DNA of 46,186 nt from positions 1 through 46,186 of the forward strand of contig BTUC01000005.1 of the NCBI GenBank assembly GCA_045863575.1, given 5' to 3'. The number at the start of each line of letters is the position of its first letter. The stretch's first letter is position 1. This document shows, one piece after another, positions 1 to 46,186 of this stretch. The DNA is from Phycisphaerae bacterium. Its GTDB lineage: Bacteria; Planctomycetota; Phycisphaerae; UBA1845; PWPN01. The notes under the pieces were generated by a model. That model ran no database searches. It was given only the letters and a program-made list of their open reading frames with translations, and was not told the origin of the DNA. The position numbers were made by a program, and so were the translations under genes.

Positions 1-653
1 AGCGCATCTTCCGCTACGCCAAGCTCAATCGCCTGCTGCACGAGATCGAGTCGGCCGGTCCGGATGCTTTCCGGATCCGCTTCACCGGTCCGGCGTCGGT
101 CCTTTCCGAGACACGTCGATACGGCGTGCACATGGGAGCGTTCCTGCCGGTGCTCCTGACCTGCCGCGGTTGGCGGATGTCGGCGCGGCTAAGGCTGCCG
201 CTGGGGGTGGCCCGCTTTGATCTGTCGCCTGAAGATGGTCTGCAAAGCTACCTGTCTGCACCGGAACAGTTCGACTCGAGTGTGGAGCAGGCCTTCGCCG
301 AGAAATTTGGCGCTGAACGCGAAGGCTGGACGCTGCGGCACGAGGGGGGCTTTCTCGTGCGCGGCCAGCGCGTCTTCGTGCCGGATTTCGTGGCCACGCA
401 CGAGGACGGCACGCGCGTCTACCTGGAGGTCGTCGGCTTCTGGACGCCCGAGTACCTGGCGGCCAAGGCACATACGCTGGCCCTGTTCGCCGAGGTGCCC
501 ATCCTGGTGGCGATTGCCGCCAAGACGGTCGCGAAACTCCCGAAGCTCACGGCCGAGGTGGTCACCTACAAGACGCGTCTGAAGCTCGGCCCGATCCTGG
601 AGCGGCTGGAGACCATCCGGCGGCGGAAGACTCAAGGTGCCTTGCCGGGCTGA
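1..653 (+). CDS. DUF790 family (Bax1-like PD-(D/E)xK) endonuclease, 5'-truncated by window
   Basis: Frame open from position 3 (RIFRYAKLNRLL...FTGPASVLSETRRYG..FLP); C-terminal VFVPDF...VYLEVVGFWTPEYL motif typical of DUF790. Confidence 0.8.
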   Translation, partial: RIFRYAKLNRLLHEIESAGPDAFRIRFTGPASVLSETRRYGVHMGAFLPVLLTCRGWRMSARLRLPLGVARFDLSPEDGLQSYLSAPEQFDSSVEQAFAEKFGAEREGWTLRHEGGFLVRGQRVFVPDFVATHEDGTRVYLEVVGFWTPEYLAAKAHTLALFAEVPILVAIAAKTVAKLPKLTAEVVTYKTRLKLGPILERLETIRRRKTQGALPG

Positions 654-1069
654 CCTTGCTTGGCAATGCGGGGTTGTGGCACCTTCTGGCCGCATTCTGG
701 GCATCTCGACGTGGTCAGGCCGGTGAGGTCGTATCCGCAGCGCAGGCACATGGGCAGTGGCTTGTGACGGGCCGTCTTCTCCAGGAACATGATCAACTGG
801 CCGCGAATTCGAATCAGGCGGTACTGGTAGACTGCGATCGCAAAGAGCCCCCAGATGCACAGGTACCACCAGGTCGGCAGGCCCCGCCGCGGCAGAAAGA
901 GCATTCCCGCCAGACCGCCGATAATCAGGGTCCACAAGCCGGCGATGAATACCACCCAGAGCAGCAGCCTGAGCGAATTGCCCCAGCCGAGGCTTCGCTG
1001 CACGATCTGCTCGCGCGCCTCCGGCGGCAGGTGTTCGAGCTCCGGAAATGACTCGATTCGCCAATACAT
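632..1069 (-). CDS. Small membrane protein with C-terminal zinc ribbon (CxxC...CPEC)
   Basis: Start taken at MYWRIESF; two hydrophobic helices then CLRCGYDLTGLTTSRCPECG; 3' end overlaps the convergent DUF790 gene by 22 nt. Confidence 0.7.
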   Translation of the reverse strand: MYWRIESFPELEHLPPEAREQIVQRSLGWGNSLRLLLWVVFIAGLWTLIIGGLAGMLFLPRRGLPTWWYLCIWGLFAIAVYQYRLIRIRGQLIMFLEKTARHKPLPMCLRCGYDLTGLTTSRCPECGQKVPQPRIAKQGQPGKAP

Positions 1070-1156
1070 GTTGCCACGTGTTCGAGTGTCTGGCTGCTGC
1101 CTCGTCCTATGGACGATCGCCACGTTCGCAGCGCCGGGCCGGCCGTTTCGCACCTG

Positions 1157-1184
1157 AACGGCCGGCACAGAGGCCGGCCGCTAC
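1157..1184 (-). repeat. GTAG-type REP element (family A), with degenerate partner at ~1127-1147
   Basis: AACGGCCGGCACAGAGGCCGGCCGCTAC matches copies at 9918-9945, 41421-41448 and 42657-42684. Confidence 0.7.
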
Positions 1185-1210
1185 GAATGCCCCGGCCTCG
1201 GGCGACGCGG

Positions 1211-2800
1211 CTACCGAGCATACTCGGTGGCCCGGATCTCGCGGATGAGCGTGACCTTGACCTCGCCGGGGTAGGTCATCTCCTGCTCGATTCGCTTGGC
1301 GATGTCGTAGGCCGTCTTGGCGGCCGTGTGATCATCCACGCGATTGGCATCCACGATGACGCGCACCTCGCGGCCGGCCTGCACCGCATAGGACTGCTTC
1401 ACGCCGGGGAAGCTGTTGGCAATGCCCTCGAGCTGCTCAAGCCGCTTGATGTAGCGTTCCAGGGACTCGCGCCTTCCGCCCGGGCGGGCCGCGCTGATCG
1501 CATCCGCCGCCGCCACCAGGGGCGTGTACGGGCTGATCGACTCGATGTCGCCGTGGTGACCCGCAATCGCGTTAAGCACTTCCGGGCGCTCGTTGAACCG
1601 CTTACAGATGTCGGCGCCGATCTGGGGGTGGCCGCCCTCGACCTCGTGGTCCACGGCCTTGCCGATGTCGTGAAGCAGGCCGCAGCGGCGAGCCAGCGTG
1701 CCGTCCAAGCCGAGCTCGTCGGCCATGAGCTGGCAGAGATAGGCCACCTCGACGCTGTGCTGGAGGACGTTCTGGCCATAGCTGGTCCGGTAGCTCAGCC
1801 GCCCCAGCAGGTCGATCTGCTTGCGATGCAGCCCGCCGACGTTGGCTTCAACGGCCGCCTTCTTGCCGCGCTCGACGATCTGGCGGGCGACCTCGGCGGA
1901 GGTCTCCTCCACGATCTCCTCGATCCGGGTGGGGTGGATTCGCCCATCCTGGATCAGCCGCTCCAGCGACAACCGGGCGATCTCGCGGCGGACGGGGTCA
2001 AACGCGCTGACCACGACCACGCCGGGGGTGTCATCGACGATCACGTCCACGCCGGTGGCCTTCTCGAACGCGCGGATGTTTCGGCCTTCGCGGCCGATGA
2101 CGCGCCCTTTCATATCGTCCGACGGAATATCCACGGTGCTGACCGTGCTGGTGCTGGTGTGCTCGGTGGCGAACCGCTGAATGGCCGTCACCACGATCTC
2201 TCGGGACTTCTCCTGGGCCGTTTCCCGGGCTTCGGTCAGCACCCGGTCCACCATCTCGGCCGCGTCGTGCTCGATTTCATGCTGGATCCGGGTGAGCAGC
2301 AGGTTCCTGGCTTCATCCACGCTCATGCCACTGATGCGCAACAGATGAGCGCGCTGCTCCTCCAGAACCTTGTCAACCTGGCCTTCCTTCTCCCGAACGA
2401 CGCCTTCGCGTTCCTTGAGCTTCAGGTCGGTCTGTTCGAGCATTTTTTCTTTGGAGGTGAGCGTATCGAGCTTCTTGTCCAGCAGGTCTGTGCGCTTGTC
2501 GAGCTTCCTTTCCGTCTCCTTCATCTCCTCCCGAATGGCCGAACTCTGCTTTTCGAACTCCTCCATTCTTCTGATGAACTCGCCTTTGGCTTCGAGTTTA
2601 GCCTTCTCCGCGGTCACTTCAGCCTGGCTTCTGGCGTCACCAACGATTCGCTCGGCTTCCTTGTGGGCGCTGGCGAGCTTGTCCTTCCCCAGAAGGAGGA
2701 GCACGCCGTAGGTCAGGCCACCGCCGACCAGCAGTGAAACCAGCACCACAAAGGCCATCGTCAGTGGACCTGCCTGAGCCATCAATGCGGGCAGTTCCAT
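1211..2800 (-). CDS. rny: Ribonuclease Y
   Basis: N-terminal TM helix, coiled coil, KH domain ([14 protein letters not shown]), HD domain (LLHDIGK), C-terminal QAGREVRV. Confidence 0.97.
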
Positions 2801-3011
2801 GATTCACCTTCCCATCTATGTTCAAAGGCTCGTGTCGCTCTCCCGGAGCCCAAGAGCCTCCGGCCTGCGAGCGCGAGCAACCTGTACGTTGTGCCGCATC
2901 GGGAAGATGGTGACGCGTGAAGGCGCTGAGGACTACGGGGGAAAGAGGCAGGGTCAGCCTGCATCTGGCAGGTTCGTGCCATCCGTGGTTATGTCAGGCG
3001 CGCAGTCAGGG

Positions 3012-3171
3012 GGGGCTCAAAGCTGAGCGGTCACTCGTCGGCAGGTTTTACCCGCTTTGGGGTCCGGTAAACTCCGAGGTTGTATCCAGAGCATAGCGTC
3101 CCTTCAAAGTGCCGCTGGTGTAACCTGCAACAGTTGCTGCCTCACTTCGGCTGCCAACCCTTGTCTGCCCC
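3012..3171 (-). ncRNA. ssrS: 6S RNA (probable)
   Basis: Minus strand folds into one ~160 nt rod: GGGGC/GCCCC closing stem, CAAGG..UUGG/UCAGCUUUG, a central bubble, GCAGGUU/AACCUGC, CUUUG/CAAAG and an apical stem. G.U wobbles favour the minus strand; position upstream of rny is a known 6S synteny. Confidence 0.72.
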
Positions 3172-3492
3172 ACACACCTGCGGCGAAACCGGTTGCGAAA
3201 AGTTGAGCGACGCCGCCTCACTCAGCTCCACCACTGGATGGCTTGTTGACACGACTCAAGGTCAGGCCGGGCGCGTGGCGCCGGCCCATCACCTTGGGAT
3301 TTGTCGCGTCCGGCCGTCTGCTGGACGACCGATGTAACCTGCCGTTCTCCTTATCCAAGCCGGGGCTGCATGGCCGCCCACAATACCCGATCCGCAGCGC
3401 TGCCGGCCGGAGGAATACCTCCGCCGCGCGACATAACTTCCCGAAAAGTATGAATTTGTGCGCCTTATTGACGCACGGATAATCTAGCCTTC

Positions 3493-3520
3493 ATTATAAT
3501 GCCCCGGTCCCGGGCGTCAA
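3493..3520 (-). promoter_or_regulatory. Sigma70-type promoter driving the leader/6S/rny transcript
   Basis: Minus strand TTGACG-16 nt-TATAAT. Confidence 0.6.
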
Positions 3521-3783
3521 TATGTGGAACCCGCCTGCAAGTTTTCAACATTCAGCGGCCCAAATGGTTACACCCGGCGACGCTCCGGGGGGAGAGATAC
3601 CGGGAACTCGGCGTGGGGACCAGTGTCAGATTTCTGGCGACGACAGCGATTCCGACGCACCTGAACCCGGTGCTTGTCGGTATCGGTAAGAAGACCAGTG
3701 GGCCTCTGATCCGCTGAGCAGAGTTTGGACTCGACTCTGCACGGACTAAAATGTCGTCTTACTCCGGCGAGGGTAGACCACAC

Positions 3784-6294
3784 ATGGATCTGAAACGACC
3801 GTTACTCTTGGGCATTCTGCTCGTCACAGGCTGGACCGCCGCAATTTGCGTTGCATCTTCCGGCGACCCCCCCAAGGCCGAGGTCGAGCTGCTGGCGGGC
3901 CAGACGGCCATTGTGCCGGGGCAGAGCGTTCCGCTGGCCATCCATTTTCAGATCGCGCCTCAATGGCACCTCTATTGGCGTAACCCAGGGGAGGGAGGTC
4001 TGGAGCCGACTTTCAAGTGGCACTTGCCCGAGGGCTTCCAGATCGGTCCACTCCGGTGGCCTGCGCCGACGCGGTACGTCGATGCTGAGATCGACGCCCA
4101 CTCGTACATTCTCGAAGGCCGTCCCACGCTGCTGACCGAACTGAGTGCTCCGGCGAATGCCCCTCCGGGAGAGACGGTCAGTATCGGCGTGGACGCAAAC
4201 TGGATGGCCTGCAAGAACGTCTGCGTCATCGAAAAGAAGTCGCTGGCCTTGAAGCTCCCGGTGGTCGCGGACGCCGCCGGCGCAGAGCCGGCTAACGAGG
4301 TGATTTTCCGGTCGGCCAGCCGGGCGATCCCCGCCCCTGCGGACAAGGCTAAGTATCTCGAGTCGCTCACCGCACAAGCCAGTGTGGACAAGGTCAGTCC
4401 AGGGGCCAAATTCGAAGTGCACGTCGTTGTTGAGGTGAAGGCCGGCCATCATTTGAACTCGCATCAGCCGCTTCAGCCCGGCCTGCGGCGCACCGACCTG
4501 TTCCCTCATACCAGCGAAGGAGTGCAGATGGGTCGACCTCGCTTCCCGGTCGGCCATCTGGAGCAACTCCCCACCGGCGAGCGGCTTTCCGTCTACCGGG
4601 GCAAGACCACGATCACGATTCCCGTGCAGGCCGACAGGGAATTGTCCGCCACTGAGCTGGTGGTCAGCGGTGTATTGACCTATCAGGCCTGCAATGACCT
4701 CACCCAGCAGTGCTTCCTGCCGACGGCCGCGGAGTGGTCGGTGACGCTGCCGGTGGCCAAGCCAGGCGAAGCCGTGCACGTCGTGGAGGCGACTCAGCCG
4801 GCGAACGATCAGGCCAGCGCCTCCGCGGAGCCCGGCCACTCAGAAGCAGCGGGTGGGGAGGAGCCTTCGAGCGATCCGCCCTCGCCGGTGGCTTCCACCG
4901 GCGACGCGCCGGCGGCGTCGGCGGGCGGAACAGGGTTCATCGGCTGGCTCATGAATCTGTTGCTCTCCATGGGGGTGGTGGGGCTGCTCGTGCTGGCCTT
5001 TCTGGGCGGGCTGCTGATGAACGTGATGCCGTGTGTGCTGCCGGTGATTTCCATCAAAGTATTGTCTTTTGTGCAGCAGGCCAAGGAAAGCCGCCTTCGC
5101 ATCATGACTTTGGGCCTGGCTTTCTCGGCGGGCATTGTCGTCTCCTTCCTCGTGTTCGGTCTGCTGATTATGGGCTTGCTCGCGGGTCTGGGCCTCGAGA
5201 TGCAGTGGGGCGGGTTGTTTCAGGAGCCGATCGTGGTCATCGGTCTGGCCGCCTTGCTGACCGCCATGGCCTTGAGCCTGTTCGGGGTGTTTACGCTCTC
5301 CCCTCCCCGGTTTATTCTGCAATTGAGTGGCAACCTCCGTCAGGAAGGGCACCTGAACGCCTTTGGCACGGGTTTGCTGGCCACAGTGCTGGGAACGGCC
5401 TGCACGGCTCCGCTGGTCAGTCCGGCCGTGGCCGTAGCCGCGAACCAGCCGGCCCTCATCGGAATGCTCACTTTTCTGGCCATGGGGCTGGGTATGGCGG
5501 CGCCGTACGTGCTGCTGGCCGCTAGACCGGCGTGGGTACGCTTCATTCCCCGGCCTGGACCGTGGATGAAGACTTTCGAAGAGGTGATGGCTTTTCTGCT
5601 GCTCGCGACGGCGGCCTTCCTCCTGAGCATCGTGCTCAGTCAACTCGGCGGCGAGGGCGCGTTCTGGACGCTCGTGTTCCTCCTTTTCGTCGCGGCAGCC
5701 ATGTGGAGCTACGGCAAGGCTGAAGCGGGCACGAAGCCGGCGCGTCAGGCGATCGCTTACACCGGTACGGTTTTGCTTTTTGTCGGGGGCTGGTGGTTCA
5801 GCTTTGTCCTGATGGCGCCGCTGCACGAGTTGGAGGCTCGTCAGCTCGCCGCCCGTCGCGCCGCAAACGTACCCGTGCAGTTGGCATGGCCCGATGAGAA
5901 TGAGATACCCTGGGTCCCCTATACCAGAGAGCGGGCCCGCGAATTGGTTCGATCGGGCCGCACGGTGTTCATCGACTACACCGCCGACTGGTGCATCAAC
6001 TGCAAGGTCAACGAAAAGCTGTTCATTAATACGCCGGCCGTTCGACAGGCCATGCGCCATCTTGGCGTCGTGCCGATCAAAGCGGACAACACGCTTGAAG
6101 ATCCGGAGATCGAAGCGGACCTCAAGCGCTTCAACCGTTCCGGGGTGCCCATGTACGTGATCATCCCGGCCAACCAGTGGGATCAGCCGATCCTGCTGAA
6201 CGAGATCCTGACCCAGGGGGCCGTTCTCGAAGGCTTGCAAAAGGCCGGTCCCAGCCTGGAGCCGGAAATGCGGGTGGCCGCATCGGAGGGGTGA
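3784..6294 (+). CDS. dsbD: Thiol:disulfide interchange protein DsbD family, with two N-terminal Ig-like (alpha) domains
   Basis: Signal peptide; WHLYWRNPG..G; Cys pairs ACKNVC and ACNDLTQQC; TM domain with MPCVLP and TACTAP; thioredoxin YTADWCINCK. Confidence 0.88.
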   Translation: MDLKRPLLLGILLVTGWTAAICVASSGDPPKAEVELLAGQTAIVPGQSVPLAIHFQIAPQWHLYWRNPGEGGLEPTFKWHLPEGFQIGPLRWPAPTRYVDAEIDAHSYILEGRPTLLTELSAPANAPPGETVSIGVDANWMACKNVCVIEKKSLALKLPVVADAAGAEPANEVIFRSASRAIPAPADKAKYLESLTAQASVDKVSPGAKFEVHVVVEVKAGHHLNSHQPLQPGLRRTDLFPHTSEGVQMGRPRFPVGHLEQLPTGERLSVYRGKTTITIPVQADRELSATELVVSGVLTYQACNDLTQQCFLPTAAEWSVTLPVAKPGEAVHVVEATQPANDQASASAEPGHSEAAGGEEPSSDPPSPVASTGDAPAASAGGTGFIGWLMNLLLSMGVVGLLVLAFLGGLLMNVMPCVLPVISIKVLSFVQQAKESRLRIMTLGLAFSAGIVVSFLVFGLLIMGLLAGLGLEMQWGGLFQEPIVVIGLAALLTAMALSLFGVFTLSPPRFILQLSGNLRQEGHLNAFGTGLLATVLGTACTAPLVSPAVAVAANQPALIGMLTFLAMGLGMAAPYVLLAARPAWVRFIPRPGPWMKTFEEVMAFLLLATAAFLLSIVLSQLGGEGAFWTLVFLLFVAAAMWSYGKAEAGTKPARQAIAYTGTVLLFVGGWWFSFVLMAPLHELEARQLAARRAANVPVQLAWPDENEIPWVPYTRERARELVRSGRTVFIDYTADWCINCKVNEKLFINTPAVRQAMRHLGVVPIKADNTLEDPEIEADLKRFNRSGVPMYVIIPANQWDQPILLNEILTQGAVLEGLQKAGPSLEPEMRVAASEG

Positions 6295-6337
6295 AACCCG
6301 GTGACGAGCCGCGACCCGTAGCACGATCGGCGGGGTA

Positions 6338-6422
6338 TCAGAGCCTCGAGCGCAAGCGAGGGGGATTCGGTTGCAGTAGAGCCCTCGGCGCTTCGGCCCC
6401 TCGCTGGCGCTCAGGGCTCTGA
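6338..6422. repeat. REPIN-like inverted repeat (family B)
   Basis: TCAGAGCCTCGAGCGCAAGCGAGGGG ... CCCCTCGCTGGCGCTCAGGGCTCTGA, a 26 nt near-perfect inverted pair. Confidence 0.75.
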
Positions 6423-6589
6423 AGGGCCTCATCGCCCAAGTTGTGACGCCCCCGGCGAGCCGCGACACCCGTTCATCCGCTTGACAGCGTTTTTCCTGGA
6501 CACGAGACTCAATGGGTCCGGCTGCCCTGGTGGGGTCCCGGTGGCCGTGACGGTGGATGCGGACCCTGTGCCCAACACGGAAACCGGCC

Positions 6590-7987
6590 ATGAAGAACAC
6601 CGCCCCCTCGGCTTCGTCACGTCGTCAGTTTTTGAAGAACAGTGGGCGTGCGGCGGCGGCTTCCGCCTTGGCCGGTGTGGCCGTGCCCTCAGCCTATGCC
6701 GCCGGCAGCGACCTGATCCAGGTAGCCCTCATTGGTTGCGGCGGCCGCGGCACCGGCGCCGCCGCCAACGCCCTGTCTACCAGGAGCGGTCCCATCAAGC
6801 TGGTGGCTATGGCGGATATCTCCGCCGGCCGGCTCAAGGGCAGCTACAACGGTCTCCATGGCAACGAGAGGCTGCGTAGCAAGGTGGATGTGCCGCCAGA
6901 CCGCCAGTTCCTCGGGTTCGAGGCGTACAAGCAGGCCATGGACTGTCTCAAGCCCGGCGACGTAGCCATTTTCGGCACGCCGCCGGCCTTCCGCTGGGTG
7001 CACTTCACCTATGCGATCGACAAGGGCCTGAACGTCTTCATGGAGAAGCCCGTGACCGTCGACGGCCCCACGTCGAGGCGCATGTTTGCGCTGGGGGAGG
7101 CCGCCAGCAAGAAGAATCTGAAGGTGGGGGTGGGGCTGATGTCCCGGCACAGCCGGGCATTGGCGGAACTGGCCCAGCGCGTGCACGACGGCGAGATCGG
7201 GGACATCATTCTGCAGCGCGGTTACCGCATGCACGGACCGGCCGGCGCTTTCGCCTCCCTGCCCAAGCCCGCGGGGGTCAGCGATCTGCTCTACCAGGTG
7301 CAGCGCTTCCACTCCTTCCTCTGGTCGGGTGGCGGCAACTACAGCGATTTCTACATCCACATCATCGATCATCTTGGCTGGATGAAGAACGCCTGGCCGG
7401 TCAAGGCCCAGGGGCTGGGCGCGCGGCATTACCAGCAGAATGCCGAGGGTGTCAGGTACGTGGACCAGAACATGGATGTGTACGCGGTGGAATACACGTA
7501 TGCCGACGGCTCCAAGTTCAACTTCGATGGGCGGTGCATGAACGGCTGCACCGACATCTACTCGAGCTACCTGCACGGCACGAAGGGCTCGGCCATCGCC
7601 TCCCGGGGCGGCGACTGCGGCCAGCCCTCGGCCATCTTCAAGACCCAGAGCATGCAGCCGTCGGACCTGGTCTGGGAATCCAAGGCCAAACCCGGCGAGG
7701 AAGATCCCTATCAGAACGAGTGGAACGACCTGATCGACGCCATCCGCAACGACCAGGCGTACAACGAGACGAAGCGCGGCGTGGAAGCCAGCCTGGTGAC
7801 CTCCCTGGGGCGCATGGCCGCTCACACCGGACAGGAGATCACCTACGAGCAGATCCTCAACTCCGACCACGAGTTCGCCCCGGGGATCGACAAGCTGACC
7901 ATGGACTCGCCGGCGCCCTTGAAGCCGGGCCCGGACGGGAGATATCCCGTTCCGCTGCCGGGGATCACGAAGGATCGCGAGTATTGA
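6590..7987 (+). CDS. Tat-exported Gfo/Idh/MocA family oxidoreductase
   Basis: SRRQFLK twin-arginine signal; ALIGCGGRG Rossmann motif; FMEKP motif. Confidence 0.9.
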   Translation: MKNTAPSASSRRQFLKNSGRAAAASALAGVAVPSAYAAGSDLIQVALIGCGGRGTGAAANALSTRSGPIKLVAMADISAGRLKGSYNGLHGNERLRSKVDVPPDRQFLGFEAYKQAMDCLKPGDVAIFGTPPAFRWVHFTYAIDKGLNVFMEKPVTVDGPTSRRMFALGEAASKKNLKVGVGLMSRHSRALAELAQRVHDGEIGDIILQRGYRMHGPAGAFASLPKPAGVSDLLYQVQRFHSFLWSGGGNYSDFYIHIIDHLGWMKNAWPVKAQGLGARHYQQNAEGVRYVDQNMDVYAVEYTYADGSKFNFDGRCMNGCTDIYSSYLHGTKGSAIASRGGDCGQPSAIFKTQSMQPSDLVWESKAKPGEEDPYQNEWNDLIDAIRNDQAYNETKRGVEASLVTSLGRMAAHTGQEITYEQILNSDHEFAPGIDKLTMDSPAPLKPGPDGRYPVPLPGITKDREY

Positions 7988-8010
7988 GGCTTGGGTCTGG
8001 GGGGAACGCA

Positions 8011-8082
8011 CAGGAGCAGGAGTAAGAGAAAGAGTAAGAGCAGGAAGAGGATTAAGATCAGGAGCAGGATTAAGAATAGGAT
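8011..8082. repeat. Degenerate purine-rich hexamer tandem repeat (12 units, approx. YARGAD)
   Basis: caggag caggag taagag aaagag taagag caggaa gaggat taagat caggag caggat taagaa taggat. Confidence 0.8.
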
Positions 8083-8352
8083 CTGTACAATCCGGAGTTT
8101 CCCACCACCCGTTGGATCAAGCTGAAGACGTACAGCCAGACGATCGGCCCGCAGGCTGGGCCGCGCGCAGCCGGGATTCTCGCGGTGGCCGACCTTGATG
8201 TGACCCACGTCGTCCATGCCGGAGACAACACGGTGGTCTGCGCCGTGGACAACTCGGACCAGGCCAACACAGGTGTGGGTGGGTTGATGCACCCCGTAAT
8301 CTTGTACATTGCTGCAAAGGATCTCCAGGAGCCGCTCGATCGGGAACAATGA
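8083..8352 (+). pseudogene. Start-less remnant resembling the C-terminus of a GH2-like/galactose-binding jelly-roll domain
   Basis: Frame reads ...LDVTHVVHAGDNTVVCAVDNSDQANTGVGGLMHPVILY...*; bounded upstream by in-frame TAG (8077-8079) inside the hexamer repeat. Confidence 0.5.
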
Positions 8353-8398
8353 CCCTGCTCGTCATCTGGGCCGTCCTCAAAACCATTTTCACCTCCCC

Positions 8399-8465
8399 AT
8401 CCGTGTCCATCCGCGCTATCCGTGGTCAACATCAGCAAACCACGGATAACACTGATAGCACGGAT
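8399..8465. repeat. ATCCGTG-triplet inverted repeat element
   Basis: ATCCGTGTCCATCCGCGCTATCCGTGGT ... ACCACGGATAACACTGATAGCACGGAT. Confidence 0.7.
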
Positions 8466-8602
8466 TCGCTATCCAGCCTTCATTCCTGGCCAGGGCCGAG
8501 TTGCCTGTCCACGGCAGGATCCCACCTGCACGTTCGCTGTGGCACTGGATTCCGGGATGTGCAGTGTGGGGAGGGTGCCGAGCCACCCTTTGTTTGCACG
8601 GC

Positions 8603-8631
8603 TTGAATTAGCACCATTGCGGTCCTATATT
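8603..8631 (+). promoter_or_regulatory. Putative sigma70 promoter for the TPR-YggX gene
   Basis: TTGAAT-17 nt-TATATT, ~40 nt before ATG 8673. Confidence 0.45.
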
Positions 8632-8672
8632 GCAGCGCAGGTGCAACGCGGCCTCATGGGAGAATCTCACGC

Positions 8673-9290
8673 ATGGATGAAGCACGAATCGAGCAGTTCC
8701 GGAACATGGCTCAGGCGGATCCGGACAATGAGCTGGGGCACTTCAGCCTGGGCAAGGCGCTGATCGACGCCGGACGGCATGAAGAGGCGATTGCCAGCCT
8801 CCAGCGGGCCATCGATATCAATCCGCAGAACTCGCGCAGCTATCACCTGCTGGCTCTCGCCCAGAAAGGGGCGGGCCAGCGCGGGGAGGCGATCTCGACG
8901 CTGCGCATGGGCTTTGACGTAGCTCATGGGCGGGGCGATCTCATGCCGCGCAATGATATGGGTGCACTCATGCGAGAACTGGGCGAGACACCGCCCACCG
9001 TCGTGGACGCCCCGGCGGCGCCGGTCCCCGCGGCTGCTGCCGTCGGCGCGGACAGCATCGTCTGCAGCCGTTGCGGCAATGCCCGGCCCAAGATGGCCGA
9101 ACGGCCGTTCAAAGGTCCGCTGGGTGAGCAGGTGTGGGCCAACGTCTGCCAGTCCTGCTGGGGTGAGTGGATCCGCATGGGCACAAAGGTCATCAACGAG
9201 CTGCGCCTCAATTTTGCCGACCCGCGTCATGCCGACACGTACGACCAGTACATGCGGGAGTTCCTGCAACTCGAGTCCAAGCCGGCGTGA
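8673..9290 (+). CDS. TPR domain fused to YggX-like Fe(II)-trafficking/oxidative damage protection domain
   Basis: TPR helices (DPDNELGHFSLGKAL; INPQNSRSYHLLA); C-terminal PFKGPLGEQVWANVCQSCWGEWIRMGTKVINELRL, the YggX pattern. Confidence 0.8.
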   Translation: MDEARIEQFRNMAQADPDNELGHFSLGKALIDAGRHEEAIASLQRAIDINPQNSRSYHLLALAQKGAGQRGEAISTLRMGFDVAHGRGDLMPRNDMGALMRELGETPPTVVDAPAAPVPAAAAVGADSIVCSRCGNARPKMAERPFKGPLGEQVWANVCQSCWGEWIRMGTKVINELRLNFADPRHADTYDQYMREFLQLESKPA

Positions 9291-9370
9291 GGCCGTGCAC
9301 GATCTGCGGCCCCACCGTACAATGCGGCCGTCCGAACGAAGAAAGGCGACCCGAGCACAGGAGCACCTTC

Positions 9371-9796
9371 ATGGCTGACGAGAAACTGGGTCCGCCCGCG
9401 CCGGTCGTGTTGGCGATGGTCATCTGCGACATGATTTACCAGGACCCGGCCACGCAGAAATGCACGTTGTTGGGCACCTTCTCGACGATCAACGCACGGC
9501 AGTTTCCAGTGGTTCACCGGACACTCTCCGTGCACGTGGCATTGACCGACGGCCATGGGCGCGCGCGCATCCGGCTGACGCTCGTCTCGGCGGACGAAAG
9601 TCAGGCGCCCATCTTCTCGCGCGAAGGGGCCATCGAGTTCGCCGACCCCCGCATGGTGGCCGAGCTCAACTTCACCATCGGCAACATCACCTTCCCCTCC
9701 GCGGGGGAGTATCGCCTGCAGGTCCACGGCAACGACGAACTGCTCATGGAACGCCGGCTGTACGTCAACGAGATGACTCAGCGCCGCCCGGGCTGA
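9371..9796 (+). CDS. DUF6941 family protein
   Basis: LAMVICD...DPATQK.TLLGTF and FPSAGEYRLQV..N pattern; GGAG RBS upstream. Confidence 0.7.
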   Translation: MADEKLGPPAPVVLAMVICDMIYQDPATQKCTLLGTFSTINARQFPVVHRTLSVHVALTDGHGRARIRLTLVSADESQAPIFSREGAIEFADPRMVAELNFTIGNITFPSAGEYRLQVHGNDELLMERRLYVNEMTQRRPG

Positions 9797-9838
9797 ACCG
9801 CCATCATTCGAGTCCTTTTCCGCTGATCGCGATCAGAC

Positions 9839-9945
9839 GTAGCGTCCGGCCTCCGTGCCGGACGTTCTGCGCTGTAGCCGTTCAGCAGACCAGGGCGACC
9901 GCAGGCGCTTGTGCTCCAACGTCCGGCACGGAGGCCGGACGCTAC
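9839..9945. repeat. REPIN of two inverted GTAG-type REPs (family A)
   Basis: Perfect 28 bp inverted repeat GTAGCGTCCGGCCTCCGTGCCGGACGTT / AACGTCCGGCACGGAGGCCGGACGCTAC between convergent genes. Confidence 0.85.
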
Positions 9946-10754
9946 CGGCTGCGGCGGTCATCAGCGGAGGGCGTAGCGGGGCGGGTTGCGGGCGTGGTTT
10001 TCTCGAACACGATCACGTGTTGCCGGGGGAGTGTGCGGAGCGTTTCCTGGTGCCGCAGCGGGTGCGGCCGCATCTCGCGGATGACCTGGGCTTCGCTCAT
10101 CTTGTGCAGACGCTTGATGGGGACAAGCGGATCCTCCAGCCGGAACTCCACCAGCACCACGCGTCCACCGGGCCGCAGGGCCTTCGCGATCTGTTGCATC
10201 ATCTCGTACGGAAAGGCGAACTCGTGATAGACGTCCACGAGCAGAGCCAGGTCCACCGAGGCGGGCTCGAGCCTGGGGTCATCTTCGCTGCCCAGCACCA
10301 GGTCGATGTTGGCCAGCTTCTCCCGCCTGGCCTTCTGATCGATGATTTCCAGCATTTCGGGCTGAATATCGACCGCTTTCACGCGTCCACTCGGGCCGAC
10401 GATCTTCGCCAGACGGGTGGTGTAGTAGCCGCTGCCCGCACCGATGTCGGCCACGATCATGCCCGGCCGCAGTTTTAAGGCGGTCATGAGCTTTCGGCCA
10501 TGCTCCTCCTCCTCTCGCTCCGGCCGGTCCAGCCAGGCGGCGCCGGCGTGGCCCATCACCTGGGCGATTTCGCGGCCCATGTAGAACTTGCCAATGCCGT
10601 CGGGATCGTGATGCGGCCACCAGCGGTAGCGTGGCCTGTCGTCCCTGGGGGACGAGGTTGTCGCCGGTGCGGAAGCGACCGGACGGTCGGCGCTTACGGC
10701 CGTAACGGTCATGGCGAGCCACGCCAGAATGCTCCATAGCGGTATCGGTCGCAT
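9942..10754 (-). CDS. Class I SAM-dependent methyltransferase with N-terminal signal-like peptide
   Basis: VADIGAGSGYY, AVDIQ, LLVDVYHEF, LRPGGRVVLVEF; start chosen at MRPIPLWSILAWL. Confidence 0.85.
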   Translation of the reverse strand: MRPIPLWSILAWLAMTVTAVSADRPVASAPATTSSPRDDRPRYRWWPHHDPDGIGKFYMGREIAQVMGHAGAAWLDRPEREEEEHGRKLMTALKLRPGMIVADIGAGSGYYTTRLAKIVGPSGRVKAVDIQPEMLEIIDQKARREKLANIDLVLGSEDDPRLEPASVDLALLVDVYHEFAFPYEMMQQIAKALRPGGRVVLVEFRLEDPLVPIKRLHKMSEAQVIREMRPHPLRHQETLRTLPRQHVIVFEKTTPATRPATPSADDRRSR

Positions 10755-10851
10755 CAGGTCGACTCCGGTCCAGAGCTGTGCATATGGCTTCATCATAGGC
10801 TTGGTATTTGCCATAGAGCTCGCTGAGGTCGCAGAGGGAGAATCTGCTGGA

Positions 10852-12525
10852 TCAGCGGACGAACAGCAGCACCATGGCCTGGGCACAGATCACGCGCAGG
10901 AGCATCACCAGCGGGTAGACGGTCGAGTACGAGACGGAGGGGGCATCGGAATTTGCCAGCGACGTCGCGAAGGCCAGCGCCGGCGGGTCGGTCATGCTGC
11001 CCGCGAGCAGGCCACACAGGTGGAAGTAGTTGGTCTGGAGAAAAATGCGGGCGACAGCGGCCACCACCACCAGCGGCAGCAGCGTGATCATGGCCCCGGC
11101 CGCGATCCACAGCGGACCGCTGCCTCCGGTCAACGTGGTTACGAACTGGTCACCCGAACGCAAGCCCACGCACGCCAGGAACAGCACGATGCCGACCTCC
11201 CGGAGCATGAAGTTTGCGCTGATGGGCATGTACCAGATCAGCGGGCCGATGCGGCCGATCCAGCTCAGGAGAATCGCCACCAACAGCGGCCCGCCGGCCA
11301 GGCCGAGTTTGACCGGTGCCGGCACGCCCGGGAAAGACACCGGCCAGCTTCCCAGCAGCACACCCAGGGCGATGCCCACGAAGATGGGCACAAGCTGGGG
11401 ATGGTTGAGCTGCTTCAGTGAGTTGCCCAACTCGTCGGCGACGTGGTCGATGGCCGCCGGGTCGCCGACGGCCAGAACCGTGTCGCCGAATTGCGTTCGG
11501 AAGTGGGGCGTCGGCGTGAAGTCGATCTCCGCGCGGCTGACCCGCGTGATACTGACGCCGTAGCGGCTGACCAGATCGAGCTCGGGAATGGTTTTGCCCA
11601 GTGCTGACTTCTGCGTGACGATGATGCGGCGGGTGACGATGTTGCTGGGCACGAGACGCAGGTCCACGCTGCTCTCGTTGCCGACGATGAGCCGGAGCTG
11701 GTCGAGGCGATCCTTGGGGCCGACGGCCAGAATCACGTCGCCGATGTGCAGCCGGGTGTCCGGCCGGGCGACACGCAACTGCTCCTCCTGGAGGATGCGT
11801 GAGATGACCACGCCATACTCGCCCACGATGGGCAGGTCGCGAATGTACACGCCGTCGAGGTTGGGGTTGCGTACAACCAGGTTGACGGTGGCCAATCGCG
11901 AACCCGTTTTTTCCTGCAGCGCCGAGAGTGCTTCTGACTCCTTCCGCATGCTGATGCGGAAAACGGCTCGTGCGCCGACCATGGTCAGAATGATGCCGAT
12001 GATTCCGAACGGGTAGGCGATGGCATAGCCCAGCCCGGGCAGCTTGCGCACCTCGCTGGCCGGCTCCACCAGATCTTTGAGCGCCTGCTGGGCGGCGGCC
12101 AGGCTGGGTGTGTTGGTCGTGGCCCCGGAGAACAATCCAACGGCCACGGGCATGTCAATGCCCGCCCACAGGCTCAGGGCCACCGTGGTCAGGGCGCCCA
12201 GAATGACGATGGCGGCCGCCATCAGGTTGAGCGGCAGCCCTTGGCGCTTGAGGGAGGCGAGGAAGCCGGGGCCCACCTGGAGGCCGATGGTGTACACGAA
12301 AATGATCAGTCCGAACTCGCGGGCGAAGTCGAGGACTGATTCGTTGATCCGGATCTTGAAATGGCCGAACAGCAATCCGGCGAAGAGCACGCCGGCGATG
12401 CCCAGATTGATGCCCAGGATGCGGATGCTGCCTATGGCCAGGCCGCCGGCCGCCACCAGGCTGATCACCAGCACGGCACGGGCCACTGATTCGTGATCTT
12501 GAAAGAGCTGGGTGAGCCAATCCAT
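10852..12525 (-). CDS. YidE/AspT family putative transporter (two TrkA-C domains)
   Basis: REFGLIIFVYTIGLQVGPGF, GATTNTPSLAAAQ, LAGSMTDPPALAF, YSTVYPL motifs. Confidence 0.9.
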   Translation of the reverse strand: MDWLTQLFQDHESVARAVLVISLVAAGGLAIGSIRILGINLGIAGVLFAGLLFGHFKIRINESVLDFAREFGLIIFVYTIGLQVGPGFLASLKRQGLPLNLMAAAIVILGALTTVALSLWAGIDMPVAVGLFSGATTNTPSLAAAQQALKDLVEPASEVRKLPGLGYAIAYPFGIIGIILTMVGARAVFRISMRKESEALSALQEKTGSRLATVNLVVRNPNLDGVYIRDLPIVGEYGVVISRILQEEQLRVARPDTRLHIGDVILAVGPKDRLDQLRLIVGNESSVDLRLVPSNIVTRRIIVTQKSALGKTIPELDLVSRYGVSITRVSRAEIDFTPTPHFRTQFGDTVLAVGDPAAIDHVADELGNSLKQLNHPQLVPIFVGIALGVLLGSWPVSFPGVPAPVKLGLAGGPLLVAILLSWIGRIGPLIWYMPISANFMLREVGIVLFLACVGLRSGDQFVTTLTGGSGPLWIAAGAMITLLPLVVVAAVARIFLQTNYFHLCGLLAGSMTDPPALAFATSLANSDAPSVSYSTVYPLVMLLRVICAQAMVLLFVR

Positions 12526-12613
12526 CGGGGTGCTTTACTCCAGTTGGCGCCGCGGGCAGGTGAACTCCAGCCGCGTGTCAGCTTGCAGGGCTGCGGCCCG
12601 CGTGGACGGGCAA

Positions 12614-14035
12614 CTATTGGGTGCGTGCCGGTGCGGCGGTTGTCGTTGCGGCGGGCAAGGATACCGGCGGCTGCGCCGGCTTGTCCATCTCCACCGGCAG
12701 CAGAAACAGGCGGCCTTCTCGAGTGGTGAAGTAGATCCTGGCCGCATCGACGGCACCCGGCCCCGTACCGGTCCAGAAGGCATAGAAGCCTGGATCGGAG
12801 TGGACCGGTTTTTGGAGGCCCACGGGCCCCAGCTTGCCCAACCGGGCGTCGAACTGGCGGTACCACGAGCGGCCCTGGTCGTCGCTGAACCACTCGGTCA
12901 AGCGGGTCCCCGGTCCGGCCGCCTCGGTCGTGATCAACAGGCGCCAGCTCCGGTCGGGCTCAACGTAGAGCCGGCCATGGTCCGCCTCGCCGTCGGCCGG
13001 CAGCACCCCGGTGGTCTCCCATTCACGCCCGATCCACCGCGCCGTGGTCCACGTGCGGATGGCTGGGGCTCCGTTGGTCCCGCCGCGGACCACGATGTAC
13101 AGGATGGTCGGATTGCCGAATTTATCGAAGGTGATGTCCTTCAGGTGCAGTCGCCAGGCGATAGAGGCGTAGTCTTTGACCAGCGTCGGACTGTCCGGTT
13201 GCTTCAACGGCAACGCGACCGCCGCCCGGCGCATCGTCTGCCAGGTCTTGCCGCCGTCGGACGTCTCGAGGTAGTACAGGCTCGTTCCCTCACCGGAGTT
13301 GCCGCGGATCACCGGACCGCGTATGGCCGCACCGATCTTCGTGCGATGCTGCCCGGTGACCAGCTGGTGGTCTCCTTCCAGCACAGACAACGGTTGAGGT
13401 TGCTGCCACTCCCCCGGTGTGTCCGTCACGGTGAAGACCGGATGCACTGCCGACTCGTGCGGCTTGATGCCCAGCGCCAACAATTGACCGCCCATCGGCG
13501 CCCAGAACTGAGCCAGCTCGGGAGCGGGGCCGTCGAAACGGGTGAACTCGTCGACCTCGTACGGCTTTGTGCTCTTGAAGAGCTGCGTAGCCCGGTCAGC
13601 CGCTCCAGAGGCTGCCAGAATCCAGAGGTGCCCTCGTTCATCGAGCGTCAACGAGGCCCGGAGGTGCTCACCCCGGAAGGGCAGCAGAACGGGCTGCAGG
13701 GCCACGCTCTCCTGGTGGTCGAAAGCTCCGACGGCCAGGCACGCAGTCGCCTCCCCGGAGCCGGCCGGCACGGCGTGCTCGTAAACGAAGAACGTTTTGC
13801 GCGGCTTCTCGGCAAACCAGGCAGCCGGCAGCGGATGCAGCGTCAGGCCTTTTTCCGCTTGAGAGGCTTCTGCGGGCACGGCGGGAGCGCTGCCTGGAGG
13901 CATCTCCGGATCGACCGGCAAGTAGCCCGAAGCTTGCTCGACGGCCACAGGTGAGCCACCGGCCTCGGCCGGCTGCGTCGCCTGAGCCGGTGACAGCATA
14001 CTGGTGCAGACCATGAGAAGAAGCAGATTCGTCAC
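12614..14035 (-). CDS. Secreted BNR/Asp-box repeat protein (BNR-4-like)
   Basis: GTG start with GGGAGGA RBS; signal peptide; Asp-boxes TSDGGKTW and SDDQGRSW. Confidence 0.7.
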   Translation of the reverse strand: MTNLLLLMVCTSMLSPAQATQPAEAGGSPVAVEQASGYLPVDPEMPPGSAPAVPAEASQAEKGLTLHPLPAAWFAEKPRKTFFVYEHAVPAGSGEATACLAVGAFDHQESVALQPVLLPFRGEHLRASLTLDERGHLWILAASGAADRATQLFKSTKPYEVDEFTRFDGPAPELAQFWAPMGGQLLALGIKPHESAVHPVFTVTDTPGEWQQPQPLSVLEGDHQLVTGQHRTKIGAAIRGPVIRGNSGEGTSLYYLETSDGGKTWQTMRRAAVALPLKQPDSPTLVKDYASIAWRLHLKDITFDKFGNPTILYIVVRGGTNGAPAIRTWTTARWIGREWETTGVLPADGEADHGRLYVEPDRSWRLLITTEAAGPGTRLTEWFSDDQGRSWYRQFDARLGKLGPVGLQKPVHSDPGFYAFWTGTGPGAVDAARIYFTTREGRLFLLPVEMDKPAQPPVSLPAATTTAAPARTQ

Positions 14036-14187
14036 AGCAGTCCTCCCGCGGAACAAAGACGCTTGAGTATACGAGCGGCAGTGCCTCAGGAGAAGCCATC
14101 CAAAGTGCTGAGGGCCCGGTGCTGAGTTTTGAGTCTCAGAGCCGGGGGTTCCGAGTTGAACTGGGTGTGGCCGGAGGGCTGATCCGT

Positions 14188-17100
14188 TCACCGGCTTTCG
14201 CCGGCGGGACCTACAGGCAGGTAGCCGAGGACCACGGGTGGGGGCGGGCTCCTGTCCTGCGTGGCGGGAACCGTGAACGTCTGCTTGAGAACACCGCGGA
14301 GTTGGTTGTAGCCCGCATGGATCAGCGGCTGTCCGAATACTACGCTGACCAGCGGTTTCTCGAAGACCTCTGCTTTCGACAGCGGATGCTTGAAGACTTC
14401 AGCCTCCAGCGTGTACGTGGCCGTCGGCAGCGCCGGCAACACGAACGAGCCGTCTATGTCGACAGCCACGCTGCGCGTGAAGGGCTCAAACTCCCTCGAG
14501 GCGATGAATTGACTGTAGTGCTCCGACACCTCTTGAAGATTCTCCGCTGAACCTGACCACGCCGGGTAGGGTGCGACGGCCACAATTCTCAAACGCGTGT
14601 TTTTCGGCGTGATGGTAATCCCTGAGCCGGCAGTGGCAACCAGCCGACCTCTGACTGGTGCGTACAGGGCGATGTACTGTCTTGAACCCGCTGGAACTTC
14701 GATCTCCGGGTTGTCACCGGTCACCATCCAGGAGAGTTTGCGGCGGATCCAGTATCGACCGGGGGCGACTCGGTCGAAGCGGAAGTTTCCGTCCGGATCA
14801 GTGGCCGCTTCGTACGTGTGCAGAATCTCCTGCGGATCCTGGAGCGTCGAACTCCCCACCGGGCGGGCCGCGGTCAGCGTCGCGTCGGTCGGGTTAGGTT
14901 CCGGGTGGTCGGGCGGAAACATCGCGCCTTCCACCCGGCCCCACGGCTGGAGCCGGATCGGCTGGCCGGTGTTGAGCAGCGCTTCCGCATAGCCGCTCTC
15001 ATGCGTGACCACCAGTGGATGGAGCCCCAGGCCCGCCGGCAGCGTGAAGCGGCCTGCGCTATCAGTCGTGGTGGTAGTCGGGCCGGGGGGCGGCTTCTCC
15101 GTGCGCGCGTGAAGCTGACGGCTGAACCGGCCGTTCTCGAACCGCACCTGGTGATCCGGCAGCACGAGGGCCACCGTGGCTCCCGCCGCCGGTTGTCCGT
15201 CCGGCAGGAGTACACGGCCGACGGGACGGTTCACGGACTGAGTTTCAGCGGGTTGGCTGGTCTGGGGTGCATCGTCCGCGGGTTGTGTGGCCGGAGGAGT
15301 GGGTTTTCCCGTCAGTGGCCTGAGCATCTCGGTGCGCGGCTCGGGGTCAATGCGCTCCCATATTTTGGCCAGCCCCTGGGCAGGCCCGCTGCGTTGAATC
15401 AACGAGCCGTCGGGCAGCGGTGACAGGGCGGTCTTCAGGCCGTCGTACTCGGCCAGTTCAACCGTGCCATCCACCAGACGTGTCTCATCCCTGTGGCCGT
15501 TGCTGTAGAGGACCACGACCCGCCCATTCGCGAAGATGGCCATCTGCTCGTCGTCACCCTCCGGGTTGTGGAAGAACCAGGTGCCGGTGATCGATGCCGG
15601 GTTCAGGTTTTCCGGCCGTTTGGCAGCAGACCCTTCAACGGAAGAATCGCGCCTGGACCGATCACCCTTGCTTCGCATCTTCTCCTGATGCTCGTTCAGC
15701 CGCTCCTGGACGGCCAGCATCACCTGTAGCGCATTCAAATAGGTTTTCTCTGCACTGCTTAACTCGTATTCGCGAATGGAGCGTTCCTTCTCGGCGATCA
15801 GCTTGTCCAACTGAGTGGCGACCGTCGCGATCTTCTGGCGCAGGCTGGTCCTGCCGGGATGGTTTTCTCCCCATGGGCTCGTCTGGACGGCCAACTCGCG
15901 TTCCAACTCCAGCTTGCGGCTCCTCAGAGCCATTACTTCCGCGTCCTGTTGGATCAGTTCCCGCGATTGAGGACTGATGGTTATTTCTTCGGACTGTCGA
16001 GTCTTCAAGTTCTCATAAGCTGCTCTGAGTTTTGCGACCTCAACTTCCAGACTCGCATATTCGGTTGCCAGCGCGTTCAGGACCACCAGGTCGTGCTGCC
16101 GCTGGGCTTCAGACGCAATCCGATCGTCTCTCACGACCCCGGGCCAGCCCGATTTGAAGCGGATCTCGTCAGCCTCGAGAACTCCATCGGCGATTAATGC
16201 TCGCGTTTCTGAGGAGCTCACGATCTTTGAGGGTTCCGCCTTCAACTGTGCCCACTTTCGTTTGAGGTCGTCGCGCTCTGCCTGAGCCCGGCTCAAGTCC
16301 TCCTCAAGAGCACGGTAGGCCTGCAGGTCTGACTCAGTACCGCTCTCGGCGGGCGGGGTGGCGGTGGTGTCGTCTGCTCCGCGAGACGCCGGTGCGGAGA
16401 ATTCGATCCTCTCGGCTTCGATGATGTTCTCGCCGGAGTGGATGCGAACTTTGCCCTCGTGGACATCAATCACCGTCGACGGCTGCGAAGCTATGGCCGC
16501 GGGCGGCACGGCTCGGGTTCGACTCTGTTTCTGCTCCTCGGCGAGCGACTCTGCCTCTCGAAGCCAGACGCGCAGGCTCGCTTCGGCCTTGATCGCGTTC
16601 CGATGAGCCTTCTCAGCTTGACCGAGGAGATACCCATTCAGTTCGTCCGGGTTAAGGTGGAAGACATCCTTCAGTTTCTGCTCGAGCTGTGCGACATCCT
16701 CTTCGATCGTCGTGATTGATGGGTGGTCAGGCGCGAACTGAGCTGATAGCGACAGGTGTTCTGCCTTCATCTTCAACAAACGGTCCCCAATCAGATCGTC
16801 GAGCTGAGCTGCGACGTCCGGGCTGGGGGCGGTGCTGGTTTTTGTGCGTTTGAGTTGCTCCCGGATCGCATCGAGCGACTCCCGTTCCTTGTTTAGGCGG
16901 GCAAGCCTTTGTTCGAGTTCCACCGGGTTGCCGTGTGCGGCAGGTTGCATGCGGATTCGAACATTCGGCGGGGTAGCGTCCTTCACAACCGTGACCCGGG
17001 CGGTTCCTTCGTAGTCGGGGCCGCGAACGCCGCTGTATCGGTAAAGGACATCCCGTTGATCCATGTCCAGCGGCCGGTACGCACGAGCGGTCAGCACGTA

Positions 17101-19047
17101 CTCACCCGGCGGAATCAGCGGGGTCTTCCACTGACCCTCGGCGTCTGCCGCGACGGCTTCCAGCGTGAACAACTCGGGGATTCGATCATTCTCCGCGCGG
17201 GCAGGCCTGACCATCACGTATGCCAGGGCCATGGAATCCATGGGCACACCCTGTAATTCTCCCTTGAGGTACTGCCCCTCCTGGCGAACCGCTTCGACAC
17301 TCAACGCCTGATCAAATCCTATTGCTAGACGCCATTGCTCGCAGGAGAGTCCGACACCCCCGTCGCCTCCCCGGAGGAATGTCTTCATGCGCGTGAGGCT
17401 GTACGTGCCCGGAGCGAGATCCGCGATGGTGGTGTGTCCGCCGTTGGGCACCTTCACGGTGAGTGACCCATGGTCATATGCAAGACGACCGCCGGTGCTC
17501 GAATCAGCCGGTTGACGCCGGATCCCACTCGCATTCCACAATTCGAAACGCGCCTCTGGTTCCGCTCCTGGAATGTCGAAATGGATGGTGAGTGTGGCCG
17601 GACCGGGCAGCCGGACGTCCAGAGGATCACCGTGCCGCGGTAGCGGCATCACCGTCGCGTAATCGGGGGCGATGAGACCCACCCCGGTGGTCTGGGGCCC
17701 TGCACCTTTCAGCGTAAATCGCCCCTCAGTATCGCTTCGTGTTTCCGATGAGTTGATCGCCGGTGCCTGGCTATTTGCCCCGTCCATCACCCTCGGGTCG
17801 ATCAGGTAGACGCGCACGCCCTCCACCGGCTTACCGGTGTGATCGACTACCCGGCCGTGCACTTCACTGGCGAGCGCGTTCGAGGCAGGTGGAGACTGGG
17901 CTGCCTCCACCCTTTGAACCGCCCGGTATCCGGCCACGCAGCCGGCCACGATGAGCAGGCCGACCGCGCCGGCCAGCCAGGGCGTGGAACGGGCCTGTCG
18001 CGGGGTCGGCATGCCGACCAAACGATGGATCCGCCGGACGAGCGATCCGCTGGTCGCCGCGGCCGCATACCGCGGCGTGAATGCGCGGAGGCGTTCCATC
18101 TCGGCCAGGGCTCGTGCATAGAGCAGCGAACCGCCGCAGACCGACACGGCCACATCGTCGCAGCAGTGTTCTCTCTCCGCCCGGATGCGGTGCGAAACCC
18201 ACCAGACGGCCGGGTGGTAGAAAAGCAGCGTCTCGACGACGCTCTGGAAGATATTGACCAGGTAATCGCACCGGCGAATATGAGCCAGTTCATGCGCCAG
18301 GATGGCCCGCAGTTGTTCCGGCGTGAGCCCGGTCAGGGCGCTGACCGGCAGGAGGATTACCGGCCGGATCCATCCGATGGTCATGGGCACCTGGGCCACC
18401 GGCGAGAGCAGCAGACGAACCCGCCGATGCAGATCCAGTCGGCATGATAGATCCGCCAGGAGGGTCTGCAGAGCGTCGGTTACCGGCTGCACGAGCCGGT
18501 GCCGGATACGCTGCACTTGTATCCAGCCGGCCAGCAGGCGCAGGAACAACGCCATCATGCCAACAAACCACCCCGCGACCACCCAGGGCAGGTAACGCTC
18601 ACAGGCGGCCGAGAATTGCTGCGGCCAGGGTGCTGGGCGCACTCTCGGTGGTGCGGCGGCCGGTGTCACTGGGCCGCGGGGTTCAGGGGCCACGACCTTT
18701 TCCGAGGAGAGCACAGCAGGCTCTGCGGATCCAATCGCGCTCGCGACGGGCCCGCTTGTCTGATTCCCTGCCGGGAAGGAAGTATCCGACGCAATCGGTG
18801 GCGGCATCACGGGCGGCGATGGGATCTGATCGGCTATCAGCACAGGCCGCGGCGGCGTCAGCAGGCAGAATGTGCCCACAGTGGTTACGACCATCGCCAG
18901 CATGCCCCCACATGCCGCCCCATAGCGAGCATCCGAGGAGCGCCGCCGCAGCAGCCACATCAGGCCGGCCACGATCACTGCAATCGCTGCGCCCTGCCAG
19001 ACGAAGTGCAGAAGGGCCCAGCCGAGTCGCCATACGATCGGGTTCAT
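14188..19047 (-). CDS. Giant BlaR1/MecR1-type M56 metallopeptidase signal transducer with carboxypeptidase-regulatory-like and coiled-coil sensor regions
   Basis: LGWALLHFVWQG, ILAHELAHIRR.D (HExxH), ERE.CCDD; VHGRVVDHTGKPVEGVRV and GRVLLPDGQPAAGATV beta-sandwich domains; ATGA overlap with blaI. Confidence 0.88.
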   Translation of the reverse strand: MNPIVWRLGWALLHFVWQGAAIAVIVAGLMWLLRRRSSDARYGAACGGMLAMVVTTVGTFCLLTPPRPVLIADQIPSPPVMPPPIASDTSFPAGNQTSGPVASAIGSAEPAVLSSEKVVAPEPRGPVTPAAAPPRVRPAPWPQQFSAACERYLPWVVAGWFVGMMALFLRLLAGWIQVQRIRHRLVQPVTDALQTLLADLSCRLDLHRRVRLLLSPVAQVPMTIGWIRPVILLPVSALTGLTPEQLRAILAHELAHIRRCDYLVNIFQSVVETLLFYHPAVWWVSHRIRAEREHCCDDVAVSVCGGSLLYARALAEMERLRAFTPRYAAAATSGSLVRRIHRLVGMPTPRQARSTPWLAGAVGLLIVAGCVAGYRAVQRVEAAQSPPASNALASEVHGRVVDHTGKPVEGVRVYLIDPRVMDGANSQAPAINSSETRSDTEGRFTLKGAGPQTTGVGLIAPDYATVMPLPRHGDPLDVRLPGPATLTIHFDIPGAEPEARFELWNASGIRRQPADSSTGGRLAYDHGSLTVKVPNGGHTTIADLAPGTYSLTRMKTFLRGGDGGVGLSCEQWRLAIGFDQALSVEAVRQEGQYLKGELQGVPMDSMALAYVMVRPARAENDRIPELFTLEAVAADAEGQWKTPLIPPGEYVLTARAYRPLDMDQRDVLYRYSGVRGPDYEGTARVTVVKDATPPNVRIRMQPAAHGNPVELEQRLARLNKERESLDAIREQLKRTKTSTAPSPDVAAQLDDLIGDRLLKMKAEHLSLSAQFAPDHPSITTIEEDVAQLEQKLKDVFHLNPDELNGYLLGQAEKAHRNAIKAEASLRVWLREAESLAEEQKQSRTRAVPPAAIASQPSTVIDVHEGKVRIHSGENIIEAERIEFSAPASRGADDTTATPPAESGTESDLQAYRALEEDLSRAQAERDDLKRKWAQLKAEPSKIVSSSETRALIADGVLEADEIRFKSGWPGVVRDDRIASEAQRQHDLVVLNALATEYASLEVEVAKLRAAYENLKTRQSEEITISPQSRELIQQDAEVMALRSRKLELERELAVQTSPWGENHPGRTSLRQKIATVATQLDKLIAEKERSIREYELSSAEKTYLNALQVMLAVQERLNEHQEKMRSKGDRSRRDSSVEGSAAKRPENLNPASITGTWFFHNPEGDDEQMAIFANGRVVVLYSNGHRDETRLVDGTVELAEYDGLKTALSPLPDGSLIQRSGPAQGLAKIWERIDPEPRTEMLRPLTGKPTPPATQPADDAPQTSQPAETQSVNRPVGRVLLPDGQPAAGATVALVLPDHQVRFENGRFSRQLHARTEKPPPGPTTTTTDSAGRFTLPAGLGLHPLVVTHESGYAEALLNTGQPIRLQPWGRVEGAMFPPDHPEPNPTDATLTAARPVGSSTLQDPQEILHTYEAATDPDGNFRFDRVAPGRYWIRRKLSWMVTGDNPEIEVPAGSRQYIALYAPVRGRLVATAGSGITITPKNTRLRIVAVAPYPAWSGSAENLQEVSEHYSQFIASREFEPFTRSVAVDIDGSFVLPALPTATYTLEAEVFKHPLSKAEVFEKPLVSVVFGQPLIHAGYNQLRGVLKQTFTVPATQDRSPPPPVVLGYLPVGPAGESR

Positions 19048-19433
19048 GACTGCTCCCTCTCGAGTTGATCCAGCAGGCTGCGGATTTCCGCGAGTTCTTC
19101 CGGGGAGGCCTTCTTGACGGACAGGGCCTGCAAGATGAGCTTTCGGGCGGAGCCGGAGAACGCCCGGTCGAGAAGGTCGCGGACGAGCTGCCGCTGAGTT
19201 TGGTCCTCGGCGCGGCGGGCCTGGTACACGTGCGTGCGGCTGCTGTCGTCCCGCGTCACAAGTCCTTTCTCGGTCATGATCTGGAGGAATTTCAGAACGG
19301 TGGTGTAGCCCGTGGACTGGGCCCGGTTCAGCTCATCGTGCACCTGTCGGACGGTGCTGGGGCCACGCTGCCACAGCACGCGCAGAATGGCCAGCTCGGC
19401 GTCGGTGGGTCGCGGTGGACGAGTTGAAGACAT
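19044..19433 (-). CDS. BlaI/MecI/CopY family transcriptional repressor
   Basis: PTDAELAILRVLWQRGPSTVRQV, GYTTVLKFLQIMTEKGLV; GAGGAGG RBS. Confidence 0.95.
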   Translation of the reverse strand: MSSTRPPRPTDAELAILRVLWQRGPSTVRQVHDELNRAQSTGYTTVLKFLQIMTEKGLVTRDDSSRTHVYQARRAEDQTQRQLVRDLLDRAFSGSARKLILQALSVKKASPEELAEIRSLLDQLEREQS

Positions 19434-19466
19434 CGAAATGGACCTCCTCTTCCACTTAGATGCGCG

Positions 19467-19508
19467 AGTATACGAAAGGTTTCGTAAAAATCAACGAAGT
19501 GTTTCGTA
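19467..19508 (-). promoter_or_regulatory. blaI promoter overlapped by two palindromic operators
   Basis: TACGAAAGGTTTCGTA (19471-19486) and AACGAAGTGTTTCGTA (19493-19508); minus strand TTGATT-16-TATACT. Confidence 0.75.
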
Positions 19509-19570
19509 GTTTTTGAGAAACGCGGTGCTCCGCGGGTGCCTGCCGGTCCGGGCGGCCTGAAATCGGGCTA

Positions 19571-21547
19571 TCAACTGTGGGTCTGGCTTACCTCGAGAGG
19601 GGCGGCTTTCTCATGCGGGGGGCCGGCAGACAGGAGGCGCTGCAGAAGCTCCGCGAGGTCGCGGGCCATGAAGGGCTTGCGGAGTACCACCGCCGGCGCG
19701 CTGGACAGGGCGTCGGAACTCCAGTCCGTTCGCCCGCTGATCAGGACGGCCGGTGCGGCGGCTCCTTCCGCACGCATCGTCTGCAGGCATTCGATGCCGC
19801 TGCGCCCGGGCAGATCCACATCCAGGATGGCCACACGGATTCGTTCGCTGTTGGCCCGCCACTGGGCGGCGGCCGAGCGCCCGTCAGGTGCCAGAATGAG
19901 CTCGTAGCCCAGCGTCTGCAGCAGTGTGCTGATGGACTCCCGCACAAACTGGTTATCCTCGGCCAGCAGAATCGTCTCGCCATGCCCACGCGCCAGGTTT
20001 GCGGACTCATCGCCGGCCAGTTCCATCGCCGGACGCGGCGCGCAGGGCAGGCACACAGTAAACGTGGTTCCCTGGCCGAGCTGAGACTCGACGCGGACCC
20101 GGCCCTCGTGGTTCTCAACAATCCCGCGGACAATTGCCAGGCCCAGGCCCGTTCCCTGGCCCTGGGGCTTGGTGGAGAAGAACGGCTCAAAAAGCCTGGG
20201 CAGCGCTTCCTCGGGGATGCCGGTTCCGGTGTCGCTGACCTCCAGGCAGGCCCACGACCTTTCACCGGGGGCGGCCTGGCCGGGCAGGTCGTCGTCCGCA
20301 CCGCCTGACCGGATGCGGATCTGCAGGGTCCCGCCGTCAGGCATGGCATCACGGGCGTTGATGGCCAGGTTGAGGATCACCTGCTGAAGCTGAGTGGGAT
20401 CGGCCTCGATCCACAGTGGCTGGTCGGCCGACGCGTCGATGTTCATTTCAATGGATGCCGGCAGCAGCCGTCGGAGCATGCGCGTCGTTGTTGTGATGAC
20501 GTCCTGAAGCCTGACCGGCTTCTTTTCCGCGGGCAGGCGGCGGCTGAAGATCAGCAAGGAGCGCGTGAGCCCGACGGCCTGCTCGGCGGCGCTGCGCACC
20601 GTGGCCGTGGCTTCGGCGGCCACGGGACTTCCCGGGAGCCGGTTCTCCAGGAGGTCGACGTTGAGGAGGATGACTGTCAGCAGGTTATTGAAATCGTGGG
20701 CCACACCGCTGGCCAGTTGTCCGACTGCCTCCATTTTCTGAGCCTGGTGAAGCTGCTCCTGGAGAGCGGCTCGCTGCCGGGTCGCCTCCTCTCGTTCGAG
20801 AATGTCACGGCGGAGCTGCCGCCGGCCCAGCCCGAGCCCGAAGACGCCCACGAACCACAGGAGGCCATGAATCAAACGCGCGCGGGAGAGCTCCGCACCC
20901 ATGAGCGCCTGGAAGGGCTCCAAGGGCACGGTCACGCTGATGCCGCCGCGGACGTCGCCCACCTGGTAACCCTGCGCCGCATGGCATTTCAGGCAGCTTG
21001 CATCCGTGATCAGTGGCCGCATGAGGCGCAGATAAGGCTCATGGTCATGCCATTCGATCGTGGTCGCCTCTTCCTGGCCGTCTTCAAAAGCCTTGAGGCT
21101 GGCTGTTTCCCAGGCGTCTGCCGCGTTTTCCGGTCGGAGCGGCTGGAGGCTGGTGATGTGGTGTCGGGGTCCGGGCCGTTGTTCGTTCAACTCGGCCACC
21201 TGCCGGCTCATGTAGGAGGAGTTGACCAGGGTCAAGCGTTGGCCGGATGGCGTTTGGATATCACGGTCGGGTACGTGGGCCAGGTAGGGGCTGGGCGGTG
21301 TTCCGGGCGTTACCGGAACATACACGCCACCCAGCACCATGACCCAGCGACGGTAGGCCATGTCGGTCTGGAACCTGGAACGCGCCTCCTCGCGGGCCAG
21401 GGCCCGTGAATGCTCCTCGAGTCGTTCCCAGGTCTTGGCCAACGAGGCGACGATCAGGATTGTCCAGCCGGTCGCCAGCAGAATAGCGTAACGGTTGAGG
21501 CGCCGGACCTCGGTAATCGCTGTCAGCTTGCTGTGGAGTTGCCGCAT
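19571..21547 (-). CDS. Hybrid sensor histidine kinase/response regulator with periplasmic c-type heme (DUF3365/Tll0287-like) domain
   Basis: TM-sensor with SCLKCH-TM; GVAHDFNNLL H-box; NLAINARDAM, DTGTG, GTGLGL; REC domain AEDN...ILDVDLP...KPF. Confidence 0.9.
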   Translation of the reverse strand: MRQLHSKLTAITEVRRLNRYAILLATGWTILIVASLAKTWERLEEHSRALAREEARSRFQTDMAYRRWVMVLGGVYVPVTPGTPPSPYLAHVPDRDIQTPSGQRLTLVNSSYMSRQVAELNEQRPGPRHHITSLQPLRPENAADAWETASLKAFEDGQEEATTIEWHDHEPYLRLMRPLITDASCLKCHAAQGYQVGDVRGGISVTVPLEPFQALMGAELSRARLIHGLLWFVGVFGLGLGRRQLRRDILEREEATRQRAALQEQLHQAQKMEAVGQLASGVAHDFNNLLTVILLNVDLLENRLPGSPVAAEATATVRSAAEQAVGLTRSLLIFSRRLPAEKKPVRLQDVITTTTRMLRRLLPASIEMNIDASADQPLWIEADPTQLQQVILNLAINARDAMPDGGTLQIRIRSGGADDDLPGQAAPGERSWACLEVSDTGTGIPEEALPRLFEPFFSTKPQGQGTGLGLAIVRGIVENHEGRVRVESQLGQGTTFTVCLPCAPRPAMELAGDESANLARGHGETILLAEDNQFVRESISTLLQTLGYELILAPDGRSAAAQWRANSERIRVAILDVDLPGRSGIECLQTMRAEGAAAPAVLISGRTDWSSDALSSAPAVVLRKPFMARDLAELLQRLLSAGPPHEKAAPLEVSQTHS

Positions 21548-21688
21548 ACCTTGCCTGGTGATCGTCCGGCTGGCGTCGGGGGCGTCCTATCCGCGATCCG
21601 CACTGCCGGTATACAGTACCGTATCTGCGGAATTCGGCAAGTCTCCAATGAAGCTCAGGAAGCGAGTACCGCGATGGTCTGACCGCGC

Positions 21689-22576
21689 CTACAGCAGGGC
21701 GGTGCTGAAGTAGCGTTCGGCCCGGTCGGGCAGAATGGTGGCGATACGGCCGGAGGTCTTCTTCGCGAGCCGGCGTGCGGCCCATACATTGGCCCCGGAC
21801 GAGATGCCCACCAGCAGGCCGTGATCGCGCCCGAGCTGGCGGGTCGTTTCGATGGCATCCTCGTCGCTGACTTCGACCACATCGTCAATCAATGACACGT
21901 CGAGGATCGCCGGGATAAAGCCGTCGCCGATGCCCTGGATCTGGTGCAGACCGGGCTCGTGGCCCAGCAAAGCCGAGACGCCCTTCGGCTCGACGGCCGC
22001 AATCCGGATATGCGGGTTGCGTTCCTTGAGGAATCTGCCGACACCCTGCAATGTGCCCCCGCTGCCTACACCGGCAACAAAGCAAGCCAGGTCGCCTTCC
22101 ATCTGCCGCCACAGTTCGACGGCCGTCTGGTCGTAGTGGATGCGCGGGTTGTCGGGGTTCTCGAACTGCTGCGGCACGTATACCGAGCGGTCCTCCTCGG
22201 CCATCTGCCGCACGCGCCGCACCGCGCCGGCAATCCCTTCCGCGTCGGGCGTCAGCACCAGGTCCGCGCCCAACGCGCGGATGAGCTTCTTGCGTTCCTC
22301 GCTCATGCCCTCGGGCATGACGATGCGCACGGCATAACCCTTGAGCCGCCCGACGAGAGCCACGCCGATGCCCGTGTTACCGGACGTCGGTTCCACGATA
22401 GTCGAGCCGCGTGTCAGCCGGCCACTTCGTTCAGCGCCCTCGATCATGGCCACGGCGATGCGGTCCTTGATACTGCCGCCGGGGTTGAGGTATTCGGCCT
22501 TGGCGAAGATGTGTTCGCCGTTGAGGCGAAGCAAAGGCGTGTTGCCGATCAGTTCAAGAACGCTGTGGGTTACCAT
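21689..22576 (-). CDS. cysK: Cysteine synthase A (O-acetylserine thiol-lyase)
   Basis: KAEYLNPGGSIKDR (PLP lysine), EPTSGNTG, GVGSGGT, HQIQGIG, ERYFST. Confidence 0.92.
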   Translation of the reverse strand: MVTHSVLELIGNTPLLRLNGEHIFAKAEYLNPGGSIKDRIAVAMIEGAERSGRLTRGSTIVEPTSGNTGIGVALVGRLKGYAVRIVMPEGMSEERKKLIRALGADLVLTPDAEGIAGAVRRVRQMAEEDRSVYVPQQFENPDNPRIHYDQTAVELWRQMEGDLACFVAGVGSGGTLQGVGRFLKERNPHIRIAAVEPKGVSALLGHEPGLHQIQGIGDGFIPAILDVSLIDDVVEVSDEDAIETTRQLGRDHGLLVGISSGANVWAARRLAKKTSGRIATILPDRAERYFSTALL

Positions 22577-22933
22577 AGATTGCGATCCGCTTCAATCATG
22601 TTGCTGGCGTCATGTCGCTCCTGCCCGAGGGCAGGGAGCGGTTACACCATTGTATCGAAAGCGCCAGACTGGATCGACGGGGCGACTGCCCTAGATCCGC
22701 ACCCGCGACAGCAGGATCTCGAGCGGGCGGATCAGGCGGCTGAACAGGGCGCGGCCGTCAAGCTCGATCACCGCCCGACCTGCTCAACGGCGCCGCGAGT
22801 TTGCCTTCCGAGAAGGCTGCTTCCCACTTCTCCGTGCTTTGTACGGTCGATCGTTCCCACCGCTCTTTTACCAGGCGGCGTTCATGAACCGTGGTCTTGG
22901 AGAGTTCCAGGTCAGCGGGTACACTCCGGCCCG

Positions 22934-23371
22934 ATGAGTACCCCGATGCACCATTCGCCGCGGTTGCCGCGCATCGCGCTGATCCTCTACTGGATCGCCA
23001 TGTTCGTGGCGACGCACCTGCCGGACATCGACCGCTACGAACCGGAGATTGCCCGACTCATACCGCGGCTTGACCTGTTTGTGCATTTTGGGATGTACGC
23101 GGGATGGACGCTGTTATGGAGCTGGCTGCTGAGCGCAAACGGCGCCCGCCTGAGCCGGGCGGCGGCCGGATGGCTGATTGCAGGCGGCGGGGTGTATGCG
23201 CTTTTCGACGAACTGACTCAGCCCCTCGTGGGGCGCGAGACCTCCATGGCCGACTACGTCTTCGATGTCCTGGGGATCTGCGCGGTTCTGCTCGTGTTGC
23301 GCTGCCGCCAGACGCGCCGCACAAGTCGCGCGGTTGCGCCGGCCACGGACGGCCGCGCCGCTTCTATCTAG
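22934..23371 (+). CDS. VanZ family membrane protein
   Basis: YWIAMFVATHLP, D.FVHFGMYAG, YALFDELTQPLVGRETSMADYVFD; real start inside the longer listed ORF. Confidence 0.82.
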   Translation: MSTPMHHSPRLPRIALILYWIAMFVATHLPDIDRYEPEIARLIPRLDLFVHFGMYAGWTLLWSWLLSANGARLSRAAAGWLIAGGGVYALFDELTQPLVGRETSMADYVFDVLGICAVLLVLRCRQTRRTSRAVAPATDGRAASI

Positions 23372-23486
23372 GGGAGCGATCGCTTCACAGGCATAACTTC
23401 TATCATCGTTTTTTCGGGCCCACTGAACCGGGAAGTATCACTGATTTGCTTTGGAGTCTTTGAGAGGTAGTGCGCCTGGTAGCGCC

Positions 23487-23514
23487 TTGACAGACGGGGC
23501 AGTACAGTTATCCT
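23487..23514 (+). promoter_or_regulatory. Putative sigma70 promoter
   Basis: TTGACA-16 nt-TATCCT upstream of the remnant gene and sulfatase. Confidence 0.45.
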
Positions 23515-23677
23515 GTCTCCTTCAACGGATCTGCAATGCGATTCGAAGTGGGCCGCTTGCATACCGCATTCCTTCTAACTGGTGTGTGTGGTTCTGCCGA
23601 GGAGGCGGCCATCCGAGCGTGGACACCCATGGGGGGACACTTCGCGGTCATGGCGGCTGAAAAGAGGAAAGAGCGAT

Positions 23678-24072
23678 CATCGGTACTTGTCGCACGGTGA
23701 TCGTGTGCCTGGTGATTCTGCTGGCTTTCACAAGTCAGGCTCCGGCCGCCGGCGAGGCCCAGGGCCGGCTGTACGACGCCCGGGGCGGCTGGAAAGAGTT
23801 ATTCCCCTGGTGCACCCGCGTCGGCGACGGGCATGGCGTCCGCCGGCCTGCAGATTCGCGGGGCGGATGCGGCGCTGTCCGTCAGACTGTCGGGTGAGTG
23901 GCAAACGCTCAAGGCGGGATTCACGGCCCAGCGTCCCGATAGCGAAATCGTTCTGGTCGGCTCGACCGAGGGCAGCGGCGAGATTCGCTTCGCTGACGTT
24001 CAGATCCGCGACGCGACGACCGATGTGGCGGGGCTGAAGCGCGGACCGAAGCTGTCGGCCAGCCGCCGGTGA
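23678..24072 (+). pseudogene. Degraded secreted protein (signal peptide plus fragment of a carbohydrate-binding-like jelly roll)
   Basis: Signal-like VIVCLVILLAFTSQAPA in one frame; EWQTLKAGFTA...GEIRFADVQI (CBM-like ending) in another; ATC rather than ATG after a GAGG RBS. Confidence 0.45.
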
Positions 24073-24113
24073 CGGCGTGTGGGACCGCCTGCGGCTGATT
24101 GAGGAGAGGTGTT

Positions 24114-25454
24114 ATGGTCAAGGTTACGTGTCTGGTAGCTGCTGCCTTGGGTGTGCTGCCTGCGGCAGCGGCCCCACGCCCCAACATTGTCTTCATCCTG
24201 GCGGACGACTTGGGCTATGGAGACCTTGGCTGCTACGGCCAACAGCGCATCCTCACGCCCCACATCGATCGGCTGGCTGAGCAGGGCACCCGGTTCACGC
24301 AGTTCTACGCAGGTTGCACCGTCTGTGCCCCCACGCGCAGCGTGCTCATGACGGGTCAGCATACCGGTCACACGCCCGTTCGAGGCAATGGCAGTCCCCT
24401 GATCGGCCGTGTGCCCCTGCGGCCCCAGGACCTCACGGTGGCCGAGCTGCTGAAAAAAGCCGGATACTCGACCGGCGTCGTCGGCAAATGGGGGCTGGGT
24501 GAGCCGGACACGACCGGTGTGCCCAACAGGAAGGGCTTCGATTTCTGGTTTGGCTATCTCAATCAGGCCCACGCGCACACGTATTACCCGGACTACCTGT
24601 GGAGGAACCAGGAGCGCTACGCCATTGACGAGAACAAGAACAATCAGCAGAAGGTCTGGTCACACGACCTGATGACCCGCGAGGCGTTGGCCTTTGTCGA
24701 GCGGAGCAAGGATCGACCGTTCTACCTCTATCTGGCCTACACGACGCCGCACGGTAAATACGAGATCCCCAACGACGAACCTTACTCTCAACAGAACTGG
24801 CCGCCGACAGCCAGACGTTACGCGGCCATGATCACGCGTATGGACAGTGACATCGGCAAGCTGATGGCACTCTTGCAAAAGCTGGACCTCGACGAGAACA
24901 CCCTGGTCATGTTCGCCAGCGACAATGGCCCGGAAGCGGGCGGCGGATTTGATCCGGAGTTCTTCGACAGCAATGGCCCGTTGCGCGGCAAGAAGCGCGA
25001 TCTGTATGAGGGTGGTATCCGGGTGCCCATGATCGCGCGGTGGCCCGGCAAGATCAAAGCCGGTGGGGTCAGTGATTTTTCCTGGGCCATGTGGGACTTT
25101 CTGCCCACAGCCGCGGAGCTGGCTGGCGCCCCCAATCCCGAGAACATCGACGGCCTGTCCGTGCTGCCGACGCTGCTCGGTGAAAAGCAGAAAGGTCACG
25201 AGTTCCTGTATTGGGAGTTTCACGAAGGCGGTTTTGCGCAGGCGGTGCGCATGGGGGACTGGAAGGCCGTGCGCAAGAAACCGGGGCGGCTTGAGCTTTA
25301 TAACCTTCGGGAAGATTCAGGCGAACAACGCGACGTCGCCGGCCAGCATCCGGCCGTCGTTGCGCGGATCGAGCAGTATCTCAGCACGGCTCGAACGGAT
25401 TCGCCGTACTGGCCCATTAAGGATGGGAATAAGCAGGCGCTGTTGACGCACTGA
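24114..25454 (+). CDS. Arylsulfatase (formylglycine-dependent S1 sulfatase)
   Basis: PNIVFILADDLGYGD, CAPTR (CxPxR) SVLMTG, GKWGLG, SDNGP, KRDLYEGGIRVP. Confidence 0.95.
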   Translation: MVKVTCLVAAALGVLPAAAAPRPNIVFILADDLGYGDLGCYGQQRILTPHIDRLAEQGTRFTQFYAGCTVCAPTRSVLMTGQHTGHTPVRGNGSPLIGRVPLRPQDLTVAELLKKAGYSTGVVGKWGLGEPDTTGVPNRKGFDFWFGYLNQAHAHTYYPDYLWRNQERYAIDENKNNQQKVWSHDLMTREALAFVERSKDRPFYLYLAYTTPHGKYEIPNDEPYSQQNWPPTARRYAAMITRMDSDIGKLMALLQKLDLDENTLVMFASDNGPEAGGGFDPEFFDSNGPLRGKKRDLYEGGIRVPMIARWPGKIKAGGVSDFSWAMWDFLPTAAELAGAPNPENIDGLSVLPTLLGEKQKGHEFLYWEFHEGGFAQAVRMGDWKAVRKKPGRLELYNLREDSGEQRDVAGQHPAVVARIEQYLSTARTDSPYWPIKDGNKQALLTH

Positions 25455-25694
25455 AACAATGCTCCTGGCTGATTCGGCGTGATACGGAATTAGCGTTTTT
25501 TCCGCAGAAAAGAGCAGATTATCTTGCGTTCTCGATGACCGCCGGGTACATTTCAGTTTCATGTTCTGCGCTTCTCGGATCGCGGCCGGACGAATACGAA
25601 ACTGCGCGTAATCCCCGATCGGGGGGTGGAGGGGCTCACCCAGATACTCGATGAGCATGGATTGGCGCGCCCTTTCTTCTGAAGGAGGATCGTC

Positions 25695-27914
25695 ATGTCT
25701 TTTCGCGGTTCTCGCAGGGTTGGTTTTTTGCTCGGGTTTTCAACGGTCTTGAGCGCCCAGGCGGCGCAGAGTCTGCTGAACGGCAGTTTCGAGGACGGTA
25801 CCAACGATGGCTGGACCATCTGGGCTCAATCGTGGTCGGTCGGGCCGACATGGTATCACGACCCGCCGGGTCAGACGGACGTGTGCGGGCATAACCTTTC
25901 CGCGCCGGATGGTCAGTATTTCGGGGGCATCTCTTATCTGTTGAATACGACGCCGGCCGCGCACGGCCACGTCCTTTATCGCCAGGCGATTGAAGTCCAG
26001 AACTGGAGCCCGGAGGCGGACCGGACGAACTTCCATCTGGAGCTCTGGGCGCAACTTGCCCACTCGCGGAACTGGGACGGCTATGAGCCGCGCCAGGAAC
26101 ACCTCATCTGGTGGGCTCCCGATGGGGAAATGCCCCGGGATACCGCTTTCGTACGTATCGGCGGAAGCGTGGCGGAAGGCGACACGGTGGAGATCGACAC
26201 CGGCGGCGTGTTGCGCGTTTACGAGTTCGACACGGACTCCGCGCTGCGGGACCCTGGAAACGTGCCGGTGAGCCTGGCGACCATGGACGTCAACACGGCC
26301 AAGGCGGCGCTGGCGGATGCCATTAACGACGATGCCTCGGCACCCTGCACCGCAACCGTCGGCGACAAGACGGTGGTTCTGCTCTGGAAGCAGACCGACG
26401 CCCAGGGCGCCGCCAATTCCAACCTGAACGACACGAACAATGTGATTGAAGTGACCGGCTTCTCCCACCTGCCCGGGACGCCTCAGTACGAGACCAACCA
26501 GAACCGCAACTACACGGAAGACGTGCCCATGCGCAGCGTCATGCTGACGCACGTGAAGACGCCGTTCTTCATGAAGGGGGTCACCCAGAATTTCGAGAAC
26601 TGGCGGAAGTTCGTGACATCCGGGAGCATTCCCGACAATCCCAAGGTGGTGGTGCTCGAGATCCGGCTGAAGACCGACGCCCGCCTGGAGCAAGTCCACA
26701 ATTTCTTTGATGGCGTGGTTTTCTCAGTGGCAGCCTCCACGGACAGCCAAATCGGCAGTTTCGCCGGCGACATCGCCAACAGTGACTTCGAAATCGAGCC
26801 GTACAACACCCGGCATCACGGTGACAAGACGGGCGTCAATTATGACCCGCCGGCGGGCTGGGGTGACCTGGTGGAGCCAAGCCCTGCTGGTTACAGGAAC
26901 TACCTGCGCGACTGGGGCCGTGACGGCGCATTGCGCGGCCCTATCGAAGGCTATACCAACGGCGTGACGTCCCCTACGGATCCGCTGGGAACGGTGACGC
27001 CTTCCGGCGGGCACTTCTGGGGCCGGGCCAACCCTGGCGCCGAGGGGGCGACTCCGGAGAACCCGGCCAGCTACTTGCAGGGCTGGTGGGGGCACGTGGT
27101 GCCCGTGCGCAACTGGTCCCCCAAGGCCACCCGGCTGCGGTACGTTCTGCGTTACCTCACGCTGATGACCGACTTGGGCGGTTCCGCGCGGCAGACCATG
27201 GAACTCGCCTGGGGGGATGAGGCCGTCCCGCAGATCCCCGGTCCGCCCAAGATCAACGGGACGCGGTCCATCCTTGAACAGCCCAGCGACGCAATGAACT
27301 TCGACCTGATACAGTCCTACGCGTTCCCATGGATGAAGATCCTGGATCTCTCCGACGATGTGATCAGCGAACGGTCCGCGGTCCAGGGCTTTGTCGAAAT
27401 CGAGCGCACCGGCGAGTTCTCTCCGACCGATACCGATGGCAATCCGTATGCGCCGCAGTATGTCCTTCTGCGGAACAATACCATTGCGAACGCTTCCAAC
27501 GGGACGCTGCCGTTCAAGCTGTTCTACGACCGGGTAGATTTCTACGTGGAAGCGGTGCCTGGCTGCGGCGAGATGCGCCCGGATCAGGACGGTGATGGGG
27601 ATGTCGATCAGGAGGACTTCGGACTTGTTCAAGCGTGCCTTACAGGCACACCAGGCGGCATTCCGCAGAGCATCGAATGTGTGTGTGCGGATCTGGACCG
27701 GGACAACGTGACTATCGGTACGGCCGATCTGACCATGTTCGAGGCCTGTGCGAGCGGACCGACCATTCCCGCCGACCCTGCCTGTGACAGACAGGCTTGC
27801 TGTCTGCCGTTTATTGGTTGTCGGGATCTTCATCCGGTTGAATGCGTCCACCGCGATGGTACGCCGCAGGGCGAGCACACTTCGTGCGCTTCGGATCCCT
27901 GCGCGCAGCCGTAG
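25695..27914 (+). CDS. Secreted multidomain protein: two jelly-roll/CBM-like domains, an inserted module, dockerin-like and Cys-rich tail (paralogue A)
   Basis: AGGAGG RBS; signal peptide; NGSFEDG...FFDGVVF and NSDFE...FYDRVDF domains; DQDGDGDVDQEDFG; ACCLP..GC...TSCASDPC. Confidence 0.8.
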   Translation: MSFRGSRRVGFLLGFSTVLSAQAAQSLLNGSFEDGTNDGWTIWAQSWSVGPTWYHDPPGQTDVCGHNLSAPDGQYFGGISYLLNTTPAAHGHVLYRQAIEVQNWSPEADRTNFHLELWAQLAHSRNWDGYEPRQEHLIWWAPDGEMPRDTAFVRIGGSVAEGDTVEIDTGGVLRVYEFDTDSALRDPGNVPVSLATMDVNTAKAALADAINDDASAPCTATVGDKTVVLLWKQTDAQGAANSNLNDTNNVIEVTGFSHLPGTPQYETNQNRNYTEDVPMRSVMLTHVKTPFFMKGVTQNFENWRKFVTSGSIPDNPKVVVLEIRLKTDARLEQVHNFFDGVVFSVAASTDSQIGSFAGDIANSDFEIEPYNTRHHGDKTGVNYDPPAGWGDLVEPSPAGYRNYLRDWGRDGALRGPIEGYTNGVTSPTDPLGTVTPSGGHFWGRANPGAEGATPENPASYLQGWWGHVVPVRNWSPKATRLRYVLRYLTLMTDLGGSARQTMELAWGDEAVPQIPGPPKINGTRSILEQPSDAMNFDLIQSYAFPWMKILDLSDDVISERSAVQGFVEIERTGEFSPTDTDGNPYAPQYVLLRNNTIANASNGTLPFKLFYDRVDFYVEAVPGCGEMRPDQDGDGDVDQEDFGLVQACLTGTPGGIPQSIECVCADLDRDNVTIGTADLTMFEACASGPTIPADPACDRQACCLPFIGCRDLHPVECVHRDGTPQGEHTSCASDPCAQP

Positions 27915-28199
27915 AGCCGGAATCTGGAGGCCGGCCGGATGAGGGTCGCGGGGCACGTGACTGGTCTCGCCTTACGGGAGAATCTATGCCTGCACAGTTG
28001 TTCCCTCGGGCACGGAGGTGTTCCGTGAATGGAATGCACCGCGTGCTGGCCCGGCATCCCGACCGGCAAACCGTCGGGGCGGCGTTCGCGAGCCATACCC
28101 CCGAGTTAAGGCCTATCTGCTCGAGCCGGCACTGGGTATTCGGTTTTCCACGGGTGAAGGGCAGATTCAGTCAAGTGGATCAATAGAGGGAAACCCGAA

Positions 28200-30176
28200 A
28201 TGCGACTTGTGCAGGTGGCTCTGATCTTGCTTGCGCCGCTGGTGGTGTTTGCCGCCGAAGAGGGTGGGGGTATCACCATCTATGGATCAACGGGGACCTC
28301 AGCGGGAAGTGCCGCCGGGCTCACGGCTTACCTGGCGGGTGGCGCGGCGCCCCAGGCACCCATCGCTGGAGAGCCAACCGACGATCGGAGCGGGCAGTGG
28401 ATCGCGCAGGTGGAACGACCGGGCGTCTACACGGCCGCCGTGGAGGAGGCCTACGGTTTCGGCCCGGCCCTGCGGACCGGCGTGACTATCGAGCCGCGCC
28501 GATTCAATCGTGTCGAAATCACGCTGCCTTACCAGTGTGAGCTGGTCCAGGCGGGCCAGCCCAACGCACAGGAGCACGCGGAATTCGGCCAGACTTTCGT
28601 GGCCGCCGGGACGGCCGTCACCGGCATCGCCTTCAAGGACGCGGCACAGGTCATGATCACGCTGCATGACGCCGCCGACCCGGGCCGTCAAATCGGGCCG
28701 GCCGTCCGCGCTGGCGGCTACTATCCCGTCGAGACGCTGCCGACCGTGCCCGGGCAGAAGTACCTGCTTCGCTTCACGCGAAAGGACCACGCCCCGTTCC
28801 GCATGCACGTGGTAAAGGGGAACCCGTACCCCGACGGCACGGCGGTCATCGACGGCAAGAACCAATCGGCGGTCGATCTGGCTCTGCGGATCCAGTACAA
28901 CCCGGTCGGCCAGATTCTTCGACATAAGCCCGGCTTCGGGCAGGTGTATCGGCCGGCGGTGAAGTCCTACGGCCAGACCTTCGTGGCACGCGGAACCAGC
29001 CTGGCCATGCTGAGTGTTTTTCCCGCTTCCGGGGAGGATCCTCCTTCTCGACCCGTCATCCGGCTGCTGGAGTCGGGTCCGGAAGGCCGGCCGGTGTGCG
29101 CGCCGATCGCCAGCCGGGTGCTGGTCTTCAATCCTGGCCAGGTGCCCCTTTCCTCCGGCAGCCGCTACTACATTGAAGTGACTTTCCCCGGCTTTTCAGG
29201 TGGGCCGCGTCTGTGGACATCGAAGGAAGACGATTTCGGGGACGGCGAGCTGCACGTCGACGGCCAGCCGGTTCCCGGCCGCGACCTGTCCATGATTTTG
29301 GTCGAGCATGACACCGACACGCTCGCGCCGCCCGCGCCCACCGCACCCGACTGGCACCCGGGATTGTCCGCTTACGCCAGGCGGTTTCCGGCCGATGGGA
29401 GGGCGAGGATGGTGTGGGACGTTCCCGCCGACGCCGATATCAGCCGGCTCATCGTGCGCCGGTTCGACGGCACAGGAGGTGGCGAACAGGCCGCCGGCAT
29501 CGTGGTGAGTGAAATGCCGGCCACTTCTTCAGGTCGATACCATTACAGCGACGCCGGGATCGTCAACGACGTGTCCTACCGCTACACGATCCAGACCGTG
29601 GACAGCAGCGGCAACGAGTCCAAACCGCTGGTTGCATCCGTGGTGCCGCGGCCCGGCCTGCCGTTGGCCGCGGAGTTGCTCAACGGCGACTTTGCCGGCC
29701 CTGCCGACGCGGGCTTGCCTTATGGCTGGATGACCCGTACGCTCGCGGGCTCCGTGCCGGCGTTCAGGCGGGAGCCGGCGGATGGCGATCGCAATCCGGT
29801 GGCTGCGGCTGGCTGGGAGATTCTAGAGGGCAATGACAGCACCGATACCGTGCTCTTCCAGCAGGTACCGTGCGAACAGGGGCGACGATATCGCCTCATC
29901 GCCCAGGCCCGGCTCTGGAACCCGTGGAATACCCGGCAGATGATCATTTGTGCGACCGCGGGGATCGATCCCACCGGCGGCGATGATCCCTCGTCGGAAG
30001 CGGTCGTATGGGGCTCACCGACATTCGAGCGGCAGAACTGGATACCGCTGTCTGCCAGTGCGGTCGCCCAGTCGGACTGCATCACCGTCTACCTTCGTGG
30101 ATACTCGCACTATTCGCGATTCATGAACACCCGTTTCCGCGGGACGAGGCTGATCGATGTGACCCACTCGGAGTAG
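28200..30176 (+). CDS. Secreted multidomain protein (internal repeat, FN3-like, C-terminal CBM-like)
   Basis: Signal peptide; repeat EFGQTFVAAGT / SYGQTFVARGT; YRYTIQTVDSSGNES (FN3); LLNGDF...GIDPTGGDDP..VVWG. Confidence 0.72.
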   Translation: MRLVQVALILLAPLVVFAAEEGGGITIYGSTGTSAGSAAGLTAYLAGGAAPQAPIAGEPTDDRSGQWIAQVERPGVYTAAVEEAYGFGPALRTGVTIEPRRFNRVEITLPYQCELVQAGQPNAQEHAEFGQTFVAAGTAVTGIAFKDAAQVMITLHDAADPGRQIGPAVRAGGYYPVETLPTVPGQKYLLRFTRKDHAPFRMHVVKGNPYPDGTAVIDGKNQSAVDLALRIQYNPVGQILRHKPGFGQVYRPAVKSYGQTFVARGTSLAMLSVFPASGEDPPSRPVIRLLESGPEGRPVCAPIASRVLVFNPGQVPLSSGSRYYIEVTFPGFSGGPRLWTSKEDDFGDGELHVDGQPVPGRDLSMILVEHDTDTLAPPAPTAPDWHPGLSAYARRFPADGRARMVWDVPADADISRLIVRRFDGTGGGEQAAGIVVSEMPATSSGRYHYSDAGIVNDVSYRYTIQTVDSSGNESKPLVASVVPRPGLPLAAELLNGDFAGPADAGLPYGWMTRTLAGSVPAFRREPADGDRNPVAAAGWEILEGNDSTDTVLFQQVPCEQGRRYRLIAQARLWNPWNTRQMIICATAGIDPTGGDDPSSEAVVWGSPTFERQNWIPLSASAVAQSDCITVYLRGYSHYSRFMNTRFRGTRLIDVTHSE

Positions 30177-30180
30177 CGAT

Positions 30181-30234
30181 GCCGGCGGTGACTCCCGTGC
30201 TGAAGAACCGCCGCCGCCCTGGAGTGCCGCCGGC
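30181..30234. terminator. Hairpin between convergent genes (possible bidirectional terminator)
   Basis: GCCGGCGGTGACTCC ... GGAGTGCCGCCGGC inverted pair; no U tract. Confidence 0.35.
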
Positions 30235-30244
30235 TTCGGGCGAG

Positions 30245-31536
30245 CTACCGGGTCATCGCGTTGCCACTCGCGTCGTTGGCGATCTGCTGCTTGTCGGGAT
30301 CGAAGGTGAACATTCTTCCCTCGCGCCAGCTCCGGACGGCCAGCCCGAGCACGACCATGACTTTGTAGCCGGTCGATGAATCGCAGTGGGGCTGCTCGCG
30401 CGTGCGCATGCAGTGGATAAAGTTCTCCTCGTGGCCCATGCGCGACTCGGCCTCGATCGTCCGCTCTTCGACCTCTTGGGCAAACGCCGGCTCCGGTGTG
30501 ATGAATGCGCGAGTTCCGCCGTCCGAGCCCCCTTCGAAGGTCAGTGTAGCCTTCTCGCCGCGGATGGCCGTCTCGATGCCCCGTTCGGTCGTCTGCGTGC
30601 TGGCCAAGGTAGCCATGTACCGGCTGGGGTACTCGACCGTAATCTGGAACGTATCCGGCGTCTCCCGGTCGTAGTGGCGATACACGCCGCCGCCGGCGCT
30701 GACCCGCAGGGGGAACTCGGCCCCCAGGCAGATTTGCAGGCAGGACAGCAGGTGCACGATCAGGTCGTGGGCCAGACCTCCCGAGTAATCCCAGTACTTG
30801 CGGTAGCGGAAGTAGCGCTCCGGATCAAAGGGCCGCCGCGGGGCCGGTCCAAGGAAGCGTTCCCAGTCCAGGTTCTGAGGTGAACAGCCTGGATCGATGC
30901 GATAGTTCCAGTCGCCTTCGGGATTGTTGCGATGCAATCCGCCGCTGACCCAGACCACCTTGCCGAGGGCGCCTTCCCGGATGGCCTTGCGGGCCTGCCA
31001 CCAGATATCGTGAGAGGTGGCTCCCGCGCCCACCTGCACGATGCGTCTGAGCCGCTGGGCGGCGCGGTGCATGTCCTTGGCCTGCTCCCAGGACAGTGCC
31101 ATCGGCTTCTCGACGTGGACGTCCTTGCCCGCCTGCATTGCGTCCATGGCCATCTGGTGATGCCAGTGGTCCGGCGTGGCGATGATCACCCCGTCCACGA
31201 TGTCACCCTCGAGCATGTCGCGATAGTCGTGAAAGACTCGTGCCCGTGACCGGGCCTGGGCGGCCTGCTTGCGCGGTTCGTAGATGTCACACACCGCCGA
31301 CAACTCCACGTTCCATTGGGGGTCGCGGCTCAACTCCAGTGCCTTGGGCACGTGGTAGTTGAGCCCGCAGTCACCGCAGCCGATGAGGCCCAGGCGGATC
31401 CGGTCATTGGCTCCCAGAACGCGCGCATCCGCCCGGCGGGGCCGCGGCGCGGCCGCGGCGCCACGGCCGCCACGGATGTACGCAGGAATTCTCGACGCGC
31501 TACTCGCCGCTTATGGTTTCCGTGGTTTTCCGCCAT
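30245..31536 (-). pseudogene. Tat-exported Gfo/Idh/MocA oxidoreductase with a frameshift after the signal peptide (or a sequencing error)
   Basis: MAEN...ARREFLRTS in one frame; RVLGANDRIRLGLIGCG...ATPDHWH...VEKP in the -1 frame, which is closed upstream by TAA. Confidence 0.75.
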
Positions 31537-31573
31537 GATCGAAGTTCTCCCGGCTGTTCTATGGACCGGTCGC

Positions 31574-32677
31574 TTAATTGGGCTTCTCTGACTGCGATCG
31601 GGACTCCGAGCGCAAGGAACCGAACTGACCATAGATGGGATAGTACTTGACAGATCCGCGGCCGGTGCGGACCTGGCCGGTCACGGTTTCCCGAGGCTCA
31701 AACGTGACGCGGTTTTCGCGGACGTCCGCCACGATGAACTCAACCGGGGAGTTGATGCCGTGGACCGACGGCGGGGTCGCATACACATCGGCCCCCAGGT
31801 TCTGGCCGCGGGACCAGTTCTGCCCGTAATGCCAGTGTCCGCCGAAAACGGCCCGGAGGGTCTGCCGGTCCTGGCACCCGGCCAGCACGCGGTAGAGCGG
31901 CCGGCTGTCCATGCCTCGGTCGCCGGTCATGTACTCGGGGTGGTGCAAGAAGGCGATGGTGGGATAACCCTCCGGATTGCTGGTGTCCCGGCAGAAGTGG
32001 TCGATCATCCATTTCTGCTGGGCCTCCCACCGTGGCCGGGCTTTATCAATTCGCTCCTGTTCCCATTTGTCGGAGGGAGGATCGACATTGGAGTCGACGA
32101 TCGCGAAATGAATGCCACCGGCGGTGAAGGCGTAGTTGTAGGGACCTTTGTCCATGAAGGCGCGGTATGCGGGGTGGTTGGCCGTCGCATCGAACAGGCG
32201 GTTCAGCGGCAGCGGGGTCTGTTCGCAGAACCAGCGGACCTTGAGGTCCTCGACCCGGTGATGAACGTCGTGGTTGCCCATGACCGGATGAATTTCGATG
32301 CCCGCTGCGCGCAGGCGGCGGAAGGCCTCACGAACGGTCTCGATTTCCTTTTCGCTGACGCCCGGCACGGCATCGCCGCAAATGTCCCCGAGCACCACCA
32401 CAAACGCCGGCTGGAGTGCGATCACGTGGTCCGCAAGGATACCCACCTGGTCGTATGCGTTTGGATGCGGATGCAGGTCCGAGATGATGATGAACCGGTT
32501 GGGCAGTGCATCGCCCGGAGTGGCGGGGCGGGCCGGCGCCTCCGCGGCCTGGGCGGCAGGGATCGTCGGGCCCGGGCCCAGCCCGGCGGTGACTCCCCAT
32601 ACCTGGAAAGCCAGCATTAAAGCGATGGACTTCCGTCGGGCGGAACCGCGGGCTGGGCCGCTCGGCCGAATGCTCAT
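31574..32677 (-). CDS. Calcineurin-like metallophosphoesterase, exported
   Basis: SDLH, LGDI, MGNHD, LHHP, GGHWH motifs; AGGAG RBS and ATGA overlap with the upstream gene. Confidence 0.85.
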   Translation of the reverse strand: MSIRPSGPARGSARRKSIALMLAFQVWGVTAGLGPGPTIPAAQAAEAPARPATPGDALPNRFIIISDLHPHPNAYDQVGILADHVIALQPAFVVVLGDICGDAVPGVSEKEIETVREAFRRLRAAGIEIHPVMGNHDVHHRVEDLKVRWFCEQTPLPLNRLFDATANHPAYRAFMDKGPYNYAFTAGGIHFAIVDSNVDPPSDKWEQERIDKARPRWEAQQKWMIDHFCRDTSNPEGYPTIAFLHHPEYMTGDRGMDSRPLYRVLAGCQDRQTLRAVFGGHWHYGQNWSRGQNLGADVYATPPSVHGINSPVEFIVADVRENRVTFEPRETVTGQVRTGRGSVKYYPIYGQFGSLRSESRSQSEKPN

Positions 32678-34755
32678 TTGATCACTCCTTCCTGGCCGGC
32701 CTTGATCCGGACCACCGGTGAGCACACGGTCTGGCATCCGCCGTCGATTACCGTTCGGGACAGGGCCACGACATGCAGTTCGGCGGCATGGGCCGCAAAG
32801 TCCAGCTTCTCGATGGATACCCAATGATCCTTCGCGGCGCGTTCGTAGACCACGGGCGTCTCGAAGGGAAAATCGCTCAGCCGCACTTCTGATGGCTGGT
32901 TTTTCGCGCCCCAGCCGAGATGGTTGACCGCCTGAGAGTCCAGGAAGCGGTAGAGAACCTGCGCTGCGCCGGCCGGCACGGGCGTCTTCCATACGACCTG
33001 GGCGGCGCGCAGCTTCGGCCGGACGGTGACCATCGGCGACTTGATTCGCTCGTCGATCTTGAGGACGGCTTCCTCGGGGGCCAGGCGTCGGTGAGGCCAT
33101 GGGATCTCTTCCAGGCGCACCGAGTCCCAGTTCATCTCGTAAATGGGCTCTGAACGTTGCCGCGGGTTGCAGTACAGGATGGCGGTGACCACGTCTGACT
33201 GCGCCTCGGCCACCGTTTCGAACCTTCCCCAGGTGGAGTAGTCGTGCTCCTCGGACCAGGCGGTGGTCTCGGGAAGGTCCGGCCACTTCTGCTCTGGTTT
33301 ACGAGGATCCTGGCCGACGCATTCGTTGTAGGGGGGCGCGGGGTGCCGGGTGACATCGGCGGCGAACTGCTCCCTGAGTTTCCCGAAAGGTTCGAGACCG
33401 ATCCGGGCCTGCGGCTGGGGGTCCTTGGCCGTCGGGGCGAACCAGCCGTACGCGCTGAGCCGGTACCAGTGGCCCGGCTCCACGCCGCCCACGTTCTGAA
33501 GCACTCCCCCGCGCCAGCGGTGCGCCCACATGTGGATGCGCACGTACTCTTTGCCCGAATGCGGGGTGTCGTTGCCCACGGCGTGCTCGGGCGCGTGATC
33601 GCCGCAGGTGAACCACTGATACCATCCGGCCGGCGACCAGCCACGGAAACGTTCGTACCAGATGCCGTTGTCGAAGTTACCGTTGTAGACGAGGTTCAGG
33701 CCGCTCGTCGGTGGCTCTTTGGTGGCCATGCTTGCGGACGTCGACTCCGAGGGGATCGGCGGAAACTCCGGCCGGCGGTAGGGCGTGAAGGAGCCCTGGC
33801 AGGTCCATATCGTGGTCGGACCCTCCACTGGCGGCATCGGCTCGCCTTTCTTCAGCAGGTAGCGGTCGAGCTGCAACCGGTCACCGAAGACGCGCAGGAT
33901 CATGGCGTCGCTGTCCCGGAGGGGCCCTTCCGACACGCCGGCGCCGGTGATGAAGGTGACGCCGTGCCGCTCCTGGAGTGCGTAGTTGTGGTCATGGCCA
34001 TTCAGAACCAGCTTGACGTTGTGCTGGCCCTCCAGTCCCTCGAAGTATCTGGCCACCTTGTCGATGGTATGCTCGTGCTGGAGCAGGATGGTGACGGAAC
34101 TGTCGTCGGGTTGCACGATGAGGTCGCGAATCCAGTCGCGCTGCTCATCGCTGTAGTAGCAGTCGGCGACGATGAAGCGGATGCCGCCGCGCTTGAAGAC
34201 GTAGCGGTAAGACCCTTCCGGCGGGGCCGCGGAAGGGCCTCCATCGGGCTGCCAGGTGGGGTGCGTGATCACCTCGGGGTTCCAGGCCGGCCAGAGCGGG
34301 CCGGTCGCGTCCACCGTAACCCGATTGTGGTAAAAACCTCTATTGGCGGCGCGCACGCCGGTGTCGAGCCGGTACACACCGCGCGACGCCGCTTCGCGCA
34401 AATGAGGCTTGACGCGGCCGCGATCGATGTCATCATGATTTCCCGGCGCCATATGGAACTCCAGCGGCGGCGAGGCGGAACGCAGCAGCTCCATCACGTC
34501 CTGCCATGCGCACTGGTTGGCCCACTCGAAGCGCGTATCCCCGGTGTGGATGACCATCTGTGGCTGTTCCTTGCGCAACCGATCGACCAGCGTGGTGATC
34601 CACTCGCAGCGCGACGTCTGGGTGTCGGTGATCCAGGCAATGCGCCAGAGAGCGCCGTCGGGTTGCGGTGGGGCGGAGTCAGCGGCCCAGGCTACGGCCG
34701 GTGCAGACAGGAGCAGGATCGTCGCCAACATACGGTAACGAGAGTAAGCCGGCAT
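32674..34755 (-). CDS. Secreted metallophosphoesterase with C-terminal CBM-like domain
   Basis: Signal peptide; TDTQ, HTGD, PGNHD, QHEH, NGHDH; NLVYNGNFD...PGHWYRLSAY...YWDSV-like (MNWDSVRL) domain. Confidence 0.82.
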   Translation of the reverse strand: MPAYSRYRMLATILLLSAPAVAWAADSAPPQPDGALWRIAWITDTQTSRCEWITTLVDRLRKEQPQMVIHTGDTRFEWANQCAWQDVMELLRSASPPLEFHMAPGNHDDIDRGRVKPHLREAASRGVYRLDTGVRAANRGFYHNRVTVDATGPLWPAWNPEVITHPTWQPDGGPSAAPPEGSYRYVFKRGGIRFIVADCYYSDEQRDWIRDLIVQPDDSSVTILLQHEHTIDKVARYFEGLEGQHNVKLVLNGHDHNYALQERHGVTFITGAGVSEGPLRDSDAMILRVFGDRLQLDRYLLKKGEPMPPVEGPTTIWTCQGSFTPYRRPEFPPIPSESTSASMATKEPPTSGLNLVYNGNFDNGIWYERFRGWSPAGWYQWFTCGDHAPEHAVGNDTPHSGKEYVRIHMWAHRWRGGVLQNVGGVEPGHWYRLSAYGWFAPTAKDPQPQARIGLEPFGKLREQFAADVTRHPAPPYNECVGQDPRKPEQKWPDLPETTAWSEEHDYSTWGRFETVAEAQSDVVTAILYCNPRQRSEPIYEMNWDSVRLEEIPWPHRRLAPEEAVLKIDERIKSPMVTVRPKLRAAQVVWKTPVPAGAAQVLYRFLDSQAVNHLGWGAKNQPSEVRLSDFPFETPVVYERAAKDHWVSIEKLDFAAHAAELHVVALSRTVIDGGCQTVCSPVVRIKAGQEGVIK

Positions 34756-34921
34756 GAAAAAACGTCTCCAACAAGAAAGCTCAACAATGTTGCGATAGCC
34801 GGGCAGCCTGATACCGGCGGAGTTCCGGTTGCAGACTGCCCGGTTTCCTTACCATCCTCTGTTCATTCCGGAAGGCAGGCCGGCCGGCGGATCGGCCCCT
34901 GTGCCGGACTACCTTCAGGGT

Positions 34922-37462
34922 TTACGGGCACGGATTGGCCGCGCAGGACGTTCCCACTCCCTGGGGGGTACCGCCGAGCGTGGTGCATTCCACCGGATGC
35001 AGATCCTCGCAGCCTTCCGGCAGACAGCAGGCCTCTACGAGGCAGCCGGGATCCGCCGGGATGTCCGGTCCGCTGGCACACGTCTCGAACAGGGTCAGGT
35101 CGGCGAGGTCGACATCAAGCCCATCCGCATCGAAATCTGCGCAATAGCAGTCGGGGCCGTCCGGTGGTGAGGAGATGCCGCCAGCTTCGGCCGTCAGGCA
35201 CGCCTGGACTAATCCGAAGTCCTCCTGGTCCACATCGCCATCGCCGTCCAGATCTGCCCGGGGCGAATTGCAGGGCGCTGGGAACGCCTCGGCGACAAAG
35301 TCGATGTCGTCGTACATGAGCTTGTAGGGTTGCACCGCGGCGAGCCCCGCGTACGCCCGGGTATCGTTGCGCAGCAGCAGGTAACGAGGTGCCCCCGCCG
35401 TTCCGTCGGCTTTGGTGGCGGAGAACTCACCGCTCCGCTCGAGTTCCACGAAACCGGTCGGTGATGCGTCGGACAGATCGCTGATGTCGCTGTCCGTGAT
35501 TTCGAGAATACGCATCCACGAGAACCAGTTCGAGTAATTCCACAGCATGTCCGCCGAGATAGGATCCAGCGGCGAGTCGAGTACGGAGTAGCCTGAAGTC
35601 TCCTGATCCCAGCACAGGTCGAACGTCTCGCGAGCAAAGCGGTATTGGTCCGGATAGCTTGGTGTGGGCAGTGGATTGGTATCCCACAGGTTGCTCATCT
35701 GAGTCAGGTAGCGGAACTTGTAGCGCACCCCCGTGGCTCGCGGCGACCAGTTGCGGACAGGGATGACGTGACCCCACTGTCCGGAGAGCTGACTGCCGCT
35801 CGCACCGCCCGGGCTGGCCCGGCCCCAGAAGTGGTCACCGGAAGGCGTGGCCGTTCCCAGTGGATCGGTGGGCGTGGTCACGCCGTTGGTGTAGCCCTCG
35901 ATCGGCCCTTCGTCGCCATTGAAGCCGCGCAGCAGTTCCCAATCCGTCGGCGGGTCTGGCGCCGTCGTGCCATTGTGGATCAGATTGAACGGGCCGACCT
36001 CGAAGTCGCCATTGGGAACATCACTGGCGAACGGGCCGATGCCGCCGCCGGACGCCGACTCGGCGGAGAAGACCACGCCGTCAAAAACGTTGTGGGACAG
36101 GTCCGCCCGTCCGTCGATCTTCAGGCGGATTTCCAGGATCACCACCTGGGGATTGTCCGGGATGCTTCCCGAGATCTTCAAGTGGCGCCAGTTGTTGAAG
36201 TTCTGCACGGTCGCGGCGGAGAAGAACTGGCTCTTCACGCGCCCCAAAGTGAAGCTTCGCGGCGTCTCGGGGGCCTGGTAGCTGTCTCCGATATTGGTGG
36301 TGTGTTGCGGCGATCCCACCAGGTGGCCGAAGTTGCTGACCTCGATATGGCCGTACGCGTCGTTGAGATTCGAGTTGGTTGCTCCGCCGGAACTGGTCTG
36401 TTTCCAGGTGAGCAGCGTCGCTTTCAGCATGCTGGTTTCCGAGGCCGTGCAGGGCGCCAGAGGATCGTTGTTGATCGTGGTGATCAGGGCCGCCTTGGCC
36501 GCCAGCGCACGTTGATTGACGTAGATAAAGTCGGTGATCCAACTGTTACCGGCGTCCACGAAGGTCCGGGAGTTCACGGCGTTGTAGCCATTGCTCCAGG
36601 TGAGCGAGATTTTGTCGTTTGCGTAGTCGGCAGCGACCCAGGGCGCTTGCGGATCGTTGGCGATCGCTTCCAGAGTCTTGACCTTGGCGTTGGCCCGGCC
36701 CAGGCCGGCGCTGCAATCGATGGCCACGTCGCTGTCGGGCTGAATGCCGTCGCCGACGTCGAACTCGTAGATGCGCTCGGAGGCGCCGCCGACGTCGAGC
36801 GTGAAGCGGTCGCCGTCGCGCATGTTGCGGGGGTACTTCAGCAGGGCCACCACGGGGCTGCTGCCGACGTGGACGGCCACGTCGCTGGTGGGGCGGATGC
36901 CGTCGCCGACGTCAAACTCGTAGACGCGGTTCACGCCGCCGGTGTCGATCTCGATAGTGTCGCCATCGGCGATGTTGTCTTCATCCTCGCTGGGGCCGGA
37001 CATATACACGATGGCCGTATCGTGGGGCATGAGGCCGTCTTCGGCCCACCAGATAATGTGCTCCTGCTGCTGCTCGTAAGCGTTCCAGTCACCGGAGTGG
37101 GCCACCTGGGCCCAGATCTCGAAGTCAAAACGGGTCCGGTCCGCGTTTGCACTCCAGTTGCTCACGTCGATGGCCTGGCGGTAGAGGACGTGTCCGAACA
37201 CGTCATGCCCGACTGCCCCCTTGTTGTACGTGTAGCCGCCGAAGTATTGCCCGTCCGCGGCGGTCAGACCGTGCCCGCAGGTACATTGTTGCACCGGCGG
37301 ATCGTGGTACTCCGCAAAGTTCGCACCCCACGGCTGTGGCCAGATGATCCAGCCGTTGTTGGTGCCCTCCTCGAAGCTGCCGTTGACAACGGATGCACCG
37401 GCTGATGCCGCCGGCGCGATTGCCGTCATAACGAGAACAGAACAGATCCAGATCGAGCGCAT
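34922..37462 (-). CDS. Secreted multidomain protein, paralogue B of 25695..27914, with nested duplicated module
   Basis: Shares HVLYRQAI.V.NWS, SGSIPDNP.VV.LEIRLK, GPIEGYTNGVT.PTDPLGT.TPSG.HFWGRA and D.DGDGDVDQEDFGLVQACLT with paralogue A; GGAGG RBS. Confidence 0.82.
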   Translation of the reverse strand: MRSIWICSVLVMTAIAPAASAGASVVNGSFEEGTNNGWIIWPQPWGANFAEYHDPPVQQCTCGHGLTAADGQYFGGYTYNKGAVGHDVFGHVLYRQAIDVSNWSANADRTRFDFEIWAQVAHSGDWNAYEQQQEHIIWWAEDGLMPHDTAIVYMSGPSEDEDNIADGDTIEIDTGGVNRVYEFDVGDGIRPTSDVAVHVGSSPVVALLKYPRNMRDGDRFTLDVGGASERIYEFDVGDGIQPDSDVAIDCSAGLGRANAKVKTLEAIANDPQAPWVAADYANDKISLTWSNGYNAVNSRTFVDAGNSWITDFIYVNQRALAAKAALITTINNDPLAPCTASETSMLKATLLTWKQTSSGGATNSNLNDAYGHIEVSNFGHLVGSPQHTTNIGDSYQAPETPRSFTLGRVKSQFFSAATVQNFNNWRHLKISGSIPDNPQVVILEIRLKIDGRADLSHNVFDGVVFSAESASGGGIGPFASDVPNGDFEVGPFNLIHNGTTAPDPPTDWELLRGFNGDEGPIEGYTNGVTTPTDPLGTATPSGDHFWGRASPGGASGSQLSGQWGHVIPVRNWSPRATGVRYKFRYLTQMSNLWDTNPLPTPSYPDQYRFARETFDLCWDQETSGYSVLDSPLDPISADMLWNYSNWFSWMRILEITDSDISDLSDASPTGFVELERSGEFSATKADGTAGAPRYLLLRNDTRAYAGLAAVQPYKLMYDDIDFVAEAFPAPCNSPRADLDGDGDVDQEDFGLVQACLTAEAGGISSPPDGPDCYCADFDADGLDVDLADLTLFETCASGPDIPADPGCLVEACCLPEGCEDLHPVECTTLGGTPQGVGTSCAANPCP

Positions 37463-37524
37463 CGTTGGCCCTCCCAGTCCAGGAAATGGAAACACGAAAC
37501 TCGTTCCACCCAACAGTGACTTCC

Positions 37525-38586
37525 TCAACTCGACTCGCGCCTAATCAATTCAGGCGGGACCACGACGGCCCGCCGGTCTTTCGAGATCACCTGATGGTCC
37601 AGCAGCTCGAACATCATGCCCACCAGCGCGCTGGCCAGCAGGTCGTGACGCAGATCGATCGTGGTCAGGGGCGGATCGATACAACGGCCGAACTCCTGGT
37701 TGTCGCAGGAGACGATGGCCACGTCCTCGGGCACCCGGACCCCGCGCTTGCGCAGCGCGCAGATCAGGCTGGCGGCGTAGAAATCGTTGACGATGACCAG
37801 GGCATCCGCCTGTTTGTCGATGACCAGGTCGTCGACGGCTTCCAGGGCCAGCTCCGGTGTAAAGGTGTCCGTCCAGGGCCTCGAGGTGCGCTGGTTCATC
37901 ACCCAGATCAATCTTTCGTCAACGCGTTGGCCGGCCTGGGTCAGGACCGCCTCGTACGCCCGTCGTCGCGCCAGGGCATAAGGGAAGTCGAGTTCCCGAA
38001 GGACCAGGCCAATGCGGCGGCGGCCGCGGTCCAGCAGATGCCGCACTCCGATTCGACCCACCTCGAAGAAATCCGGGCCCACGTGGCAGACGTGTGAAGG
38101 CGTACCGCCCCGTGTGTCGGTGGGGCGCTCGTAGAACACCACGTTCTCCATCCGCAGCAGCTCCGGCAAAAGCTCCCGCTTGTGTCGGGGGTGATGGTGG
38201 AAAAAGCTGAACAGGCCATCCACGCCGCGGGCCCGAAAGTCGCTGAGATAGTCCCTGATCCGGACGGCGGAACCGGCCGCATGCCCGAGCATGAAGCGCA
38301 CGCCGCGCTCGGCGGCCAGCAACTCCATCGGTTCGATGAGCCGCAGGTCAATCATCAGCTCGCTGGTTACCAGCACGCCGACCACGTTGCTGCGTTTGCC
38401 TTTCAGTTGCTGAGCGGCGGCATTCGGCCGGTAGTTCAAGGCGCGGGCCGCGGCCAGGATCCGCTTGGTAGTGCTTTCGGCGATGCGGTGCGTTTTGGCC
38501 CGGCCGTTCAGCACGACCGAGACCGTGGTGCGCGACAGCGAGAGCTGCTCGGCGATCTGTGCGGCGGTGACGTCCTGGCGTTTCAT
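37525..38586 (-). CDS. LacI family transcriptional regulator
   Basis: VTAAQIAEQLSLSRTTVSVVLNG HTH, LNYRPNAAAQQL hinge, VPEDVAIVSCDN, PPLTTI. Confidence 0.95.
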   Translation of the reverse strand: MKRQDVTAAQIAEQLSLSRTTVSVVLNGRAKTHRIAESTTKRILAAARALNYRPNAAAQQLKGKRSNVVGVLVTSELMIDLRLIEPMELLAAERGVRFMLGHAAGSAVRIRDYLSDFRARGVDGLFSFFHHHPRHKRELLPELLRMENVVFYERPTDTRGGTPSHVCHVGPDFFEVGRIGVRHLLDRGRRRIGLVLRELDFPYALARRRAYEAVLTQAGQRVDERLIWVMNQRTSRPWTDTFTPELALEAVDDLVIDKQADALVIVNDFYAASLICALRKRGVRVPEDVAIVSCDNQEFGRCIDPPLTTIDLRHDLLASALVGMMFELLDHQVISKDRRAVVVPPELIRRESS

Positions 38587-38661
38587 AACGCGCTCTCGGT
38601 TTGCTTCAGCGGTCGATCAGCCCGGCCCACACCTGAGCGGCTGCTGCGAGTAAGCAGCAAT

Positions 38662-38710
38662 GCTCACAGGTGTTAGCTGGAAATGTAATCCGCGATGCCG
38701 GGCGCGTCAA
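38662..38710 (-). promoter_or_regulatory. lacI-operon promoter with LacI-type operator at the start site
   Basis: Minus strand TTGACG-17-TACATT (38710-38682); near-palindrome GCTCACAGGTGTTAGC at 38662-38677. Confidence 0.6.
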
Positions 38711-39031
38711 TGGAAAAATGGCCCTTGGCCGGAAAGCTGCGTTTGCCAGTATTTTAAGTTCATTAGAATTCGTGGTTCATCTGCTGAGTCAACCTGTATC
38801 AGTCCCGCGCACGATCCTGATTTGCAGCTAAGCGGCGGCGTTTCAGTAGATATCACGCCAGCGGTCCCCGGGCCGCTCCTTTTCAACGGCGTGTTCTACT
38901 GATGGCTTGTGATGCACTAAGATTAGCTGTACGTAAGTCGTGCAAATCGATGAGCGAACCGTCGAGGCTTGAGTGGATTTTGGGGCTCAGTTTCCGAAAA
39001 GACCGCATCAAAGAGCGGCTCAGGTGCGCGC

Positions 39032-40237
39032 ATGGCTCACTTTCTTATCATCGGCGCCGGACGCCAGGGAATCGCTTGCGGCTGGTTCCTCCTGAATCGT
39101 TTCCCGGAGGCGCGTGTCGCCTACGTGGACCTGGATCGGCAACGCCTGGAGGCCGCGCGGCGCATGGGCGTCGATGCGGACCGCATCATGACGCAGGCGC
39201 ACGATCTGGATTCCGCATCTACCGGCTTGGAGAGTCTTGTAGAGGATTGTGATTGCGTCGTTGCCTGTGTGCCGTTCTTCCACAACGAGGATCTGACTCG
39301 CCTGGCCATCCGGCACAGGCGGCACTTCTGCGATCTGGGCGGCAACATCGCCACCGTTCGCCGACAGCTCGCGCTTGGTCAGGCGGCGGAAGCGGCCGGC
39401 GTGACGGTCGTGCCCGACTGCGGCCTGGCCCCGGGTGCGGTCAACGTCCTGGCCGAGATGTGGCGCCATGACTGGCGGTATCGCTCGGTCAAAATCTTCT
39501 GCGGCGGGTTGCCTCAGCATCCGCGCGGGGTGCTGCGCTACCAGTCCACCTTCAGCATCCACGGACTGCTGAACGAATACCTCGACGACTGTCAGGTGTC
39601 GCGCGGGGGTCGCGTCGTCTCCATCGAGGGCCTGTCCGAACCGGAGACGGTGACGGGTCTGCTTTTGCCGGGCGAATTCGAAGCGTTCGCGACCAGTGGA
39701 GGGGCGTCATTGGCTCCCGAGATCTACGCGCCGGCCGGGATCGACTATGAGTACAAGACGCTTCGCTACCCCGGTCACCGCGACGTCATCAAGGCCATGG
39801 CCGAGATCGGGCTCCTGGACATCCGGACGGTGATGGTCCGCCCAGCGGCCACCGCCGACGCGTCCCGGGCTTCGCCAGCGGTGCCCATCGCCCCGAGAGA
39901 TCTGACGCTTTCCCTGCTCGAAGGAGCACTGCAAAGTGATCGCCGCGACCTCGTGGTCGCCTGTGTGCTGGTCGAAGGGGTCAAGGGCAGCCAACCGGTG
40001 CAAGGCCGGGTCGATTGGCTGGACTATCCGGATGCGCGTTTCACGGCCATGGAACGCACCACCGGTTTCAGTGCGGGCATCGCCGCGGCTTTCGTGGCCG
40101 GGCTTCTCCCTGAACAGGCGCCGCCCGGCGCATTCGCACCCTTTCAGATCCTGCCGCCGCACCGGCTTCTGGAAGAGCTCCGCCGCACGGGCACAAACCT
40201 CCAGGTCACGAGCTCCTGCACGCCGGCTGCGGATTAA
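39032..40237 (+). CDS. Saccharopine dehydrogenase / lysine 6-dehydrogenase family protein
   Basis: IIGAGRQG, HFCDLGGN, PDCGLAPG, CGGLPQHP, GLLNEY, EAFATSGG, YKTLRYPGH, TAMERTTGF. Confidence 0.88.
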   Translation: MAHFLIIGAGRQGIACGWFLLNRFPEARVAYVDLDRQRLEAARRMGVDADRIMTQAHDLDSASTGLESLVEDCDCVVACVPFFHNEDLTRLAIRHRRHFCDLGGNIATVRRQLALGQAAEAAGVTVVPDCGLAPGAVNVLAEMWRHDWRYRSVKIFCGGLPQHPRGVLRYQSTFSIHGLLNEYLDDCQVSRGGRVVSIEGLSEPETVTGLLLPGEFEAFATSGGASLAPEIYAPAGIDYEYKTLRYPGHRDVIKAMAEIGLLDIRTVMVRPAATADASRASPAVPIAPRDLTLSLLEGALQSDRRDLVVACVLVEGVKGSQPVQGRVDWLDYPDARFTAMERTTGFSAGIAAAFVAGLLPEQAPPGAFAPFQILPPHRLLEELRRTGTNLQVTSSCTPAAD

Positions 40238-40355
40238 AGCTCTGCCGCGATAACTCGTTTCCATGAAATGTCTTGTCCCAACCGGAAGCGTTCGATATCC
40301 TCACTGGGTGGCTGGAGCCATCGCCGAGGCAAACTGGGCAAGGATAGGTTTTTTC

Positions 40356-40985
40356 ATGGCACCCGACCCCCAACACGCAGTGCTGGCTGACGCAGCACGC
40401 ATGCAGCCGAACGAGCTCATCAGCGCGCCCGCCGAGATTCCGCTCGATCTGCCCGGACAATGGTATGTCGCCCACACGCGTTCTCGGAACGAGAAGATCC
40501 TGGCGAACGAGCTGACTCGCCTGCGGATCTTCAATTATCTTCCGCTCACGCAACGCACCACCCGAAGTGCCGTCACCCGGCGGCTCTCTCGAAGTACAGT
40601 GCCGGTGTTTCCAGGGTATCTGTTCTTCAATGGGAGCGAGGACGAGCGGTATCTTGCGCTGCGGACGAACCGGATCGCCCGCGTGCTGGAGGTCATCAAT
40701 CAGCAGGAGCTGATCGGTGAAATCCGGCGGATCCACGCGCTGCTCAGCAGCACCGACGAGTTCGATGTCTCCAACCGGCTGGCGGTGGGGGACTGGGGAC
40801 GGATCATCGCGGGTCCGCTACGGGGCCTGGAAGGGGTAGTGACCCGGACGGGGGGGCGGTGGCGCTTGAGCATGAATGTGACCATCCTCGGCCAGAGCGT
40901 CAATGTCGAGGTGGATTCCGAGAGTGTCGAGCCGGCCGAGCCGCCGGGCGAGACGGGAGTTGTGCACGCTCCGCCCGGACGTTAG
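40356..40985 (+). CDS. NusG paralogue (RfaH/UpxY/LoaP-like) transcription antiterminator
   Basis: NGN domain WYVAHTRSRNEK...PVFPGYLF; KOW domain GDWGRIIAGPLRGLEGVV; heads a polysaccharide gene cluster. Confidence 0.9.
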   Translation: MAPDPQHAVLADAARMQPNELISAPAEIPLDLPGQWYVAHTRSRNEKILANELTRLRIFNYLPLTQRTTRSAVTRRLSRSTVPVFPGYLFFNGSEDERYLALRTNRIARVLEVINQQELIGEIRRIHALLSSTDEFDVSNRLAVGDWGRIIAGPLRGLEGVVTRTGGRWRLSMNVTILGQSVNVEVDSESVEPAEPPGETGVVHAPPGR

Positions 40986-40993
40986 CGATGATC

Positions 40994-41251
40994 CCAGCAG
41001 GGTACGGGACCGGTTTCCCACCGGTGTACACGGGCTGACATTCGGTGTCGCATGGGAACGACGGGGGTAGGCACGTCGTATCGCCTGTGAACTCCCGCGT
41101 CTGTGAGGCCGGAGGCGGGCTACCGCCAGCACAGATGAACGTCGGCGAGGGGCCGATCGTACCAACCATCAAGCTGTGGCACTCCAGTAAGTTACATCAT
41201 CTCGAGTCGCCTGGGTTTCACGGAGGGGCGCTCGGTTGATTCTCTTGCTGG
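40994..41251 (+). ncRNA. Candidate structured cis-acting RNA (unassigned)
   Basis: About ten nested helices with a closing stem CCAGCAG/UUGCUGG and a possible pseudoknot; see findings. Confidence 0.55.
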
Positions 41252-41382
41252 CGTTTTGGACGGCCGATATTATTCGGGCGTCCCCTTCAGTAACGAAGGA
41301 ACGCCTCACCAGGAGCTGAACGCACTTGTCCGGCTCATAACGCCTGACGGGGACGGAGTTTGCGCAGAGCGAGGCGCTGGAT

Positions 41383-41448
41383 GTAGCCTCCGGCCTCCAT
41401 GCCGGACGTTCTGACCAGCAAACGGCCGACACGGAGATCGGCCGCTAC
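41383..41448. repeat. REPIN (family A)
   Basis: GTAGCCTCCGGCCTCCATGCCGGACGTT ... AACGGCCGACACGGAGATCGGCCGCTAC. Confidence 0.75.
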
Positions 41449-41521
41449 GGAATAGTCGCTCGGGTCGAGCCAATCACGCGATCGCGGGCCGAAAACACGG
41501 CTAACAAGGCTGAGACAGCAT

Positions 41522-42469
41522 ATGTCGCATGCGGTGGTTACCGGCGCGGCCGGTTTTATCGGGTCCCACGTATGTGAGGCCATGCTGGCCCGCGGCTGGC
41601 GGATCACCGGCGTGGATTCGTTCGATTCGTTCTACGACCCGCAGCGGAAACGCCGCAATGTGGCCGGTCTGGTTGGACAGGAGGGCTTCGCTCTGGTCGA
41701 GGCCGACATCCGCGACGCGACGGCCATGGACCGTGTGATCGGTGGGGGGGCGGACGCGATCGTGCACCTGGCGGCCCGGGCGGGGGTCCGGCCGTCCATC
41801 GAGAATCCGCTGCTGTACAACGACGTCAACGTACAGGGCACCGGCGTGCTGCTGGAAGCGGCGCGGAAGTTCAGCGTGCCCAAGTTCGTGTTCGCCAGCA
41901 GTTCCAGCGTCTACGGCAACAACCCCAAGGTGCCCTTCAGCGAAGACGACCGCGTGGATAACCCCATCTCCCCCTACGCCGCCACCAAGAAGGCCGGTGA
42001 GCTGATCTGCCACACGTACCACCATCTGTACGGCTTGAATGTGAGTTGCCTGCGGTTCTTCACCGTCTACGGTCCGCGCCAGCGCCCGGACCTGGCCATT
42101 CACAAGTTCGCGCGGCTGATCGAGGACGAGCGGCCCATTCCGTTCTTCGGCGACGGCAGCATGATGCGCGATCATACCTACATCGATGACATCGTGGCCG
42201 GCGTGGTCGCATCGGTCGAACAGTGTGGGGGGTATAAGATCTATAACCTGGGTAACTCCAGCCCGGTCTCGCTGGCCGACCTGGTGGCTGGCATCGAGGC
42301 AGCCCTGGGAAAGAAGGCGTTGATCGAGCGGCTGGGCACGCAGCCAGGCGACGTCGAGCGCACGTACGCGGATGTCAGCCGGGCCCGTGCAGAACTCGGT
42401 TATGAACCCCGGACCGACCTGAAGACGGGGCTGGCCCGCTTCGTCGCCTGGCTGCGCCAGGAAGGCTGA
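41522..42469 (+). CDS. NAD-dependent epimerase (UDP-glucuronate 4-epimerase-like)
   Basis: TGAAGFIG, HLAARAGVRPS, ASSSSVYG, YAATK, RFFTVYGPRQRPDLA. Confidence 0.92.
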   Translation: MSHAVVTGAAGFIGSHVCEAMLARGWRITGVDSFDSFYDPQRKRRNVAGLVGQEGFALVEADIRDATAMDRVIGGGADAIVHLAARAGVRPSIENPLLYNDVNVQGTGVLLEAARKFSVPKFVFASSSSVYGNNPKVPFSEDDRVDNPISPYAATKKAGELICHTYHHLYGLNVSCLRFFTVYGPRQRPDLAIHKFARLIEDERPIPFFGDGSMMRDHTYIDDIVAGVVASVEQCGGYKIYNLGNSSPVSLADLVAGIEAALGKKALIERLGTQPGDVERTYADVSRARAELGYEPRTDLKTGLARFVAWLRQEG

Positions 42470-42471
42470 CC

Positions 42472-42633
42472 GTGTGCCACTGCTGTGCTTGCCCCGCCGA
42501 AGCCTGTTTGCGCAGGCGGATCAGCAGTGCCGATTGAAATCGAATTTGACGTGTGCCACTGCTGTGTCAGCAGTGGTTGGATGTCAGGGACGCTCCTTTT
42601 GCTCCCGGCACTGTTCACAGAGCAGTGGCACAC
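42472..42633. repeat. Cluster of three GTGTGCCACTGCT-type REP-like elements (family C)
   Basis: GTGTGCCACTGCTGTG at 42472 and 42551; inverted copy CACTGTTCACAGAGCAGTGGCACAC at 42609-42633. Confidence 0.7.
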
Positions 42634-42656
42634 GGGGATGGCTGGCAGGCCCACAG

Positions 42657-42684
42657 AACGTCCGGCAGGGACGCCGGACGCTAC
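42657..42684 (-). repeat. Single REP (family A)
   Basis: AACGTCCGGCAGGGACGCCGGACGCTAC. Confidence 0.75.
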
Positions 42685-42730
42685 AACGGCCGGGATTGCC
42701 GAGTCGCTGGGCGGGTTGATCGAGGCGTGA

Positions 42731-43780
42731 ATGAGTGCGAATCCTTCCTCCAGTCGTCCGGGCGGTGCCGCGCGTAAGGCGCTGATCACCGGTATCACCG
42801 GCCAGGACGGCAGCTACCTGGCGGAACTGCTGCTGGAGAAGGGCTACGAAGTGCACGGCATCGTGCGGCGGTCAAGCTCGTTCAGCACCGACCGCATCGA
42901 GCACCTGTACAGCGATCCGCACCAGTCGGACGCGCGGCTGTTCCTGCACTATGGCGATCTGACCGACGGCGGGAGCCTGCGGCACGTGCTGTGGACGGTG
43001 GGGCCCGACGAGATCTACAACCTGGCGGCCCAGTCGCACGTCCGGGTCAGCTTCGACCAGCCGGAATTCACGGTGGACGTGGACGCGCTGGGCACCTTGC
43101 GGCTGCTGGACGCCGTCCGCGACACGCAGGTGCCGGCCCGCTTTTACCAGGCGTCCAGCAGCGAGATGTACGGCCAGGTGGTGGAGACGCCGCAGCGCGA
43201 GACGACGCCGTTTCACCCGCGCAGCCCGTATGCCTGCGCGAAGGTCTACAGCTACTGGCAGACCATCAACTACCGCGAAGCCTACGGCCTGTTCGCCTGC
43301 AACGGCATCCTTTTCAATCACGAGAGCCCGCGGCGCGGCGAGACCTTCGTGACCCGCAAGATCACGCGGGCGGCCACGCGGATCAAGCTGGGCCTGCAGG
43401 ACAAGCTCTACCTGGGCAACCTGGATGCCAAGCGCGACTGGGGTTACGCCGGAGATTTCGTCGAGGCCATGTGGCTCATGCTCCAGCAGGACACGCCGGA
43501 GGATTACGTCATCGCCACCGGCGAGACGCACTCCGTGCAGGAGTTCCTGGAGGCGGCGTTCGGGCTGCTGGGTCTCGACTGGCATCAACACGTGATGCAG
43601 GACGCGCGCTACCTCCGCCCGTCGGAGGTGGACTGTCTGCAGGGCGACCCCTCCAAGGCGGCGGCGCGGTTGGGGTGGAAGCCACGCGTGACCTTCAAGG
43701 AACTCGTGGCCATGATGGTGGCTGCGGACCTGAAACACGCCGAGTGCGAGAGAGTGCTGAAGGAAAGGCAGTTGGCCTGA
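42731..43780 (+). CDS. gmd: GDP-mannose 4,6-dehydratase
   Basis: [57 protein letters not shown]. Confidence 0.97.
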
Positions 43781-43835
43781 GGTCGGCCTCTTCGTAACTG
43801 GCGGATTTGGATCGGCTGCTGGTTCGGAACTGAGA

Positions 43836-45014
43836 ATGGATATGCTTGCGGTTGCTTACCGACCGCCCATGGAGTTCCTCAAGGAGCTCTGGCCGGTGGC
43901 CCTTGTATCTCTCGCCGTGGCGCTGGCGGCCACGCCGGTATGCCGGGCGCTGGCCCGCAGGTACCGGGTCGTGGACCGCCCCGACGACTTCCTGAAACCG
44001 CACAAGCGGCCCATTCCCTACCTGGGCGGCGTGGCCATCTGCGCCGGCTGGGCGGCGGGCATCCTGGTGGCCTTGGCCCTCGGCGTGCAGGTCCGGCCGG
44101 GAGTCCTGGCCGGCATTCTCATCGCCGGAGTGGCCATCATGATCGTTGGGCTGCTGGATGATCTGCGGGCCATGACCCCGAAGGTCAAGCTGGTTCTGAA
44201 TATCGCGGTGGGACTCTTTCTGCTGTGGGTGGGCATCGGCAGCAACTCGTTCCACATTTTTGTCCGGGCGTCGGTGGCCGCGGGGGATCCCACGCTGGAA
44301 TGGCTCGAACTGATGCTGTCCGTGCCGTTCACGCTCTTCATCATTGTCGGAGCGTGCAACGCGACCAACCTGATCGACGGCGTGGATGGCCTGTGCAGCG
44401 GCGTCCTGGGGATCATCTCACTGGGCTTCTTCGTCGTGGCCCTGCACATGGCGGGTTCCAGCGCGGGTCAGCCGCTCAGCAACGAGCGTCTGGTGCTTTC
44501 GCTGGCCATGCTCGGGGCGGCGGCGGGTTTCCTGCCCTACAACACGAACCCGGCATCCATCTTCATGGGTGATGCCGGGTCCATGCTGCTGGGCCTGAAT
44601 GCCGCCGTGCTGATCCTGCTGTTTGGTGAGCCGGGGTTCATCAAGTGGATGCTGTCGGCGGTCATCGTGTTCGGGCTGCCCATCTCGGACATGGCTTTGG
44701 CCATGATCCGCCGCTGGCGCAACGCCCAGCCGCTCATGCTGGGGGACCGCAGCCACTTTTACGACCAGTTGGTAGACCGCGGCTTCACGGTGCGCCAGGT
44801 GGTGGCCATCAGTTACGCGCTGACCATCGCCTTCGCGTCCATCGGCTGCGGCGCGGCCGTGTTCCTGCGGACCCGGCACGTCATTCTGGTGTTCCTGGGG
44901 GTGGTGGCCGCGGTGGTGCTGGCGATCGCCAAGTTCCACATGGTCGAACTGCTGCCGCCGGAGCAGAGACGCTACTCGGTGAATGTGCAGAGCCGGGTCA
45001 AGGAACACGCCTGA
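43836..45014 (+). CDS. MraY/WecA family undecaprenyl-phosphate HexNAc-1-phosphate transferase
   Basis: KPHKRPIPYLGG, GLLDD, NATNLIDGVDGL, IFMGDAGS, DRSHFYD. Confidence 0.9.
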   Translation: MDMLAVAYRPPMEFLKELWPVALVSLAVALAATPVCRALARRYRVVDRPDDFLKPHKRPIPYLGGVAICAGWAAGILVALALGVQVRPGVLAGILIAGVAIMIVGLLDDLRAMTPKVKLVLNIAVGLFLLWVGIGSNSFHIFVRASVAAGDPTLEWLELMLSVPFTLFIIVGACNATNLIDGVDGLCSGVLGIISLGFFVVALHMAGSSAGQPLSNERLVLSLAMLGAAAGFLPYNTNPASIFMGDAGSMLLGLNAAVLILLFGEPGFIKWMLSAVIVFGLPISDMALAMIRRWRNAQPLMLGDRSHFYDQLVDRGFTVRQVVAISYALTIAFASIGCGAAVFLRTRHVILVFLGVVAAVVLAIAKFHMVELLPPEQRRYSVNVQSRVKEHA

Positions 45015-45044
45015 AGGCGGTTATTACACAACCGGGAGTCTGTC

Positions 45045-46186
45045 ATGTCCGTACGATTGGCGATTCATCCCGTGCCCAGCAGCTTTTCAGATCGCTGGCT
45101 GGAGTATTGCCGCCAGCAGGGGATCGATCACTATACGGTCAATTGCTTTGATTGCGATATCGTCGAGCATCTGCGTCCCGCGGACGCGCTGATGTGGCAC
45201 ATCACACACGGTGTCTCACGGGACGTCATCCTGGGGGTCCATCTGGTCCGGGCTCTGGAGGCCATGGGCCTGATCGTGTTTCCCAGCTCTGCAACCTTCT
45301 GGCACTACGACGACAAACTGGCCCAGAAATACCTCTTGGAGGCGGTGGCAGCACCTCTGGTGCCGACGTACATCTTCTATGGCCTCCAGGAGGCGATGGA
45401 CTGGATCGATCAGGCGTCCTTTCCCAAGGTGTTTAAACTCCGGCGCGGAGCGGGTTCGCAGAACGTGAGGCTGGTTCGGACGGCCGATGAAGCGCGTGGC
45501 CTGGCTAAGCGATGCTTCGGTCAAGGTTTTAAACCTGTGGCCGGCATTCTGGCCGACGGCCTGGTGAAGCTGAAAAAGCACCGTCAGCGCGGCGATGTCG
45601 CCGCTGCGCTGAAGCGGTTGCCGGCGACTTTGAAGAACATCTACAACGCGAACCGCATGCTCCCGCGCGAGAAGAGCTATGCCCTGTTCCAGGAGTTTCT
45701 TCCGGGGAATACGTACGATACCCGAATCACGGTGATCGGCGACCGGGCATTCGGTTTCACGCGCAACGTGCGGAAGAATGACTTCCGGGCTTCCGGCAGT
45801 GGCAGCATCGATTATAACCTGAAGCGCGTGGGGCTGGACTGCGTCGAAATCGCCTTCGCCGTGGCCAGGCGTATCGGCTCGCAGAGCCTCTGCTTCGATT
45901 TCGTTCGCGACGCCAATGGCCGGGCGATGATCGTGGAGATCAGCTACATGTACCTGGCCGGCCCTGTCCACCAGTGCGCCGGCCACTGGGATGCCAGCCT
46001 GAACTTCCACGAGGGTCAGGTCTGGCCGCAAGACGCCATTCTGGACGACCTGCTGGACGAGTTGCCGGAAGCGACATGGCGGGCGGCATACGGCTTCCCC
46101 TGTATGTTTGCCGGCGGCAAGGTGTTCGGGCTGTACGACGGCGACTTCATCGTCCTGCGCTTCCGGCCTGAGCAAATCGAGACGCT
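45045..46186 (+). CDS. RimK-like ATP-grasp protein of polysaccharide clusters, running off the window with a TfoX-N-like extension
   Basis: Absent from ORF track (no stop). MSVRLAIH..SFSDRW; FWHYDDKLAQKYLLE; FPKVFKLRRGAGSQNV; FQEFLPGN.YD.R; DFRASGSG; EISY. Confidence 0.85.
   Translation, partial: MSVRLAIHPVPSSFSDRWLEYCRQQGIDHYTVNCFDCDIVEHLRPADALMWHITHGVSRDVILGVHLVRALEAMGLIVFPSSATFWHYDDKLAQKYLLEAVAAPLVPTYIFYGLQEAMDWIDQASFPKVFKLRRGAGSQNVRLVRTADEARGLAKRCFGQGFKPVAGILADGLVKLKKHRQRGDVAAALKRLPATLKNIYNANRMLPREKSYALFQEFLPGNTYDTRITVIGDRAFGFTRNVRKNDFRASGSGSIDYNLKRVGLDCVEIAFAVARRIGSQSLCFDFVRDANGRAMIVEISYMYLAGPVHQCAGHWDASLNFHEGQVWPQDAILDDLLDELPEATWRAAYGFPCMFAGGKVFGLYDGDFIVLRFRPEQIET

Follow-up and report, generated by a model that had tools for sequence, protein, structure and literature searches.

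Between the gene for a putative specialised NusG paralogue and a row of polysaccharide genes in a Phycisphaerae bacterium lies a short leader in which a promoter-like element, a small hairpin (P2) and an invariant box follow each other, and we propose that this promoter-hairpin-box module is ops-like. The window, by which we mean the whole stretch of DNA that was analysed (46,186 nt, contig BTUC01000005.1), had initially been annotated as carrying a 258-nt multi-junction RNA at 40994-41251, a candidate antitermination RNA working with the adjacent paralogue. As a multi-junction RNA this proposal did not stand; the more general idea of a cis element tied to the paralogue survives, and we place it at 41245-41367. 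The best overall explanation, to which we assign a probability of roughly 60%, is that the fold is a mosaic of repeat and spacer and that the module adjacent to it is ops-like.

The leader and the genes around it

The genes and the parts of the leader are as follows.

40263-40985, + strand: gene for the NusG-like specialised paralogue (NusG-SP), taken as the longest open reading frame from the first ATG
41245-41273, + strand: sigma70-type promoter-like element, with a -35 of TTGCTG (41245-41250) and a -10 of TATTAT (41268-41273)
41278-41304, + strand: leader hairpin 1, from the minimum free energy (MFE) fold of the window leader, where the operon transcript is predicted to begin
41328-41348, + strand: hairpin P2; the first three bases of the box belong to its 3' strand
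41345-41359, + strand: invariant box TGACGGGGACGGAGT, a candidate ops/JUMPstart-like pause and loading site
41360-41367, + strand: semi-conserved extension of the box, TTGCGCAG, directly 3' of TGACGGGGACGGAGT
41522-42469, + strand: NAD-dependent epimerase gene (Pfam, 4.8e-61)
42731-43780, + strand: GDP-mannose 4,6-dehydratase gene (Pfam, 3.3e-146)
43836-45014, + strand: family 4 glycosyltransferase gene (Pfam, 5.8e-34)
45045-46184, + strand: open reading frame without a Pfam family, running off the end of the window

The first gene, initially annotated as a NusG paralogue, was confirmed to encode a NusG-like protein by a Pfam match to the NusG NGN domain (4.4e-9); the KOW domain is weak (19.6 bits). 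Searches used the 209-aa form of the protein that starts at an in-frame ATG at 40356. Its NCBIfam scores, with cut-offs in brackets, are 76.9 bits for UpxY (100), 45.4 for LoaP (125), 43.3 for RfaH (144.5) and 31.3 for NusG (135.7), and the protein has an NGN domain yet belongs to none of the named subfamilies UpxY, LoaP and RfaH. Homologues are found in 29 of 41 related genomes, many of which have two or three. In the assembly analysed here (92% complete, 665 contigs), PF02357 and TIGR00922 detect the window's gene alone and no housekeeping nusG. Downstream, Pfam assignments of the epimerase, dehydratase and glycosyltransferase confirmed the polysaccharide-type genes of the initial annotation, and the gene row they form (41522-46184) is led by the box-bearing leader.

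The promoter-like element was recognised by comparison. In 16 of the 42 model matches examined, the box is preceded at 67-73 nt by an arrangement of TTGNNN, a spacer of 17-18 nt ending in CGA, and TANNNT, which is also visible in aligned spacers; in the window the spacer is 17 nt long and ends in CCGA. A sigma70 scan of 40200-41700 called 0 promoters, the window element scoring 3/6 plus 5/6, so that the assignment is a comparative one. On these grounds a conserved promoter-like element of the sigma70 type appears to lie directly at the 3' end of the annotated fold.

From this element to the box the leader measures roughly 65 nt and includes a hairpin at its 5' end. Most of the 22 leaders folded (mean z -1.06) have a hairpin of unrelated sequence at the same place as leader hairpin 1. 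Pairing of the box with GTCCCC of the window's hairpin 1 was seen by eye in the window only, was absent from the other leaders compared, and was rejected. Assembled contigs of one RNA library (X10) cover 40403-41164 and 41274-41615 with a gap between them, while a single contig of a second library (X19) covers 41226-41398 and spans the proposed start; depth was 3-4 in both, and DNA carry-over is possible.

Hairpin P2, the box and the genes they accompany

In the window itself P2 is weak, with 5 to 6 pairs, one C.U mismatch and a folding energy of -3.5 kcal/mol, and a covariance model of the element (R1) matched at 41329-41362 with 24.9 bits (E 0.005 genome-wide). Across 44 distinct rows of an alignment fitted to model R1, from which the pair counts are taken, 89% of cells pair, 7 of 8 pairs show changes in both partners and none of 500 shuffles does as well, although all counts given for P2 and the box overstate significance since the related genomes are not independent. 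Pairing drops to 19-45% when the registers are slid. The independent compensatory types comprise CCGA/UCGG, CUGA/UCAG and CCCA/UGGG, to which G.U pairs are added. A permutation test that needs no alignment gave 5.4 for the own stem vs 4.82 (sd 0.16), with 0 of 1000 permutations reaching it. P2 thereby appears to be kept by compensatory changes, and these, together with the G.U changes, argue for structure at the level of RNA.

RNAalifold on plain MAFFT alignments, of the box region as well as of whole leaders, recovered neither leader hairpin 1 nor P2, and returned 3-4 invariant pairs inside the box with zero covariation. MAFFT had right-aligned the sequences and so brought the 5' strands of P2 out of register; model R1 was therefore built from 5 sequences of equal length. 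An alternative stem enclosing the box, formed by the 3' strand of P2 and a CTGCGC extension, was rejected: its observed mean was 4.11 vs 4.26 in permuted sets, and 430 of 500 permutations were at least as high.

The core of the box, GGGACGG.GT, does not vary among the 22 aligned loci (22 of 22); the box holds two tandem GACGGR hexamers (read from the sequence) and is not palindromic. Of 201 genomes of the order, 111 contain the exact 13-mer, which has 181 matches vs 12 for a reversed control. Outside the order there were 44 matches vs about 29 for the control (our own count), and among 10 of these loci that were read, 8 lay in long open frames or had no hairpin, and two alone (L144 and L145, of the same family) look genuine. 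When a profile of 45 foreign box instances was run against the own genome it returned two matches only, the window site (E 2.5e-4) and C21:29358-29384. The latter precedes a nucleotidyltransferase gene and a weakly Wzz-like gene (23.3 bits; Pfam cut-off 25.5), and both own-genome sites thus stand before polysaccharide genes. Outside the repeats, the box was also the one stretch of the spacer for which blastn returned a match in a relative (genome G004, query 356-391).

Model R1 found no match at E <= 0.001 in 151 genomes of the phylum; the own-genome site fails this cut-off too, so that this null says nothing. Pattern searches allowing one or two mismatches were too noisy in GC-rich coding DNA to count and were set aside. 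Six other leader loci gave no Rfam match on the leader at E <= 1, and a literature search for the 11-mer of the box as text found no related report.

Both the box and its model were then mapped relative to NusG-like genes. Allowing up to 2 mismatches, 20 of 33 distinct NusG-like loci have a box on their own strand no more than 1 kb downstream, and the other 13 have none in that interval. The 20 include paralogues with just 37-45% identity to the window protein, at which the box stands 58-77 nt past the stop codon. Using the model, 16 of 44 NusG-like places in 41 genomes have an R1 match within 1600 nt downstream, corresponding to 17 of the 47 R1 matches; the remaining 30 do not adjoin a NusG-like gene. 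Counted by genome, 27 of the 41 have both gene and R1 match, 2 the gene alone, 1 the match alone and 11 neither. Some boxes lie far from any NusG-like gene.

The open reading frames that follow R1 matches away from NusG-like genes encode UDP-GlcNAc 2-epimerase (3), GDP-mannose dehydratase, NAD epimerase (2), a GT2 glycosyltransferase, a methyltransferase and a heparinase-like protein. Families were assigned to 9 of 10 frames scanned after R1 matches; the exception (L118), located behind a NusG-like gene, had no family match. Of 20 places with the exact 13-mer sampled in the order's other families, 12 resemble leaders. They precede Wzx-type flippases (3), UDP-GlcNAc 2-epimerase, a nucleotidyltransferase, GT2, a 696-aa AAA_31 protein, flavin oxidoreductases (2) and, in one case, a LuxR regulator with a NusG-like gene behind it; at 2 places no gene family was identified.

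All cases checked had the box in the same orientation as the genes downstream. A sense-strand reading frame starts ~35-260 nt downstream of it in 20 of the 23 leader-type loci examined, the exceptions being L113, whose sole downstream frame overlaps a longer one on the minus strand, and L124 and L134, which have no frame of at least 60 aa. Within a single genome one invariant box can follow several different paralogues (G027 is an example), and the box therefore cannot by itself give paralogue specificity. By comparison of these loci, the leader carries conserved promoter-like boxes, P2 and the box, and marks polysaccharide operons and NusG-like genes across the order.

These features suggest the following scheme. 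A sigma70-type promoter would start the transcript of the polysaccharide operon near 41280, and the leader would then present in order a 5'-terminal hairpin, P2, and the box overlapping the 3' end of P2. The end of the box, or a position close to it, may be where RNA polymerase pauses, by then ~12 nt beyond the foot of the P2 hairpin in the nascent RNA. At this pause the NusG-like protein, the product of the gene immediately upstream, would load onto the polymerase, reading the box as non-template DNA or as RNA, and the polymerase so modified would transcribe the long polysaccharide operon without premature termination. By analogy with known systems, we see about an even chance that the box and P2 work as such a pause and loading site, of the ops/JUMPstart or the opsX type, for the NusG paralogue.

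A wider proposal, which we advance tentatively and at slightly under even odds, is that P2 and the box form the recruitment signal for a whole clade of Planctomycetota NusG paralogues. One ops-like word, shared by several paralogues per genome, would then mark the polysaccharide regulon of the order as a whole and of one or more further families of the phylum, having evolved independently of the enterobacterial JUMPstart, and the constant 67-73-nt leader would be a built-in pause-and-load module.

The module may alternatively be a cis-regulatory RNA that is read by an agent other than NusG (a small riboswitch, or a site for an RNA-binding protein or a small RNA), its adjacency to NusG-like genes reflecting shared operon neighbourhoods. 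The RNA-level structure suggested by the compensatory and G.U changes in P2 would fit such an RNA, as would the constant sense orientation of the box in the cases checked, the 30 of 47 R1 matches that are not beside a NusG-like gene, and the use of one box by several paralogues. However, loops and junctions are not conserved, conservation being limited to a single-stranded 12-nt tail, which is unlike known aptamers, and neither the window nor the six other loci has an Rfam family there. The co-occurrence of gene and box by genome (27 with both, 2 and 1 with one alone, 11 with neither) also argues against it, and a shared neighbourhood would by itself hardly account for a box placed 28-84 nt past the stop codon of distant paralogues. 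We therefore consider a reader other than NusG unlikely.

Covariation of the flanking stem that includes G.U pairs would be meaningless for duplex DNA, and this makes it improbable that a transcription factor of the polysaccharide regulon uses the box as an operator in duplex form, with the site acting as a roadblock or for activation at a fixed distance from the promoter. The box is moreover not a palindrome, and its orientation is always that of the downstream gene. Its two tandem GACGGR hexamers would suit an operator, as would the spacing of 67-73 nt from the -10 element that is fixed in 16 leaders, but in a second group of loci the nearest -10-like words lie ~35-45 nt before the box (by eye), and the spacing is not universal.

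Read as a pause and loading site for the paralogue, the box is a concrete and testable candidate that offers a defined template for pause and loading assays. Recruitment signals are known for RfaH, LoaP and, since 2024, UpxY, and most other lineages have no known mechanism. As a short and invariant word the box is readily searched for, and in more than 100 uncultured Phycisphaerae-type genomes, where it is tied to NusG-like genes and to polysaccharide operons, it could serve as a simple marker for annotating polysaccharide regulons. It also provides a natural case of one box serving several paralogues.

The 258-nt fold and the dispersed repeats

Three further features lie in or near the annotated fold at 40994-41251; its helices are referred to below as fold helices, as distinct from hairpin P2 of the leader.

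40984-41075, no strand given: full-length, MITE/REP-like copy of repeat A, overlapping the stop codon of the NusG-like gene
41076-41244, + strand: unique, non-conserved GC-rich spacer, which holds the 3' strand of fold helix P4 and fold helices P7 to P10
41379-41458, no strand given: copy of repeat B, a ~72-nt perfect palindrome between the box and the start codon

The initial annotation described the letters faithfully. All twelve helices are found on the + strand at or near the places where it had put them, the fold starts 9 nt past the NusG-like stop codon TAG (40983-40985), a G.U pair occurs in five fold helices (P1, P2, P4, P7 and P9, the last two read from the sequence), and the loop UUCCC (41015) has its complement GGGAA (41054). 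Drawn as a single structure the helices contain 67 standard pairs, with one clash, T41157 being claimed by both fold helices P9 and P2. The energy of this drawing is -81.1 kcal/mol, 28 kcal/mol weaker than the unconstrained MFE of the same segment (-109.5 kcal/mol), and P1 is the sole helix common to the two.

Comparison with dinucleotide shuffles (n=200; mean -101.6, sd 4.9) gave z = -1.63 with 13 of 200 shuffles folding at least as well, against z = -0.81 and 38 of 200 on the minus strand. Because the fold is no better than chance, its helices are real as letters and constitute no distinguishable structure.

The segment also lacks conservation beside orthologous NusG-like genes, including that of a genome of the same genus. 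A blastn search of the spacer against 40 relatives gave no match inside 40994-41251, and nine syntenic spacers between NusG-like and epimerase genes (147-563 nt) share no part of the fold. Rfam holds EAR and JUMPstart models, and, in agreement with the annotation of the fold as belonging to no named family, the whole window has no Rfam 15 match at the gathering score; at E <= 10, the region 40700-41700 gave just two chance matches (E 0.8 and 10), both on repeat B.

The 5' third of the fold is a dispersed repeat of the mobile type. An HMM of repeat A built without the window copy matches 40984-41075 over positions 3-94 of 96 with E = 4.9e-14. The 96-nt consensus folds into one long hairpin (-69 kcal/mol) and occurs at 67 distinct loci of the own genome on both strands, 31 of them at least 80 nt long; an alignment of 23 copies shows matching ends, and no copy was found in the 40 relatives searched. 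The window copy is REP/MITE-like in being short, palindromic and non-coding, with many copies on both strands. It supplies the 5' strands of fold helices P1 and P2, all of P3, the 5' strand of P4, the GACA/UGUC hairpin, part of P6, and both arms of the proposed UUCCC/GGGAA pseudoknot, which are merely two arms of the repeat palindrome. Contigs of one DNA run (X5) break at 41019-41072, within repeat A, and no joint skipping a repeat was seen in the assembled contigs of the sequencing runs.

The rest of the fold lies mainly in the spacer. By blastn against the own genome 41076-41370 matches itself only, and 41076-41244 has no match among the 40 relatives. In a pairwise alignment with the same-genus genome almost nothing of 41076-41244 aligns except a 10-nt word at ~41189-41198, and a scan of 40200-41700 returned 0 terminators, hence no terminator-like site in this spacer. 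Most of 40994-41251 is situated upstream of the conserved promoter-like element, and the 3' strand of fold helix P1 is the -35 hexamer of that element.

Repeat B is still more numerous, with 221 distinct own-genome loci by nhmmer and a consensus hairpin of -87 kcal/mol. A partial copy lies at 42652-42688, between the epimerase and GDP-mannose 4,6-dehydratase genes, and the repeat is also present in some relatives (blastn). Like REP/BIME elements and MITEs, repeats A and B are short non-coding sequences between genes, nearly perfect as palindromes and spread over both strands.

It is very probable, in our judgement, that the 258-nt fold is not a functional RNA and is instead a mosaic of a repeat A copy and lineage-specific spacer that folds at chance level. 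That it is a compact multi-junction RNA like EAR or put RNA, binding polymerase or the NusG paralogue and giving processive antitermination, is close to refuted: the listed helices can all be drawn, giving 67 pairs, folding is slightly stronger on the + strand than on the minus strand and the segment sits between a NusG-like gene and a polysaccharide operon, but its z is just -1.63, with 13 of 200 shuffles as good and the drawing 28 kcal/mol above the MFE, its 5' third is a repeat found at 67 own-genome loci and in 0 of 40 relatives, its pseudoknot is a pair of palindrome arms, it is conserved neither in the 9 syntenic loci nor in the same-genus genome, and it stands upstream of the promoter-like element without an Rfam match. 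Long nested folds are cheap in GC-rich DNA, and mobile palindromes are a ready source of "helices" and "pseudoknots". The fold as originally written should be marked down, and the adjacent element is the more useful finding.

Comparison with known NusG-paralogue systems

The EAR RNA of the Bacillus eps operon resembles the present case in context alone, which is that of processive antitermination in an exopolysaccharide operon. It is a structured RNA, conserved and located within its operon, whereas the window has no Rfam match and the fold at 40994-41251 is unconserved and at chance level.

Bacillus LoaP is a specialised NusG paralogue encoded beside its target operon, whose leader contains a required RNA hairpin. 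The locus described here is similar in having the paralogue gene next to the target operon and a hairpin in the leader. It differs in that there is no sequence likeness, in that the protein stays far below the LoaP cut-off (45.4 bits vs 125), and in that LoaP targets polyketide rather than polysaccharide operons. The KOW domain of LoaP is said to bind RNA hairpins (in the available part of PMC11685472), and the mechanism of TaA is described as unknown (in the available part of PMC7819879). Literature searches on NusG paralogues, RfaH or JUMPstart in Planctomycetota found no report; the supplement of PMC7593976 may list NusG paralogue clusters that include this lineage.

With the ops/JUMPstart system of RfaH the box shares its nature as a short, invariant, sense-strand element in the 5' leader upstream of many polysaccharide rows, and in both cases one element type is common to several operons per genome and is tied to a specialised NusG paralogue. 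The ops element is a 12-nt leader element and also a pause signal (PMC7819879, available part). Like ops, the box is ~12 nt long, begins with GG and ends with GT; with its last T taken as -1 it has G at -10 and -11, as in the consensus pause. About 7 of 12 positions agree by eye with the consensus of E. coli ops, and given this level of agreement and the missing Rfam match the box is not a member of the enterobacterial ops family and at most an analogue of it. There are further differences: rfaH is a lone cistron, while here the paralogue gene usually adjoins a target; the box directly adjoins a covarying RNA hairpin; the bacteria are Planctomycetota; and the protein reaches 43.3 bits with the RfaH model vs a cut-off of 144.5.

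Bacteroides UpxY is likewise a NusG paralogue encoded at a capsule or polysaccharide locus, and it is the best NCBIfam match of the window protein, although the score of 76.9 falls below the cut-off of 100. Its element, opsX, combines a pause hairpin in the nascent RNA, reaching -9 to -14, with recognition of the non-template DNA, so that the hairpin ends ~9-14 nt before the pause (PMC11685472, available part); here the distance from the end of P2 to the last base of the box is 12 nt. In contrast, opsX lies upstream of upxY, the first gene of its operon, while the box usually lies downstream of the NusG-like gene and behind a promoter-like element of its own. At one locus (L149) a NusG-like gene is found inside a box-led row. 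The sequences of opsX are locus-specific, whereas one box is invariant here across paralogues and genomes. Overall, the cis element at 41245-41367 is more like ops, JUMPstart or opsX than like the EAR RNA.

The leader behind the NusG-like gene

Among NCBIfam models the NusG-like protein encoded in the window matches the UpxY family best (76.9 bits, under the cut-off of 100), followed by LoaP and RfaH, with housekeeping NusG at merely 31 bits; by these matches it is a predicted specialised NusG-type factor. Searches of its own genome (G000) with PF02357 and TIGR00922 found no housekeeping nusG, the window's gene being the sole match; since the assembly, which is 7.3 Mb in size and holds the window on contig C5, is 92% complete and in 665 contigs, the housekeeping gene may just be unassembled.

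Features of the NusG-like gene, the spacer and the genes that follow
Stop TAG 40983-40985, +: NusG-like gene (Pfam NusG NGN, 4.4e-9)
536 nt from this gene to the epimerase gene: spacer
40984-41075: copy of repeat A (HMM from other copies only: positions 3-94 of 96, E = 4.9e-14)
41076-41244: unique in the own genome by blastn, no match among relatives
41245-41250 and 41268-41273, +: promoter-like pair, -35 TTGCTG and -10 TATTAT, shared by syntenic spacers
41278-41304: variable-sequence hairpin directly 3' of the promoter-like pair
41328-41348: conserved hairpin P2
41345-41359: invariant box TGACGGGGACGGAGT, entered by the 3' strand of P2
41379-41458: copy of repeat B
After the spacer, all +: NAD-dependent epimerase, GDP-mannose 4,6-dehydratase and family 4 glycosyltransferase genes (family matches)

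NusG-like homologues occur at 44 places in 29 of 41 related genomes, the relatives being MAGs labelled Phycisphaerae or Planctomycetota that were retrieved with the window's proteins. The order of NusG-like gene and epimerase is kept at nine distinct loci with spacers of 147-563 nt, and these spacers have three common blocks, all of them at or 3' of the end of a 258-nt multi-junction RNA that the initial annotation had proposed at 40994-41251.

The conserved promoter-like pattern reads TTGNNN, 17-18 nt ending in CGA, then TANNNT, and 16 of 42 hits have it in strict form 67-73 nt ahead of the box. Its -35 hexamer coincides with the 3' strand of P1 of the proposed RNA. A generic promoter scan did not call the window's pair because its -35 scores 3/6. 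The distance from -10 to box is near constant (67-73 nt at 16 loci, including the window at 41245-41359) across unconserved intervening sequence, and this spacing suggests that the leader's length or shape may be constrained. Across 22 whole leaders, folding is modestly better than in shuffles, with a mean z of -1.06 and 12 leaders below -1.

A conserved hairpin and an invariant box

All 22 aligned loci carry GGGACGG.GT unchanged within the box, and 3' of it comes a looser extension with CTGCGC in many instances. A covariance model for P2 (not the like-named helix 41001-07/41157-63 of the proposed RNA) was built together with the box from five equal-length instances and used to realign 47 hits, of which 44 are distinct. 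In this alignment 89% of P2 cells are paired and seven of the eight pairs show two-sided changes, values attained by 0 of 500 shuffles; pairing falls to 19-45% once the partner is shifted by 1-3 columns. The independent compensatory types are CCGA/UCGG, CUGA/UCAG and CCCA/UGGG, plus G.U pairs. Because these counts come from an alignment fitted to the model, we added an alignment-free test: starting from box position 3, the longest possible stem was measured for each locus with its own upstream 45 nt and compared with stems in which the 3' strand came from another locus. The mean is 5.4 for own stems versus 4.82 (sd 0.16), a difference reached by 0 of 1000 permutations. RNAalifold on plain MAFFT alignments did not recover P2, and the window's own copy is weak. 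At one locus (L042, G022:C1:549830-549959) P2, the box and the first epimerase codons are tandemly duplicated over about 95 bp, which places two identical model hits at a distance of 95 nt from each other.

With at most two mismatches, the box lies within 1 kb downstream in 20 of 33 distinct NusG-like loci, including paralogues that share just 37-45% identity with the window's protein and have the box 58-77 nt past the stop. A model hit falls no more than 1600 nt downstream at 16 of the 44 NusG-like places, which makes 17 of the 47 model hits in the 41 genomes; gene and hit occur together in 27 genomes, the gene only in 2, the hit only in 1 and neither in 11. Downstream ORFs were scanned at ten model hits, of which one (L118) comes after a NusG-like gene and the other nine are away from any such gene. 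They encode UDP-GlcNAc 2-epimerase (3), NAD epimerase (2) and one each of GDP-mannose dehydratase, GT2, methyltransferase and heparinase II/III-like protein, with no family at L118. A profile made from 45 foreign instances hits the window's own genome at two sites only: the window's (E 2.5e-4) and C21:29358-29384 (L135:3359-3385; E 7.5e-3). The latter precedes a nucleotidyltransferase/hexapeptide gene by 340 nt and has no NusG-like gene nearby, and the next gene gives a weak Wzz match (23.3 bits, under Pfam's cut-off of 25.5).

Of the 201 genomes in the order, 111 contain an exact 13-mer from the box; it has 181 matches, versus 12 (hand count) for the reversed control. Twenty such places, taken from five further families of this order, comprise 8 within long open frames and 12 that are leader-like, three of these directly 3' of a NusG-like gene. 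The genes after the 12 are three Wzx-type flippases, a UDP-GlcNAc 2-epimerase, a nucleotidyltransferase, a GT2, a 696-aa AAA_31 protein, two flavin oxidoreductases, a LuxR-type regulator with a NusG-like gene behind it, and two unknowns. In a sample of the phylum outside the order the 13-mer is barely above control (44 versus about 29), and the only genuine-looking loci are L144 (G375) and L145 (G206), from one family; since both are clear hairpin-plus-box leaders, the element is, by sequence, not strictly confined to the window's order.

The fold at 40994-41251 and the repeats

All helices listed for the proposed RNA can be located, and drawn jointly they make 67 pairs with base 41157 used twice. 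The drawn structure does not exceed chance: it scores -81.1 kcal/mol versus an MFE of -109.5 for the same 258 nt, and dinucleotide shuffles average -101.6 (sd 4.9; z = -1.63), with 13 of 200 folding at least as well as the + strand sequence. The opposite strand gives z = -0.81. Rfam returned nothing across the entire window at gathering score, and in 40700-41700 at E <= 10 only two chance matches, both on repeat B, outside the proposed span. The region is absent from all nine syntenic spacers, and essentially nothing in it aligns pairwise with a same-genus genome (protein 71% identical). Such a lack of conservation at orthologous loci is among the outcomes that the initial annotation had itself named as refuting the RNA.

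Blastn of the spacer against its own genome gives two pile-ups with a unique middle between. The first, from 40991 to about 41075, is repeat A, present at 67 distinct loci in the genome (31 of them at least 80 nt) and in none of the 40 relatives searched; its consensus is a single long hairpin (-69 kcal/mol). Since 40984-41075 is a copy of it, several features of the proposed RNA are mere parts of a palindrome, which supplies the 5' strands of P1 and P2, P3, the 5' strand of P4, the GACA/UGUC hairpin and part of P6; the two arms of the same palindrome form the UUCCC/GGGAA pairing read as a pseudoknot. We reject the large RNA as a chance fold across a mobile repeat plus non-conserved spacer. 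At 40982-40985 the TAG stop of the NusG-like gene and the end of repeat A overlap, and many other copies likewise start with TAA or TAG. The second pile-up, outside the proposed span, is repeat B, a near-perfect GC-rich palindrome of about 72 nt (consensus hairpin -87 kcal/mol) with 221 distinct loci in the genome. Four lie in the window (1134-1189, 9836-9947, 41379-41458 and 42652-42688), and some relatives (G001, G016, G028) have copies too.

A candidate loading site

Conserved P2 ends 12 nt ahead of the last base of the box. With the last T of the box counted as -1, positions -10 and -11 are both G, which we take to match the consensus pause. We propose that the hairpin-plus-box would be a pause-and-load site for the NusG-like protein, and that loading at the box would lead to processive transcription of polysaccharide operons. 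We infer all of this beyond anatomy and genomic association, because the anatomy matches that of known loading elements. Against a pause-and-load site, the identical box leaves the choice of target among several paralogues per genome unexplained. A regulatory RNA, with the conserved hairpin and box read by another factor or ligand, is unlikely but the best of the alternatives; a duplex-DNA operator, which the compensatory changes in P2 speak against, is only about half as probable as that. The large RNA at 40994-41251, for all its locatable helices, has hardly any chance of being real.

The module is not in Rfam, and no account of it was found in the literature searched. In a sequence test the box did not fit the enterobacterial ops family, and its membership was therefore rejected. 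RfaH boards paused polymerase at the 12-nt ops, itself a pause signal (PMC7819879), and Bacteroides UpxY boards paused polymerase at the leader element opsX, where a pause hairpin in the nascent transcript, extending to -9 to -14, acts together with readout of the non-template DNA (PMC11685472). The hairpin-plus-box module has the same anatomy as these leader elements. At L149 (G110:C1, oriented position 1878) the box is followed by a LuxR-type response regulator and then a NusG-like gene, and here, as with Bacteroides upxY, the paralogue gene lies inside the element-led gene row. The module would be a new case of a known class, the sites in leaders that recruit specialised NusG paralogues.
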